Of a stretch of 64,000 bases of DNA, positions 1-64,000 are shown piece by piece (position 1 is the first letter of the stretch; each line of letters starts with the position of its first letter). A model generated the notes under the pieces. It was given only the letters and a program-made list of their open reading frames with translations. It did no database searches and was not told where the DNA came from. Source of the stretch: a virus (lineage: Duplodnaviria; Heunggongvirae; Uroviricota; Caudoviricetes); IMG/VR virus record IMGVR_UViG_3300025015_000009, positions 160,001 to 224,000 of that record. One strand, given 5' to 3'. Position numbers and translations under genes: made by a program.

Positions 1-2
1 AG

Positions 3-608
3 TGGGATAACAAACAAGAGATTGTTAAGAGTCGAATACATAACATTCTAAACAACACCCCCACTCGTGTTTATGCAAGAAAATGTGAGGTCAGAGAAAT
101 ATCGAGTAGTATTGCGTCAGAGTTCATTACCCGAACACATATAATGGGTACAGGCCGAAGCAATATTCGATTTGGGTTATATCACTGCAACACTCTTGTC
201 TCAGTTATGACATTCTCTAATAGTAATATTTCTAGGAAGATTAATAACCAATGGGAGATAAACCGGTTCTCATCTGAACTTAACACTACTGTGGTCGGGG
301 GCGCATCTAAACTATTCGCTGCTTTTATTAAAGAGGTTAATCCCGAATCGGTTATCTCATACGCCGATAACCGATGGTCAACTGGTGCGTTATATAAAAA
401 CTTAGGATTTGTTCACGTAAGTGCTGGTACTCCTAACTACTGGTACACAAAGCCAAATACAACTCTTCGTATACATAGATTTAGGCTGAGAAAGAACAAA
501 ACTGATAATCAACATTTGTCAGAAAACGAAAACAGATTTGCTCAGGGATTCCTCCGTATATGGGACAGCGGTTCATCGAAATGGCTTTGGTCAAAAACTC
601 TGTGTTGA
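3..608 (+). CDS. Hef-like homing endonuclease, C-terminal part (5'-truncated by the window edge)
   Basis: The frame is open from position 3 (WDNKQEIVKSRIHNIL...VYARKC). Motifs VVGGASKLF, SYADNRWSTG.LY..LGF and RIWDSG are shared with ORFs 633..2222 and 36142..37797. Confidence 0.75.
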   Translation, partial: WDNKQEIVKSRIHNILNNTPTRVYARKCEVREISSSIASEFITRTHIMGTGRSNIRFGLYHCNTLVSVMTFSNSNISRKINNQWEINRFSSELNTTVVGGASKLFAAFIKEVNPESVISYADNRWSTGALYKNLGFVHVSAGTPNYWYTKPNTTLRIHRFRLRKNKTDNQHLSENENRFAQGFLRIWDSGSSKWLWSKTLC

Positions 609-621
609 CATCACACACAAC

Positions 622-627
622 TAAATA
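622..627 (+). promoter_or_regulatory. T4-type late promoter core (TAAATA)
   Basis: CTAAATA ends 5 nt before the ATG at 633. Confidence 0.5.
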
Positions 628-632
628 ATATT

Positions 633-2222
633 ATGCAATACAAACTTACTACTTTCTTAACTTCGTGCCCGTCAAGATGGCGCACTCGGAATATCGTCAA
701 GTATCCAGACTATGTTACTTACTTAGAATCGTTATTTCCTGCTGTTCCCCTTAACCTTCAGATCGACTGCTTTATCAATAACACGTCTCCGTACTGTGTT
801 GTTTGCAATACCCCAGTTAAGACGTTGGGCAAAACAACCTGCTCGGTTAGATGCCGGTCTAATCACTTGGCCTCACATCAAGATAGTCGATTACAAAAAC
901 AAAAAGAAACACTGTTGAAAAAATATGGTGTCAACAACATACGAAACATACCAGGTGTAAGCGAAAAACGTAATGTAACAATGTTTCAGAAGCACGGGGC
1001 ATTAGTATCTCCTCTTACTCGGCAAAGAGCGAAAGAGCGAAGCAACGAACTGAATGTTAAAGGTCAACAGACCATTATGAACAAGTACGGCGTCACTAAT
1101 GTATCACAACTCCCTTCAGTTAAAGACAAAAAAACACAAACTTCAATGAGAAAATACGGAGTTAACAATGTGTCTCAAAAACATATATTACCCGAAATGT
1201 TAGCTATTCTACACAGCAAGCCATTGCTAGACGAGTTTATGAAAGGAAAAGGAGTTCGCGAAGCAGCATTGTTGTTGGGTATCAACTTTACTACCGTATA
1301 CAAACAGCTTGCTGTGTTTGATATAGGCAATATCCGCACCAGTAGCTCGTATGAAACTGAAATCGAGGCGTGGTTACAACAATACCCTGTTACCTATGTC
1401 CGCAACAACAGAAGAACGATTGCCCCGTTAGAACTGGATTTCTTTTTTCCTGATTTAAATGTAGCAATCGAATTTAACGGGCTTGCTCATCACAGTGAGT
1501 TCTTAGGCAGCTCATTGAGGAACAACAAGACGAGTTTTAGAAATTATCATCGCAACAAATGGAAACTATGTGTAGAAAAAGGAATCACCTTACTGTCAAT
1601 ATTCGAAGATGAGTGGAACACAAGAAAAGACGTAGTTAAACGTACAATCCTTCGATTACTTAAGATTTCACCAACAAAAGCAGTAGGGGCTCGGTCGCTG
1701 CGGGTAACCGAAACCATAAACAAGACGCAAGTAATTGCGTTTTTAAACAAAAATCATTGGCAAGGCGGAATAAGAAACTTTCAGGTTGGGTTTGAAGCTT
1801 ACCTCAATGATCAACTTGTTGGTGTTATGACGTTTTCTTACCAGGATAGCGAATACATATTAACTCGGTACTGTATTGGAGAAGGTAACTTTCCGGGATT
1901 ATTCTCAAAAATGATGAAGGCATTTGTTAACAAATATCAACCAGTGCAAATAACAACTTTCTCAGACAACAGATATGCAACTGGGCAGATATATCAGAAT
2001 AACGGGTTTACTCACGTTGCAGATTTGCAAGAGGGATATGCGGTCACTGATTATACTAATAGATGGCATAGAAGCAACTTCCAAAAGAAACTCATACAAC
2101 GAAGGTTTAATGTAGATGTGTTAGGTAAAACAGAAACGCAACTTCTGCATGAAGTTAAACTTGATAGAATATGGGATTGTGGGAAAAAGAAATGGCAGTG
2201 GACAAGAAAACAGGGCACTTAA
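633..2222 (+). CDS. Hef-like homing endonuclease (Zn-finger, KYGV repeats, Vsr-like PD-(D/E)xK nuclease, Mom/GNAT-like C-terminal domain)
   Basis: CxxC..CSxxC, repeated KKYGVxN units, SSYE...ELDFFFP..NVAIEFNGLAHH...IFEDEW nuclease motif, C-terminal FSDNRY..G.IY..RIWDCG. Confidence 0.8.
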   Translation: MQYKLTTFLTSCPSRWRTRNIVKYPDYVTYLESLFPAVPLNLQIDCFINNTSPYCVVCNTPVKTLGKTTCSVRCRSNHLASHQDSRLQKQKETLLKKYGVNNIRNIPGVSEKRNVTMFQKHGALVSPLTRQRAKERSNELNVKGQQTIMNKYGVTNVSQLPSVKDKKTQTSMRKYGVNNVSQKHILPEMLAILHSKPLLDEFMKGKGVREAALLLGINFTTVYKQLAVFDIGNIRTSSSYETEIEAWLQQYPVTYVRNNRRTIAPLELDFFFPDLNVAIEFNGLAHHSEFLGSSLRNNKTSFRNYHRNKWKLCVEKGITLLSIFEDEWNTRKDVVKRTILRLLKISPTKAVGARSLRVTETINKTQVIAFLNKNHWQGGIRNFQVGFEAYLNDQLVGVMTFSYQDSEYILTRYCIGEGNFPGLFSKMMKAFVNKYQPVQITTFSDNRYATGQIYQNNGFTHVADLQEGYAVTDYTNRWHRSNFQKKLIQRRFNVDVLGKTETQLLHEVKLDRIWDCGKKKWQWTRKQGT

Positions 2223-2236
2223 TATGCCCTGTTTTT
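2207..2236. terminator. Bidirectional intrinsic terminator between convergent genes
   Basis: AAAACAGGGCA-cttaata-TGCCCTGTTTT(T): an 11-bp stem with A- and T-runs at either end. Confidence 0.75.
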
Positions 2237-2251
2237 CTTACTACTCGTTAC

Positions 2252-5200
2252 TTACATCAACTTAATTGCACCTGGGTTCTTTAAGCGAATCGGTATGTAA
2301 ATAAATTCAACAGCTTTCATTGGTTCGATGGCCACGTCGCAATATAATTCGTTTCTAGCAATTCGATCTGAAGTGTTATTCGATTCATCGCAAATTACTA
2401 AGAAGTCATATATACCGCGTTTAGCAATCAAATCGTTAAACACGCTGCCAACAATTGCCTTAAACTCTTTACGGGTTTGTGCATCATTTGGTTCGAACAA
2501 GAACGCATCGCCCGCATGTCCAAGCACTAAACGAATGTAGTTAACTAGTCTTGCTACGTTAACGCGATCCATTGCACTTGCAAACGGGTTACGGGTCTTC
2601 TGTCCCCACACAACTAGACCGATATTCGGAAGAATTGTTAATGGGTTAATACGCATCGTATACAGTGCATCTCGCAATCCATGATTAATACCATTACGCT
2701 GGAATGCACCTGTTGCTACGTCAACAACACCGATATCCGATGCGTTGTCTATCAGTCCACGACGCATACCTGCAGGAGCAAACCACATGTAAGATACGTT
2801 ATCGTTACGAATCATTGTACGCAACATTACATGGCTCGGTGGCATTACGATGGTATTTCCTTGCAAGTCGTTTGTTAATGCGCTTGGGTAGTAAATACCT
2901 AAATATGGATCAGCTGTCGACATTCCATCTCCGTTTGTATTCTCAGACCAATTCGTCAAATCAATGATATTTGGTTTTAAGAACAGCGGAGTATCACCGA
3001 TAACAAACGCAGTATTCTTACGATCGTTGTTAAGTGCAACCATATTTGGAATTAGTTCTGGATATCCTGGGCAAGCAATCAGGTTAAACTGGAATGCTTC
3101 TTCACGAATCTGATCGTTACCATCTACTGCTGCTTTCAGCGCCTTAATAACCATTGCTCGTTGTGCGTGATGACCAGCGTTCATTGCCCCATTGTTATTA
3201 AGCCCAGATGCTGTTAACCAAGTGCCTTTTTCTGTTGGCAACGTGTTGTTGTCGAATGCGTCTGGGAATGCTTCGTCGCTGAAGTAATCAACAACATATC
3301 GTTTAACGTTGAATCCGCTTCGGCGTGTATTAAACAGCAACGTGCCTCTTGGATACAACCTGTAATCCGGGCAATCTAGATCAACATAGTTACTTGCCAA
3401 CAGGTCCGTAGTTAATACTTTTGGTGAACCGATCGGATCAACTGTGCCTGTTGTGTCCCAGCGAGCATCTGCAAACACAATACCGTTTTGGGTAAAACGA
3501 TCTGCATTATCAATTGGAACCCATTTTCCTGCCAATGAATATCTAGCAAGTTTAGGGAAATGTTCTAGATCTAATGTATCCAGCCATAAATCGCCTGCAA
3601 CAAGAGCAGTACCATCAGACTGTGTTACTGGTGCGCCGGCGGACATAATAACCCCGTTCGGATCTGTTCCGACTAAGTTATAGCCCCGTGCGTCTAGGCT
3701 GACCGTATTATACCCTTTCCATCCACCAACACCATTAACCATGATGTCAACTTCAAGCGGGTTGTTAAAGTACCACAATGTGCCATCTGCTGGTGCAGTA
3801 TATGGGCGGGACTGTGACACAGTAAAGCTAAACTCAGCAAAACCATTGACCATCATCTCACCAGTCTGCACGTTGTAATACACACCAAGTGATGAGGTAG
3901 TGATACCAACAGTGTTAAGCGGTGTCCCGGTTAGATCTTTAAGTGCAACAACTCCGCCGTAGTTATGAGTAATAGTTATTGTTTTAGCAGTAGCATTATA
4001 GCTTGCACTCACTTCTGGGATTCCTGCAGATAAGATAGATGTAACCAGGTTAGTCACTGCTGTTCCAGAGATCGGCACAGTAGTATAAGTTAGCGTTGAT
4101 TCTCCAAATTTTGTGTAACCCAATGAGAAAGTATTTCCCGACACCAACACGGTACCAGTTTGAATCACATCTGATGTAACTGATGTTTTACCTTGCACTG
4201 TTCTAATCATCGGTAGATATTCTAATCCACGGAGTGTATATCCAGTCATCAGGAACAACGAACCCGCCACAATTCCTGCGCCGCCGCCTGCTGGATCCAT
4301 ACTTGCAATAGCCGATTCTGCATTTCTAAACATCGGAGTTGCTTTTGTAACCCAAGTGTCAGTGTCAGATACATATTGTTTCATAACTACATTTGCGCCG
4401 TTACCGATTGCGCCTGTTTTAATCCATACGCTGCCAGTCGGACGTGCATTGTCGCTGAAGCTTTCCCAGTCTGGGATGTTCACATACGAGTTTACTACTT
4501 CGATTACGCTATTATACGTATCGGCAGTAATACCAGCTGTTGTTAAAGGAGTACCCAAGACGTTTGCAATTGCAATTTTTCCGTCTGCTACTGTTCCGTT
4601 TGATGCAGAAGTAGCAATCGCATAAAGAAACAATCGTCCGTTTCTCATTGATGCAGTTACTCCTGTTATTGCTGCTGCAAGAATATCATTGACCACTGAA
4701 GCCACAGTCGATCCTGTTAGGATGACTTCTGTTGTGTTAATAGAAATCTTATCACCGATTGTAAATGTTGGTGACGACACTGTTCCGCTGACAGTCGGGT
4801 GCGCTCGTTGCCAGTCGATACTGCCTACCCGAACCCAGGCGTTGTCGGTCCGTTTGTAGAACAAGTGATTCTCAACGTCTGTCATAACAATCGCATACGT
4901 GCCGATCAACCCGATTGATTCTTTTGGATAACTCACTATTCCCACCAGAACAGTATCGTCGAGTGAAGTAATCAGTTCTGGAACTTTATTTGTAAACGAT
5001 TGTGTTGTTGCGTTCCATTCGTAGATACCCCATGTGGTTTCTGTTGTGTCTAACCAGTATGTTCCGTTTGCTGGATCCTTAACTGGACGACCAGCTGATC
5101 CAATTAGTTGGGTTGTGTCGATGTCGGCGCGAACAACAAATGACCTATTAGATACACCCAATGCACTGTACGCTGCCATTAATCCATATTCGTTTAGTTC

Positions 5201-5455
5201 GTGACCGTGAATCGGTGTTCCCGCGGCTGTTTGTCTAAACGTCGGATAACCGAAGCTAGTAATCAATTCGCGTTGGCTAGTTACTGCTTGTAGTTTTCCT
5301 GCTACATTCTTAAGGGTACCTGACCCAAGGATATTATTAAACTTCTTGTTTTCTTCTGTTGCAATGATTACCAGTGGAACAGTTCCTATCGACGTTGGTA
5401 GGTACGCACTGTCGTCTGTTACGGTAATCTCTAAACCTGGGGATACTAAGGCCAT
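2252..5455 (-). CDS. gp18: Contractile tail sheath protein (T4 gp18-like) with inserted domains
   Basis: N-terminal MALVSPGLEITVTDDS. C-terminal WFAPAG.RRG, RD.LY...INP, WGQKT, DRVNVARL, FEPND and IEPMKAVEFIYIP are sheath motifs. Confidence 0.95.
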   Translation of the reverse strand: MALVSPGLEITVTDDSAYLPTSIGTVPLVIIATEENKKFNNILGSGTLKNVAGKLQAVTSQRELITSFGYPTFRQTAAGTPIHGHELNEYGLMAAYSALGVSNRSFVVRADIDTTQLIGSAGRPVKDPANGTYWLDTTETTWGIYEWNATTQSFTNKVPELITSLDDTVLVGIVSYPKESIGLIGTYAIVMTDVENHLFYKRTDNAWVRVGSIDWQRAHPTVSGTVSSPTFTIGDKISINTTEVILTGSTVASVVNDILAAAITGVTASMRNGRLFLYAIATSASNGTVADGKIAIANVLGTPLTTAGITADTYNSVIEVVNSYVNIPDWESFSDNARPTGSVWIKTGAIGNGANVVMKQYVSDTDTWVTKATPMFRNAESAIASMDPAGGGAGIVAGSLFLMTGYTLRGLEYLPMIRTVQGKTSVTSDVIQTGTVLVSGNTFSLGYTKFGESTLTYTTVPISGTAVTNLVTSILSAGIPEVSASYNATAKTITITHNYGGVVALKDLTGTPLNTVGITTSSLGVYYNVQTGEMMVNGFAEFSFTVSQSRPYTAPADGTLWYFNNPLEVDIMVNGVGGWKGYNTVSLDARGYNLVGTDPNGVIMSAGAPVTQSDGTALVAGDLWLDTLDLEHFPKLARYSLAGKWVPIDNADRFTQNGIVFADARWDTTGTVDPIGSPKVLTTDLLASNYVDLDCPDYRLYPRGTLLFNTRRSGFNVKRYVVDYFSDEAFPDAFDNNTLPTEKGTWLTASGLNNNGAMNAGHHAQRAMVIKALKAAVDGNDQIREEAFQFNLIACPGYPELIPNMVALNNDRKNTAFVIGDTPLFLKPNIIDLTNWSENTNGDGMSTADPYLGIYYPSALTNDLQGNTIVMPPSHVMLRTMIRNDNVSYMWFAPAGMRRGLIDNASDIGVVDVATGAFQRNGINHGLRDALYTMRINPLTILPNIGLVVWGQKTRNPFASAMDRVNVARLVNYIRLVLGHAGDAFLFEPNDAQTRKEFKAIVGSVFNDLIAKRGIYDFLVICDESNNTSDRIARNELYCDVAIEPMKAVEFIYIPIRLKNPGAIKLM

Positions 5456-5510
5456 TATATTTCTCCTGTTAAATAATCACTTCAAACACACATCTGAAGT
5501 AAGTTAAAAA

Positions 5511-5518
5511 TATTTATC
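5511..5518 (-). promoter_or_regulatory. Late promoter for the sheath gene (GATAAATA)
   Basis: TATTTATC on the + strand, 56 nt upstream of the sheath ATG. An AGGAG RBS precedes the ATG. Confidence 0.65.
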
Positions 5519-5598
5519 AAAGTTTGGTTAAAAAGGTGACCTTACGACGATATTCTATCAGTATTTTTTTAATTTAATGCCCTTAATAAGGGCAATCA

Positions 5599-5605
5599 AT
5601 AAATA
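5599..5605 (+). promoter_or_regulatory. Late promoter (ATAAATA) for the GIY-YIG gene
   Basis: The motif ends 5 nt before the ATG at 5611. Confidence 0.55.
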
Positions 5606-5610
5606 TTGGT

Positions 5611-6447
5611 ATGAACACATTTTACGTCTACCAATATTTACGAAGTTCCGACAATACGCCGTATTATATCGGTAAAGGTAAAGACTTACGATATATAAGT
5701 AAACAACACAGTATATCTGTTCCAAAGGATACCAGTAAAATAGAAATTATTGCAGAAGGTCTACTCGATTCCGAAGCTAGAGAATTAGAAATGCAATTAA
5801 TCAAAGAATATGGTAGGAAAAATAATGGTACAGGTATTTTACGAAATTTAACCGATGGTGGAGAGGGTAGATCCAGCAAAAACTGTCCATTTGCTGCTGA
5901 GAAAAAACAAAACATATTAAGAGCAAAAACTCTTCGCGCAGAAAAAAAGAGATTAAAAGAATTAGAAACTATTACAAAAAAAGAAAATAAATGTAACAAG
6001 AGAAAACAAAAAGAACTCGATTGTATTGCAAAAAAAGAAGCTCGTGCTCAACTTGCTAAACAAAAACTCGATAATACTAAACAAAAACAACATATTGTTA
6101 TTAAAAAACAAGAAAAGGTAACGTGTCCTGTTTGTAACAAGAGGCCGGTTGGTGTAAACCTAATCCGTAACGGAAAAACGTATTACCGTAAAAGGTGTGA
6201 TTGGTGTATCTATAACAAGAAGCATCTTAGACCTGTTGTATCAAATTGGGTCAAAACTGGGTACAAGAAAAAACCACATTGTGAGAAATGTGGTTTCGTA
6301 GCAAAACTAAAAGAACAGTTAGTAGTTGCTTATCTGGACGGGAACATAGAAAACGGCGACTCGTTCAACTTAAAAACAATATGTCAGAACTGTCGCATCG
6401 AAGTCGAGAAAGGTGCGTTACCGTGGCAATTTAGTAGCGTCGGCTAA
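5611..6447 (+). CDS. GIY-YIG (Seg-like) endonuclease fused to a Zn-finger/HNH-like domain
   Basis: N-terminal FYVYQY...YYIGKG...R...E..LI..YGR...GIL.NLTDGGEG. A Lys-rich linker follows, then four CxxC pairs and DGN..N....NLKTICQNC. Confidence 0.85.
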   Translation: MNTFYVYQYLRSSDNTPYYIGKGKDLRYISKQHSISVPKDTSKIEIIAEGLLDSEARELEMQLIKEYGRKNNGTGILRNLTDGGEGRSSKNCPFAAEKKQNILRAKTLRAEKKRLKELETITKKENKCNKRKQKELDCIAKKEARAQLAKQKLDNTKQKQHIVIKKQEKVTCPVCNKRPVGVNLIRNGKTYYRKRCDWCIYNKKHLRPVVSNWVKTGYKKKPHCEKCGFVAKLKEQLVVAYLDGNIENGDSFNLKTICQNCRIEVEKGALPWQFSSVG

Positions 6448-7056
6448 TATACGATCTACTTTCTCATATAAGGTATCTATAGTATCGTTGTTATCGATCG
6501 TATAATCAAATGCAGTATTAATCCAGGCGTATTCTGACGTATGCACCCCTGCTTCTTTCATCTTACTAATTGAGTGATCGTCACCATTAGCTGCTAACTT
6601 GGCAACTGGTACCCAATTTGGTTCGTGACCTCGTTTAACCTGGACCGAACAAGCATTGCTATCTTTTAACGCAATCCTCTCGTTCGGATATCTACAGTCT
6701 GTAATCACAATGTTTGCATTACCTAGCTTGCGTAGCTTGTTCTCTATTGCAAGTATCCAGATGCTGTCACAGAAGTGACATCTGAGCACATCGGTACCGA
6801 TGTATTGCAATGCAAATCTCGGAGTAAAGTTAGGAATTTGTAGTTTTTCTGCCCACCAATGGTCGATTTCTTCTCGCCATTGTCTACTGTGTTGTGTATC
6901 ACCTTCGAGTAAGGATCGGTCCCAGTTAAACATAACTGCTATTATGTCTTTGAGCGTTGCTGCAAACGACAGTTTAGTAAATCCGTGTTGAGTAACTAAG
7001 TAGTTACCGACGGTGTCTTTGCCTGATGAGATAAATCCAGAAATTAGTATAATCAT
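6418..7056 (-). CDS. gp1: Deoxynucleoside monophosphate kinase (T4 gp1-like)
   Basis: SGFISSGKDT P-loop, SFAATLKD, TPRFALQYIGTD, ITDCRYPNE, HTSE. Confidence 0.92.
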   Translation of the reverse strand: MIILISGFISSGKDTVGNYLVTQHGFTKLSFAATLKDIIAVMFNWDRSLLEGDTQHSRQWREEIDHWWAEKLQIPNFTPRFALQYIGTDVLRCHFCDSIWILAIENKLRKLGNANIVITDCRYPNERIALKDSNACSVQVKRGHEPNWVPVAKLAANGDDHSISKMKEAGVHTSEYAWINTAFDYTIDNNDTIDTLYEKVDRILADATKLPR

Positions 7057-7108
7057 AGTAAAGTTACTATAGCAACATTACTGGGTGTACACTACTGTTT
7101 CGGTGAAA

Positions 7109-7432
7109 TTACTTGCTTTTTCTTTGAGAGTTAACAGGAGATAGATTATTTGCAGGTGTTGTATGCAACTTATCTTTTATTACTGTTTTGTTATGCTGTC
7201 CTACTAATGCAAGTGCTTTATTAATTATCGCATCTTCTGCTGGTGACTGCGAAATTACTATCATCTTTTCTCCGTATTCGCTCGAAGCGTCACATTTTTC
7301 TTTGTTCTGTTCTTGAGCGCCGGCGGCGGCCATTGCAACACCAAACCGATATTGTAAGTACGGGTCTTGACTCTGCAACCCTGGGATTGCATATGTAGTT
7401 GTTTGTTCAGTTATAAATTCAGTTGCTCTCAT
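7109..7432 (-). CDS. Hypothetical protein, possible internal head protein
   Basis: 107-aa ORF directly downstream of the neck gene. Its N-terminus MRATEFITE resembles the T4 capsid-targeting sequence. Confidence 0.6.
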   Translation of the reverse strand: MRATEFITEQTTTYAIPGLQSQDPYLQYRFGVAMAAAGAQEQNKEKCDASSEYGEKMIVISQSPAEDAIINKALALVGQHNKTVIKDKLHTTPANNLSPVNSQRKSK

Positions 7433-7435
7433 AAT

Positions 7436-8233
7436 TTATCCGACCACAAAAGTAAGAGGAGAAGAACCATCTGCATAATGCCGGAGTTCGTCGATAAGGC
7501 CGTCCATGAGCTCCTTGCCTTCTGTTTTCAACGCGGTTCCGTTTAGTTGTCCGCCTCCTTGTGGGCCCGAGATCGACGCAAACTTTTCTCTTGCTTCACC
7601 TAGCATGTGTTTGGCTAAACCATACGCATAATCTTGAACCCACGGAAAGATCATCGGGTCGTTTAACAGCACTTGATCACTTTTATACAGGTATGCCCAC
7701 AAAACAACTTCTTCTCCATCAACCGGAATCTTCCTATTAATAGATAACACTTTTGTTGCTGGGTTAAAAGTAAAAGTAACATATCCGCCGAACATCGTCA
7801 TTGCTTGCTTTTGATACTGTGCATATAACTCGTAGTTCACTAATCCGCCAACTCGCCCGGCGGCCAGCATATACGTATTCAGAAAGCCTGCGGAGAACGG
7901 CTCGAACGATGTTGCTGTATTCCCTGTCACTGACCCGACTCCACGCCTGAACACTTGCCTAACAGTCATCACTTCGGGTGGTAGAATGTAATCTGCTGTA
8001 TCTGCTGTTAAGGTGAGAAAGACGTACCCTTCTTCATGGGCAGCTTGAGAGATTTGTCTATACTTTAGCATGGCTTGATTGATCGACTGAGCGTAATGCA
8101 CCGGGTCGAGCTCAACGTCAACCATCTCGTCGCCTAACCTGAATCTAATGTAATCAACGATGCTATGCTTTGTTGCAGAATCGATCGCTAATGTAGTAGG
8201 TGTTGTGATGCTAGTAGATCCGATTGTTGGCAT
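7436..8233 (-). CDS. gp13: Neck protein / head-tail adaptor (T4 gp13-like)
   Basis: I..RLG..MVDVELD, WVQDYA...AK..LGE.R.KF..I.GP.GG..LNG, C-terminal P..FVVG. Confidence 0.85.
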   Translation of the reverse strand: MPTIGSTSITTPTTLAIDSATKHSIVDYIRFRLGDEMVDVELDPVHYAQSINQAMLKYRQISQAAHEEGYVFLTLTADTADYILPPEVMTVRQVFRRGVGSVTGNTATSFEPFSAGFLNTYMLAAGRVGGLVNYELYAQYQKQAMTMFGGYVTFTFNPATKVLSINRKIPVDGEEVVLWAYLYKSDQVLLNDPMIFPWVQDYAYGLAKHMLGEAREKFASISGPQGGGQLNGTALKTEGKELMDGLIDELRHYADGSSPLTFVVG

Positions 8234-8252
8234 ATATGTCTCTCAGTGTTAT

Positions 8253-8260
8253 TATTTATC
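8253..8260 (-). promoter_or_regulatory. Late promoter (GATAAATA) for the neck gene
   Basis: TATTTATC 20 nt upstream of the ATG at 8233. Confidence 0.6.
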
Positions 8261-9452
8261 ACTGGACCTTAAGCAACACCACCTCGTCGGCTATTCTTCC
8301 TGTTAGCTTCGTTTCTATCGCTTTAATATTTTTCATGAATGTTCGGAGTTGAACCTTCCCTGCTTTTTGTAACTCACGTAGCGTTTCGTCTGGCTTCCGC
8401 AGAGTTTTGCTCACACTCTTCATTGGGTCGTACCCTGTAATAGTTGTTCCTTTAACCCCGAGTACACCGAATGCAGAGTCCGCTACGTACACCCCAAGTT
8501 TCCGTGTTTTTGTGTTATAACACCACAACTCAACAGAGCCAATTATAGACACAGGGCTGATACTTGCAATCTTTAACGCTGGAAACTCTTTCATGTACTT
8601 CATTTTAGAAACCAACTTTTCTTTGTTGACTGGTTTCTTAACTCTTGCTTTCTTTAAGGTTTTCTTTAGGTTACCGTACGTATCTAAATCAGCTTGAATG
8701 CTATCTAAATATGCAACAATCCGTTTAATGTCTTTTTTAGACAAGAAACTATATGACTCAGTTAATTGGTCGCAGGACCCACTGGCGGCCTCAACTAGCT
8801 CGTTCTTATATCCAGCTATTGTAGACGACACTTTTCCTAGAAACGCATAAGGAACGGTGCTCGCTGTTAGGTGCTCGTAGACGTTCAACTCTGGTACTTT
8901 ATTGTGCGTTACTAAATCAATCTGATGATCTATTTCTCCGATAACAATCGAGACCTTTTCACGCATTCGATCTTGAATTGTAGGTTTATACCCAGTTGTT
9001 ACTTTTGTTTCTGTCACTGGTTCTTTCTGAGACGCACTGTTTATTACCCGCGCTACCGCGTTTAGAATATACTGTTTATGCGGTTCTTTAAGAGGCATAC
9101 CAACCGACTGTGCTTTTAGTAAACTGCACACTGTAATCGGAGTATCCGAGTCTGGCGCCGTTTTGTATACTGCGATGTCAGCAGCGGTCACATCTGAGTG
9201 ATCTTCTAACCAAGCAATTACGTATTTTTTAAGATCTTTTACTGAAAAGAAATAGTTGTAGTAATTAAGACTTTTCATTAAAAGCCGATCAAACTCTTTG
9301 TTGTCTAGTGCAAGTGCTCGTTCTGTGTCCCAGTTAGGCTCAGATCCGAGGAACTTCTCGTCCTCAGAGATCGAAGACCGCAACGATTGAGGTTTTTTCT
9401 TAGTAACAGGTTTAATTGATATCTTTTTTGGTTTATCTGACTTTGCACTCAT
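8259..9452 (-). CDS. Hypothetical protein, T4-superfamily type, function unknown
   Basis: 397-aa basic ORF with an AAGGA RBS. The C-terminal LWCYNTKTRKLG.Y...VKGTTI...KTLRKP looks like a conserved domain. Confidence 0.75.
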   Translation of the reverse strand: MSAKSDKPKKISIKPVTKKKPQSLRSSISEDEKFLGSEPNWDTERALALDNKEFDRLLMKSLNYYNYFFSVKDLKKYVIAWLEDHSDVTAADIAVYKTAPDSDTPITVCSLLKAQSVGMPLKEPHKQYILNAVARVINSASQKEPVTETKVTTGYKPTIQDRMREKVSIVIGEIDHQIDLVTHNKVPELNVYEHLTASTVPYAFLGKVSSTIAGYKNELVEAASGSCDQLTESYSFLSKKDIKRIVAYLDSIQADLDTYGNLKKTLKKARVKKPVNKEKLVSKMKYMKEFPALKIASISPVSIIGSVELWCYNTKTRKLGVYVADSAFGVLGVKGTTITGYDPMKSVSKTLRKPDETLRELQKAGKVQLRTFMKNIKAIETKLTGRIADEVVLLKVQ

Positions 9453-9466
9453 TTAATGTCCTTTGT

Positions 9467-9727
9467 TTATTTTGAGCATAATACAGCGAAGAAGGTAATT
9501 GACTCGAATTCTTCGATTCTAGTGTTAATCAATGATAGTAACTCTATTGTCTGCCGTGTACTAACTTTTCTTTCTCTGCGAGCAATCACTTCTGCTTTAC
9601 TTAACTCGGTAACCAATTTGTCAATTGCATCGAGCATTCGAATTCCATCTCTGCGTGGTAGCAACTTAACTACAACTCTATACAGTTGTTCTCTTTTAAC
9701 CGAGTAATCGAGCGATGATGTTATCAT
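9467..9727 (-). CDS. Hypothetical helical protein
   Basis: 86-aa ORF co-oriented with, and directly upstream of, 8259..9452. A sigma70-like promoter precedes it. Confidence 0.6.
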   Translation of the reverse strand: MITSSLDYSVKREQLYRVVVKLLPRRDGIRMLDAIDKLVTELSKAEVIARRERKVSTRQTIELLSLINTRIEEFESITFFAVLCSK

Positions 9728-9735
9728 AATGTACT

Positions 9736-9764
9736 ATATTAACACCAAACATCAAACAAGTCAA
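9736..9764 (-). promoter_or_regulatory. Sigma70-like (early/middle) promoter
   Basis: Minus strand reads TTGACT-17 nt-TAATAT with a TGn extension. Confidence 0.55.
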
Positions 9765-9776
9765 CCAGGCTGCTAA

Positions 9777-9784
9777 TATAAATA
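9777..9784 (+). promoter_or_regulatory. T4 consensus late promoter TATAAATA
   Basis: Exact T4 late consensus, upstream of an AGGAG RBS and the TTG start at 9807. Confidence 0.75.
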
Positions 9785-9806
9785 CATAACACCCAGGAGA
9801 CGTATT

Positions 9807-10925
9807 TTGGCTAGATTAAGCATGTGGCGAGAAAAGAAGACCTTTGATTACAAATTCATCGACAAGAGAATCGCTGAGATGTATCAAGTCGGTGGGGTGG
9901 GAATACATATTCATAAATATCTGGGGCCGTCTAACACTGGGCCCAGCAGCGATGCAACGCAGCCGCAAATAATCAATCCTACAGAACGCAGCATTCAAGA
10001 TCTTCTCTTTATGGAAAACAGAGACAGGGTATACGACACTACTATATATAACCTTCGTGGCGTATACACAAAGGCAGACCAGGACTTTGATCTTAGCCAA
10101 TTTGGGTTATTTTTGTCATCTGGTACAATGTTTGTTACTTTTCCTCTCAACGACATGGTCCGTATATTGGGTCGGTCTATTATGGCAGGTGATGTACTCG
10201 AGTTACAAAATCTTCAAGATGATTACGCAGATATATCAGACGTCCCTGCGTCGCTGAAGCGATACTACGTTGCATCTGATTGTTCATGGCCAGCAGAGGG
10301 GTTTTCGCCTATCTGGTACCCGCACCTGTGGCGAGTTAAATTAAGCCCATTGGTAGACTCTCAAGAATACAAGGGCTTGTTAGATAGTATCAAGGCAGGT
10401 AATGTTGGTACTCCTGTTAGTTCAGTGATTAGCCAACTCGATACATATTTAAACATTAACGAGGCGATTGTAGAACAAGCCAACAACGACGTACCAATGA
10501 GTGGGTATGACAATACAAAACTCTACACTACCTTTAAGGGTGCCGACATGCCCGGAGAGGGAATAGAACTAACAAACGAGGATGTTATAACTCCTAGGAA
10601 AGGTGATTGGGACGGGTACTTAACTGGGGATGGTTTAGCCCCCAACGGATATCCAGTTACGTCAGGCATTACTTTTCCAATTAACCCTGGTTTCGGAGAT
10701 TACCATTTAAGGTTAGACTACTTGCCTAATAGGCTATTTCGATATGACGGAGTCAGGTGGAATAAAGTAGAAGATGTTCAACGCACCAGCCTTAACCGTG
10801 GTCCAGAGAACAAGTCGCTTAAGAGTTCGTTTGTTAACAACCAGCAAACATTCGTCGATAACGACGGGACAGTGCAACCCGAGTTGCAAGCATTGTCTGA
10901 GATACTAAAAGCTCGACCGAGCTAA
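9807..10925 (+). CDS. Head closure / neck protein (T4 gp14-like)
   Basis: IQDLLFMENRDR.YD, FDLSQFGLF, GDVLEL. It lies directly upstream of the gp15-like gene and has a TTG start with RBS. Confidence 0.7.
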   Translation: MARLSMWREKKTFDYKFIDKRIAEMYQVGGVGIHIHKYLGPSNTGPSSDATQPQIINPTERSIQDLLFMENRDRVYDTTIYNLRGVYTKADQDFDLSQFGLFLSSGTMFVTFPLNDMVRILGRSIMAGDVLELQNLQDDYADISDVPASLKRYYVASDCSWPAEGFSPIWYPHLWRVKLSPLVDSQEYKGLLDSIKAGNVGTPVSSVISQLDTYLNINEAIVEQANNDVPMSGYDNTKLYTTFKGADMPGEGIELTNEDVITPRKGDWDGYLTGDGLAPNGYPVTSGITFPINPGFGDYHLRLDYLPNRLFRYDGVRWNKVEDVQRTSLNRGPENKSLKSSFVNNQQTFVDNDGTVQPELQALSEILKARPS

Positions 10926-10934
10926 AAGGAAAAC

Positions 10935-12356
10935 ATGAATCAATTTTTTTATACAGGACAGATTAGACGATTCTTAACACAGTTTGTTAGAGCTATGTCT
11001 GGCTTTCAGGTTGAGATCAGCAAGAATGCATTGGGCATATCAACCTACCAACAAATTCCAGTTATATATGGAGACTCTAGTAGGCAAGTGGCTCAGATTC
11101 TAAAAGGTAATACTGAGAACATGATGTCGTCGGTTCCAATGATGTCAATTTACATTACAAGTTTAACATACGATCGACCAAGGATATTGAACCCGTACCA
11201 CGTCGATAAAATACACATAAAAGAGCGACAGTATAACGAAGAGACAAACGAATGGTCTGAAAATAGAGGCGATTCGTTTACCGTAGAACGGTTAATGCCA
11301 GTACCATACAAGCTAGGATTAAAGCTAGATATCTGGTCCAGTAGCACAGATCAAAAATTGCAAATCGTCGAGCAGATATCAACTCTATTTAACCCTGAGC
11401 TAGAAATTCAGAACACCGACAATTTCTTAGACTGGACTAGCTTGTCGGCCATATTCCTAAACGACATTGTTTGGTCTTCTAGGAACGTCCCAATGGGTGC
11501 CGATGACTCGATCGACGTTGCTACGATGACATTCGAATTACCAATTTGGCTAAGCACTCCTGCAAAAGTTAAAAAGCTCGGTGTTATACAAAAAGTTATA
11601 TCAGACATATACGACGTAACTGGCGCAACTGATAACTTAACTCCTGGCAGCTTATCTCCGGATATACTAGACTTAGCAAATAGTACAGTGTTGACTCGTA
11701 GGTTCTTAACCCCAATGGGTGTGCATTTACTTTACTTAGGCAACACGCTCAGGTTACTCAAAGAGTCAGATGCAGTGTTAACAAACAACACAATAAACAC
11801 CCCCATCAACGACCCGAACGTAAGGCCTACTTCTTGGCAAGAGCTAATGAACATGTACGGTGAGCTGGTAAACGGAGTAACCCAGATCCGGTTATTCCAA
11901 GAAGGGACTGGTACCGAAGTTATCGGTACTGTTGCATACCACCCAACCGATCCGTTGCTGCTACTATTTTCACCGTTCCTTGATACTCTTCCTGTTAATT
12001 CGGTGCCTGCTATTAACGCAATAATCGACCCGTATACTGTGAATATTACTGCTACTATCTTGACCCCGACAGTCGGTTACCGATTTCTGATACTAGACGA
12101 CATAGGGTCTATATTAAACAGTGAAGGTGCGCTGGCCTGGAGAGGATCTGACAACGTAGACCTTGTTGCTAAAAAGAACGACATTATCGAATACAACGGG
12201 ACTCATTGGGTTGTTAGTTTTGTTGCGGCTGAGGCAACTGACATTAAATATGTTACGAACGCCACAACTGGTTCGCAATATAAACTAGAAAGCAACCAAT
12301 GGGTGAAGTCAGTAGAGGGTCATTATATAAACGGCAATTGGCGAATTGTTCTTTGA
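10935..12356 (+). CDS. gp15: Tail sheath stabiliser / tail terminator (T4 gp15-like) with C-terminal extension
   Basis: FFY..QIRRF..QF, IPVIYG, MPVPY.L...LDIW, QKLQI.EQI..LFNP. Confidence 0.8.
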   Translation: MNQFFYTGQIRRFLTQFVRAMSGFQVEISKNALGISTYQQIPVIYGDSSRQVAQILKGNTENMMSSVPMMSIYITSLTYDRPRILNPYHVDKIHIKERQYNEETNEWSENRGDSFTVERLMPVPYKLGLKLDIWSSSTDQKLQIVEQISTLFNPELEIQNTDNFLDWTSLSAIFLNDIVWSSRNVPMGADDSIDVATMTFELPIWLSTPAKVKKLGVIQKVISDIYDVTGATDNLTPGSLSPDILDLANSTVLTRRFLTPMGVHLLYLGNTLRLLKESDAVLTNNTINTPINDPNVRPTSWQELMNMYGELVNGVTQIRLFQEGTGTEVIGTVAYHPTDPLLLLFSPFLDTLPVNSVPAINAIIDPYTVNITATILTPTVGYRFLILDDIGSILNSEGALAWRGSDNVDLVAKKNDIIEYNGTHWVVSFVAAEATDIKYVTNATTGSQYKLESNQWVKSVEGHYINGNWRIVL

Positions 12357-12775
12357 AGCGAAGCCGAAATGCAGGGGCATTAATATATAGTACGTCGTCT
12401 AAGCGGTTTTTGTTCTTGCTTCGTGACTCGCTAAAAAAACATCGGAGCACCTGGGGACTAGTTGGTGGGAAGATCGAAAAAGACGAGCGACCGTTACAGG
12501 CTTTACTCCGTGAAGCAAAGGAAGAACTGTCTATAGACTTTAGTTACAACAAGATTGTTCCTATTGAAACGTTTACTAGCGAGCAGCTTTTTATTTATTA
12601 CACATTCTTGATAGTAGTTGATACTGAGTTTGTCCCCACTTTGAATTTAGAACATCGAGGATACGCATGGGTACATTTGGCTGATTACCCTACCCCGTTA
12701 CACCCAGGGGTTTGGAAAACATTTAACTTTAACGCAGTGATGGATAAGCTAGAAGTCGTTAAGAACCTGCTCTAA
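12353..12775 (+). CDS. NUDIX hydrolase
   Basis: NUDIX box GGKIEKDERPLQALLREAKEELSI, plus LNLEH.GYAW and PLHPG. The start is probably the TTG overlapping the upstream TGA (the ORF track opens at 12299). Confidence 0.88.
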   Translation: MKRSRNAGALIYSTSSKRFLFLLRDSLKKHRSTWGLVGGKIEKDERPLQALLREAKEELSIDFSYNKIVPIETFTSEQLFIYYTFLIVVDTEFVPTLNLEHRGYAWVHLADYPTPLHPGVWKTFNFNAVMDKLEVVKNLL

Positions 12776-13554
12776 GTTGCATCCTTACTTTTAATCTTTG
12801 ACAGTGCCGATTTAAACCCGTTTAGTTTTTCGAGAATTTGTTGAGCTTTTTCTTTGTTTATACTCGTTTTCTTTGGGGAGTTAGCAGATTCCTTCGAAGT
12901 AGTGTCTTCTTGCTTTGTAGTTTGTGGTTTATCTGTTCTTGTTGTCTGCTTTTTAGCTGGGAATGGAGCCGGCGATTCATAATCAAACCCACCTTTTTCT
13001 ACTTTTGGCGCATTGTCAGGACGAGTAATTGATTTCTTAACTATCTGATCCCATGTTTCAGCAGGAGCATTTCCACTTGTGTCACCTTTAACTTGAGTCG
13101 AATTAGGTTGCGCGACCTTTGCTGGCTGTGGCTCTTTTACAGTAGACACAGTCGATGTATCGTCGGGTTCTGACTCTTTATCAGTTTCTTCTATTACTTT
13201 AACTTTAACTGCTCGTGTGCTAACTGTTGTTTCGACTGTCGGTCGTGCTTTTGTTGACGTAACGTCAAACTCAACCAACGGTTTAAACTCAATACTTTCT
13301 CTCAATGGAACAAAGTATTTTCCGTCGATTACAACCTCCAACTTCGCATCAAATTGCCCTGCTGGTAAAATACCTTTAAGTTTAGGAATCGACGCAGTTA
13401 TAGTTCCGTTGCTCTCAGTGCATTTACATACGATACCGTATGTCGGTCCTTCGATTATAAATCGAATGTCAGATGTTTTTTCAGCAGTTCCGTGTATTTC
13501 GATGCCAAATTCTACTTCGGCTGCTTCGTTTAATTCAAGTTGAGCTAGTAACAA
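12772..13554 (-). CDS. Hypothetical protein (Ig-like beta N-terminal domain plus low-complexity K/T/P-rich tail)
   Basis: 260-aa ORF with an AAGGA RBS and ATAAATA upstream at 13579-13585. Confidence 0.65.
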   Translation of the reverse strand: MLLAQLELNEAAEVEFGIEIHGTAEKTSDIRFIIEGPTYGIVCKCTESNGTITASIPKLKGILPAGQFDAKLEVVIDGKYFVPLRESIEFKPLVEFDVTSTKARPTVETTVSTRAVKVKVIEETDKESEPDDTSTVSTVKEPQPAKVAQPNSTQVKGDTSGNAPAETWDQIVKKSITRPDNAPKVEKGGFDYESPAPFPAKKQTTRTDKPQTTKQEDTTSKESANSPKKTSINKEKAQQILEKLNGFKSALSKIKSKDAT

Positions 13555-13612
13555 GATTTTTCCTTTATTGCGTTAGTGTATTTATGTGATAACAACCAAA
13601 GTTAACAACTTG

Positions 13613-14146
13613 TTAGATCGTACGAACCGGTTGAATGCATGTTAGTACAAAAACTCCTTCTGCTGCTGTTACCGTACATCTCACTTTATACGTATTCCCT
13701 GACAGACCTCCAGATAATACTTGTGTAACAACGCCGTGGTTAACAGTGGCCGATGTTGTCGCGATATTTGTTGTATCTGGGTACAATATGTTAGTTAGCT
13801 TAGTAACAGATGTTGCTGTACCTGTGCCTATTCCAGTTACAATCTCCCATTCTTCGAGAGCAAACACCGATTTTCTCGGTTTTACCCAAATTGTTCGAAG
13901 GTCGTTGTTGTATGCAAGCAAATATCCATCGTGGGTAGTCGTTAAATTTCTAACCACCTTTCCGATATCAGTTACGTCGCAGTTAACCCACCCGTCGAGT
14001 TGACTTACAATTACAACATTTTCAGTAATATCAACGATAGTCTCACATGTAACTGACACCGTTGCTATCGATTTAACGTGGTTTGAAAAGTCGAAGGTAA
14101 TCGCATACTGCTCTGCTGGGTCTTTTTCTACTAGTATATTTTTCAT
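13613..14146 (-). CDS. Putative fibre adaptor / structural protein (KDP..E..Y..DF type)
   Basis: N-terminal KDPAEQYAITFDFS and C-terminal LSGG..G.TY.V.C.VT, with an internal insert. It follows the repeat-rich fibre-like gene. Confidence 0.55.
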   Translation of the reverse strand: MKNILVEKDPAEQYAITFDFSNHVKSIATVSVTCETIVDITENVVIVSQLDGWVNCDVTDIGKVVRNLTTTHDGYLLAYNNDLRTIWVKPRKSVFALEEWEIVTGIGTGTATSVTKLTNILYPDTTNIATTSATVNHGVVTQVLSGGLSGNTYKVRCTVTAAEGVFVLTCIQPVRTI

Positions 14147-14147
14147 A

Positions 14148-16808
14148 TTATTTAAGTGTTATTGTATTTATTGCTGACAACTTAACTATTCTATAGTCGT
14201 TCGTTGGTAACTTATCTAATACAGTCTGAAACTTATTTTCTTTTGGTACCCATTTAGCTAACACTGTTTGATTCCCCAGTAGTGGGACGATAACTGAAAA
14301 TGCACCAGATGCTCCTGCTATCACCCTGGTTTTCTTGTTTTGAACAGTGCTTCCTGTTAACGTATAGTGATGCGGAATTGTTGTTAGTGATGCATACCCT
14401 TTGTGCAACAGCACGTCGGTGCTGCTTGTTATTACTGTAGCGGGAACCGAAATTAGTATAGATGTTTGTGTGGTAGCAACAGCATTACCGTTACATGTTA
14501 AATTGCCCGACTCAGCCACTATAGTTACGACTACTGTTCTGTCTAATACAGCATCATTGGGTGTCAGGTGAACATCAGCCGATGTTGGTTGTACAATCGA
14601 GTACTTATTAATGCTAACAACCTCAGACGACAGAAGGACGCCACTGGTATCCCCTATTAGGCGCCTGGTTGTTTGCAGTAAACTATCACTGGGCGTCATC
14701 AACACTGCAACAGAGTTTCCTCTGATACCGTGCTTAACATCGAAGTCACCTACCCCAACTACCGAATAAGACGCCGGCGATGCTGTTAATGTTATGTTGT
14801 TCTTTGTTACAATTGCCCGCTGACCAGTTAGCCGCAATGCTACTGTACCAGTTGTTAATGTTCTTGGTTTAATTAAATTAACTGCCGTACCAACTAACGC
14901 AATGTTGCTTGTTACTGATACTAAATCACTATCTTCACCTAATACCGCTACTGTTCCTACCAATGAAAACGAAGTTGGGTCAGTTATTGTTTTTACTGCT
15001 GACTCACGTAGCCCTGCTCGTTGACCAGTTGCTCTGACTTCTCCTGGGGTAGTTGTTAGTGTTCTTGGTTTAACCAAATTGACTGCCGTACCAACTAACG
15101 CAATGTTGCTTGTTACTGATACTAAATCACTATCTTCACCTAATACTGCTACTGTTCCTGTTAATGCAAACGAGATCGACTCAGTTATTGTTTTTACTGC
15201 TGACTCACGTAGCCCTGCTCGTTGACCAGTTGCTCTTACCTCCCCTGGGGTAGTTGTTAATGTCCTTGGTCTTAGTAGTACATTAGACGTATAATTGGCA
15301 ACTAAATATCCATTGGCACCTACTATTTTGTGTTGGTATAATGCCTTTACACTGGTGCCTACTACTGTCATCGAACTGGATTGTACTTCACAATTCAAGT
15401 CTCTTGTTAGACCGCTTGCTGTCCCAACGAACATATAACTGTTATTGCTGGCCTGTACTGAATAGTTCTGATTAAAGAGTACTCCGCTGCCTAATAGTAT
15501 TATCGAGTTCGGCTCGTCAAGTAACATTCGAGAGTGAGTTAACGCTGCTGTATTTTCAGTTAACGAAAAATCAGCAGGTGCTGCTAGTAGGATGCGGATA
15601 GCACTCGATACATTGGGTTGGCCAATTAACTCATAATAACTGGTACTAGTCGAGCATGTATAACTAGCTATAATTTCATTGCTACTTCCTACTAGCGTAT
15701 AAGAAGATGTGACTGAGCGAACTTGCCTAGTACACTGAAGAGCAATAGTAGTTCCAGTCAACCGAATAACAGGTGGGTATTTTTTAACTGAGTTAATCTC
15801 AGATGCCTGGAATACAAATAACCCAGTTTCTGCACTAAACGGAGTATCTTTAGTTAAAGTACTGTTGCTTCCGCTAACTGTATATAAACGAGTTTCTGTG
15901 GTACATCGGTTCCCTTTGACAACAGTATTGTCAGCAAACGAAATTACAAAATTAGTAGGCTCGGTGTTTAACTCAAGCTGGTTATTTAAGTTACACGGGA
16001 TACCGTGTACTTGTATGCTCGCAGGGACTGTTATTAGCTCTGCTTTCTTTATTAACCGCAGCGGGTCAGCAACTAACGAATACTCGACACTTGCTGCGGT
16101 TAATGGTAATCCTTTTGTTAGAGCGGCGCTGGTGCCAACATACACACAGCTTCCGGTTTGAGTTCTGATTAACGACAGTTCATTTATTTTTGCCGGTGTT
16201 CCGTCTAGAGTGAACGCACCAGTGTCGCACAACGCCACACGGCCCGTCGGGGATATTATAATTACTCTTGACCTAGCAATAATAACATTAGTACCAACAA
16301 CAGCAAAGTTCACTGAGTTTGGGCGGAGGATATGATCTTCGTCTATGTCATTATTTGTACCAGTCAATACAAACGACGCCGGGGTTGATATAAGAATGTG
16401 ATCTGCGTCTATATCGTTATTTGTGCCAGTTAGTGCAAATAAAGTAGAACTGGTTGCTAACTTATAGTTAGAAATGTTTGCCGGTGTACCAGTTAATGCA
16501 AATGCCGCTGGTGTTGATGTAAGAATGTGATCTTCGTCTATGTCGTTATTTGTGCCGGTTAACGTAAACGAGGCTGAGATTGATAATAAATGTCGATTAA
16601 CAAGAGTACTAGCCGAGGTACCTGATACTGCAAATGCACCCGAGCTAATGTTTACCTTGTATTGACGTAAGGCAGCATCTGTCCCTGTTAAGACAAATAA
16701 AGGAACGACAACCGAAGTTGTCGTTTCTATGTAACTCTGTTTTAGTACTGATTCTGTGCCACTTGTAGCAAAGTTACCAGTGCCAGTGGTGATCACAAAA
16801 TCAGTCAT
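14148..16808 (-). CDS. Repeat-rich, beta-structured fibre-like virion protein
   Basis: 886 aa, T/S/V-rich, with a ~21-22-aa periodic (F/Y)x(L/V)xG(T/S) motif along its whole length. Confidence 0.65.
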   Translation of the reverse strand: MTDFVITTGTGNFATSGTESVLKQSYIETTTSVVVPLFVLTGTDAALRQYKVNISSGAFAVSGTSASTLVNRHLLSISASFTLTGTNNDIDEDHILTSTPAAFALTGTPANISNYKLATSSTLFALTGTNNDIDADHILISTPASFVLTGTNNDIDEDHILRPNSVNFAVVGTNVIIARSRVIIISPTGRVALCDTGAFTLDGTPAKINELSLIRTQTGSCVYVGTSAALTKGLPLTAASVEYSLVADPLRLIKKAELITVPASIQVHGIPCNLNNQLELNTEPTNFVISFADNTVVKGNRCTTETRLYTVSGSNSTLTKDTPFSAETGLFVFQASEINSVKKYPPVIRLTGTTIALQCTRQVRSVTSSYTLVGSSNEIIASYTCSTSTSYYELIGQPNVSSAIRILLAAPADFSLTENTAALTHSRMLLDEPNSIILLGSGVLFNQNYSVQASNNSYMFVGTASGLTRDLNCEVQSSSMTVVGTSVKALYQHKIVGANGYLVANYTSNVLLRPRTLTTTPGEVRATGQRAGLRESAVKTITESISFALTGTVAVLGEDSDLVSVTSNIALVGTAVNLVKPRTLTTTPGEVRATGQRAGLRESAVKTITDPTSFSLVGTVAVLGEDSDLVSVTSNIALVGTAVNLIKPRTLTTGTVALRLTGQRAIVTKNNITLTASPASYSVVGVGDFDVKHGIRGNSVAVLMTPSDSLLQTTRRLIGDTSGVLLSSEVVSINKYSIVQPTSADVHLTPNDAVLDRTVVVTIVAESGNLTCNGNAVATTQTSILISVPATVITSSTDVLLHKGYASLTTIPHHYTLTGSTVQNKKTRVIAGASGAFSVIVPLLGNQTVLAKWVPKENKFQTVLDKLPTNDYRIVKLSAINTITLK
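14815..15272. repeat. Near-identical 201-nt (67-aa) tandem duplication, ~2.3 copies
   Basis: ACTGCCGTACCAACTAACGC occurs at 14881 and 15082 (period 201). The peptide PRTLTTTPGEVRATGQRAGLRESAVKTIT...EDSDLVSVTSNIALVGTAVNL is repeated. Confidence 0.92.
16330..16562. repeat. Three copies of an LTGTNNDID(E/A)DHIL unit
   Basis: Similar segments start at about 16334, 16400 and 16529 (spacings 66 and 129 nt). Confidence 0.88.
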
Positions 16809-16809
16809 A

Positions 16810-17247
16810 TTACGCTATCGTAAAGATAGTTGTGTTAGTAGTAAAGTCAACTGTAAACGTCTCAGACGCAAGCAATGTTACTGCTGATCCGTAGTTGTAC
16901 CACCCGATTAGCTCTTTGTTCGTTGCTGTGTCGTTGTATAACACCACATACTGGAACGGACCAAACCCTGTTGTAGCAGTAAACACAACGTTTGCTCCAG
17001 TGAAAGCAGATGTTCCTGTTGTATTAGTCCAGCCTTGACTGGCAACTGCTGTTCCTGTTGTTGTGTACCCGCCTGCTGTTGCCAAATCTGCTGGGCCATC
17101 AAGTGCCCCGCCGTTTGGATTATACACTGTGTTTGCCGCGGTAGGAAGGGTGTTAGTCAGGTACACTTTAATTGTGTCACTCACTAGGTTGTGTTTCTTT
17201 GCTCCCAGATCTTGTACGAACGTGTTAATTTTGTTAAATGCAGCCAT
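16810..17247 (-). CDS. Small virion fibre-associated structural protein
   Basis: MAAFNK.N.FV.DL..K.HNL.SDTIKV.LTN, GGYT..G, GPFQYVVLYNDT, LIGWYNYG..VTL...ETF.VDF. AGGAG RBS and GATAAATA at 17293-17300. Confidence 0.65.
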   Translation of the reverse strand: MAAFNKINTFVQDLGAKKHNLVSDTIKVYLTNTLPTAANTVYNPNGGALDGPADLATAGGYTTTGTAVASQGWTNTTGTSAFTGANVVFTATTGFGPFQYVVLYNDTATNKELIGWYNYGSAVTLLASETFTVDFTTNTTIFTIA

Positions 17248-17324
17248 TTTGTTTCTCCTGTAAGTAAGTTGAATATTCCGATATTCTACTATTATTTATC
17301 GTTCTACGACATTATCGTATTGTA

Positions 17325-17810
17325 TTACTGCCCTTTGTTGATTAAATCTAAACACCCGGTTGTTCCCATTGTTTTCGACACTTCTGCCTTAAACACACAC
17401 GAGTTACACTTTGAGTCCCACCGGAGTAACATTTCTCGTAAACTAGCAATTTCTGCCTGTAGTTCAATGTTTTGTGTTCTAAACGAGCCAATTTGGGCAG
17501 TTAACGACGCAACATCTGACCCTAATTGAATGTTTTTTCGTTGGAACTCAGTTAGCTGTACTAACATCTCCTTGTTACTTGCACTCATTCTTTCCATCTC
17601 GTTACGCATCAACTCGATTATTGCTTGTTGTGCTTCTTGAGCTGCTCGTTGGGTGTCAGACCCGGCAGAATTTGCTCCGTGTTGGGCAATGTTAGACCCA
17701 TCTTTGGACCACATCGATTGTGCTCTTCGCAATCCCAATCCGCCTGTTATTAACGCTGCTACTATGCTCAGTATTATTGTTACGTCCGAGTCAAGATTCA
17801 ACAGGTTCAT
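17325..17810 (-). CDS. Membrane-anchored coiled-coil protein (possibly lysis-related)
   Basis: N-terminal hydrophobic helix IILSIVAALITGGLGL, a long heptad coiled coil and C-terminal Cys residues. Its start overlaps the upstream stop (ATGA). Confidence 0.6.
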   Translation of the reverse strand: MNLLNLDSDVTIILSIVAALITGGLGLRRAQSMWSKDGSNIAQHGANSAGSDTQRAAQEAQQAIIELMRNEMERMSASNKEMLVQLTEFQRKNIQLGSDVASLTAQIGSFRTQNIELQAEIASLREMLLRWDSKCNSCVFKAEVSKTMGTTGCLDLINKGQ

Positions 17811-18286
17811 CGTAACTCACTTTCTTGTTTCATATGTAAGTTAATCGAATCTCCCGAAGTGATGTCAGGAATTTGATATCTTACCATGATCCACCAACTT
17901 GTTATTGCTAAGACAAGAGTAGTGGCACTGTCAGCCGGTGGCGGGTACACAGACAATAGTATCGACAGACAAGTTATTGTCCATAGTGCCGTCCCTACTA
18001 TTGTATCAGATAAAAACAGAAACTTAGTCTTATACCCGGCCAACATTGCCCATATCATAACGCTACCTTGCACTAAAAACAATGCTCCCCAGGTAGTTTC
18101 ACCTGCAAATTTGCTTAGTATCTGATATTCTGGGTAATGAAAAGACACCCCAGGCCAGAGTAACAACAAACCAAAGACCATTGATGACAATCCGACCCAA
18201 GCTAATGATAGCTCGGTTGAGGCGTTGAACAATAGGAACTTTGCTCTATTCAGTACGTTCCGTTTTTTTATTAAAGAATGCGACAT
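17807..18286 (-). CDS. Four-TM membrane protein (holin-like candidate)
   Basis: Four hydrophobic segments and a basic N-terminus. Confidence 0.6.
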   Translation of the reverse strand: MSHSLIKKRNVLNRAKFLLFNASTELSLAWVGLSSMVFGLLLLWPGVSFHYPEYQILSKFAGETTWGALFLVQGSVMIWAMLAGYKTKFLFLSDTIVGTALWTITCLSILLSVYPPPADSATTLVLAITSWWIMVRYQIPDITSGDSINLHMKQESELR

Positions 18287-18290
18287 AGTA

Positions 18291-19424
18291 TTAATTGCTT
18301 GCTACTTTTACTGACACATTAATAACTGCGGTTACCAAATTCCACGGTACTACTGCTCCAGATGCAAACTGAGTTCCTGTACCTGGAACTAATCTAGCAG
18401 TCCGGTTAGTTAGTTTAGTAACGAAGTATGTTCCGTCGGCACTGTCTGTTGCAACAATGGTCATTTCTCCTGCGGCCGACGGGGTTGCAGTAACTAAACT
18501 ACACACACCTGTTCCGTCTACTGTTTTAACTAAGAACCTATGCGAGCCAGTCTGTTTAACAATGTCGATACTTGTTCTATTTTGTCCTCCAGTTACAAAC
18601 GCCGACCCTGCTATTGCATTTTGAGTAGTAGACGATAATACTACCGACGCAAACGTAACACTCTGTGTTGGTGTTGACGTTGGTGCGGCGGTATAGCCAG
18701 AACCTGCGTTAACAATAACAACTGATTTTGCTCTGTATGTTACGGTCAGTAGTGCGCCCGCGCCGCCGGCCACTGTGGTTGTCGCTTGAGCACCACTTAC
18801 TAAGCTCTCGTATGTACCTCTTACAGCAACGGTAACTGTTGCTGCTGGTGCTGCGTCGGCGTTTACGGTGTACGTTATTCCTGTTGGTGTTCCTACCGTT
18901 GTTACTATCGCACCACCAGTACCAGATATTGCTGCTGCATATGAATTAACTAATGTAAATGTAGTTCCTGTTGTGGCTTTAACATAGTACGTTGTTGGGT
19001 CAGTATATCCTACGACCGATCCTGTTCCGCCCCAGGTGCCACTTAACGTGAGTGATTGTCCTACGTATAGAGCTGCGGCATCGCACGAAAATTCACCAGC
19101 AGTTCCTGTGATTGCTACAGTAGTTAAGGTTGCCGTTGCGGCCAACGTAGCAACAGTAAACGTTGTTCCTGCAGTACCTATCGATAGAACTTGACCGACT
19201 TGATAAGCGGCGGTTTGTGTTCCAGATACAGTAGCAGTGTCTGCTTCAGATGTGATTGTACCAGTTGCTGTTACTCCGCCTGGAATAGTTGGGTCTGAAA
19301 ATACAAAAGTCGGTCTAGTAGTATATGCTCCGAGTGCATCTAATGTAACACTCGCTACTCGTTCACCGCCTAATCCGCCAGCTACTGTATTTCCGAAATA
19401 TTTTTTATTTAATGGACGTCCCAT
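18291..19424 (-). CDS. Virion structural protein (possible head decoration or fibre)
   Basis: MGRPLNKKYFG start, T/A/G-rich, GSGYT.AP motif, IVKQTGSHRFLV..G.C.L, FVTKLTNR. Strong AAGGAG RBS and ATAAATA at 19497-19503. Confidence 0.7.
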   Translation of the reverse strand: MGRPLNKKYFGNTVAGGLGGERVASVTLDALGAYTTRPTFVFSDPTIPGGVTATGTITSEADTATVSGTQTAAYQVGQVLSIGTAGTTFTVATLAATATLTTVAITGTAGEFSCDAAALYVGQSLTLSGTWGGTGSVVGYTDPTTYYVKATTGTTFTLVNSYAAAISGTGGAIVTTVGTPTGITYTVNADAAPAATVTVAVRGTYESLVSGAQATTTVAGGAGALLTVTYRAKSVVIVNAGSGYTAAPTSTPTQSVTFASVVLSSTTQNAIAGSAFVTGGQNRTSIDIVKQTGSHRFLVKTVDGTGVCSLVTATPSAAGEMTIVATDSADGTYFVTKLTNRTARLVPGTGTQFASGAVVPWNLVTAVINVSVKVASN

Positions 19425-19499
19425 GTTGTTTCTCCTTTATGTGATGTTCTAGATCCTACGCAGATGGGTTCTGCATAAATTCGTTGCGAACATGTATAT

Positions 19500-19823
19500 T
19501 TATGCTACCGCTGCGGAAAAGGGGGCACCTAGGAAAAACTCGTAAAATTGTTGTTTGCCTACTGTTCTAACAACTGGTCCCGAGACGTGCCAGTTATTTT
19601 GCTTTAATGGTCGAACGTGCTTATTAAACAGATACTTAACACTGTGCAATGTCGAGAACGGAATTCGAAAGTGGGCAACGGTTTGAACATTACTAGGTAA
19701 ACTCATTAGTGCATACACATCAGAGGTAAGATGTAACTCACCTAGAATATATGTGTTTATCTTTGCTGCTGTTTCAGCAACTAATTGATTTGCTGCTCGA
19801 GTTGTTGCAGTACTATAGATCAT
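19500..19823 (-). CDS. Hypothetical protein
   Basis: 107-aa ORF after the capsid terminator, with CTAAATA 4 nt before the ATG. Confidence 0.55.
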   Translation of the reverse strand: MIYSTATTRAANQLVAETAAKINTYILGELHLTSDVYALMSLPSNVQTVAHFRIPFSTLHSVKYLFNKHVRPLKQNNWHVSGPVVRTVGKQQFYEFFLGAPFSAAVA

Positions 19824-19874
19824 TAACTATTTAGTTACAATCGGGTGAATGTCTTCTGTTCAATTCTGTTCAAC

Positions 19875-19902
19875 AAAAAAAGCACCTGAAGGTGCTTTTT
19901 TT
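19875..19902 (-). terminator. Intrinsic terminator downstream of the major capsid gene
   Basis: A7-GCACC-TGAA-GGTGC-T7 on the + strand; symmetrical, so it can act on the minus strand. Confidence 0.9.
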
Positions 19903-19922
19903 GGTTTTGTTGCTTGTTGCTG

Positions 19923-21107
19923 TTATTGGAATGACAGCGAAGAAACGGTAATTTCTCCGAGATAATCGCCAGCGTTACCAAAGCTCGATGCAGTGTTTGT
20001 AAGTTCTACATAACCATAACGAGTTAAGAACCCAACTACTGGTTCGAAGGTTGCTGGATCCAGTACAACGCCGCTGCTCATCAATGGAACGTATGGGCAG
20101 TAGAAAGCAGCCGCATCAGTTTCGCTTGCGCCTTTGTATCCAACAAGCACCGGAGTGCTATCAGATGCATAGCTGTCTACATACACTTTCATTGCGCCAT
20201 TCAGTGTTCCTACAAACTTAGTGTTTGTTGGAGCTTCAAATGTGCCTTCTGTTGAACGAGCAAAAGCGGAAGTTGTAGCTGATTGCAATACTGTTAGTGC
20301 AACTGGTGAAACAACTGCCCAGTTACCTGCACCACGACGAGTACGTTGAGCGATCTTGTTAGCCACACGGTTGATAAGAACAGCAAGTGCAGCATGTTCG
20401 TCACCAACAAAAGTTGCAGTACCGCTAACAGTTGATTGGTCATATGCAGCTTCTGTTGCAGCAAGAGCACGTAGCGAACCTAGAACTTCTTGGTCGATTT
20501 CTACTGTGATTTCTTGAGCCAGGGCCGCCATAATTTCTGCTTCGATATCCAAACCATGCATAGCTTGTGCATCTTGTGCTGCTTCAAACGTCCAGCGAGC
20601 TGACAGTTTGCGAGTTTTTGCTTCAACAACTTGTTTGAGCAATTGCACGTTGATGCGTTTGCCTGGTGCGCCTTCTAGTGCGGCTGTATTATCAGCACGG
20701 CCAGTGGCAGTATTACCAGAGTAAGCAGTTGCAATCTTAAACGGGCTAAGAGCTTCATCTCCAGCTGCTGTGCTTGTAGCTGACCCTAGACCACTGGTAT
20801 CAGTCATAGCATCTGCATAACGTACACGCAGAGTATGGATTTGTGCAATCGGGCCAGTCATTGGTTGAACACCAATGATTTCGTTAGCAATAACAGTTGG
20901 CATCACACGTCGAATCACCGGAAGGATAACGCGATTAAGTGCAGCGATGTTGCCTGCTTGTGTTGCTCCGCCTGTTGCATTTTCTACTAGTTGTTTACGG
21001 GTATTTTCTAAAATAACACCCATTGTTGTGCGACGTGAGCCCTGCAGACCTTCCAACAGTGCATCTTTAGTTTCGCCCCAACGACTTTCTAAAAGTTTGG
21101 TTGACAT
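19923..21107 (-). CDS. gp23: Major capsid protein (T4 gp23-like)
   Basis: LPVIRRVMP..IA.EIIGVQPMTGP, VEAKTRKLSARWT.EAAQD, LAQEI..EID, FYCPYVPL, TRYG. Confidence 0.97.
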   Translation of the reverse strand: MSTKLLESRWGETKDALLEGLQGSRRTTMGVILENTRKQLVENATGGATQAGNIAALNRVILPVIRRVMPTVIANEIIGVQPMTGPIAQIHTLRVRYADAMTDTSGLGSATSTAAGDEALSPFKIATAYSGNTATGRADNTAALEGAPGKRINVQLLKQVVEAKTRKLSARWTFEAAQDAQAMHGLDIEAEIMAALAQEITVEIDQEVLGSLRALAATEAAYDQSTVSGTATFVGDEHAALAVLINRVANKIAQRTRRGAGNWAVVSPVALTVLQSATTSAFARSTEGTFEAPTNTKFVGTLNGAMKVYVDSYASDSTPVLVGYKGASETDAAAFYCPYVPLMSSGVVLDPATFEPVVGFLTRYGYVELTNTASSFGNAGDYLGEITVSSLSFQ

Positions 21108-21133
21108 ATATTTTTTTCCTTTAAGTTGACCAA

Positions 21134-22246
21134 TTATTTCAGCCCGGCTAAACGCTTGAGCTCTACGACATTATCATTGCTGTTGTCGGTGTTTTCTGTG
21201 TTGGCTTGTGACCTAACAGACTTATTTCCAGTAACGGCTGAACGAGACTCATTTAAAGTTGTCTTTTCGGACAATCTTATTCCTGAATTGTTAAGCACGG
21301 CTGGCAAATACTTATCGTATGCCGACTGTAATTTCCCAGTGGATACATTTTCTAAAAGTTCAGACATAACTGCTGCCTTCTCTTTGTTTAACGGTTTAAG
21401 CAATTCGGTTAATGCAGAGTTTCTACTTGCTGACTCTTTAATTACACGAATTTCTTTTTCTTTTGATTCAGCAATCTGTGTTGCCTTAATTGTTTTTTTG
21501 ACTGTTTCAGCAAGCTGACGGTCTTTAACTTTCAGGGCGGTTCTTAGCTTGCTTATTTCTTTGTTCTCATTCAAATGAGTTAACGTGAACTCACTTGCAA
21601 AAGCTTCGAACAAACGACGACCAAACATATTTTCGCGAGCAATTTGAATATCTTCTTTTAGCTGGCTCATTTCTGAGTGAAGGTTTTTAGTAACAGATTC
21701 TTTTACTAGTTTTGCGCTTCGAGTAATGAACTTTTGTTGCATTTCGGCTAACTTCTTTTTGCCTTCTGCAACTAATCGCACCTTAGTCTCAACCACATCA
21801 CGCTTGTCTTTAGCAAACTCTGAGATTTCTTCTGATAATACTGACACTACGAACTTATCGAGTGTAGCAGCACCTTCTTTAATCAGACTTCTATCTTGAC
21901 GGAGTTCTTTTAGTTCTTCTGCTAGTTTGCTAACTAAGAACTTGTTGAATTTTTCTCCTGATTCACGAACAAAGTTTTTATACTTCACACGATCTTCTGC
22001 TAGAGCTTGTTTATCAGCGGCGAACTCTTTAATTTCACCGGATAAAGATTCGGTTACCAGTTTGTCCAGTGCTTCTACCATCACGCTTTTATCATGATTG
22101 TATCGACGAGAGAATTCTTCACGCAACTCAGAACGGGCAGTTTCTTTAGCTTCCGCTAACCTTGCTTCCCATGCTTCTGAAATTGCTTGACGAGTATCTT
22201 CGTTAATAATACCACTATCAATCAGTGGTCGAATAGCATTTAACAT
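21134..22246 (-). CDS. gp22: Prohead scaffold/core protein (T4 gp22-like)
   Basis: Long coiled coil between the protease and capsid genes. FGRRLFEAFASEF and C-terminal LKRLAGL. Confidence 0.85.
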   Translation of the reverse strand: MLNAIRPLIDSGIINEDTRQAISEAWEARLAEAKETARSELREEFSRRYNHDKSVMVEALDKLVTESLSGEIKEFAADKQALAEDRVKYKNFVRESGEKFNKFLVSKLAEELKELRQDRSLIKEGAATLDKFVVSVLSEEISEFAKDKRDVVETKVRLVAEGKKKLAEMQQKFITRSAKLVKESVTKNLHSEMSQLKEDIQIARENMFGRRLFEAFASEFTLTHLNENKEISKLRTALKVKDRQLAETVKKTIKATQIAESKEKEIRVIKESASRNSALTELLKPLNKEKAAVMSELLENVSTGKLQSAYDKYLPAVLNNSGIRLSEKTTLNESRSAVTGNKSVRSQANTENTDNSNDNVVELKRLAGLK

Positions 22247-22315
22247 TCGGATCTCCTATTTAAAATGTTGACGTATTAGATCAACGTTACATCTCATTAA
22301 CTGAGAATTCTTGTA

Positions 22316-22969
22316 CTACCTTAGTTTCATTTCGTTTATTAGACGAATAATCTCTTTAGATAAGAACTGCTGAACCTTCTTATCTTCGTTTAGCTCTCTT
22401 GCTAGTTCAATAGCTTTGTGTCCGTGTTTCATGTTCAGCAAACCTTCGTATATCGCTTCTGGATATGCATTTGGTGCAGACGGTTGAGCAACGATGTCTA
22501 CTGTAATAATTTCAAAATCACTAACATGGCCAGTGCTTTCGTTTACATTGCCACTTCCTCTAGACGACACACCCAGCTTAACTCCGCTTTCTATCATTGA
22601 CTTTATAATGTTGCCCATCGGAGTTGGTAGTATTTTTAACTTGCCGTATCCGTTTGGCCCATCCATGTCCATGTCTACAATCGCATGACTTACTCTATCT
22701 AAGTTAATCTTTAGGTCGTCTGGGTGATCTATTTCACCAAGTACTGGTAAGTTATTAGCAAGCTGCTCTTTGATAGTATTAACTGCCCGTTTGATTTCGT
22801 TAACTGGATATATTCTTTGGTTTGCATTCTTAACACCTCCTTGAATGAAAATACCTTTCATGTGTAGGCATTTTTCTTTATTCCCGAATGCGTCTTCAGA
22901 ATCTTCCATAAACACCAACTGCTTTGACGCAGTTGGGTTAACGTATTCATTAAGTACAAGTTTAGACAT
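22316..22969 (-). CDS. gp21: Prohead protease (T4 gp21-like)
   Basis: GIFIQGGVKNANQRIYP, GEIDHP, RVSH, TPMG, GVSSRGSG, DIVAQPSAP.AYP. Confidence 0.95.
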   Translation of the reverse strand: MSKLVLNEYVNPTASKQLVFMEDSEDAFGNKEKCLHMKGIFIQGGVKNANQRIYPVNEIKRAVNTIKEQLANNLPVLGEIDHPDDLKINLDRVSHAIVDMDMDGPNGYGKLKILPTPMGNIIKSMIESGVKLGVSSRGSGNVNESTGHVSDFEIITVDIVAQPSAPNAYPEAIYEGLLNMKHGHKAIELARELNEDKKVQQFLSKEIIRLINEMKLR

Positions 22970-22978
22970 TATAGTCGA

Positions 22979-23785
22979 TTACTCAGATTTTGCTCTAGCA
23001 CGATCAGAATACCCTTTGGTGTTTGCCCCAGGGCTATTCTCAACCTTACCAATCAATGATCCTTCACCTTTTGTATAAGCATTTGACGGTTTCTTTGGTC
23101 CAGACGGTACTTCGTTTGATCCACCGCGAGCGATGTTCGATGATGTCCCGCCCATGTCGTTTTTACCGGCAACATTGCTTCTCTTGTTTACACTAACAGA
23201 CTTACCTGCAGAGCCAACTTCGCTTCCTTCTGATTTGTTATTAGGGGCGGTTACTTTCTCTACATACTCTCTGACTAGAGACTCTTCAAATTTTCCGTCG
23301 TCACCATCATCATCTAAGTCAGTGCCGTCTAAATCGGTTGAGTCACCTAGATCTTCGTCACTGAGTTCATCAGTGTCACCGAAACCATCCGAATCATCGC
23401 CAGTGTCTTCTCCTGCCATCAGCTGATCGAACTCGGCTTTAAGCTCGTCTATTGCACTCTCTAGATCCATTACTCTATCCTGCAACCCTTCTTCATCACC
23501 GTCGACATCACCGTCAGCATCAAGCGTGTCTTCAGAGTCGACGGTATCTTCGCCGTCATTAACGCTAATACCTTCTTCATCTCCAGCGATATGTTCTTCG
23601 TCGTTACTGATGTCGTTTACAAACGAATTATCGTCGTCGGCTTCGTCAAGTTCTTCTTCTTGGTTTACTAAATCTTCGTATATCTTACGGCTCTGTTCTA
23701 CAACTATTTCGTGAAAGAGGGCTCGAGCTTTTTCCTGATCTTCACTAACGATTAAATCGATTAATTTTTCATACTTTGATGACAT
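22979..23785 (-). CDS. Highly acidic prohead core-like protein
   Basis: D/E-rich centre and located upstream of the protease gene. Start placed at MSSKYEKL (23785), behind an AAGGAG RBS. Confidence 0.7.
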   Translation of the reverse strand: MSSKYEKLIDLIVSEDQEKARALFHEIVVEQSRKIYEDLVNQEEELDEADDDNSFVNDISNDEEHIAGDEEGISVNDGEDTVDSEDTLDADGDVDGDEEGLQDRVMDLESAIDELKAEFDQLMAGEDTGDDSDGFGDTDELSDEDLGDSTDLDGTDLDDDGDDGKFEESLVREYVEKVTAPNNKSEGSEVGSAGKSVSVNKRSNVAGKNDMGGTSSNIARGGSNEVPSGPKKPSNAYTKGEGSLIGKVENSPGANTKGYSDRARAKSE

Positions 23786-23835
23786 TATTGTCTCCTTTGT
23801 GGTGTATAGCAGAATGCATAATTGCATTCTAATAG

Positions 23836-23841
23836 TATTTA
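23836..23841 (-). promoter_or_regulatory. Late promoter core (TAAATA) for the head operon
   Basis: TATTTA on the + strand, 5 nt from a hairpin at 23811-23830. Confidence 0.55.
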
Positions 23842-23889
23842 ATTAAAAGGAGAAAAAGAAGGGAGAAACAGTGGGTTTTTGAAGGATTC

Positions 23890-24399
23890 TTATTTAATTA
23901 ACACCCTATCGCCGGTATCTGTTATAACATAACGATACAACGTCCACCCTTCACCTAATAGTGCAAGGATAGCAAATTGGGTTATACCAGCAACTTCCAA
24001 TGGTGTATTATAAAATAACGTATCTCCTAAGGAGGTATTAAAATTTACGTTATTCGGAAACCTATGTGCTGTGTTGTTAATTGTTATTAAATAATCATTA
24101 GCTGCTGTAATTTTCGATAAAATTGCGGGACTATTTGTTGTGTATAGTTCTAAAGTCTTCCATTGGCCATATATTACGACTCCGAGCGGAGTATATGTGT
24201 TTCCGATTATCGGTTTAAGAGAATGTTGTTTGTGGTACTCGATGAAATCTTTTGCTCGAGTTAATTCGTCGGAACTCTCAAACAGCTTACTTTTTTCGAT
24301 ATTAATCTGTTCTTGAGTTATAACTCCATCTGCTAACAAAACATCATAATGTTCATCAAAAAAAGATCTGATATTAGTTACAAACTCAGTTGCTGTCAT
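23890..24399 (-). CDS. Hypothetical protein, AT-rich
   Basis: Likely start MTATEF at 24399, just after the upstream stop (the ORF track opens at 24426). Confidence 0.6.
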   Translation of the reverse strand: MTATEFVTNIRSFFDEHYDVLLADGVITQEQINIEKSKLFESSDELTRAKDFIEYHKQHSLKPIIGNTYTPLGVVIYGQWKTLELYTTNSPAILSKITAANDYLITINNTAHRFPNNVNFNTSLGDTLFYNTPLEVAGITQFAILALLGEGWTLYRYVITDTGDRVLIK

Positions 24400-24403
24400 T
24401 AGG

Positions 24404-24631
24404 CTACATGCCCATTCCGCCGTCACCTGCTGGCGCAGAGTACTGAGTTTTAACTTTCTTGATTTTATGTTCTGTTTCTAACTTTCTAATATCGTTTAGT
24501 AGACGAAGCTTGTTGATCTGTGCCAGACTGAGGCGTGTCTTTCTCACGTCAGACAGCTTTGTGACTGAGTTATCTTCTTTCTCGTCACTATACCCAGTTG
24601 GGATTTTATCAAAAATTTCAACAATATACAT
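24404..24631 (-). CDS. Small head-module protein
   Basis: 75 aa with RKTRLSL.QINKLR. It follows the portal gene and has TATAAATA upstream. Confidence 0.7.
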   Translation of the reverse strand: MYIVEIFDKIPTGYSDEKEDNSVTKLSDVRKTRLSLAQINKLRLLNDIRKLETEHKIKKVKTQYSAPAGDGGMGM

Positions 24632-24636
24632 GAATA

Positions 24637-24644
24637 TATTTATA
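24637..24644 (-). promoter_or_regulatory. T4 consensus late promoter TATAAATA
   Basis: TATTTATA on the + strand, 5 nt from the ATG at 24631. Confidence 0.7.
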
Positions 24645-24655
24645 CTTTTTTGTTA

Positions 24656-26350
24656 TTACGCTGGGCTAGGTGCACTTGGTGGCGCGCCTGGGGCAGCAGG
24701 CGGTTCCCCAGCAACATCTTCCATACCGGCGCCGCCCATATCATCAGATGACAGATCGTCTATATTACCCAGGTCGCCTGCTATTCCGCCTGGTGTTACT
24801 CCAACCGACCGTAGATCTGCGCCTTGTGCAGAATCTTGTGGACCATCGGTTTGTTCTTCTGCCCACATTGTTTCGTTTTCTAGCATTTCTTCTTCTGTTA
24901 ATCCTAAATACCGTTTTAAAAGGAATCTTTTGCTGAGATATGGAATTTGTTCAAGCTGAGTGTATGATGAAATATGTGTTGTGTCTAATTCTGCCTGGCG
25001 ATATTTTGCAAAATTTTGTGGCTCTGGAAACTTAATTTCAAATAAGCTGTTATCTATTGTTATGCCTCGCCATCTCATAAACATCTTGAATTCGTGGTCA
25101 AACGTGCTACTTATTCTGCTTTGTAACCGTTTACAATATTGATTAAATCTCCATTCTTGAATTAACGCAGTAGTTGCTTTGCCGTCATTAAATGTGCTTT
25201 GTCCGTCTTCTGCTTCTGTTGGTAGGTAACTACTTGGAATTCTTAGTCCTCTGAATAGCTTGTTCGTAAAGAAGCGTAAATCAGTGATTTCCCCTAAGTT
25301 CGTTCCCCCTGGTAATACCTCGACAGACGATCCTCTTCCGTCGGCGGTTGTAGGGAAGAAGAAGTCTTCGTTTTGTCCAATGGTATTATACGTAGAGTCA
25401 ACGATACTAGAGCCGCCGCCGGTTTGTGACGGTATTCTTCTCTGATGTATTTCGTTTTTAACTCGTTCAACAAATGCCATCGCCATATGAGACGGCATAT
25501 TACCAACGTCAATTTTAAAAATTCTGCGTTCAGGTGCGCGCTGAATTCTATATATAATAATAGAATCTTCTAGTAGTTCTTTTTGTTTGTATACTTTAAA
25601 TATGTTCTCTAATACGCTATTACCAAATGGCCAGAACGCATCTAACCCCTCAGTTAAACTGCAATGAACAATGTGTTCTGCATTAATAGCTACTTCGTTT
25701 CTTTCATGAGTAAATCTTCCACCACCAGTGTACGGTTGTTTAGATTGTACATACCCACCGCCGGTTAGTTGTGGATTTGCTGAGTACGTATCTGATACTG
25801 TTATTGCTGTTGCTGTTAGATTTTGTAGATTTACTCCCAGATCTTTAATAAAATACTGCTCGGGTTCTTTTCCGTTAGTCTCGTTGACAATAATTTTCGT
25901 TACTTTACTCATTTCAGTCCAAAACAACTTAAATGTTTCTGGATCTCGAATCAGCACCTGATCTCCAAATTTTAATACGTTACGAACAATCTTAAACATC
26001 CGGCGGTTAAATTCGTTGATCGCGTTCCACTCGACTAGCTGCTCTTTAATAATCTTAATTTCGTTATCAGTTGGAGTTTCTTTGAACACAACATCAAACG
26101 CGGTGTTGTTCTTATCGTTGACTTGTGAACAGAACTCAGCTAGAATATCTAACGCAGCATTAATTTCTGAATCAGCATCCATTTGCTCAAGTTGGCTATA
26201 CCGTTCGATTCTATTTGGATGGCCAATATAAATCTCTGGCAAAGTGCTCTGCCAATTAGTATGATTCGTACCGTATTCTGAATTTTTCCCCGATATAGGG
26301 CTAACGTTGTCAACTGCAACTGTTTTAAAATACTTCTTCCATCCGGCCAT
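24656..26350 (-). CDS. gp20: Portal protein (T4 gp20-like)
   Basis: EINAALDI.AE, LLEDSIIIYRIQRAPERRIFKIDVGNMP, EDFFFP...GRGS.VE.LPGG.NLG, L.IPSSYL. ATAAATA at 26371-26377. Confidence 0.96.
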   Translation of the reverse strand: MAGWKKYFKTVAVDNVSPISGKNSEYGTNHTNWQSTLPEIYIGHPNRIERYSQLEQMDADSEINAALDILAEFCSQVNDKNNTAFDVVFKETPTDNEIKIIKEQLVEWNAINEFNRRMFKIVRNVLKFGDQVLIRDPETFKLFWTEMSKVTKIIVNETNGKEPEQYFIKDLGVNLQNLTATAITVSDTYSANPQLTGGGYVQSKQPYTGGGRFTHERNEVAINAEHIVHCSLTEGLDAFWPFGNSVLENIFKVYKQKELLEDSIIIYRIQRAPERRIFKIDVGNMPSHMAMAFVERVKNEIHQRRIPSQTGGGSSIVDSTYNTIGQNEDFFFPTTADGRGSSVEVLPGGTNLGEITDLRFFTNKLFRGLRIPSSYLPTEAEDGQSTFNDGKATTALIQEWRFNQYCKRLQSRISSTFDHEFKMFMRWRGITIDNSLFEIKFPEPQNFAKYRQAELDTTHISSYTQLEQIPYLSKRFLLKRYLGLTEEEMLENETMWAEEQTDGPQDSAQGADLRSVGVTPGGIAGDLGNIDDLSSDDMGGAGMEDVAGEPPAAPGAPPSAPSPA

Positions 26351-26393
26351 AATCAATCCTTATTGTAAGTTATTTATGTGCAGGGAGGCACAA

Positions 26394-29300
26394 CTATGCA
26401 GTATTAGTTGCAATTGTTCTCTGATGACGATTCTGTTCTTCTGTTAGGGCAACTAACCGTTCGATTTGAGCAATTAACTTGCCAGTTAACCCTCTTTCTT
26501 CAGACGAGCTTTCTTGGTCAGCCATTTTCGCACTAATGTCTTTTGCTGCACCTGGGACTGTTCCGGGGGTTGGGGCTAACTTCGTTGCTAATTGTGCATC
26601 TTCTTGCTTTTTAGTAATAGACAATATCATATCAGACATGAAAGTGCTTGTACTTTTTTCTTGTCCAGCTGGTTTATTTTGTGGCATTAGTAAACCAGCA
26701 AGTGAATTCATGCCTTTTGTTAAAATGTCAGTATTAACAGCGCCAGGTAATACCGTCTCTTGACCATGTAAGGTAACGTTGTAGCCAGCCTTCGGACCGT
26801 TAAAGACTCCGCCACCATTGGCTTGCGGATTATCTGTTGGTTTTCCGTCTTTTGTAACTGTCCCAATAGACGCTACTACATCTGGAATGTCGTACTTTCC
26901 CCATTTTCCTGTAGCCAATGCACTCTCTGCATTGCCCATCTTTTTTTGCATTAGCCCATATACTTCTGATAGTGATCGTATCCCTTCTTTGTTTTTTGGA
27001 TCAGCGTAAAATATCGACGCATTTGCATCAATTTGAGATTTGCTTGCTCCGGCTGTAGCCGGAGCAGACGGATCGTTAGATAACGCATTAATAAACTTCG
27101 CTGCACCGCCTGCCCCAAGGAAATGTGCAAGATACATATCAGTTGAATTTATATCATTTTTCCCAGTACTTTTTTCTAAATGATTCTTTTGTTGTTGTGT
27201 AAAGTACTCGGCCACCTCTGTTGCCTTTGCTGGATCAAATCGATCATCAAGAGAGTACGATTTGCCCATTGCTTTAACATTTTCTTTCCATGTACTCTCA
27301 GTGAATTGAAAAAGGCCGCTTGCCGAAGATGTTTCTGCTTTTGCATTTGCTTTGCCACCTGACTCTATTAACGCAGTACTTTGTAAGTAGTTAGCCATGT
27401 TAAACGAGGCATCTTTACCACTTTTAGTTATTTTTCCAGTTGATACATTCTTGTTAGATGCTTGTTGTTGTGGTTGTATTGTATCTTTGTGCAGTTCTGC
27501 TAACTTAGCTTCTCCTCTTTTTTCTTGAGTCTTGTTAGATGCTTGTGTTTCATACTGTTTTTTATACTCGGTGTTATATTCTGCATTAGACATTGACCCG
27601 GACGCAGCGTCTAATTTCGATTTTGCTACTTTTTCTTGCTTTCTGTTGGTTTCTTTCGTTGCATACTGTTTTTTATACTCGTCATTGAACTCCTTATTCG
27701 CTGGAGTTCTTGCTGCCGTAGTACTAGTTTCGTATACCTGTTGCCCTTTGGACTTAGTCGCCTCTGCTAGTTCTTTTTCTTTCTCAGCTTCAAGAGCCAA
27801 ACGAGTTTTTCGTAACTCGTCGTTTTTCTCTTCTTGGAAAATGTTAATTCGTTCACCAGTGGGATCCTTAGGAGTTAATTGCTCTTCAGCAGCCTCTTTT
27901 TTACGTTTTGTTATGTCCTCTTCACTGTCAGCACTCTTTTCTTTTGCTAACGCATCTGCTTTCTCAGCGGCCCTCACTTCTTTTGTTGCGGCAACTCTAG
28001 TTGTCCGTTCCTTTTTTCTGTCTTCTAGTTCTTTCCTGCGTTCTTCACTTAGTTTAAGTCTGCTTGCTTTTTCTTCTTTTGATATTCCACCGAACATAGG
28101 TGGTAATATACTAAGCATACTCGTTGCTACGTCGTTAAGAGTTATCATAAACGACTTGAATGTATCACCTAACGACTCAAATACATCTGATATCGACCAT
28201 CCTGATTCAGTGAACTTTTCAGCAAGATAACTAACGGCTTGGTACAATGTATATACTGCGGCTGCTGCAAGTGCAATCGGACCGGCGAACCTAATAACTG
28301 TCATAAACAGTTTACCTAGATTACCAACCACTCCGAACAACCCTTTAAATATAGTTCCCAATGATTTTATACTGGTGCCAGACACACTCTGCGCTATTGC
28401 ATTTTTTGTTGTTGCATAAGCTGCGAAGGTCATTGCCGCACCCAACGCTGTGGCTACCGCAGCCACACTAACCATTATAACCGTAGCAACAGTGGTATGT
28501 TCTGCCAGGAACTTAAACACAGGAGCAACATAATCTTTAATAATTCCAGTTAAATGTCCAAACACCGTCATCATGTCTTTAAGAAGAGTTCCACTGGCTA
28601 ATAATTTTGTAAACTCGTTGCTGACACCAGCAATTGTTTGCTTGTACTTTTCCATTGCGGCGGGATCTAGACCGTCTTTTTTTAGTTTTGCTTCTTTATC
28701 TGCAGCATCGAGCTCAGCTTTTTTCTGTTCAATGGACTTATTTGACATTGCAGCTAAGTCATGGGCTGCAACCACAATGTTCCCGTACGAGTCTACTAAG
28801 TAATCACCTGCAATCGCCCCAAAAGAACTTTTCGAGAACTCGCCTGCTTCATCTATCATTTGTTGTTCAAACGCAGCTCGTGTTTCTGCCGCAATATGGC
28901 CGGTTTCTTCCATCTCCTTGTTCATCTTTGCGGCGGCAGCGGCAGTTTTAGGCATCGCACCGTATATTTTCCTACCTTCTTCGGTTGTTGCTACACCTGT
29001 TGCTGCAATTTCTTTAAGACCAGAAAATGCCGCGGGAACTCGTGTCATCGTTGCTCTGAGTCCTTCTGCATCTTCTTTATTCAACTTACTCATTGCGACT
29101 CTCATCTGGGAGTCTCTCATCATTTCTTCTTGTTTTGATTGAAGATCTTTTTTACTCAGTCCTGTTAACTTAGATAACGCATCTAAGTTCTTAAGATAAT
29201 TGCCTGTTCCACTTACCAAGTCTTTGTTTGTTGCTCCTTGTAGGTGACCAGTTAATGCTAACCGACCACTATACACTGCCATCGCTTCGTTTATCTCTTC

Positions 29301-30083
29301 AGTTCCGTATCCTAGTCGATTTAGCTGATCACTTACTCCAGATAACCGAATTTCTTTACCCAACGTCGATAAGCGTTTAGCTCCTTCGGTCGAGCTCCCT
29401 CCCAATAGAGCCAATGATTGCCCGTTTCTAGCAATAATCCCCGAAAACTGGTCGAAGGTTAACCCTGCTTTTGTAGCCCCGTCTATCATGCCATGAATAC
29501 TGCCGCCGAAGTTTGCACCGACGGACGCCGATTGTTGGAATGCTTTGTAACTACCTTCCGCTGCTGTTGCAACAGCCCCAAATACTCCGGACAACATTCC
29601 GCCGACAACTGGTATAACTTTTAAACTAGAAGCGGCCGAAGAGATGCTGTTGTTCATTCCAGCAAAATTGCTAATTACACCGGTTAAACCGGATATAGTA
29701 TTAGTTACAACATTGTTAAAACTTTGCAGACCTTTAATTGCAGCTAAATCGCGTTCTTTCTTTTCTTTTCCACGTTTTTCTTCATCTTCGTGGCCTTTTT
29801 TCTTAGCTTTGTTGAACTCCTTGTCCATACGCAATGCTTCTGTTTGTGCGTCTGCGAGGTCTTTCATTAAATCAGTTGATTTTGTTTTAGCAACATACTC
29901 TGCTTCGTATGTTTGCATTAGACGTTTCATTTCAGCACGAAGTGCTTTTTCTTCAGGCGACATTCCTTTGGTTGTGTTCTTACCTTTAGCTTGCGATAAT
30001 AGCGCAAGATTCGCAGCTAATATGCGTTGCAGTGTTTCTTCGCGAGCTGCGTCTAAACCGTTGTCAATGTCGTCGTTTGCCAT
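26394..30083 (-). CDS. Tape measure protein with C-terminal lytic transglycosylase (SLT-like) domain
   Basis: 1229 aa, mostly helical, with a hydrophobic central stretch. IESGG..NA....SSASGLFQF..STW and YLAHFLG.GGA are lysozyme-fold motifs. Confidence 0.85.
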   Translation of the reverse strand: MANDDIDNGLDAAREETLQRILAANLALLSQAKGKNTTKGMSPEEKALRAEMKRLMQTYEAEYVAKTKSTDLMKDLADAQTEALRMDKEFNKAKKKGHEDEEKRGKEKKERDLAAIKGLQSFNNVVTNTISGLTGVISNFAGMNNSISSAASSLKVIPVVGGMLSGVFGAVATAAEGSYKAFQQSASVGANFGGSIHGMIDGATKAGLTFDQFSGIIARNGQSLALLGGSSTEGAKRLSTLGKEIRLSGVSDQLNRLGYGTEEINEAMAVYSGRLALTGHLQGATNKDLVSGTGNYLKNLDALSKLTGLSKKDLQSKQEEMMRDSQMRVAMSKLNKEDAEGLRATMTRVPAAFSGLKEIAATGVATTEEGRKIYGAMPKTAAAAAKMNKEMEETGHIAAETRAAFEQQMIDEAGEFSKSSFGAIAGDYLVDSYGNIVVAAHDLAAMSNKSIEQKKAELDAADKEAKLKKDGLDPAAMEKYKQTIAGVSNEFTKLLASGTLLKDMMTVFGHLTGIIKDYVAPVFKFLAEHTTVATVIMVSVAAVATALGAAMTFAAYATTKNAIAQSVSGTSIKSLGTIFKGLFGVVGNLGKLFMTVIRFAGPIALAAAAVYTLYQAVSYLAEKFTESGWSISDVFESLGDTFKSFMITLNDVATSMLSILPPMFGGISKEEKASRLKLSEERRKELEDRKKERTTRVAATKEVRAAEKADALAKEKSADSEEDITKRKKEAAEEQLTPKDPTGERINIFQEEKNDELRKTRLALEAEKEKELAEATKSKGQQVYETSTTAARTPANKEFNDEYKKQYATKETNRKQEKVAKSKLDAASGSMSNAEYNTEYKKQYETQASNKTQEKRGEAKLAELHKDTIQPQQQASNKNVSTGKITKSGKDASFNMANYLQSTALIESGGKANAKAETSSASGLFQFTESTWKENVKAMGKSYSLDDRFDPAKATEVAEYFTQQQKNHLEKSTGKNDINSTDMYLAHFLGAGGAAKFINALSNDPSAPATAGASKSQIDANASIFYADPKNKEGIRSLSEVYGLMQKKMGNAESALATGKWGKYDIPDVVASIGTVTKDGKPTDNPQANGGGVFNGPKAGYNVTLHGQETVLPGAVNTDILTKGMNSLAGLLMPQNKPAGQEKSTSTFMSDMILSITKKQEDAQLATKLAPTPGTVPGAAKDISAKMADQESSSEERGLTGKLIAQIERLVALTEEQNRHQRTIATNTA

Positions 30084-30106
30084 AAATTAACCCCTAAAAA
30101 TGCACA

Positions 30107-30140
30107 GATAAATACAATATGCAGATAATATATATTTATC
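30107..30140. promoter_or_regulatory. Pair of oppositely oriented late promoters (GATAAATA on each strand)
   Basis: GATAAATA at 30107-30114 (+, towards the gp26-like gene) and TATTTATC at 30133-30140 (-, towards the tape measure). The 5' ends of the two transcripts would overlap. Confidence 0.65.
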
Positions 30141-30162
30141 GCCAAATTTATGGAGAATGTAA

Positions 30163-31020
30163 ATGACTCAACAATCACTAACTAGCACACCAAATCCGTT
30201 GTCGATGTACTTTCGACAACCAAAACTATACATCAAACTTCCCAGTAAAGGTAATTTCTATCCTCCGACTGCACTGGAAAAGACTGAAAGCGGTGATTAC
30301 GCAGTATATGCAATGACTGCAATCGACGAGCTTATGTTTAAAACACCAGATGCTCTGATGAACGGACAGTCAACTGTGTCTGTTATTAAAAGTTGTGTTC
30401 CTGCAATTAAAGACCCATGGAAAATGCCAACTGTTGATTTAGATGCTATATTACTTGCTATCCGGGTTGCTACATACGGCGAAGGGATGGAGATTAGGCA
30501 ATCGTGTCCAAAATGTAATCACTTAAACGAGTTTAACCTAAATTTAATCGGGTATCTGGATAAACTAAATGCATTCGAGTTTAATTCGGTTATACAACAT
30601 GACCCACTTACAATTAACATTCGTCCTTATACATACAAGGAAATGACAGACACACAGATTAGAACGTTAGAAGAACAGAAGATCCTGACGATTGTCAATG
30701 ACAAAGAAATGTCTGACGACGAAAAAGTGCAATTGTTCGGACAAAGTCTCGACAAACTAACTGTGTTCACCGTTGATGTAATTGCAAAATGCATCTCTTC
30801 GATTGTTACCCCAGATACTACAGTAACTGATCCAGCTATGATCACCGAGTTTATTAAGAACTCACCTAGCGAGGTGTTCAACAAAATTAGTAAGCATGTT
30901 AATACAATGCAGGAGTTATTGTCATTAAAAGCAACTGACTTACAATGTGAAGAATGCAAACATGTATGGTCATCTGAGATTTCTATGGATCAAACAAATT
31001 TTTTCGGCAAAGGATCTTAG
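30163..31020 (+). CDS. Baseplate hub / tail assembly protein, T4 gp26-like, copy 1
   Basis: NPL..YFRQP.LYI.LPS.G, MTA.DE...KTPDALMNG, D.DAIL.AIR.A.YG, two CxxC pairs, ending NFF. Confidence 0.8.
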   Translation: MTQQSLTSTPNPLSMYFRQPKLYIKLPSKGNFYPPTALEKTESGDYAVYAMTAIDELMFKTPDALMNGQSTVSVIKSCVPAIKDPWKMPTVDLDAILLAIRVATYGEGMEIRQSCPKCNHLNEFNLNLIGYLDKLNAFEFNSVIQHDPLTINIRPYTYKEMTDTQIRTLEEQKILTIVNDKEMSDDEKVQLFGQSLDKLTVFTVDVIAKCISSIVTPDTTVTDPAMITEFIKNSPSEVFNKISKHVNTMQELLSLKATDLQCEECKHVWSSEISMDQTNFFGKGS

Positions 31021-31232
31021 CATTATCTCATGACGAGATCCTTGAGTATGTTGCTGAGATTGAAAAAGAGGGACTAGCAATTAAGAAAGAACTCCTGCGA
31101 ATGTGTTGGTACATGCGCGGGATGAGTTACAACGAAGCGTTACATCTTGATGTGTCAGAAAGAAATGCAATAAACGAAATTATCAACGATAACCTAGAAA
31201 CAACAAAACGAACAAAACTACCATTCTTCTAA
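31002..31232 (+). CDS. -1-frame extension ORF (gp51-like), copy 1; absent from the ORF track
   Basis: The open frame FRQRILALSHDEILEYVAEIEKEGLAIKKELLRMCWYMRGMSYNEALHLDVSERNAINEIINDNLETTKRTKLPFF* aligns with 32079..32312. The first ATG lies about half-way along. Confidence 0.8.
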   Translation, partial: FRQRILALSHDEILEYVAEIEKEGLAIKKELLRMCWYMRGMSYNEALHLDVSERNAINEIINDNLETTKRTKLPFF

Positions 31233-31242
31233 TAGGAAAACA

Positions 31243-32088
31243 ATGAGCGAACAGAACCCTTTATCAAAACATTTTCGACAACCAGTATTACACATTAAAC
31301 TACCAAGCAATGGCAAATACTGGCCGACAGGATCTATAAACTTACCAGTTACTGGTGAATTACCTATATACCCGTTATCAGCCAAAGATGAAATTATGCT
31401 AAAATCACCTGACGCTTTGTTAAACGGAGCAGGTGTCGTTAGTGCTATTCAATCATGCGTTCCTAATATATCAGATGCTTGGTCAATGCCATCTATTGAT
31501 ACCGATGCTATATTAATCGCAATGCGAATTGCGAGTTTCGGAAATAGTTTACCGGTTGACGCTACTTGTTTGCACTGCGACACCAGACAATCATTTGCCA
31601 TTAACTTAAACACAGTTGCTGGTTCGATACCAGCAGCAACTTCAACGTTCGACGAGGTGTTTACAGTCGACGGGTTACGGATTAAGTTTAAACCACTTAC
31701 TTACTTTAAAACAAATACTGCGAGTTTAATTGCATTTGAGCAAGGGAAAATGGCATCTATTGCAGCTGACGAATCATTACCATTAGACGATCGCAAGAAG
31801 CATTATTCGCATCATTTAAATACTCTGATAGATCTAAATATCCAAACATTTGCAGATAGCACCGAGTACATCTTAACAGAAGACGGAATCAGAGTAACAC
31901 AACCAGCGTTCTTACTTGAGTTCTACCAATCTATCCCTAGAAAACTAGTATCTGAGATCAGAGAGATATACGAAACGCTACTTAATAATAGCAGTTTGCA
32001 ACCAGTTACAGTTACATGTGAACATGAAGATTGTGGTAAAGACTTTAAGATTAGATTAACGTTTGATTATTCAAATTTTTTCGATTGA
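31243..32088 (+). CDS. Baseplate hub / tail assembly protein, T4 gp26-like, copy 2
   Basis: Clear paralogue of 30163..31020 (NPLSKHFRQP, KSPDALLNG, ending NFF). Confidence 0.8.
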   Translation: MSEQNPLSKHFRQPVLHIKLPSNGKYWPTGSINLPVTGELPIYPLSAKDEIMLKSPDALLNGAGVVSAIQSCVPNISDAWSMPSIDTDAILIAMRIASFGNSLPVDATCLHCDTRQSFAINLNTVAGSIPAATSTFDEVFTVDGLRIKFKPLTYFKTNTASLIAFEQGKMASIAADESLPLDDRKKHYSHHLNTLIDLNIQTFADSTEYILTEDGIRVTQPAFLLEFYQSIPRKLVSEIREIYETLLNNSSLQPVTVTCEHEDCGKDFKIRLTFDYSNFFD

Positions 32089-32312
32089 GGCTTTCCTCAT
32101 TGGATCACGATGCTATTCATAAGTACATCGAAAGTCTAGAAAATGAAGCGAAAGCCTTAAAAACAGAACTGCTTAATATGTGTTGGTTTATGCGTGGAGG
32201 AATAACGTATGACGAAGCAATGTTATTATCAAATGAAGACAGAAAAATCATAAACGATATAACAAAAGCAAATATAGAAACAGTTAAGAAAACAGGACTC
32301 CCCTTGTTATAA
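32079..32312 (+). CDS. -1-frame extension ORF (gp51-like), copy 2
   Basis: FRLRLSSLDHDAIHKYIESLENEAKALKTELLNMCWFMRGGITYDEA...GLPLL. The ORF track starts it at TTG 32085, which has no RBS. Confidence 0.8.
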   Translation, partial: FRLRLSSLDHDAIHKYIESLENEAKALKTELLNMCWFMRGGITYDEAMLLSNEDRKIINDITKANIETVKKTGLPLL

Positions 32313-32334
32313 CAAAGGGATTTCTTTGTTACAT

Positions 32335-32354
32335 AATCAAATCAAATCAAATCA
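32335..32354. repeat. (AATCA)4 microsatellite
   Basis: Four perfect tandem pentamers. Confidence 0.9.
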
Positions 32355-32419
32355 TACAGACGTGGGTATCTATTAAGACATACGATAAGTTATACTTAAC
32401 TACAATACATATCGCATTA

Positions 32420-32940
32420 GAAGATGTGTTTCACACATCTGTGTTTATCGCTTTCGCTCTAACACATTTTTCTTCTCTCTACTGTATATAATTGTTTGAT
32501 CTACGATAATACACATTACGCTTTAAGAGATATATTTCCGAAAGATTCAGTCATACTTTGCCCAGACACAGGGCAAAGTCATGTGACAAAAAGGGGGTTT
32601 TTCCGATGAGTTCCTTTGGGCCATAGTTGTAGCAAGAATATGCGTAATCACACACGGAGGCGGTTAACCTGTACCCCCTTTATCTCTCCTTTGTTCTAGT
32701 TTGCTGGCGCGTAGCCGATTGGCATTTCGAATTTAACGGTACTAATTTGCAACCCCTACAACAAGGTTGGATTAGTCAGTGGTTGTATCTTTTTCAACAG
32801 AGCCACAATCATTTAACACTCAATAGTGTCTATTTCTTTGGCACTCAAGATCTGTCGGCTACTTTTTCAAGCAAACTCAATGAGGATCGAGGAATCTCGA
32901 TCAAACAGGGCCTTAATTAACGGGTCTGAGGGTGTATATT
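32420..32940 (-). ncRNA. Candidate large structured non-coding RNA (strand tentative)
   Basis: No credible ORF. It contains many perfect hairpins and nested long-range helices (32698-32705/32870-32877, 32711-32718/32855-32862, 32590-32598/32673-32681). Confidence 0.6.
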
Positions 32941-32984
32941 CTAGTTTAGCTCAGTGCATCGCACTGTCTATGTCAATGGGTGAT

Positions 32985-33013
32985 AAAGAAACCTACTGCC
33001 CGAAAGCAGTAGG
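32985..33013 (-). terminator. Intrinsic terminator after the small basic protein gene
   Basis: Minus strand reads CCTACTGC-TTTCGG-GCAGTAGG-TTTCTTT. Confidence 0.7.
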
Positions 33014-33023
33014 CGATGGCATA

Positions 33024-33221
33024 TTACTTAACAGACATTTGGTTCTTCTTCTCTTGGATCTCCGCGCGGCGAAGCTTGGATAGTTTACCCAAGTCTCCTA
33101 GTGCGGCGCGGGCGCGGGCCGAAGATGCTTTAATACCTTGTGTTTCGAATTTTTCGTGCTCAGCCATATAAACACGGATTGCTTCAAGAATTGCTTGATG
33201 AGTTGATGTTACGTCGTTCAT
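33024..33221 (-). CDS. Small basic DNA-binding protein, histone H1-like (Hc1-type N-terminal domain)
   Basis: E.EKF...G.KAS.ARAR.AL..L.KL.K.RR.EIQ..K pattern, with a strong AAGGAG RBS. Confidence 0.7.
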   Translation of the reverse strand: MNDVTSTHQAILEAIRVYMAEHEKFETQGIKASSARARAALGDLGKLSKLRRAEIQEKKNQMSVK

Positions 33222-33266
33222 GTGTTTCTCCTTAATTATAATAATAGTTATCGTTATATACTGCTA

Positions 33267-35039
33267 CTAATTTATTTCTACCCCAAATGCGAACGAGGAA
33301 AACCCGTTCTCTTTGACTACAGACAAAATGTTGTTAACTCTACTAACCAGTTCGTCTTTGTGGCTAACAAGCCAGATGCTTTTATGATTATCTCTTGCCA
33401 TTTTCTTGAGTATTGCTAATGCGCTTTCAACACCAGCAGAGTCTAACCCAGAATCGATTAGCTCGTCGACGAACAGTAAGTTAATTGGTTGCCACGACGC
33501 TTCCCATACATCACGAAAAGCCCAACTCAACGACAAAATTAGCCGGGTGCGTTCTCCTCTGGATAGATTGTCAAAATCTAAATCACGGCCAAGCTCTGAG
33601 ATGCTAACTGTTAGGTCGTTTTGAAAGATAACTTGATGCGGTAACCCGATACGGTCTAGATATTGGCTTAGTCTTGCGTTTAAGTAGCCGAGGTTTTGAT
33701 CAATAATCCGTTTGCGAACAAACGAGTCTTTGTTTGTTAACAATTTTAATAGGAATTCTTGGTGTTCTTTTAACGTAGTTAACTCGTTTATCTTTTTAAA
33801 GCAGATTTCTTCTAACGCAGTTTCGACCATCTCGTTGATCTGTTCTTCGTACAAATCATGAGCAGAGGTAACAGATGTTATTTGTTGAGAGATGTTTTCT
33901 ATAGTTCCTCGATGTAAAATCGCATCTTCTTCTTTAGAATAAAAAACAGTGGGGCATTGTTCGTCAGGCCCCAACTCCGCTAGGGCAAGTTCTAACGATG
34001 CAATGCTTTTGTTATGTTCGGCTATAGATGCGAGAGCAGTGGTTAATAGTTCTTGCTTACTTTGGAGCAAGTGGGTGTGCGTGTCATCATGAAGTTTTTG
34101 CCCACACGAGTGGCACTGGTGATTAAGCAAAAGAGCCAGTTCTTTATCGAGTCGGGTAACCGCAGTGGTTTCTTTGTCACGCTGCACTTTTTCACGTGAA
34201 ATAGCCATAGATAACTCAGTTGCATCTCGTTTGCGCTGTTGATACAAAACAACCTGTTTGTGGGCAGCAAGCTCAGCATCGATGTCAAGCGTCAGTAGCT
34301 CGTCAAGTGCCACTTGCAAAGATACTACATCGCTGTCTTGCTTTTCTTTCCAAGTAACTTGTTTTCTTTTTAAACTAGCGATCTGATCCTCGATCCTCTT
34401 GTTAGCATCGCCGACTGCCTTTATTCGGTATTCCTCTTGTTGAATAGCATCTTTAGTCTCTTTAACGATTTCTTTAAGAGCATCGGCTTTTTCGCTTAGT
34501 AGTGTTATACCAAGTAGCTGTTCTATTATAGTTCGCTGGTCGTTTGCTTTTAAACTCAAGAATGGCTCAGTGTAGGTATTAAGAGCAACCACGTGTTTAA
34601 ACATGTCGTGGCTCATACCGATCATATGTTCTATTGCACGTTGAGTTTCTCGACTGTCTCCCTGGGCGTCGTTATCCAACTCTTGTTCGCTGTCGCCGAC
34701 CCAGAATCGCATAACGTTCGGCTTTCGACCTCGTTCAATTCTATAAACTGTATTATCTTTCTCGAACTCAACGGTAACTAACATGTTCTTCCCGTTTGTC
34801 CTATTAACTAAGTTATCTTTCTTTATATTAGTTAACGCACTACCGTACAGTGCATAACTGAGTCCGTTTAATGCAGATGTCTTGCCAGTACCATTCCTCG
34901 AGCCCGACCCGTCTCCACCCAGGTCTAAATTTTCACCCAACACTAATGTGATGTCTGTTCGGTCAAAATCGATAGCTTGAGTAACAGCACCAATTGATAG
35001 GAAGTTCTTTAATGTTAGAGTTTTGATCTTAAATGTCAT
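33267..35039 (-). CDS. gp46: Recombination endonuclease ATPase subunit (T4 gp46 / SbcC / Rad50)
   Basis: Walker A RNGTGKTS, zinc hook CHSC within a coiled coil, signature LSRGE, Walker B LFVDE, and SH motif. Confidence 0.95.
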   Translation of the reverse strand: MTFKIKTLTLKNFLSIGAVTQAIDFDRTDITLVLGENLDLGGDGSGSRNGTGKTSALNGLSYALYGSALTNIKKDNLVNRTNGKNMLVTVEFEKDNTVYRIERGRKPNVMRFWVGDSEQELDNDAQGDSRETQRAIEHMIGMSHDMFKHVVALNTYTEPFLSLKANDQRTIIEQLLGITLLSEKADALKEIVKETKDAIQQEEYRIKAVGDANKRIEDQIASLKRKQVTWKEKQDSDVVSLQVALDELLTLDIDAELAAHKQVVLYQQRKRDATELSMAISREKVQRDKETTAVTRLDKELALLLNHQCHSCGQKLHDDTHTHLLQSKQELLTTALASIAEHNKSIASLELALAELGPDEQCPTVFYSKEEDAILHRGTIENISQQITSVTSAHDLYEEQINEMVETALEEICFKKINELTTLKEHQEFLLKLLTNKDSFVRKRIIDQNLGYLNARLSQYLDRIGLPHQVIFQNDLTVSISELGRDLDFDNLSRGERTRLILSLSWAFRDVWEASWQPINLLFVDELIDSGLDSAGVESALAILKKMARDNHKSIWLVSHKDELVSRVNNILSVVKENGFSSFAFGVEIN

Positions 35040-35053
35040 AGGCAGTTAGCAAG

Positions 35054-36070
35054 TTATATACTACGGTAAATTTCCAACAACATCTTTGGATCATATGTGC
35101 TAGTGTCCAGCCCGTTTATACTAGCCGATACAATCTGATCAACAGACTCGAACTGGATCTGCCCTACGTTGTCATACTGGCTAACATCGCTTGTTTTTGC
35201 AGGAATTAGTGCGATTTCTCTGAGGTTATATGTGGTAACGAATGTTTCTTTAATGAAGTTTGCCTCTTCGTAGCTAATGTCTATATCTAGGTTTACACGA
35301 GTATGCATTCCGGGTAATAGTATTTTTTCGGGGTCGGTTAATACATCGCTTAACTTATGAACGCGGTATCGAGGTTGCTCTGCCCAGGTGTGGTATACTG
35401 GGGCAGATCCCCATTCAAGGGTTACACATCCTCGTGCATCATCACCTGCATCGGCATAGCTGTGAGGAAAACAATTTCCTATGTACGATATATTCTTGTT
35501 GGTTTGCCGCTTGTGAAAGTGGCCACTGAACACATGCCCGATGTGTTCAAGGTGTTCCCGTTGAATCTCGCCGTGATCGGGCATTTGAACCATTGCATTC
35601 ATATAAAAATGTGGCAATTCAAAGTGACCGAACATATAATCGGCTTTGATCTTACGCAAACGAGAGTGTTCATCTTTAACTAACCACGGAACTATACTTA
35701 CATTCTCATCTTGAAAGAAGTCGTTTACGATTATGATATTTGGTATGTGTTTTGCCCATTCGGCACTTTGCACGTCTCGTTTGTCTCTGTAGAAGAGATC
35801 GTGGTTCCCAGGAATAAAAAATACTCGTTCGAAGTTCTTACTAAGATGTTCTAAACACTTAATCGAGTAGTTTAAGGTTACTATGTTAATTGATGCTCGA
35901 TTATTATGAAAGTCACCTAAGAAGAAACACGTATCGCATCCTTCTTTTTTTGCTGTCTCAGTAAGCCATTGGATGTAATTCCAACAGTCATTGAGATGTA
36001 CGCTGCTGTTTGATTTTAATCCCAGGTGCAAGTCTCCGAACAAACAGGATTTTTTAAAAAGATTACTCAT
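35054..36070 (-). CDS. gp47: Recombination endonuclease nuclease subunit (T4 gp47 / SbcD / Mre11)
   Basis: Metallophosphoesterase motifs GDLHLG, GDFH, PGNHD, GH and SGHFH. Confidence 0.95.
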   Translation of the reverse strand: MSNLFKKSCLFGDLHLGLKSNSSVHLNDCWNYIQWLTETAKKEGCDTCFFLGDFHNNRASINIVTLNYSIKCLEHLSKNFERVFFIPGNHDLFYRDKRDVQSAEWAKHIPNIIIVNDFFQDENVSIVPWLVKDEHSRLRKIKADYMFGHFELPHFYMNAMVQMPDHGEIQREHLEHIGHVFSGHFHKRQTNKNISYIGNCFPHSYADAGDDARGCVTLEWGSAPVYHTWAEQPRYRVHKLSDVLTDPEKILLPGMHTRVNLDIDISYEEANFIKETFVTTYNLREIALIPAKTSDVSQYDNVGQIQFESVDQIVSASINGLDTSTYDPKMLLEIYRSI

Positions 36071-36101
36071 TGGTTAGAATAGAAGTGAAGTACATCGTAT
36101 A

Positions 36102-36130
36102 AGTATATATCTTTTGTCTAGTGGTTGCAA
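36102..36130 (-). promoter_or_regulatory. Sigma70-like promoter upstream of gp47
   Basis: Minus strand reads TTGCAA-17 nt-TATACT. Confidence 0.5.
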
Positions 36131-36141
36131 GTAACATTTTA

Positions 36142-37752
36142 TCAAACAGCTACCCAGATAAAAACCTTATTACCGCAGTCCCATATTCTATCCCATTTGT
36201 TATTTTGCATATTCTGCCATTCAGACAAGTGCGCATCGAACGTACTAAGTTGTTTTTTTAATTTGTGTTTTTGGAATTTTTGTCTAGAATAAAACGTACA
36301 ATAGTCGTGAGTATAAAAGTAATTCGGATTACTCTGATGTGAAAACACGAACCCTAGTTTTTGGTACATATTTCCGCGAGTATTTGATATGTCACTATAC
36401 GACACAATAGAGGCTGGCGCGTATTCAACAACAAACATACTGAATAGTTTACTCGCGCCGCCGACAACTGTATGGTTGATTTTGTTTGCAAAACGAATCA
36501 ATTCCCATTCGGCAGTTTTTCCAAAGCGGCACTTTGCAAATGTCATAACCGCTAATAACTCATTATTTAAAAACAAACCATAACAAGCCGTTGCAGCCGA
36601 AGTACACCCGTGCAAGTGATTTTTATTTAAAAATATATCGGCTTCGCTTTTGGTTATGCGTTTTCCTGTGCATTTTCTAGCAAATATGCGAGTAGCACAG
36701 TTAAATACACTGGTGAGCATCGACTTAACAACATCGGTTCTGTTGGTCCAATGGTGTTCCCATATGTGTATTAGTTGAATATTTTGTTTAGCACATTCTG
36801 TGCTTTTTTGTGAATGATAAAATTTAGTTCGACCATTTAACTCAGAATGCCAGTATGATCCGTTACACTCGATTGCTAACTTAATGTCTGGGAAAAACAA
36901 ATCTAGTTGTTTTGTTTTTAAAATAGACCTGTCGTTAGTAATACACAGGCCGTTGTACAATGTTTGAATAAATTGATGTACGTCTATTTCTAAGTTACTC
37001 TGTGACTTCTTAGTCAGTAGTATGCCTGCATCTTTTATTGCACTATACACCGGGTTAGTAGATACGTTGTATTTTTTTGCAATTTCGAGCACAGTCATTG
37101 TTTTACACAGCTCGTCCAATTGAGTTGAATCAGCTAACACCTGTTTAAATTCAGTGGAGTAATGTGCTTGTTTTTGATTATCGACTCCGAATTGTTGTTG
37201 GTTGGTCGCTCGTATCTTAGATAAGATACCCTCCGATAAAAACGGGTTACTAACACCGTATTTGGTTATAAAATAAGCCGCAACTTTGTCTTTAACTTCT
37301 TTGCTCTGAGCAGCACTCTCAACCCCGTACTTCCTGATGCTTGTTTCTTTAACGCGAGCAGTGTGGTCGACGGTTTTGCTGTAATGGTCAACACCAAACC
37401 GCCGCAAACTTGTTTGTTTTACTTTTGCTGCCCAGTCGGTTGTCTGAGAATGCCATTCAACTCCAATTGTAGATAAATTGTGTTTCTTTTTTTCAACAAC
37501 TGTTGCCCTCGCTGTACACCGCTTAGAACAATATTTGCGATATTCCCTACGGTCAGAATGCCAAGCTAAGTTTTCCCCACATGTGCAAGTGGGTATGGCA
37601 GCGAGGGCTGTTGTATAATGGTATAATAGTTGCCGGGGGTTGTTAATTCCGAGCAAGACGTATGGCTGTATATCTAACCATAATACAGATTTTTGTAAAT
37701 CTACTATGGTTAGATATTTCTTTGCTACTAATTCACTACTCGCTGTCACCAT
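36142..37752 (-). CDS. Hef-like homing endonuclease (third copy)
   Basis: C.CG..YCS..C, (K/R)(Y/F)GV repeats, QLDLFFP..LAIECNGSYWH, IWEHHW, VVGGASKLF, RIWDCG. The start is uncertain (ORF open from 37797; ATG at 37752 overlaps the sigma 3' end). Confidence 0.82.
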   Translation of the reverse strand: MVTASSELVAKKYLTIVDLQKSVLWLDIQPYVLLGINNPRQLLYHYTTALAAIPTCTCGENLAWHSDRREYRKYCSKRCTARATVVEKKKHNLSTIGVEWHSQTTDWAAKVKQTSLRRFGVDHYSKTVDHTARVKETSIRKYGVESAAQSKEVKDKVAAYFITKYGVSNPFLSEGILSKIRATNQQQFGVDNQKQAHYSTEFKQVLADSTQLDELCKTMTVLEIAKKYNVSTNPVYSAIKDAGILLTKKSQSNLEIDVHQFIQTLYNGLCITNDRSILKTKQLDLFFPDIKLAIECNGSYWHSELNGRTKFYHSQKSTECAKQNIQLIHIWEHHWTNRTDVVKSMLTSVFNCATRIFARKCTGKRITKSEADIFLNKNHLHGCTSAATACYGLFLNNELLAVMTFAKCRFGKTAEWELIRFANKINHTVVGGASKLFSMFVVEYAPASIVSYSDISNTRGNMYQKLGFVFSHQSNPNYFYTHDYCTFYSRQKFQKHKLKKQLSTFDAHLSEWQNMQNNKWDRIWDCGNKVFIWVAV

Positions 37753-39574
37753 CACTGTTGCTACAGCTATTTTGTCTTGTGTATGAGGGGTTAACATTGT
37801 TCATCTCCAATATGTCATCTCTTATATTTTGATTCTTCTTTTCTATATTTAGCACACGAGTAAAAGAATTTGTTATAACAGCCGTATAATATGCAAATGG
37901 GTTCTGAGACTTACTTTCGTCAAATTGCAATCCAATTTGAGCTAGTTGTAGTAACGCCTGGGATCTCATTTCGTCGTTGTAAGTGTTACCGGTAATGTAT
38001 ACCATCCCGTTTCTTTTAGCAACAAAGCAGCCGAATTCTGTTTCAGGACACCAAACCTGACCTTTGTATAGAATCGTCGGTTCGTTTAGACGGGTTGTTC
38101 CGTCTGCGCGCGTTTGATTAGTTCCTTTTCCACCGTAAAAGTTAATATCAGAGCAGCGAACGGTTGAATCGGCAGTCGGTGAAATAATAACAGTGTGATG
38201 TGAGCTGAGTTTGTCAAGTGGTGTGTGTTTGAACGATGCAACTGCTTTTGTTTTAACCCCAGTTACAGCACAGAGTGCTTGGAACATATTGATTACATCT
38301 ATGTTTTTGTGTGTAAGTTTTTGAGTACCGTTACACATAACATTAATGAGCAGCATTCGTTGAGAGGTAGTCAGCGTGGATATAAACTCCATTGTTAGAT
38401 TCTTCCCAGGGAACAGTTCGACTAGTTTGCTTGACGATGCCTCTGATAATAAAAAGTCAGTTAGTTTGCCTGATCCGGTAACAATTGACTCTGAGAATGA
38501 ATAGCTAAGTTCGGTTAAACATGCGCGGACCCTGTCTGTTAGATCAGGACGAATTCGAAGAGAAACAAGTTTGTTCGAACTAGCAGATATGGTACATTGC
38601 CCAAACATTACCATCCATCCTGCTAATGTGACAAAAGGTGCATTGTGTATCTCAGTGCTATTTCCTTTTTCTGCTATTCCCATTGTTACTATTCGATCAG
38701 AATCTGTTAAGTCGTCAACTTTAATTAATCCGGATTGTGTTACAAATTTGTGTTCTGGAGTAACTAATGCATCAATTCCACGCCCGCGTAAGTGAAACAT
38801 AGAACCGTCAAACTCGCCCCGGTAAATTGATTTAATACTGGACCAGGTCAGCATACCGTTTGTGTACGATAGTATAGTGTCTTGCTCGGTTATCTGATCA
38901 ACCGAAAGCCACCCTCGTTGAGTTAACGCAGTAGTTCTAGGATCAACACAGTACCCACGCCAGTTAGACCTAGTTGCATATCGTTCGCATAACTTCATAT
39001 ACATAGTTGCAAGGGTATTTGTTACTTGCCCGTGTTCTTTACTAAACTGTCCGTCAGCACTGTTGCCTGTCCAATGGCTCCGTCCGATACAAACAGGGTT
39101 GTTGTTTTCGTCTAGCTTGTAATGACAAAACGGCGGGAAGTTAACTTTTGTGTATTTTGCTGGTTTTGTGATCTCAATAATGTCGTCTATCGAATCGTAC
39201 TCGGTTACCGGCTCAAATAGTTCGTTGGAATTGAATTTCTTACCTTTACTAACACTCTCTGCTAGTGGAATATGTTCCCACGTCATCACTCTAAACACTA
39301 AATCTTCGGTTTTGATGTCATCTACAGACACTGCAACGTCGTCGGCTTTAACCTTAACCCCACCGGCAGCGTGTTGTTCAACCGCATCTTTTGTTAGCCT
39401 CTCGGCTTTGTTCTGTTTTGCTTGGTCGATATGAGACACCAAATCGATAGTGCTACTCAAGATTATGTCGTAGCTCGATGAGCTATTATCAAAGCTACAA
39501 TAAGATGATTTGCTCTTATGGATTTCCTTAAGTATGTCTTTGTTGTTTAAGTAGTTGACTGTTTTCCTTGCCAT
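37736..39574 (-). CDS. gp55: Late-transcription sigma factor (T4 gp55-like), intein-containing
   Basis: NYLNNKD, L..M...L.ERY..RSNWRGY|TYNDEM...ALLQL....LQFD..KS.NPFAYYT..I.NSF...L..EKK. It lies upstream of gp47/gp46, as in T4. Confidence 0.88.
   Translation of the reverse strand: MARKTVNYLNNKDILKEIHKSKSSYCSFDNSSSSYDIILSSTIDLVSHIDQAKQNKAERLTKDAVEQHAAGGVKVKADDVAVSVDDIKTEDLVFRVMTWEHIPLAESVSKGKKFNSNELFEPVTEYDSIDDIIEITKPAKYTKVNFPPFCHYKLDENNNPVCIGRSHWTGNSADGQFSKEHGQVTNTLATMYMKLCERYATRSNWRGYCVDPRTTALTQRGWLSVDQITEQDTILSYTNGMLTWSSIKSIYRGEFDGSMFHLRGRGIDALVTPEHKFVTQSGLIKVDDLTDSDRIVTMGIAEKGNSTEIHNAPFVTLAGWMVMFGQCTISASSNKLVSLRIRPDLTDRVRACLTELSYSFSESIVTGSGKLTDFLLSEASSSKLVELFPGKNLTMEFISTLTTSQRMLLINVMCNGTQKLTHKNIDVINMFQALCAVTGVKTKAVASFKHTPLDKLSSHHTVIISPTADSTVRCSDINFYGGKGTNQTRADGTTRLNEPTILYKGQVWCPETEFGCFVAKRNGMVYITGNTYNDEMRSQALLQLAQIGLQFDESKSQNPFAYYTAVITNSFTRVLNIEKKNQNIRDDILEMNNVNPSYTRQNSCSNSDGDSE
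37985..38950 (-). mobile_element. Intein (322 aa) with degenerate LAGLIDADG-like endonuclease
   Basis: Starts CVDPRTTALTQRGW, block B VTPEHKF, ends VWCPETEFGCFVAKRNG..YITGN followed by Thr+1. Removing it restores the contiguous NWRGY-TYNDEM. Confidence 0.92.
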
Positions 39575-39599
39575 GTGTTGCTCCTATTAAATATACTAC

Positions 39600-39628
39600 A
39601 TTTTACACAGATAAATATAAAAATACAA
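39600..39628 (-). promoter_or_regulatory. Sigma70-like promoter for the late sigma gene
   Basis: Minus strand reads TTGTAT-17 nt-TAAAAT. It overlaps the + strand late promoter. Confidence 0.45.
39610..39617 (+). promoter_or_regulatory. Late promoter (GATAAATA) for the baseplate operon
   Basis: Motif upstream of the ATG at 39701. Confidence 0.55.
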
Positions 39629-39700
39629 GATATATTTATTTCTAGTTGCATTTTATTCTACGGAACAATATGATTTTCTTTACTTTACAGGCACAACAAA

Positions 39701-40642
39701 ATGGGACTATTTGACGGAACATTCACGAGTTTGTCTAATGCAGCGTCAGCGTTTCAAGACGTAGCACCGTTGCAAACAGTTGTATCGGGTATATCGTCTG
39801 TTAATCAACAGATTAATACTGCGGTAATGGGAGTAAACGGAATCCCAGGCCAAGTAGGCGCCTCTGTGTCAAATAGCACAAGCTTCTTAGGAAATGCGGC
39901 ATCAGCAGCATTGGGTGCAATTGCTGCGGCCGGGACGCAAAGTTTAGTCAACGAAGCCTGGCAAGTACTGTCGGATGCAATTGACCCGGCTTCCGCCAGA
40001 ATATCATCATCAGGTGCATCGGCTAGTGCAAATGCAGGAAAAGCAACAGTGTATAGGTTCACTAGTGCCGGTGCCGGCGGTGCAAACGGGTTAGGTGGCA
40101 TGGGTGGTGGTGCAACCCCATCCTGGGCAGTCACAATCACCGGACCGGCAGTAGGAGGAGTAGGAAAAGTAACATTCCCGTATTTGCCGTCAGTGACGTC
40201 ATCGTTCAAAGCAAATTATTCGGCACAGCGATTGACACATAACAACTACGGGTCGTATGCATATGAGAGCAGTGAAGTATCTGAAATTCAAATAACAGGT
40301 GACTTCAGTGTGCAAACTGATGCAGAAGCCGCTGCACTAATGGGAGCAGTTGCGTTCTTTAGAGCAGCGACCAAAATGTTCTATGGTGCAGACGGTAATG
40401 CGGGTTGTCCGCCTCCGTTAGTAAAACTAAATGGGTATAACGGATATTTCAACAACGTACTTTGTGCAGTAACTAACTTCTCACATTCGTTGCCTCCAGA
40501 AGTTGATTATGCAGGAAGTGCAGAAAAACTGCCTACGCTAAGTAGTCTTACAGTAACACTCCAACCTGTTTACAGTAGGCAATACGTTGCTAGTAGCTTC
40601 AGTCATGCTGCGGTAGCTGGTGGCAACTCGGATTTTATCTAA
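39701..40642 (+). CDS. Baseplate / tail tube initiator protein (gp48/gp54-like role)
   Basis: FPY.PS......A.Y......H.NY....Y..S.V..I.I.G.F, ATKMFYG, PPP.V.L.GY, F..V...V..F....P..VDY. The N-terminus is A/S/G-rich. Confidence 0.65.
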   Translation: MGLFDGTFTSLSNAASAFQDVAPLQTVVSGISSVNQQINTAVMGVNGIPGQVGASVSNSTSFLGNAASAALGAIAAAGTQSLVNEAWQVLSDAIDPASARISSSGASASANAGKATVYRFTSAGAGGANGLGGMGGGATPSWAVTITGPAVGGVGKVTFPYLPSVTSSFKANYSAQRLTHNNYGSYAYESSEVSEIQITGDFSVQTDAEAAALMGAVAFFRAATKMFYGADGNAGCPPPLVKLNGYNGYFNNVLCAVTNFSHSLPPEVDYAGSAEKLPTLSSLTVTLQPVYSRQYVASSFSHAAVAGGNSDFI

Positions 40643-40643
40643 T

Positions 40644-40952
40644 ATGGCAAATAATCCTTATTTTTCACCACAGAGCATGTACTACAATACCACAACATCT
40701 GGAGTTTTCTTAGACGTAGCGACATTGCGAGACATACCAAAAGACCAAACAGACAACGTGTTTACAATAGATGCAACATACAATTTACGTCCAGACCTGC
40801 TTTCGTTTGATTTATATGGCACGTCGGCACTGTGGTGGGTATTTGCAATGAGAAATCCAGACACCCTTAAAGATCCGTTGTTCGATTTCCGCACAGGGAC
40901 TGTGATTTATATCCCCAGTAAATATAACATCTCACAACGGTTAGGCATATAG
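40644..40952 (+). CDS. gp53: Baseplate wedge protein (T4 gp53-like, LysM-like)
   Basis: YNLRPDLLSFDLYG...LWWVF..RN.....DP..DF..G..IYIP. Confidence 0.8.
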   Translation: MANNPYFSPQSMYYNTTTSGVFLDVATLRDIPKDQTDNVFTIDATYNLRPDLLSFDLYGTSALWWVFAMRNPDTLKDPLFDFRTGTVIYIPSKYNISQRLGI

Positions 40953-40953
40953 A

Positions 40954-42675
40954 ATGAGTGAGAATATACTCCACAATTACGCTACATACACATACAGTTT
41001 AGCACTAGCTATTATTTCTCCTGGCCAATTCAATGGGTTACCGTCTCCTTGCATGGAAGGAAACGTAATAGCAGCGAGTGCAGGCAGATACCCAAAAGGT
41101 AGAGATGGTGCATTTGCAGGAACTGATTTCTTTTTTGAAGACACAAAGATAGAAACAATCATTGCTTGTAATGCACAAACAAAGATGTCAAACGTAGTAA
41201 AGATGGAATTTAAGATCGTAGAACCAATGGGGATGACGTTTTTCAATCGACTTATAACTGCGGCAATGGCAAGAGGAACAACGTACTTAGAGTGCCCGTA
41301 TCTGATGGAGGTGTGCTTCTTTGGATACCCAGGTCAGAGCACCTCCCCAACCAAAATACCGTCAACGAAATACATTGCGGTTAAGATAGTAAAGTGTGAT
41401 CTCCAGGTGTCAGCGAAAGGCGCCGAGTACACAATAACTGCGGTACCATATAATTATAGTTCGATGACACAAACAATCGGCACTATCCCGTACAATTATA
41501 ATATTCAAGGCGAAACAGTAGACGATATATTTAAACCGGCGGATTCTCATTTGAGGAATAGCTTTACTAAAGCAATGAACGATTACTATTCATTGATGGT
41601 AGAAAAAGAACACGCAACCATGACAGAGTCGATTGAATTTGACATTCCAGGTGAAATAAAAAGTTCAAAAATAGTAGAGTCTGCTGAGATGCCGATTACT
41701 ATGATTTCTATAGACAAAGACTATACTGGGAATCAGCCGCCTGCACAGTCGATGGTTAAAACGTTTCCAGCAAACAAAGGAACATCGATTGTTAATTTTC
41801 TGAGTCTCGTAATTAGGAACTCTGATTATATTAAAAAACAAGCATTGGATTTTGATGAGAAGACAGGTCCGCATGGAAAGAGTGGCGGAGTTATAAAGTG
41901 GTTTAAAGTTGCACCAAACACGGTATTGACGGTAACAGATCCTGCTCAGGGTAGAATCTCTCGTAAAACAATATATAAAGTTATCTTGTATGATATGTAC
42001 AACACTGTTCATCCGACTATGCCAGTTGCAGCCGGAGCTCCTATTTCTAAGGAATACAATTACATCTTCACTGGGAAAAACAAAGATATCTTAGATTTTA
42101 ACATTCAACTAAACAGTTTGTTTTATCAGTCGTTGGCGGCATTTCCTAAGGGAGCAAGACCGACTACGCCATGGAACAAGCTAGTAGACACACACGAAAA
42201 AGATCATAATATGAACAGTCAACCGGCTATAATATCAATGATACAGGAAAATCTAGGCACAATCGGGTTGCCTAAAATGGTTGAACAGTTTACAACTCGA
42301 GTAACATCAAATATCAACAACAAACGAGAGCGGGTTATCGAGGACTTCACAAAAACAATCATGGAAGGACCTGGTGCCGACCTAGTTCAGCTAGATTTAA
42401 AAATTGTAGGTGATCCGGACTTTATTAAGCAAGACGATATATACCACAAAGCTGGCGACGGAGCTGGCGACAGTGTACCAATGAACACAAGTGAAGTGTT
42501 TGTTAAAGTGAGTTTTAAATCACCAGTCGACTATAATCAGGGATCTGGCATGGCAGACGCTGGGTCTGCCAGTGAGTTCAACGGAACGTATAGGGTAATA
42601 TCGGTTGAGAACATATTTTCAGGTGGAAAGTTTGAACAAGTACTAAAATTAGTCAGAGTATTCTTGCCTAAGTAA
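40954..42675 (+). CDS. Baseplate hub protein (gp27 / late control D-like)
   Basis: N.LH.YA.YTY, F.I.EP.G, Y.YIFTGKN.DI, L.IVGDP.F, F.G.YRV..V...F.GG.F.Q.L. It lies between the gp53-like and gp5-like genes. Confidence 0.7.
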   Translation: MSENILHNYATYTYSLALAIISPGQFNGLPSPCMEGNVIAASAGRYPKGRDGAFAGTDFFFEDTKIETIIACNAQTKMSNVVKMEFKIVEPMGMTFFNRLITAAMARGTTYLECPYLMEVCFFGYPGQSTSPTKIPSTKYIAVKIVKCDLQVSAKGAEYTITAVPYNYSSMTQTIGTIPYNYNIQGETVDDIFKPADSHLRNSFTKAMNDYYSLMVEKEHATMTESIEFDIPGEIKSSKIVESAEMPITMISIDKDYTGNQPPAQSMVKTFPANKGTSIVNFLSLVIRNSDYIKKQALDFDEKTGPHGKSGGVIKWFKVAPNTVLTVTDPAQGRISRKTIYKVILYDMYNTVHPTMPVAAGAPISKEYNYIFTGKNKDILDFNIQLNSLFYQSLAAFPKGARPTTPWNKLVDTHEKDHNMNSQPAIISMIQENLGTIGLPKMVEQFTTRVTSNINNKRERVIEDFTKTIMEGPGADLVQLDLKIVGDPDFIKQDDIYHKAGDGAGDSVPMNTSEVFVKVSFKSPVDYNQGSGMADAGSASEFNGTYRVISVENIFSGGKFEQVLKLVRVFLPK

Positions 42676-42688
42676 CAGGAGTAACAAC

Positions 42689-44356
42689 ATGCCATTGGAT
42701 AGACTGCACGGAAGTGCAACAGAAAAATACGATTACGACGAAGCAAGACGATCATTAACAGGGAACCCTCAACCTGTTCACGGGGTCTTTATTGGGATCG
42801 TTAAGAACAACATCGACTCTGCTAGACGGGGTCGTCTACAGGTGTACATCCCTGATCTCGGAGGCCCTCCTGATGAGTCGGTATCCTGGCGAACTGTTAA
42901 CCATGCTGGGCCGTTTGCTGGTTCTACGGGATTTGAAAAAGTACAACCAACAAATACTCATCCACAGGTACCTCATACATACGGTATGTGGTTTGCCGCG
43001 CCCGATATAGATAACCTTGTTTTAGTTACTTTTATTAATGGTGATGCTAACAGGGGGTACTGGTTTGCGTGTGTGCCGTCGACCTTAAGTCATTGGATGG
43101 TACCAGCTATGGGATCGACCTTAGATGCGTACAAAGAACCCGGAACAGAAGACGGTGTATCGGCAGTGCAGTACCCGGTGTGTGAGCATAATCCTGCACT
43201 ACCAGCGGTGAATGCTTATTCGACTTTTCCTAAGAACAAGAAGCCAGTACACAAAGTTCAGTGGAAGATTCTGTACTCGCAAGGATTAGAAACAGATTCT
43301 GTCAGAGGCACGATTTCCAGCTCAAGTCACAGAGAGTCTCCATCTAGAGTAACTGGGTTGAGTACCCCAGGGAGACCAGATCCAGACCGATCAGGGAAAA
43401 AACCGTACGACAAACAAATCAACACAAGAAAAGGTGGTCACACATTTGTTTTAGACGACGGAGATACTGCTGGGTTTGATCAGATGATCCGCCTCAGAAG
43501 TGCAGGCGGGCACCAGTTGATGTTAAATGACAAGCATGAGATTCTATATGTGGCTAACTCAGCGGGGACCGCCTGGTTAGAGTTTGATACTACTGGCAAG
43601 ATACATCTGTACGGTAAAGATTCTATTAGTCTGCGAACTGAAAAGGACTTTAATTTCCATGCCGATGCTGATATTAACATTCATAGTTACAAAACAATCA
43701 GTGTTTATGCTAAAGACGCAATTAAGATGGAATCAAAGTTGATACAGCTCCATGCAACAGAGAAGTTGCATGAATGGGGAAAGAAAGTAGAAATAGGATC
43801 TGGGACAATAATGGATATCCACGCTGTTGATCTATTAAACCAAAAATCTAAAGTAATTAAGATCAATGCGAGCGAACTGTTCCACCAATTTGGACAAAAA
43901 GTTGAACTTAAATCTGGAACCGACTTTGATATACAGGCAATAAATCAGTTGAATCAAAAAGCAGAAACGATTCAAATCGGGGCGTCAGTACAACTTACTA
44001 TGTCAGGACCGACTGTCGGAATGTCGGCATCCGGGAACATTAACGCACATGCAACAGGAACAGTAAACATACTAGGTGGCAGTGCATTAGTGCTTAAAGG
44101 AGCAATGACGTATATTAACTCTACTACTCCCCCGTCTGTTGCAGCCGCGACTCCTCCTCAGGTTACAACACCTACTCCTCCGGTTGTTGTGGTTCCAGTT
44201 ATTATTCCACAAATTCCTCAAGGGGAAACAGTAAAGACAGGCAAGATATGGAAGCACACTAGTAAGTTGAACTCTATAGTTAAAATAATGCCAACACACG
44301 AACCGAGTGATTCAGTGCATACAACCCGCGTGTCTGGTGCGCCAGGCCCATCGTAA
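42689..44356 (+). CDS. Baseplate central spike protein (gp5/VgrG-like, OB-fold plus beta-helix, no lysozyme domain)
   Basis: G.VKNN.D....GRLQVYIP, YGMW...PD....VLV.F..GD...GYW, GH.FV.DDG, RLRS..GHQ, beta-helix repeats, PTHEP. Confidence 0.8.
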   Translation: MPLDRLHGSATEKYDYDEARRSLTGNPQPVHGVFIGIVKNNIDSARRGRLQVYIPDLGGPPDESVSWRTVNHAGPFAGSTGFEKVQPTNTHPQVPHTYGMWFAAPDIDNLVLVTFINGDANRGYWFACVPSTLSHWMVPAMGSTLDAYKEPGTEDGVSAVQYPVCEHNPALPAVNAYSTFPKNKKPVHKVQWKILYSQGLETDSVRGTISSSSHRESPSRVTGLSTPGRPDPDRSGKKPYDKQINTRKGGHTFVLDDGDTAGFDQMIRLRSAGGHQLMLNDKHEILYVANSAGTAWLEFDTTGKIHLYGKDSISLRTEKDFNFHADADINIHSYKTISVYAKDAIKMESKLIQLHATEKLHEWGKKVEIGSGTIMDIHAVDLLNQKSKVIKINASELFHQFGQKVELKSGTDFDIQAINQLNQKAETIQIGASVQLTMSGPTVGMSASGNINAHATGTVNILGGSALVLKGAMTYINSTTPPSVAAATPPQVTTPTPPVVVVPVIIPQIPQGETVKTGKIWKHTSKLNSIVKIMPTHEPSDSVHTTRVSGAPGPS

Positions 44357-44371
44357 CTAAGGATATAATAC

Positions 44372-44740
44372 ATGGCAATATATAAAGGCTTCAGCTCAAT
44401 CAATAAACGTGGGAAATATCATCTTACTGACTTTGCGTTAGTTAGACAAGACTTGTACAATCATCTATACACTAAAAAAGGAGAACGAATAATGAATCCA
44501 AATTTTGGTTGTATTATATGGAATCTCTTGTACGAGCCGCTGACAGATCAAGTCAAGGATGCGATAGTTGAGAATCTTAAAGAGATTGTTGCTCTCGACC
44601 CGAGGATCTCAGCAGACAGTATTATAGTCAGTGAGTATGAGCACGGAATCATGGTTCAACTTGAGATTAGATACTTACAAACGAACGAAGTCGCAAGAAT
44701 GCAAGTTGAGTTCGACCAACAAAAAACCCCTACGTTTTAA
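44372..44740 (+). CDS. gp25: Baseplate wedge / sheath initiator (T4 gp25-like)
   Basis: YKGFS, DL.NH..T.KGER.M.P.FG..IW..LYEP, DPR. Confidence 0.9.
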   Translation: MAIYKGFSSINKRGKYHLTDFALVRQDLYNHLYTKKGERIMNPNFGCIIWNLLYEPLTDQVKDAIVENLKEIVALDPRISADSIIVSEYEHGIMVQLEIRYLQTNEVARMQVEFDQQKTPTF

Positions 44741-44741
44741 C

Positions 44742-44749
44742 GATAAATA
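44742..44749 (+). promoter_or_regulatory. Late promoter (GATAAATA)
   Basis: Motif in the short gap before the gp6-like gene. Confidence 0.6.
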
Positions 44750-44770
44750 CATTAACTATAAGAGACCATA

Positions 44771-47700
44771 ATGGCAAGAACTAATACACTAGTGGCAGAA
44801 GACTGGAAGAAAGTATACCAAACCTTTAAGGATGCTGACTTTCAGAGCTACGACTTCGAAACGTTGCGTAAGTCGATGATCGATTACTTGCGATTATACT
44901 ACCCGGAAGATTTCAATGACTTCATTGAATCCAGCGAGTATGTGGCTCTTGTTGATTTGATTGCGTACTTAGGACAGAGTCTAGCGTTTAGGACTGATTT
45001 AAACGCCAGAGAAAACTTCTTGGATACAGCCGAGAGACGCGACAGTATACTAAAATTAGCAAGACTAATTGATTACTCACCAAAACGAGCGGTTCCGGCC
45101 AGTGGATATTTGAAGATAGATACTGTGTCGACGACAGAGACAATTAAAGATTCGACTGGCATCAATATTACAAACATGTCGATCCAATGGAATGACCCAA
45201 CAAACGACAATTGGATGGAACAGCTAACTCTTGTGTTGAACTCTGCACTCATAAATTCGCAAATGATCGGCAAGTCAGGGAACTCGCAAGTGATTAACGG
45301 CATTAAAACAGACGAGTACACAATAAACCTAAATACAACTCAGTTGCCTGTGTTTAAGTTTGGGGCAACGGTGGGCGGGAACCAACTAACATTCGAAGCA
45401 GTGAGCGCAAGTAGTGCGGGTGCAGCAAACGTATATGAGATCCCACCTAGGCCCACTAACCTGTTTAACATGCTGTATCGAAACGACAACAACGGGAACA
45501 GTAGCATTAACACCGGGTTCTTTTTATACTTTAAGCAAGGAAACTTGCAAACCAGTGAGTTTACATTAAAAGATTCATTAGCAAATAGAGTCCTGCACGT
45601 AAACTCATCAGATATTAATAACGACGACGTGTGGATATATCGGCTATCGGGCGACAAACAAACACAAACCGCCTGGAAAAAAGTGCCTGCTATTGCTGGG
45701 GTGAACATTACATATAACAAAGAAACTGAACGAAACATATTTCAGGTGGTTACTAGAGCAGATGATCAAATTGACGTAGTATTCGGCGACGGCAGTTTCT
45801 CGAATATTCCTCAAGGGGATTTTGTTGCGTACTATAGAACCAGCGAGAATGTCGACTATAAGATTATATCGTCAGAGTTGCAAAACATTCACTTTAGAAT
45901 AAACTACACTAGTCGCTTAGGTAGAGATGAGATACTAACGCTGACTGCTAGTTTGCATTACACAGTTGCAAATGCCAGAGCAAAAGAAGATATAGAGAGC
46001 ATACGAACTCGAGCACCGCAGCGGTATTATACTCAGAATCGAATGATAACAGGAGAGGATTACAACTTATTCCCGTATTCGAACTTTGCCAGTATACTAA
46101 AGGTTAAAGCAACAAATAGAACTAGCAGCGGAATTAGCCGGTTCTTAGATGTAACTGATGTTACCGGAAAATACTCCAGCACCAGCATCTTTGCAGACGA
46201 CGGTATTTTATACAAAAATCAATTTGTTAAGCGTTTTGCCTTTACCTTTAATAGCTTTGTTGATGTGTATAAGACAATATATTCTAACTTGATAACTATT
46301 CTTCAATCCAGAGAGCTTAAACACTTCTATTACGATATATACAAAAACTATAAATCACCTGAGGACCCGTTGGTGCTGTACTATCAAATCACCGATTGCG
46401 CTTGGCACATAAGTAATTTACTGAACAACGGTGCAACAGGTTACTTTACTAACTCAACACAAGGAATATGGCAACTCGGATACGTAACATCAACTAAAGC
46501 GAAGTATCTGAAGGTTGGGTCGATTGTAAAGTTCAGAGCACCACCCGGATTCTTTTTTGATAACCATAATGACTTAGTGTCGGGAACCCCAGTGTACGAC
46601 AACGAACGATTATACTTGTATGCATCTATAGTTAGTGTTGTTGGTGACGGAACAAACGGTGGTGCCGGCAACTTCACTGACGGGTCAGGTCCAGTGACAA
46701 TCAATGTTAAGATCCCATCTGGCGCCATTGTTGACCAAATATATCCAGTCCTGAAGAACGATTTAACGTCTGACGAAATATTGCAGCTGATTACAAATTA
46801 CGTAACAGAGTACAAGAATTTCGGATTAGCGTATAACCCGAAGCTACAGCAATGGGAATCAATATCAGCAGAGAACTTAGATTTAGACTCTGATTTTAGT
46901 TTAACGAATTATGGAGATAAGTCTAGTTTGAATCTGGACTGTTCCTGGATTATTGCGTTTAAGTTTACCGGAGCAGAGTACGTTGTTTATTACAGGGGAA
47001 CAGATTTTATCTTTGAAAGCAAAGATCAGGTTAAGTTCTACTTCGACGAGAAGATTAAGGTGTTTGACTCGAAGTCTAGTAGAACAGTGTATGACCAGGT
47101 TGTGCTGCTAAAAAGCAACAGTAAACCAGATTCGACAGATGCAATGGACTCGAGCGTCGTTTGGTTTGTACATAAGAACATAGTAGAAGCCGACGGATAC
47201 GAGTTAACTAACAAGATTCTACTTACGTACCCAGACACAAACAGCGACAATATCCCAGATAATCCAGACATATTTGACATTGTCGTTAGCCCAGCTAACG
47301 TACCGACGAAGAAGCTAGTGTTTCAACAGCAAGTTATTCGGAGTGACTCGTTCATCGAGTACTCGCCGATTGACTATAATAGTGTTGTTGTTCGATTTAC
47401 ATCAAAAGCAGAGATAGAAGATGTGGTGCTCCTATATAATATAGGACAACTGTTTTATGTGCTGCCTGAAAATAAGTTTTATGTGTTAGATAACCCAGCA
47501 GGAAGTAGAATAGTAGTAGAAGCAACTGGGTACGTTGCTTTTGCAGGAAGAGACATGCTACTATTCCAGTATAAACATAATAGTCCGAACTACCGACGAA
47601 TTGATCCGTCACCAAATAATATTATTGACATATACATTTTAACAAAAACGTACAACGATTCGTACACCGCTTGGATTCAAGACACAACAAATACAGTGGC

Positions 47701-48172
47701 ATTACCAGCCGCACCTACTTCTGAGGATTTAGAGTTAGAATTTGCAGAGTTGCAGAAGTATAAAGCAGTGAGTGATGCAACTATTCTAAACAGCGTTAAA
47801 TTTAAACCGTTGTTTGGTGACAAAGCTCACCCGTCCTTACAGGCGTTCTTTAAAATTGTAAAGAATACGAACGTTATTATAAGTGACAACGAAGTTAAGT
47901 CAAGAGTAATCACAGCAATGAACACGTACTTCAGTGCTGAATTTCGAGACTTCGGTGAATCGTTCTTTTTCAGTGATCTAAGTGCATACTTGCATACAGC
48001 CGTTTCGCCGATATTATCGAGTATTATATTGGTCCCAAAAGCTGCTGAAGGGGTATTCGGTAGTTTGTATCAAATTAATACTGCTCCAGATGAAATCTTG
48101 GTTAACGCTGCGACGGTAGACGACATCGAAATAATTAGTTCTATTACATTGGCACAACTAACGCAAGGCTGA
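44771..48172 (+). CDS. gp6: Baseplate wedge protein (T4 gp6-like)
   Basis: DFETLR..MIDYL, DL.AY..Q.L.FR.DL.ARENF..TAERR.S...LA....Y.PKR, FGDG.F..IP, E....IR..AP..Y.TQNRM.T.EDY. Confidence 0.9.
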   Translation: MARTNTLVAEDWKKVYQTFKDADFQSYDFETLRKSMIDYLRLYYPEDFNDFIESSEYVALVDLIAYLGQSLAFRTDLNARENFLDTAERRDSILKLARLIDYSPKRAVPASGYLKIDTVSTTETIKDSTGINITNMSIQWNDPTNDNWMEQLTLVLNSALINSQMIGKSGNSQVINGIKTDEYTINLNTTQLPVFKFGATVGGNQLTFEAVSASSAGAANVYEIPPRPTNLFNMLYRNDNNGNSSINTGFFLYFKQGNLQTSEFTLKDSLANRVLHVNSSDINNDDVWIYRLSGDKQTQTAWKKVPAIAGVNITYNKETERNIFQVVTRADDQIDVVFGDGSFSNIPQGDFVAYYRTSENVDYKIISSELQNIHFRINYTSRLGRDEILTLTASLHYTVANARAKEDIESIRTRAPQRYYTQNRMITGEDYNLFPYSNFASILKVKATNRTSSGISRFLDVTDVTGKYSSTSIFADDGILYKNQFVKRFAFTFNSFVDVYKTIYSNLITILQSRELKHFYYDIYKNYKSPEDPLVLYYQITDCAWHISNLLNNGATGYFTNSTQGIWQLGYVTSTKAKYLKVGSIVKFRAPPGFFFDNHNDLVSGTPVYDNERLYLYASIVSVVGDGTNGGAGNFTDGSGPVTINVKIPSGAIVDQIYPVLKNDLTSDEILQLITNYVTEYKNFGLAYNPKLQQWESISAENLDLDSDFSLTNYGDKSSLNLDCSWIIAFKFTGAEYVVYYRGTDFIFESKDQVKFYFDEKIKVFDSKSSRTVYDQVVLLKSNSKPDSTDAMDSSVVWFVHKNIVEADGYELTNKILLTYPDTNSDNIPDNPDIFDIVVSPANVPTKKLVFQQQVIRSDSFIEYSPIDYNSVVVRFTSKAEIEDVVLLYNIGQLFYVLPENKFYVLDNPAGSRIVVEATGYVAFAGRDMLLFQYKHNSPNYRRIDPSPNNIIDIYILTKTYNDSYTAWIQDTTNTVALPAAPTSEDLELEFAELQKYKAVSDATILNSVKFKPLFGDKAHPSLQAFFKIVKNTNVIISDNEVKSRVITAMNTYFSAEFRDFGESFFFSDLSAYLHTAVSPILSSIILVPKAAEGVFGSLYQINTAPDEILVNAATVDDIEIISSITLAQLTQG

Positions 48173-48215
48173 TTTTTAGCGTGGTAAATATAGTTATACT
48201 CAGGGTTTAAATCAG

Positions 48216-51200
48216 ATGGCATTTAAAACAATAGACTTCCTACCAGATATTTTCAAGAGCGAAGCCAATAAAAAGTTTCTAGGAGCAACGTTAGATCAGG
48301 TAGTTTCTCAGCCTGAGTTTACAAAAGTAAATGGCTACATAGGAAGAAAACTTGCTCCCACATACAAATCATCTGATAACTACTTACTCGAAGACACTAA
48401 AGATCGAGCAAACTATCAATTGGAGCCTGGTCTTGTAATCTCAGACAACAATAATAATATCTACTCGTTTACTAGCTACACCGACTTAATTGGGAAGATT
48501 TCTTTTTATGGAGGAATAGTAAATGACCATTCGAGGTTGTTCTCTAGTAATTACTATTCGTATGGTGATATCTTTGATCTTGACAAGCTGGTAAACTTTA
48601 GCCAGTACTACTGGATGCCAAACGGCCCGCCGATTATCGATATCTTCGCAAGCGGAACGACGTTGGTTGATACGTTCAATATTACTCATGCAAGTAATAA
48701 CTTGTACGTTAACAATAAGATAGGTTCACCGAACACCAATATTGTTGTTGCTCGTGGAGGGAATTACACTTTCACTGTGGATCCTGACGTAAACGGGAAA
48801 TTATGGATACAAACAAACTCATCACCAACCGGAATTATATATAATTACCCGAACCAGTCTTCTAGACAAGTATACGGTATTACAAATAACGGAGCCCCGT
48901 ATGGCGAGATTACGTTCAGCGTACCTAATGTAACAGATCAGCAGTTTTATGAGAATTTAGCAGATGCCGGAGTGGTTGACTATGCAACCAGTGTTCCCTT
49001 TGTTGACATTAACAATCATTTACTATCAACGTTCAATGAAAAGTGGATTGGGTTCGACGGAGTAACAACTGCGCTTCATGGTAAGCATTTAATATTTGTA
49101 AATCACAACGATTTATACGATAAGAACGATCTGTGGAAATCGTACTCTTTGTACGACAACGGGGTATACGAGGATCTAACTTTTGCAGATGAGCAAGAAT
49201 CGGTATTGTTTTCAAATAGAGGTAATATCTGGAGAATATCGTTGGTTCCTATTAACAACGGAGCTGACTATGTTATCCGATTAACACAACTTGATGTATT
49301 TGAACCAAGAACTAAACTGTCGGTTTTAAACGGTCAGCAGAATGCAGGTAAAGCGTTTTATAAAGACTCGAGCGGATACATAGCTGAAGTTCCATTGATA
49401 ACTGCACCGTTAAGTTCGTTGTATTATGTGTACAGCGACAACGATACTCTAATCTCTGGCAAAATCATAATTGTTGCTCCTGATTTAACAGAGATTGACG
49501 TCGAGCGAGACATACTGGGACAATCTAATTACACCAGTCCGAATGATGTTGCTTTCTCAAATGGAATGCGAATTCGATTTAGCTCTACCGTTATCCCTGC
49601 TAGTTACGAAAATGAAATATTTTACGTAGAACAAGTAGGCAAAGGTATTCGTTTAATAAATGAGAAGTCACTGTTTGTCACTGAATCGTTAACTGATAGA
49701 GATGTAGGAACAGTTCCGTTGGACATATTCAGCTTCGATGCTGACTTGTACGACGAGGCATACAACTCGGCGAAGATTCCAGATTTTATTACTATTAACA
49801 GGTCGTCTATCGACGGTAACTCGTGGTCAAGAAGTAACAGATGGATACACAAGAACGTAATCGAACAAGCTGCTAGGTTTAACAACGAATCGCCGATACT
49901 TGACCAAGACTTCAGAGCACTCCGCCCTATCATTGAGTTTGATCCTGATATCTTGTTGTTTAATCACGGGCGAGAAATAAAAGGCCAAGTTGACATATTA
50001 GACCTGACTACAGTAACTGACGCATTCAACAGTATGTCAGGAGCGATTACTTTTAATCATTTCGGCATTACGCTAAAAACAGGAACAAGAATAATCTTTG
50101 CAGCTGACGTTGATCCAGCAGTACGGAATAAGATATACACTGTGCATCTGGTTGTTGACGACAACTTGACAAAGATTCAATTGATTCCTGATGCTGACGT
50201 GTTGCTCCCGTATCACAGTATTGTGCCGATGCAAGGGGTAAACAAAGGAAAAACATACTGGTACAACGGAACCATCTGGATCGAAAGCCAAAGAAAAACT
50301 GCAACAAATCAAGCACCGAGATTTGACATCTTAGATAACCAAGGAATGTCGTTCGGTAACGACGCGGTTTACCCAGGAACGACGTTCAATGGGAACACGC
50401 TATTTGGTTACGCAAAAGCAACAACTACGCTCAGAGATCCGGTATTGGGGTTTGCAATAAAATACAAAAACATTAGTAACATTGGTGATTTAGAGTTTAC
50501 TAATTATTTCGATGTAGGCACATTTGACTACTTTACTACTCTTGTTCGGAGTGATAAAAGAACAGCCCGAACATCAACTGGAAATATAAACAAGATTACT
50601 AATCGAGCAACATTGCGGAATAGCTCGATGTGGGAAATCGTGGCAGAAAAATCAAAACAACATCAGATTTTTACGTATGCGTACACACAGTATAGCAAAT
50701 TTCAAGTTGATATTAGACCCAACAGTTTAGTTAGTCACGTTGATCTTCGAGTATATGTAAACTCGGTGTTGCTTCCGTCTGCGCTGTACGTGTTCAACGA
50801 CACAAACGAGAATATGATGTTCGTTGATGTTAATTACGACTTTATTGAAGGCGACAAAATCGACATCTTAATTCATAGTCGAGAAGTTTCGTCTACAGCG
50901 TACTACGAAGTTCCACGCAACTTAGACCTGAATTCTAAGAATTCAGCATTTGATAGTTTAACGCTGGGTCAGCTACGGAATCACTTAACAACGGTTGCAA
51001 CAGTAACAACAGGGTTCCTAGGAGACAAACTAGGAGCAAACAATCTTAGAGATCTCCACTACAGTATAAGCGGAGGTGATATATTGTTGCAGCAGTCACC
51101 TGTTATTTACAGTCAGCTTTTCTTATTAGATCCTGTGTTAAATTTTGTTGACAGTGTTGAACATGCACAGAAAGAATATGCAAAGTTCAAGTATAAGTTC

Positions 51201-54200
51201 TTAGATGCAGCATTGTCTCTTCAAATGGAGTCGATTCCGTCTCCAGTGCAAGCTGTTGATATGCTGTTAACTGAATTAAACATAATCAAGAATAATTCGT
51301 TTCCGTGGTATTATAGCGATATGCTACCGTACGAATCATCGTTCGCAACAACACTAAGTTATGTCATACTGAACTCTGAAATAACTGATTACGAAATGTC
51401 TGCTGAGTTCGATAAAAATAAACTCAGTAACAAATCAGTTCTTGTGTATTACAACGGAGTGCAACTAATTCATGAGCGTGATTATATTTTCAGAGAAGGG
51501 TTTCCAATACTTCGCTTGTTGGTTGAAACGCAAGTTGATGATACATTACAAATTGTAGAGTATAGCAACACCGACGGCTGTTATGTGCCTGAGACTCCGA
51601 CTAAGCTCGGGGTATTTCCCCGGTTTGTACCTGAAATCAGATTAGACGACACGTTCTCAGTACCGCAGCGGGTGATAATCGGCCACGACGGTAGTGTTAC
51701 TATCGCATTCAACGATTACAGAGACGATTTGTTATTAGAGTTAGAGAAGCGGATATATAATAACTTAAAAGTAACGTATAATACTGACTTCTTTAACATT
51801 GCATCGGTGGTCCCAGGCAAGTTCAGAACCACTGATTACAGTAAGACAGAATTCGACAAGATATTGAGTCGTTTATTTTTAAAATGGGTAGGTAACAATC
51901 GAATTGATTTTTCTACTAACTCGTACTTCACTGGGACCGATCCTTGGTCGTGGAATCACAGCGGGAACACCGACAAAATAACAGATGAGTTTCTGCCAGG
52001 GTTCTGGCGCGGAATTTACCATTACTTCTACGACACTGACACGCCGCATATAACCCCATGGGAGATGTTGGGATTGACAGTGAAACCAGACTGGTGGGAA
52101 ACACAGTACGGTCCTGCTCCGTATACTGGTGGAAACTTAGTAATGTGGCGTGATTTAGAGAAAGGGTTGATAGTCGATGGCCCTGCTGCAGGCATCGTTC
52201 CGGAGTTTGCGCGTCCTGGACTACTTCGTGTTATTCCTGTTGACGAAAATGGTCGATTAAAGCCGCCTAGTGAGTTTATAATGAAGTCGTATGACCCAAC
52301 TAACTTCTCTACAAATTTTGTATTTGGAGATCGTGGTCCAGTTGAAGCAGCTTGGCGCAGAAGTAGTGACTACCCGTTTGCACTTCAAATTGCCCTTGCA
52401 TTAGCAAAACCCGCTCAGTACATGGGCAACTGCCTGAATATTAGTAACTTTACTTACAATGCTCGGTTAGGGCAACTTCTAACAGCCCGTCGCGAGGTGC
52501 TATCCCCGTCGGTTATCGAAATTAACGGAGAGATAGTAAACGGAGTAGTAACACGTAATGCCGGATATTTAAATTGGATTGTTGATTGGACCAAATTGTT
52601 AGGTATTGATGGCCCGTTGAAAGTCCGTACAGTGTTAGACAAGGTAGATGTAAGACTAGGATATAAATTAGCTGGGTTTACAGACCATCGATACCTGGAG
52701 GTCTATGCAGAGCAAAGTAGCCCAACTAGTCTCAGAGAGTCGATTGTTGTACCGAACGAAAGTTACAAAATTTACCTGCACAAATCGCCACCAGTTATTA
52801 AAGCGACGTACAGTGCTGTTATTGTAGAAAAGTCTTCAAACGGGTACAGTGTCAAGGGATACGATGTGATGCATCCGTACTTTACTATACTGCCCAGCAT
52901 AATTAACTCGCGCAACAACAAGATTAGTGTAATCAACGAAGTCGGAACAATTTATTCTGAGTTTGAAGATCGAGAGGTTGACTTTCCGTATGGTACCGAA
53001 TTCACAACAAAACAGCAAGTAGTTGACTTCCTAACTAGTTACCAACGCTATTTACAAAAGAACGGGTTTGTATTTGAAACATGGAACCCTGATCTAGAGT
53101 GCCTTAAAGATTGGACCTTATCGGTTAAAGAGTTCTTAACGTGGTCTCAACAAGGATGGAACACAAACGACTTGATCGTGTTAAGCCCGTTTGCTGAGCA
53201 ATTAACATTTAAGTCGGGGAACTACTTTGTTGACGAAGTTAAGAATCAAAATAACCGGTCTAAAGTATTAGATCAGAATTTCATGCCAATTAAGGCAGCA
53301 AACTTCTCTATAGTTAGAGATGACGACGTGTTTACGTTAACTGCTCCGAACCAAACTATCGCATATGCAGAATTGCATCTTGTGCAGTTCGAACACGCGA
53401 TAGTTTTCGACAACGAAACATTGTTCAAAGACGTTATATACAAACCAGAATCTGGGAATAGACAGTTTAGACTTAAACTTGTTGGATCAAAAACCAGTAA
53501 CTGGACTGGTCGCTTATCTCCTGGCGGATTTATATATAACGATGCATATGTTCCTTCCTGGCAGCCAAGCACCGATTACAAAAAAGGAGAGCTGGTCGAA
53601 CATAAGTCTGTGTACTACGTTTCCCCGGTGAATATTATTGCACAAGACCAATTCGATTTTACTCAATGGCAGTACGTAGATAAGAAAACATTAAAATCTG
53701 GGTTACTTCAAAATTTCTCGTTACATGCTCAGAAGTTTGAAGAGTTCTATGACATAGATACTATCGGATTAAGTGAGAGTGTTAACGTGTTTGCAAAAGG
53801 AGTCATTGGATTTAGACCACGCCAGTACCTGTCTGATCTCGGACTCGATAGTACAACGCAGCTAAAGTTTTATCAAGGATTTATCAGAGATAAAGGAACA
53901 GTTAGTTCGTTGGAGGCGATGAAATCAGCAACATTCAACAACCTTGCCAATGAAGTTACAGTGTATGAAGAGTGGGCGCTTCGTATGGGGGATTATGGCG
54001 GAGTAGACCACAATCAATTTTTTGAAATCGCACTTGATAAAGGAAAATACTCTACAGACCCAGTTACACTAGAGTTGTTAAACGACACAGACACAGAACA
54101 AAGTTTAGTCATCGGAGTCAAGAAGAAACACCTGTACAAACAGCCAACAGTATTTAATAAAAACTTTGTTCAGACTAGATCTCGAGAGTCTGTTCTCGAG

Positions 54201-57200
54201 AACGACTTGCTGACTGCTGGATACGTTAACATCGATGACATTGACATAACTATTTTTGATCTAACTAACTATATTGAGTTAAACAGCAAATTAGCTACGC
54301 TGGGCAGTGGGACTAAGATTTGGATTGCCAAGGACTTTACAAGAAACTGGAATGTATTTAGAGTTAACGAGACTGAGAACCAAGCAATATCAATTAAGTA
54401 CATTGATGACCTAACAGCAACGGTAACCACAGAGTATCCGCATGGGTTAGTGGTAGGTGAGGTTTTTGCGTTTAAAGGGTTAGCAGCTACCGTTGATAGT
54501 TTCTATCGAGTAGAAAAGATTAACTCTATATACGATGTAACTGTGCTATTCTTGATGGACATAGCAGAGCTAAAGAATGCTGGGGTCACCGGAGAAACTG
54601 GTGTTCCGACAGGTGAGGTTGTTGGCCGAGCAATACTATATAGACTATCTAGCTTACGGTACGCATATCTGAGTGATATAACAGATACTACCTTGCTGCA
54701 CAACTGGAAAACAATCGATAAGGTTTGGGTAGATAACGCAGATTCGTCGGGCAACTGGGGAGTGTTAAAGAAGAACGAGCCGTTTGTAACTGTTGACTCA
54801 TTATTGCCAACGAATCATAGCGGGGAAGATAACTTCGGTTCGTGTGTTTGTGCAGATAAAGATGCTAAAGAGTACTACGCAGTTGGGCAACCTGTTACGA
54901 ACAACTTTGCTGGAATTGTGAGCATATACGGAAAAGATATTTTCGGACAAACAGTATTGATGCAGCAACTGTCACCAATTAACCCGGATACACTCGGGTT
55001 TGGATACAGTATTGATATCAGTAAACAGTATGTTGTTATTGGGGCACCAGCAAGCAGCAATAACATTGGCCACGTTTACGTGTTCAGAAAAGACGTGGGG
55101 GCATCTCTGGTGTTCACTCAGCTGCTGACTATATCTGATGCTGATGCAAGATTCGGCACGTCGGTTACTATAAGTAATGATAATCAATGGATATATGTAG
55201 GCGCGCCAGGTATCAACAAGGTATTTTGTTATTCAAGCAGATATATAAAATCTGATGCACATTATATCCAAACAGTCGATTCAGTTGTTAATTATACGCT
55301 TGACGAGGTGTACCACCCAGAGAGTGTAACCTTATACAACTCTGTAAACAACTTAGTTCTTCCTTCTGAATATTCTATAGTAGGAGATCAACTTGTTTTT
55401 CTTAACAACCCGTCTACATCGCAGTTTAGACTAGACTCGGGACCGTATTACGAGTTAAACAGCACATTAACAGAGTCTGTTTCTCCAGGGTCGCAATTTG
55501 GAACCGCAGTAAAGACGACAGATGATGGGTCACAGTTAGTAGTAGGAGCCCCATACTCAACAGAGGTTATAGATGGCACTCAATACACAACTGCTGGGTC
55601 CGCGTATTTGTATTCTAGAACGGTGTCTGAGTTTGTTGCGAATGGAGTAGATAATGCATTTACAGTTCTCACTGGTAACGTAGATAGTGTGCTAGTAGAT
55701 AACGAGCGGTATAATGTAAATTCGCAGTATACTGTTACCGGAAATGTTGTGTCGTTAAATTCAGCCGCAACAGTGAACAGCATAGTTCGTGTTGACCTCA
55801 GGGACATAACTCTTATCAAGAAGTTGTTGCCTTCAGTTACCGCAGTTAACGCAACATTCGGGATGAGCGTTGACATGTCAAACAATGGGTCTGTTATTGT
55901 TGTTGGTGCTCCATACTATACAGAATCTACGTATCATAGCGGAATGGTTACCCGATTTGTTAATATTGGCCTAGAGTATGGAATTGTTACTGCTACTGCT
56001 ACACCTAGTATATCCATTGGGCAGAGCTTGTTTATTAATAATAATGAAGTAATATCAACTGGGATTACTCTTGCGACTTTTGTGACCGATATAAATGACG
56101 CAGCTATCCCTGGGGTAACAGCGTCAACAGCCGATGGGCATTTATCGATAACGGTAACAGGAGTTAGAACAACAGCATCTATCATGCCTGGATACGGTTC
56201 GTTGTTTTCTGACTTTGCATTCGACCTCGTTAAAGAAACTCAACGACTATTACATCCAGGTCGAGATCATGGTAATACACAACAATTTGGAATGTTGGTC
56301 AAATACGACAACACTTCTAGGTCGTTGGCGATCTCCAGCCAGTTTGCGAGCTTAACAACAAAAGCTACAATCGACAGTGGGACAACGTTGTTTGATAACA
56401 GAATGACTGAGTTCTACGATTCTGTGACCCACTCTGGTGTTGTATATACATACGAGTTACTAGTAGACTCTCGGAGAACTAGTACGCATCCTGACAGGTA
56501 TTGTTTTATTCAAGAACTAGTTGATCCTGGGATCAAGCCATACGACAGGTTTGGACATGGTCTATCGTTTGTGAATAACACAGTAATTGTAGGATCGCCA
56601 GGCAGTGACGACCCTGCACCGTTTGACGCCGAGAACGACAATCACTCTATCAGAACCGACATAGGAAAGGTGTACTTCTTTAAGAACGAAAATAACACAC
56701 CTGGGTGGGAGAAGTTTAGATCACAGGCGGTTAAGGTAGACATAAGTTGTATCAACAGAGCGTTTATTTACAGCAAAAAAACAAACGAAATTATTGCTAA
56801 CTTAGATTTCATTGACCCGGTTAAAGGTAAGCTGCTGGGAGTAGTAAACGAGGACATTGACTTTAGAACAACAACCGATCCAGCAAGATACAACGTAGGT
56901 ACTGATGTATCGTTGGCGATTAACTCGTCGTATCGCTGGGGAGCAGAACAAGTAGGCAAAGTTTGGTGGGATTTAAGTAGTGTCCGGTTTGTTGAGTACG
57001 AACAAGGTAGCTTGCTTTATAGGACTGTTAATTGGGGAAGAATGTTCCCAGGTTCAGTTGTTTCAGTGTACGAATGGATAGAATCTGATGTTACTCCAGA
57101 AGAGCACGTTGCCCAGTTACGTCATGGTACGCCAAAGTATCCGAGCAACGAAGGATACGCAGTCAGTCACTATGTTGATAAAACAACAGATTTAATTAAG

Positions 57201-60200
57201 AACAAGTATTACTTCTGGGTAAAGAACAAGGAGACAGTGTCGCCGAGCAAAGCAAAGTCGATAGTTAATGTAACACAGTACTTAACAAATCCGAGAGGTG
57301 CCGGGATTCCGTATGCAGCGTTTGTTGCAAGCAATTCTGTAGCACTATACGGAGTGACTAACTTGTTGGCCGACTCAGATATTATCTTGCACATAGAGTA
57401 CTCGAAGTTTGTGAATTCTGAAAAAATCCCAGTACACTCTGAGTACGAATTTATTCAAGAAGGGAATCCGGATTTTGTATTTCCTGAGAAGTTTGTTAAT
57501 AAAGTGTTTGATAGTCTAATAGGATTTGATCGCCTTGGCCGTCTTGTTCCTGACCCCACTATACTCGAAACTCAGCGATACGGCTTGGGCATTCGACCGA
57601 CACAAACAATTTTTAAAGATCGATTTGCAGCCAGCAAAGTAGTTGTTTCGTTTGTTAATGCCACGTGCTTGTTGTATCCGATCGCAATCCAAACTGATAT
57701 AAGTGCGCTGTACCAAGCAAGCCCGTTGCCAGCAGAAACCGAGTACGACCTGAAGGTAATGAACAACGAAGAACTATCGTACGTTGATCTATTAAAGCAT
57801 CCTGATGGAACACGGATATTAATTGTTGTTGATTCTAACCACGGGAACCAATGGGCAATATCAACGTTAACCGATCATTCTACGCTGTCGTTGCTACGGA
57901 AACAGATATACAATACAACTGATTACTGGTCATTAGTTGACTGGTATGCACCTGGATATGACCCAACAACAAAGTTTACATATACTGTTGAGTCTGAGAA
58001 GAACGTAGATATGTTACAGTTGGTACCCGAGGATGTAATCTTCGTTAAGAACAGTAACAAAGGCGGGTTCTTAATATACAAGATAGATAGCAACTTAACT
58101 AAAACGTTAGTTGGTATCCAAAACGGAACAATTCAACTGTCTAGTGCGTTATACACTGTTGGCGTAACTGGTGTTGGGTTTGATACTAGCTTATGGAGTC
58201 AAGAGAACTACGACCCGAATAATGCGTCTCAGTATAGAATTATACTGGAAACACTTAGAGACAGTATCTTTACTAAGAGCTTACAGAAACACCAGCATGA
58301 AATGTTATTCGAGTTAGTGTACTATGTTATGTATGAACAAAAAGACATAGACTGGTTGTTTAAGTCGAGTTTCGTGTCGGTTGTGCATAAACTTAGAAAA
58401 CTAGACCAGTACCCTAGTTTTACACACGATAACCAAGACTATTATTTGCAGTATATAAACGAAGTTAAACCGTATAGAACTAAAGTCAGAGAGTACCTAG
58501 TTAACTATTCGGGGTTAGATTACTTCCGCAGCGGATTAACTGACTTTGATTTGCCTCCGTACTACGATACAGACGTTGATGTCTTCAGAAGCCCGTCGGG
58601 AGAATTAGTTAAAGATGCTACGTTGCTAACAACTCGACCAGACTTTGCGGCCTGGAATGCAAATCATGCATACAAGGTAGACAGCATTGCTATTGTATCT
58701 ACTGTTCCTGGATTTGAAGTGCCGCCTACAGTGGTAGTGTCTGGTGGCGGCGGATCAGGTTGTACGTGTACTGCCGTTATTAACTTCTACACCGGAGACC
58801 TCATCGAGGTTATAGTTGATAATCCAGGGTCGGGATACACCTCAACTCCGACTGTTACGGTAAACGGTGCAGGTGGATCAGCGGTGTTGTATGCAATTCT
58901 ATCCAATCGGATGGTACGAACAATAAACGAGACCGTTTCGTTTGATAGGTGTTCATACGAATCTACACTGATCGAGTGGAAACCATATAGACCAGCAGCT
59001 GGTGCCGTTCCGGCTGAAGAGCACACATATTATGTAGGTGACAAGGTTTACTATAACAATGTTGTGTATGAGGCACTAGAAACAGTAGTTAATGCTACAA
59101 CCTTTAGTATAAGCAAGTACAAACAAGTTGATGCTGCAACACTAAACATAAATGACAAAATCGTTGCATACTATGAACCAGTTGCTCCGTCGAATCCAAA
59201 ACAACTAGATAAACTGTTAACTGGTATTTCGTACACAGGAGTTGAGGTTACCGGATTGCCGTTCTCTGAGGGCGCCGACACCGGAGTTGATTCGCCGCTA
59301 ACAGATTACAAGGTTACGTATGTTGGTATTGCCCGTGAAGGCGACACCAGAATGATGACAGAGTCAGGCAACATTGTTATGGTTACACCTGCTAGTGTGC
59401 TGTTCGGAAGAAACAGACTAATTGCAGCAACAGGTGAGTTCGTAGTTACTTTTTCTCGTGCTAAGTTGAAAGAAGAGCTGATAGCGGTGCCAAGTTCGTT
59501 TATTGCAACAGGGAACAAAGCAACGTTTGTAATTGGGCGCGAGATTCTAATAGCAAATGGAACTGTTATGTCGCAAGAATCAGACATAATCGGTGTAGCA
59601 GGCGCGACAGCCTCGGTGATTACACACAATGCAAGAGAGCGATATTTAGTTGTTCGGTTACTGACAGGACTCTTACATTCGGGTATTAGCCAACCATTGG
59701 TCGATACGAACAATGTTATTACTGTTGGTACATTGGCCACCACAGTGGAAAGAGTAACAACAAAGGTTGATTCGGTTATATCAAGCAAGTTCACTGATCT
59801 AGTGGATATAGACTTGACATACGAAGGCTCGAACGCTGGCCCTAATTACGTCGTAGGAAGCGAAGTAGTTCAATTAGGCAGCAATGCAGTTGGTGTTGTG
59901 TTCTCGCATAACTCCGTTGACTCTGTGGTTGGGCTGCGAATAAGAACAGGGACATTTGTGTCTGGAGTAGGAAACTACATAACTGACGGAGTCACTACTG
60001 TAGGCACAACCTCTATCACAGTAACTAACAGTGACTATTCTAACTTAGAGTTGGTGCTTGACGACGACATTGTTGTTGACGGTGGGGGATTTATTGACGT
60101 ACATCACAGTCATGCTCCTGAAGAATTACTTCCAGGGCAAACGTTTGATTCATTGGCTATCTCGGTATTCACACGGATACCGGCCGGAACGTTTATGGGG

Positions 60201-61625
60201 TATAGATTGTTTAAAGACCTTAACGGAAACATGTCATTTAAGAGAATATCGGCGTCTAACACAACGTCACTGAGTGCCGATTTACTGGTAACAGATAAGG
60301 TTATACACGTGACTGATGCTTCAAGGTTACCCGAGCCTGACGCGGCTAAAGGTATACCTGGAGAGTTGTACATAGATGGTGAGTTAATTGTGTATTACGA
60401 AAGAGATGTTGTTAATAATACTTTAAGTAGAATTAGACGCCATGTGGGTGGAACAGGGTCACCGTTGATACACGCGGCAAGCACGAAAGTGACTGATTCG
60501 AGTGTACATCAATCTATTCCTGGGGCAATAGGATTAGACGGAACACACAGAATCTGGTTGGAACTGTCCCACGTTGGGACAGACTTAGTAACTGGTGCTG
60601 GACTTGCCGCAGCAAGCACATATTCAGCACAGTTTATTCGTAACGAGTTAGCATATGATCCAGGTGGTTACGTAGTAACTAATACTGCATTTGACCTGAC
60701 AGGAACAGTTGCTGTTCCAGCAAGAGGATACAGGGCAATTTCGACATCCGCATCGTTTGTACTTGACGGCACCTGGAATAACCTACGTAATTTACTAGTA
60801 GCAACAGAGTCGGCCGCATTTGACTTAACTGGAACAGCATTGGCTATTACTGAATTTAGCGATGTTATTGCAACCCCAGGAGACTTTGCTGTTGCCGCAT
60901 CTAATATCGAGTTCAGGTACTTTAACCTGGTATCAGATTCGATGCCAGTTAGTGTTGTTGGAACAAATGTTGGTATAACAACTGTTCGACTTAACACAAC
61001 AGACAGCGGCGTGTACACGTTAATCGGAACTGCTATAGGTGCCACAGAGCAGAGCGATATCATTGCAATATCGAGCGAATTCGCCGTAATTGGCGCCGAC
61101 GTTGTACTACGTCAGTTTAAAGAAGTAACAGTTGGCGGAACATATACCTTGGTTGGAGCAAATGTTGGTACTGTCTTGTATAGAGAAACAACCGAGTCTG
61201 GTAGCATTGCAATTACAGGAACGCAGATTGTTATAGCAGTTGGGCATGTAGAAACTGCCGAAAATGCTGACATGTATGTAATCGGAACAGACGTCGGTTA
61301 CAGCAGACTATACTCAAATACTGCAATTAGTGCTGAGATGATAACAACAGGAACAGATGTTCCTCTACGATACTTTAGTCTAAGAGGTGATCCAGAGGTT
61401 CACAACCTAATAGGAGCAGAAATTGAGTACAGGTACTTTAATACCAACGCACTGACTTCGCCGTTTGTGGTAACCGGGAACAATGCACCGATTAACATAT
61501 TACAAGTAGCAGACTCGGCAAACTATGCAATAAGCGGAAATCTAGTACCGATTAGTAGAACGATGGTAACTGCACCGCTTGAGATTGCAGTTATATTCTC
61601 TTCAGTGTTTTTTATAAATGGGTAA
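48216..61625 (+). CDS. Giant multidomain baseplate/virion protein (gp7-like position) with FG-GAP-type propeller repeats and C-terminal fibre-like repeats
   Basis: 4469-aa uninterrupted ORF after gp6. Repeated FG.SV.IS....VVGAP motifs, GSGYTSTPTV motif, ~21-aa repeats at the C-terminus, TAAATA at 48185-48190. Confidence 0.8.
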   Translation: MAFKTIDFLPDIFKSEANKKFLGATLDQVVSQPEFTKVNGYIGRKLAPTYKSSDNYLLEDTKDRANYQLEPGLVISDNNNNIYSFTSYTDLIGKISFYGGIVNDHSRLFSSNYYSYGDIFDLDKLVNFSQYYWMPNGPPIIDIFASGTTLVDTFNITHASNNLYVNNKIGSPNTNIVVARGGNYTFTVDPDVNGKLWIQTNSSPTGIIYNYPNQSSRQVYGITNNGAPYGEITFSVPNVTDQQFYENLADAGVVDYATSVPFVDINNHLLSTFNEKWIGFDGVTTALHGKHLIFVNHNDLYDKNDLWKSYSLYDNGVYEDLTFADEQESVLFSNRGNIWRISLVPINNGADYVIRLTQLDVFEPRTKLSVLNGQQNAGKAFYKDSSGYIAEVPLITAPLSSLYYVYSDNDTLISGKIIIVAPDLTEIDVERDILGQSNYTSPNDVAFSNGMRIRFSSTVIPASYENEIFYVEQVGKGIRLINEKSLFVTESLTDRDVGTVPLDIFSFDADLYDEAYNSAKIPDFITINRSSIDGNSWSRSNRWIHKNVIEQAARFNNESPILDQDFRALRPIIEFDPDILLFNHGREIKGQVDILDLTTVTDAFNSMSGAITFNHFGITLKTGTRIIFAADVDPAVRNKIYTVHLVVDDNLTKIQLIPDADVLLPYHSIVPMQGVNKGKTYWYNGTIWIESQRKTATNQAPRFDILDNQGMSFGNDAVYPGTTFNGNTLFGYAKATTTLRDPVLGFAIKYKNISNIGDLEFTNYFDVGTFDYFTTLVRSDKRTARTSTGNINKITNRATLRNSSMWEIVAEKSKQHQIFTYAYTQYSKFQVDIRPNSLVSHVDLRVYVNSVLLPSALYVFNDTNENMMFVDVNYDFIEGDKIDILIHSREVSSTAYYEVPRNLDLNSKNSAFDSLTLGQLRNHLTTVATVTTGFLGDKLGANNLRDLHYSISGGDILLQQSPVIYSQLFLLDPVLNFVDSVEHAQKEYAKFKYKFLDAALSLQMESIPSPVQAVDMLLTELNIIKNNSFPWYYSDMLPYESSFATTLSYVILNSEITDYEMSAEFDKNKLSNKSVLVYYNGVQLIHERDYIFREGFPILRLLVETQVDDTLQIVEYSNTDGCYVPETPTKLGVFPRFVPEIRLDDTFSVPQRVIIGHDGSVTIAFNDYRDDLLLELEKRIYNNLKVTYNTDFFNIASVVPGKFRTTDYSKTEFDKILSRLFLKWVGNNRIDFSTNSYFTGTDPWSWNHSGNTDKITDEFLPGFWRGIYHYFYDTDTPHITPWEMLGLTVKPDWWETQYGPAPYTGGNLVMWRDLEKGLIVDGPAAGIVPEFARPGLLRVIPVDENGRLKPPSEFIMKSYDPTNFSTNFVFGDRGPVEAAWRRSSDYPFALQIALALAKPAQYMGNCLNISNFTYNARLGQLLTARREVLSPSVIEINGEIVNGVVTRNAGYLNWIVDWTKLLGIDGPLKVRTVLDKVDVRLGYKLAGFTDHRYLEVYAEQSSPTSLRESIVVPNESYKIYLHKSPPVIKATYSAVIVEKSSNGYSVKGYDVMHPYFTILPSIINSRNNKISVINEVGTIYSEFEDREVDFPYGTEFTTKQQVVDFLTSYQRYLQKNGFVFETWNPDLECLKDWTLSVKEFLTWSQQGWNTNDLIVLSPFAEQLTFKSGNYFVDEVKNQNNRSKVLDQNFMPIKAANFSIVRDDDVFTLTAPNQTIAYAELHLVQFEHAIVFDNETLFKDVIYKPESGNRQFRLKLVGSKTSNWTGRLSPGGFIYNDAYVPSWQPSTDYKKGELVEHKSVYYVSPVNIIAQDQFDFTQWQYVDKKTLKSGLLQNFSLHAQKFEEFYDIDTIGLSESVNVFAKGVIGFRPRQYLSDLGLDSTTQLKFYQGFIRDKGTVSSLEAMKSATFNNLANEVTVYEEWALRMGDYGGVDHNQFFEIALDKGKYSTDPVTLELLNDTDTEQSLVIGVKKKHLYKQPTVFNKNFVQTRSRESVLENDLLTAGYVNIDDIDITIFDLTNYIELNSKLATLGSGTKIWIAKDFTRNWNVFRVNETENQAISIKYIDDLTATVTTEYPHGLVVGEVFAFKGLAATVDSFYRVEKINSIYDVTVLFLMDIAELKNAGVTGETGVPTGEVVGRAILYRLSSLRYAYLSDITDTTLLHNWKTIDKVWVDNADSSGNWGVLKKNEPFVTVDSLLPTNHSGEDNFGSCVCADKDAKEYYAVGQPVTNNFAGIVSIYGKDIFGQTVLMQQLSPINPDTLGFGYSIDISKQYVVIGAPASSNNIGHVYVFRKDVGASLVFTQLLTISDADARFGTSVTISNDNQWIYVGAPGINKVFCYSSRYIKSDAHYIQTVDSVVNYTLDEVYHPESVTLYNSVNNLVLPSEYSIVGDQLVFLNNPSTSQFRLDSGPYYELNSTLTESVSPGSQFGTAVKTTDDGSQLVVGAPYSTEVIDGTQYTTAGSAYLYSRTVSEFVANGVDNAFTVLTGNVDSVLVDNERYNVNSQYTVTGNVVSLNSAATVNSIVRVDLRDITLIKKLLPSVTAVNATFGMSVDMSNNGSVIVVGAPYYTESTYHSGMVTRFVNIGLEYGIVTATATPSISIGQSLFINNNEVISTGITLATFVTDINDAAIPGVTASTADGHLSITVTGVRTTASIMPGYGSLFSDFAFDLVKETQRLLHPGRDHGNTQQFGMLVKYDNTSRSLAISSQFASLTTKATIDSGTTLFDNRMTEFYDSVTHSGVVYTYELLVDSRRTSTHPDRYCFIQELVDPGIKPYDRFGHGLSFVNNTVIVGSPGSDDPAPFDAENDNHSIRTDIGKVYFFKNENNTPGWEKFRSQAVKVDISCINRAFIYSKKTNEIIANLDFIDPVKGKLLGVVNEDIDFRTTTDPARYNVGTDVSLAINSSYRWGAEQVGKVWWDLSSVRFVEYEQGSLLYRTVNWGRMFPGSVVSVYEWIESDVTPEEHVAQLRHGTPKYPSNEGYAVSHYVDKTTDLIKNKYYFWVKNKETVSPSKAKSIVNVTQYLTNPRGAGIPYAAFVASNSVALYGVTNLLADSDIILHIEYSKFVNSEKIPVHSEYEFIQEGNPDFVFPEKFVNKVFDSLIGFDRLGRLVPDPTILETQRYGLGIRPTQTIFKDRFAASKVVVSFVNATCLLYPIAIQTDISALYQASPLPAETEYDLKVMNNEELSYVDLLKHPDGTRILIVVDSNHGNQWAISTLTDHSTLSLLRKQIYNTTDYWSLVDWYAPGYDPTTKFTYTVESEKNVDMLQLVPEDVIFVKNSNKGGFLIYKIDSNLTKTLVGIQNGTIQLSSALYTVGVTGVGFDTSLWSQENYDPNNASQYRIILETLRDSIFTKSLQKHQHEMLFELVYYVMYEQKDIDWLFKSSFVSVVHKLRKLDQYPSFTHDNQDYYLQYINEVKPYRTKVREYLVNYSGLDYFRSGLTDFDLPPYYDTDVDVFRSPSGELVKDATLLTTRPDFAAWNANHAYKVDSIAIVSTVPGFEVPPTVVVSGGGGSGCTCTAVINFYTGDLIEVIVDNPGSGYTSTPTVTVNGAGGSAVLYAILSNRMVRTINETVSFDRCSYESTLIEWKPYRPAAGAVPAEEHTYYVGDKVYYNNVVYEALETVVNATTFSISKYKQVDAATLNINDKIVAYYEPVAPSNPKQLDKLLTGISYTGVEVTGLPFSEGADTGVDSPLTDYKVTYVGIAREGDTRMMTESGNIVMVTPASVLFGRNRLIAATGEFVVTFSRAKLKEELIAVPSSFIATGNKATFVIGREILIANGTVMSQESDIIGVAGATASVITHNARERYLVVRLLTGLLHSGISQPLVDTNNVITVGTLATTVERVTTKVDSVISSKFTDLVDIDLTYEGSNAGPNYVVGSEVVQLGSNAVGVVFSHNSVDSVVGLRIRTGTFVSGVGNYITDGVTTVGTTSITVTNSDYSNLELVLDDDIVVDGGGFIDVHHSHAPEELLPGQTFDSLAISVFTRIPAGTFMGYRLFKDLNGNMSFKRISASNTTSLSADLLVTDKVIHVTDASRLPEPDAAKGIPGELYIDGELIVYYERDVVNNTLSRIRRHVGGTGSPLIHAASTKVTDSSVHQSIPGAIGLDGTHRIWLELSHVGTDLVTGAGLAAASTYSAQFIRNELAYDPGGYVVTNTAFDLTGTVAVPARGYRAISTSASFVLDGTWNNLRNLLVATESAAFDLTGTALAITEFSDVIATPGDFAVAASNIEFRYFNLVSDSMPVSVVGTNVGITTVRLNTTDSGVYTLIGTAIGATEQSDIIAISSEFAVIGADVVLRQFKEVTVGGTYTLVGANVGTVLYRETTESGSIAITGTQIVIAVGHVETAENADMYVIGTDVGYSRLYSNTAISAEMITTGTDVPLRYFSLRGDPEVHNLIGAEIEYRYFNTNALTSPFVVTGNNAPINILQVADSANYAISGNLVPISRTMVTAPLEIAVIFSSVFFING

Positions 61626-61654
61626 CAGCGTAAAAATATGAACAATACTGAAGT

Positions 61655-61662
61655 GATAAATA
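61655..61662 (+). promoter_or_regulatory. Late promoter (GATAAATA)
   Basis: The motif ends 5 nt before the ATG at 61668. Confidence 0.6.
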
Positions 61663-61667
61663 ATACT

Positions 61668-61802
61668 ATGAACAAAGAGTTACCACAACCGGCGGAACAG
61701 CCGCCCAAGAAACCGAATGAAGATTCGGGGTTCTATATTCATGCAATGGTTAAAATATCTGATCCCGAATCAGGTGAAGTGTTTATCGAGAAGAGGGCGT
61801 AA
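61668..61802 (+). CDS. 44-aa microprotein (below the ORF track cut-off)
   Basis: MNKELPQPAEQPPKKPNEDSGFYIHAMVKISDPESGEVFIEKRA*. Its C-half resembles the N-terminus of the next gene. An in-frame upstream ATG exists at 61638. Confidence 0.7.
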   Translation: MNKELPQPAEQPPKKPNEDSGFYIHAMVKISDPESGEVFIEKRA

Positions 61803-61805
61803 TTA

Positions 61806-62417
61806 ATGCAAGCAACTGCTAATTTGAACATCGAAGGTTTCTTAAAGATATTTGATCCAGTTACAAAAGAGATATTAGTAGACAAAAGAAATGCGATTCA
61901 CTACGAAAATATAAGTGAAGCAATGGCGTATTCTCTGGGACACAAAGATACCCAGTACATAACAGAGTTACACCTGGGCAACGGTGGTACAAGCGTCGAC
62001 CCAACAGGAGTGATTACATACTTGCCTACAAACACAAACAGTCAAAACTCTGACCTGTATAACCCAACGTATTACAAAATTGTTGACAATACGAATGTTG
62101 CTAACACTGATGCATTGCGTAATAAAGTTGAAGTTCGCCATATTCCAGGTGAACTGTTCACGGATATCTTAATTACGTGTTTGCTTGATTACGGTGAACC
62201 CCGAGATCAAGCAGCATTTGACAATAGCCAGAATTTAGATAGTTCGTATGTGTTTGACGAGCTAGGAATCAAAGGATGGTCTCCGTTAGGAGAAGGCAAA
62301 GGAAAGCTATTAACTCATGTAGTATTCCACCCGTTCCAGAAGGCGTTAAATCGTCTAATAGAAATTGAGTACACAATTCGAATACAGTCTGTAACGAATC
62401 TGACCAGTCGACTTTAA
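61806..62417 (+). CDS. Baseplate / fibre-attachment structural protein
   Basis: KRNAIHYEN, GNGGT.VD..G.ITY, CLLDYGEP, FDELG, LLTHV.FHP.QK.LNR.I.I.YT.R. It lies upstream of the fibre genes. Confidence 0.65.
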   Translation: MQATANLNIEGFLKIFDPVTKEILVDKRNAIHYENISEAMAYSLGHKDTQYITELHLGNGGTSVDPTGVITYLPTNTNSQNSDLYNPTYYKIVDNTNVANTDALRNKVEVRHIPGELFTDILITCLLDYGEPRDQAAFDNSQNLDSSYVFDELGIKGWSPLGEGKGKLLTHVVFHPFQKALNRLIEIEYTIRIQSVTNLTSRL

Positions 62418-62427
62418 TAAGCGATTG

Positions 62428-62435
62428 GATAAATA
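62428..62435 (+). promoter_or_regulatory. Late promoter (GATAAATA)
   Basis: Motif upstream of a GGAG RBS and the ATG at 62458. Confidence 0.6.
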
Positions 62436-62457
62436 ATATAAATTGGAGTTATAAACG

Positions 62458-63948
62458 ATGGCATACAACATTAATCTGACAAACGGAGCAACACTTGTTA
62501 CGTTAGCAGACGGGACAACAGACACGACTTACTCGAGCTTAACACTCATCGGTAAGAACTTCGCTGGTTACGGTGAGTTCTTAAACGAAAACTTCGTTAA
62601 GCTTCTTGAAAATTTCGCTCATAGCACAGCACCGTCGAATCCGATGGCAGGCCAACTGTGGTGGGATAGTTCAACTGGCGTAAAAACAATGAAGGTTTAC
62701 ACCGGATCTGTGTGGAAGTCAGTTGGCGGGTCAACTGCTTCGTCAGCAGCTCCAACAACACCGTTGCTAGGTGATACCTGGTGGGACACTGTATCCGGGC
62801 AACTTAAGGTATGGGATGGTTCAGCCTGGGTTATTGTTGGCCCAGCATTTACTGCGGCCCAAGGACAATCTGGTGCAATTGCAGAGGCAATTGTTGACAA
62901 TAATAACAACAGCCATGTTATCGTTAAGTTCTATGTATCAAACGTTGTAGTAGCGGTACTAAGTAAAGATGCTGCATTTACGTTAGGCGGCTCGACTTTA
63001 TCTGGCTTTACTACTATTAACCCTGGCTTCACTTTATCAGCAAATAGCAATTACTTATACAATGGAGATTCATACAACTCACTACGATTAGGTGGTGTGC
63101 TTGCATCAGAGTACATGCGACTTACTGTTGCGAGTACGTTAACCCAAAAGTTAACAGTTAATACAGACGACGGAATTTCAATTGGTAATCCGAGTAACGT
63201 CGATATTAATATTGTTGCTGGTGATTTGATCATCAAGAATAGAGCAGCAAACAAGAACATTGTACTCAGTGTAATGAGCCAAGGTGTTCAAACTGAAGTC
63301 TTTAAGATAGACGGGACAACAGGAAAGGCACTTGTGTATTCTGACCCATCTACAAACTTTGGAATTGCAACTAAGCAGTATGTAGATAATTCGATCAGTG
63401 GCCCAAGCGCACTTGCATTAGCACGTGGCGGGTCAAATACAATAACAGGTGTTATTTTACCAGACGGAAATAATACCCGGAACTTTGGATCATCAGCAGC
63501 GAGGTATGCAACAGTTTACGCAACGACATTCAACGGAGTGTCGACCTCAGCACAATACGCGGACTTGGCTGAACGTTTTGCCGCTGACAAAGAATATTCT
63601 CCAGGTACAGTTGTTGAACTAGGTGGAGCAGAAGAAATCACCGCCGTCAATGATGCACTCAGTGAAAGAGTGTTTGGTGTTATTAGTACAAAAGCTGCAT
63701 ATCTAATGAATGCAGGTGCTGGTTCTGATCGTACTCATCCAGCGGTTGCAGTACAAGGTCGTGTGCCAGTAAATGTAGTTGGTAAAGTAACAAAAGGTGA
63801 CAGACTGGTAAGTGCCGGGAATGGATTAGCGAAGGCCGCGTGTTCAGCTGCTGACATCACACCGTTTAACGTAATTGGGCGAGCACTAGAAGATAAAACA
63901 ACCAATGGTGAAGGCACAGTAGAAGCAGTTGTACGGTTAAATTCATAA
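62458..63948 (+). CDS. Tail fibre protein with C-terminal intramolecular-chaperone/autocleavage-type domain
   Basis: L.GKN.AGYG..LNENF..LLENFA, GQLWWD repeats, ATKQYVD, C-terminal YADLAE...GTVV..GG..EI...GVIST...GRVPV.V.G...KGD.LV. Confidence 0.8.
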   Translation: MAYNINLTNGATLVTLADGTTDTTYSSLTLIGKNFAGYGEFLNENFVKLLENFAHSTAPSNPMAGQLWWDSSTGVKTMKVYTGSVWKSVGGSTASSAAPTTPLLGDTWWDTVSGQLKVWDGSAWVIVGPAFTAAQGQSGAIAEAIVDNNNNSHVIVKFYVSNVVVAVLSKDAAFTLGGSTLSGFTTINPGFTLSANSNYLYNGDSYNSLRLGGVLASEYMRLTVASTLTQKLTVNTDDGISIGNPSNVDINIVAGDLIIKNRAANKNIVLSVMSQGVQTEVFKIDGTTGKALVYSDPSTNFGIATKQYVDNSISGPSALALARGGSNTITGVILPDGNNTRNFGSSAARYATVYATTFNGVSTSAQYADLAERFAADKEYSPGTVVELGGAEEITAVNDALSERVFGVISTKAAYLMNAGAGSDRTHPAVAVQGRVPVNVVGKVTKGDRLVSAGNGLAKAACSAADITPFNVIGRALEDKTTNGEGTVEAVVRLNS

Positions 63949-63958
63949 GGTTTAAGTA

Positions 63959-64000
63959 ATGACATACTCAGCTGGAAGCACGATTGTTGCAACAGATTAT
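63959..64000 (+). CDS. Start of next fibre/structural gene (truncated by the window end)
   Basis: ATG with AAGG RBS, reading MTYSAGSTIVATDY... Confidence 0.55.
   Translation, partial: MTYSAGSTIVATDY

Follow-up and report, generated by a model that had tools for sequence, protein, structure and literature searches.

Replication origins of the ColE1 type are laid out as a promoter, a long folded RNA without a terminator and, downstream on the sense strand, a repeat of a word found upstream in that RNA. The ColE1 record has same-strand G6 runs at 928-933 and 1175-1180, which we take to be the functional G-stretches; about 140 nt past the second run, at 1332-1342, the displaced strand carries a GAGCG-N-AGCGA word, presumably the primosome assembly site (pas). 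For the hybrid to persist, the G-stretch of the RNA must pair with the C-stretch of the template (PMC4412123). T4 origins are described as a promoter plus an unwinding element; there are several per genome, with an early promoter and an AT-rich region at oriF and oriG, and the cited passages do not describe the oriF and oriG transcripts as conserved folded RNAs (PMC4412123, PMC5778457). From plasmids come ARRPOF, GEBRO and PAGEV, structured motifs of 223-349 nt whose regions are either required for replication origins or predicted to be such origins (Weinberg et al. 2017, PMC5737381). Finally there is Polynucleobacter-1 (Rfam RF01718), a 141-nt motif with no assigned function, scored as probably cis-regulatory by Weinberg et al. 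2010 (PMC2864571), the only paper returned by a literature search on its name. For the clade of jumbo myophages that concerns us here, our search of the literature found no described replication origin.

The window we analysed is a stretch of 64,000 nt, positions 160001-224000 of a circular 318-kb phage genome, G000, which has a 146-nt terminal overlap. At about 32912-32422, on its minus strand, lies an element in which many helices, and at least two pseudoknots, covary. It is bipartite: the first ~380 nt are RNA-like, and an AT-rich spacer and DNA-type hairpins follow. By analogy with ColE1 and T4, we give an even chance to the reading that the element is a transcription-primed replication origin, its RNA forming an R-loop that acts as pre-primer. 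Even should that reading fail, the element represents a large RNA family without earlier description. Its parts and immediate surroundings, in the direction of the minus strand, are these:

33024-33221, minus strand: Hc1 histone-like gene (PF07432, E 4e-8); upstream context, outside the element.
32985-33014 (also placed at 32992-33014), minus strand: intrinsic terminator behind the Hc1 gene, insulating the element.
32943-32970, minus strand: weak candidate sigma70-type promoter, a 9/12 match, which is chance level.
32840-32912, minus strand: 5' module P1-P4 with a UGAAAAA loop; covariation in 92 sequences.
32779-32830, minus strand: P5 hairpin and P6 hairpin, the latter with the second UGAAAAA loop; covariation.
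32741-32776, minus strand: P7 hairpin, whose loop (32764-32756) pairs with 32632-32626 to form pseudoknot PK2; covariation.
32733-32737, minus strand: 5' half of pseudoknot PK3 (3' half 32667-32663); in the window, a compensated pair of its own.
32696-32732, minus strand: window-specific 37-nt insertion, complementary to both P4 strands; possible alternative fold.
32640-32678, minus strand: most conserved core, with P9 (32678-32673 paired with 32661-32656), the PK3 loop and P10; alignment and model.
32600-32610, minus strand: twin word 1, TCGGAAA at 32606-32600; identity comparison.
32552-32583, minus strand: P11, a long hairpin between the twin words; covariation and core alignment.
32535-32545, minus strand: twin word 2, with TCGGAAA at 32541-32535; the RNA is predicted to end here, judging from PA5oct ncRNA004.
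32464-32535, no strand assigned: AT-rich spacer, a candidate unwinding element; 74% AT, genome 58%.
32422-32466, minus strand: module D, of DNA type, a stem with a GAGCG-AA-AGCGA tip (32466-32440) followed by a GAA-triloop hairpin (32440-32422).
32085-32312, plus strand: convergent gene of 75 aa that follows the gp26/gp51-like hub gene; context, marking the syntenic site.

The gap that holds the element has the gp26/gp51-like hub gene and the small convergent gene on one side and the block of Hc1, gp46, gp47 and gp55 on the other. A preliminary description of the window had called it ORF-free and by far the largest gap. Counting ORFs of at least 70 aa it is indeed the largest (513 nt; the runner-up has 222 nt) and the seventh by size in the whole 318-kb genome, but short ORFs (57 and 85 aa) on the plus strand overlap it. 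The same description drew the region up to 33013, whereas the conserved element begins near 32912. Its terminator is present (32992-33014) but follows the upstream Hc1 gene, and its promoter-like element at 32943-32970 is at chance level (2 such sites present where 3.5 are expected). Larger ORF-poor gaps elsewhere in G000 (132371-133289, 133857-134676, 125743-126371 and 9389-10012) hold no copy of the element, and a tRNA/tmRNA scan of the window found none.

Several neighbours deserve a word in their own right. Two tandem baseplate-hub (phrog_150) paralogues lie on the plus strand at 30163-31020 and 31243-32088, where the cultured relatives examined have only one, and the AT-rich tail behind module D has a 5-nt unit four times in tandem (32337-32356). 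The gp55-like late sigma factor (37736-39574, minus strand, 612 aa) has PHROG matches spanning residues 4-209 and 531-605, and an insert of ~320 aa with Cys as its first residue and Asn as its last, which we take to resemble an intein; between gp55 and gp47 is a homing-endonuclease-like gene (36142-37797, minus strand; phrog_3339, E 3e-118). ATAAATA stands just 5' of structural genes at 24643, 26377, 30108, 30139, 39611 and 39639 and is likely a late promoter of the window phage's clade; none was found upstream of the element.

How firm is the fold? Across 92 sequences of the window's subfamily (effective number 69), the highest mutual information belongs to complementary pairs of P1-P11 and of module D. 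In the RNA part G-U pairs outnumber A-C pairs by 946 to 88 in 6387 cells, an excess that fixes its strand as minus. Together these bear out the claim of a large conserved structure on that strand. The 594-nt region also folds better than shuffled controls (minus strand z -3.75, with 0/100 shuffles as good; plus strand z -3.60); folding energy fails to separate RNA from DNA. In a core alignment of 40 sequences, which was fitted to the model and hence leans towards structure, 91.7% of cells pair and 21/25 pairs vary on both sides; slid controls give 48-58%. The core is compact and nearly invariant across members. PK3 is fully paired in 91/125 members with 9 pair types (12% when matched to other members' loop words), mostly with one mismatch in subfamily A; PK2 covaries as well, and a third crossing near P5 is weaker. 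The UGAAAAA loop of the 5' module is presumably T-loop-like.

Every hairpin arm of the preliminary description, and both copies of its TTGAAAAAG motif, were found where it had placed them; its long-range helices fared differently. The nested pair AGTTTGCT/AGCAAACT and GTAGCCGA/TCGGCTAC is above chance (0/5000 shuffles of the 37-nt insertion yield both) but is not family architecture: it relies on that window-specific insertion, would disrupt the conserved hairpin P4, and was not seen in six insertion-bearing relatives, where the longest single helix reaches 5-8 bp. Likewise AAAGGGGGT/ACCCCCTTT is a real pairing, 9 bp being reached in 31/3000 shuffles, but it would disrupt the covarying helix P9. 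These helices reflect a linker complementary to P9 and an insertion complementary to both P4 strands; being exclusive with the conserved helices, they could, on sequence grounds, form a lineage-specific off-switch. A search for close relatives of the window returned none with its exact core loop and five loci, of two types, with its P4.

Members of the family were first fetched through two flanking proteins, with the window's gap matched in 46/89 such loci. Pattern scans then added 120 viral loci (~500 estimated) and 119 metagenome loci (~540 estimated). Of 329 loci from uncultured phages, 290 match the core pattern; 246 of these are long enough and 125 are non-redundant, 33 in subfamily A and 92 in subfamily B, where the window belongs. 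Subfamily C came from a third pattern (120 loci, ~740 estimated; 85 non-redundant). The two pattern scans (~500 and ~740) put the estimated IMG/VR total at no fewer than 1,200 stored stretches. Aquatic and groundwater genomes or fragments have a single copy in 9/10 cases. The exception, G001, has two; the second, at 165700-166200, is diverged, with a 5' part that looks Polynucleobacter-1-like by eye and its own twin word. A GTDB scan returned 120 loci, of which 100 were scored and four were true, at least three of these on short MAG contigs. Among 88 members with enough flank the upstream gene is a nuclease in 67 (GIY-YIG 52, PD-(D/E)XK 15), and the closest ORF downstream runs opposite to the element in 67 and along with it in 12. 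In two loci (L083 and L087) a three-gene cassette sits between the small 75-aa-type gene and the usual site of the element.

What sets subfamilies A, B and C apart is the 5' module: sister subfamilies swap P1-P4 for others, RF01718 among them. Polynucleobacter-1 lies ~100 nt upstream of the core in 20/20 subfamily-C loci tested (69-121 bits), and also in L081, L082 and L117; it does not match the window (threshold 37 bits), which carries a different 5' module. RF01718 is a fragment of sister subfamily C, spanning the exchangeable 5' module alone. That the window matches no known class holds for its own Rfam scan (none at gathering, four chance matches at E up to 10), but part of the family was already covered by RF01718. 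Models for GOLLD, ROOL, OLE, HEARO, group I and II introns and RNase P found nothing in the window at E up to 10, nor at E up to 1 in 25 loci that are homologous or syntenic; RNAI was absent from the Rfam scan results, and there was no Rfam match to the plasmid-borne ARRPOF, GEBRO or PAGEV. A retron, DGR or other RT-linked RNA was considered and dropped, the reverse transcriptase domain PF00078 being absent from the circular 318-kb G000. Our literature search returned no description of the whole element; supplements 1, 2 and 4 of Fremin et al. 2023 (PMC10690425), which lay outside the search, may hold fragments.

Among cultured phages the hub gene has its relatives in the GAP32/121Q/RaK2/PA5oct jumbo myophages (94 records). 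The same site holds a gap of 0.75-1.5 kb in GAP32, XbC2, Ecwhy_1, Phosso and PA5oct, not in RaK2 or Atu_ph07; the GAP32 gap matches 72 phage records, and EndoVII, resolvase or RNase HI genes border the gap in isolates. Neither blastn of the window's gap or of locus L135 against cultured phages nor profile HMMs of the freshwater subfamilies found the isolate copies, though a covariance model did: built from uncultured members alone, it placed 11/12 enterobacterial cores as its top 11 matches (E 2e-5 to 0.2, rough values), the twelfth having E 2.6. With a second-round model the held-out copies score at E 1e-13 to 1e-9, and Atu_ph07 yields no convincing copy. Cultured jumbo phages (GAP32, RaK2, 121Q-like) carry 3-5 copies of the core per genome, all in one orientation. 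In GAP32 they are dispersed at 35, 99, 178, 262 and 341 kb and co-oriented in 5/5, as are those of RaK2 (3/3) and Ecwhy_1 (4/4), and clear -10 boxes stand 325-400 nt before the core in 11/12 isolate copies. The Sinorhizobium phage Phosso has a 1-kb gap between RNase HI and resolvase (L330, 6391-7404) that folds well (z -3.4); it is a candidate, element-like by eye and with module-D-like hairpins on the opposite strand, which both covariance models miss.

PA5oct offers a transcript. Paralogues of its syntenic gap lie at 12.9 and 246.2 kb, the latter coinciding with ncRNA004 (246116-246734), an RNA that makes up 0.08, 0.03 and 0.02% of phage reads from early to late (Lood et al. 2020, PMC7318152). 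The terminator list of that paper has no entry at the end of ncRNA004, but the list is keyed to coding genes. The RNA begins behind a TTGACA/TAAACT site and stops ~8 nt beyond word 2, ahead of an AT-rich part and GNA hairpins. A pairing descriptor finds exactly the two PA5oct sites and, in G000, the window's element, with none in 20 shuffled genomes; it was composed after PA5oct had been seen, both covariance models miss PA5oct, and its sensitivity is 64/125 members and 1/12 enterobacterial copies. A first descriptor was too insensitive (54/125 members and 4/12 enterobacterial copies). From this descriptor and by eye, ncRNA004 is probably a paralogue of the element.

The strangest part of the element is a pair of words. 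Two identical, lineage-specific words of 6-9 nt flank P11 and change together: positions 53 columns apart show identity covariation that ranks fifth among all column pairs, the strongest non-complementary signal. At least 6 nt are shared by a member's own pair in 120/122 members, compared with 36% of cross pairs and 11/122 reverse-complement controls, in windows picked after inspecting the data. Among distinct word classes 23/25 match, and 0/10,000 permutations reach the observed sum. In subfamily C, which was held out, 84/84 own pairs share at least 7 nt, compared with 19% of cross pairs. The words vary widely from lineage to lineage, and every enterobacterial copy retains them. G001 has two copies with two different words, each matched within its own copy. 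In GAP32 (5/5), Ecwhy_1 (4/4) and RaK2 (3/3) a core word is common to all copies of a genome and differs between genera, while the flanking triplets differ by copy, each matched in cis. Two RaK2 copies have 269 nt identical, which indicates that conversion homogenises copies; gene conversion can thus explain the sharing of words within a genome. No conserved complement of the words was found inside the element in 21 members examined, which leaves the opposite DNA strand as their only constant partner. Inspection by eye often places the two words in short hairpin loops. A one-base-bulge rule holds in 185/204, but a conserved dinucleotide dominates it, and as independent evidence it is weak.

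Past word 2 the character of the element changes. The AT excess of the spacer is modest across the family (average 0.67-0.70), and in module D the wobble count turns round, with G-U 27 and A-C 47 in 1353 cells. Module D is present in 103/125 members, and its GAGCG-type word, the kind also seen in ColE1, in 72/85 of subfamily C. Its last hairpin is GNA in 67/82 triloops, mostly closed by C-G, and GNRA in merely 4/19 tetraloops; GNA triloop hairpins are especially stable in DNA. A perfect 6-bp cGNAg hairpin occurs only at module D in the G001, G002 and G004 records, elsewhere too in G000 and G003, and such hairpins leave most copies unmarked in GAP32 (1/10 at a copy) and PA5oct (0/2). In subfamily C (e.g. 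L604, L605, L609) an extra hairpin just past word 2 has a GAA triloop that reads on the template strand, which means that both strands bear DNA-type hairpins. A U-tract follows hairpin D2 on the opposite strand in 30/83 and on the RNA strand in 3/83; D2 may double as a terminator for the opposite strand. The likeness to GOLLD and ROOL that had been suggested finds no support. Size class, phage association and many helices are shared, with no Rfam match, but the last ~50 nt look like ssDNA hairpins, an RNA-strand terminator is found in just those 3/83, and we know of no DNA-type tail or twin words in GOLLD or ROOL. Those are abundant RNAs; by contrast, the PA5oct homologue is rare (0.02-0.08% of phage reads).

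From this layout we infer an origin that would work as follows. Early in infection, host sigma70 RNA polymerase would make an RNA of ~380-620 nt, whose pseudoknotted core, with P11, would keep word 1 beside the site where word 2 has just been transcribed. Word 1 could then pair with the template strand of word 2, with one bulged base, seeding a persistent RNA-DNA hybrid into the AT-rich spacer. The 3' end of the RNA, left or trimmed just past word 2, would prime the leading strand, and the displaced strand would form the GNA hairpins, where helicase or primase might load. Pairing of word 1 with the template predicts identity covariation in cis, and the family shows it. The preliminary description had named a DNA role such as an origin as a case that would change its RNA interpretation; that is the role the evidence now favours. 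RNase H (PF00075) is absent from G000, and the host enzyme could serve. Strand-corrected GC skew in five genomes gives no consistent switch at the element (14 kb off in G000, none in G002, reversed or elsewhere in G003 and G004); it is higher downstream of 7/8 copies in two isolates, where gene strand confounds it.

The analogy with ColE1 is one of layout, not of homology. Both covariance models score the ColE1 record at background, and outside its origin, and in the model the ColE1 stretch does not take on the fold of module D (z +1.4). ColE1 repeats a G-run ~250 nt apart, whereas the element repeats a lineage-specific word of 6-9 nt ~55 nt apart, has several pseudoknots and up to five copies, sits on 300-kb lytic phages, and has no known antisense RNA or Rop. 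With T4 the likeness would lie in a T4-like phage with several origins per genome, an early promoter and an AT-rich region. A further idea, to which we give a rather small chance, is a programmable self-targeting RNA initiator, in which the core would drive strand invasion, and perhaps make its own primer end, at 7-9-nt guide-loop matches, letting the whole clade start replication from an RNA machine rather than an initiator protein.

Other explanations deserve weighing. The two identical loops of a trans-acting structured RNA might bind two copies of one phage protein, as scaffold or sponge, with module D as the terminator of the convergent operon. A word common to all copies within GAP32, Ecwhy_1 and RaK2, and genus-specific, is what a protein site would look like; the frequent placing of the words in hairpin loops and the opposite-strand U-tracts fit too. 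Yet matching in cis is copy-specific, gene conversion accounts for the shared words, the RNA strand is almost devoid of terminators, GNA hairpins also trail copies without a convergent operon, and the PA5oct paralogue is a rare RNA; we consider this reading unlikely. Less likely still is a ribozyme or RNA-guided DNA-processing element whose core would cleave or ligate RNA or DNA at both copies of the word, for self-processing or, with neighbouring nucleases, to start recombination-dependent replication. The compact, nearly invariant core would suit it, as would the upstream nuclease genes and the EndoVII, resolvase and RNase HI genes beside isolate gaps. Those nuclease genes, however, belong to the gp46/gp47 block regardless, none lies beside the window's element, dispersed copies have unrelated neighbours, Rfam ribozyme and intron models found no match, and an internal guide complementary to the words is absent from the 21 members examined.

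Very improbable, to our minds, is a selfish non-autonomous element moving as ssDNA or RNA. The 3-5 diverged copies per enterobacterial genome, the ssDNA-type hairpins and the interchangeable 5' modules would favour such an element, against which stand a copy at a shared syntenic position in phages as far apart as those of lakes and a Cronobacter phage, the single copy in most aquatic and groundwater genomes or fragments, the constant co-orientation, the lack of a reverse transcriptase in G000 and the scarcity of true loci among those scored in GTDB. We think just as poorly of the chances that the locus serves as a DNA signal for packaging, for the genome terminus or for genome organisation, or as a cis-regulatory leader, its fold being incidental. 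Its position between head/tail genes and gp46 and the cis-regulatory rating of RF01718 (PMC2864571) speak for this, but in 67/88 members the next ORF downstream is encoded by the other strand, which makes a leader role impossible there, and wobble-rich pseudoknots demand a single strand of one polarity.

It is unusual to see two loops covary by identity. A transcription-primed origin, which we continue to prefer, would be a candidate that can be mutated in cultured phages growing on laboratory strains, several members of the clade being candidates for therapy or biocontrol. If the origin model is true, the orphan Rfam motif Polynucleobacter-1 would be extended from 141 nt to an element of ~450 nt with a function.
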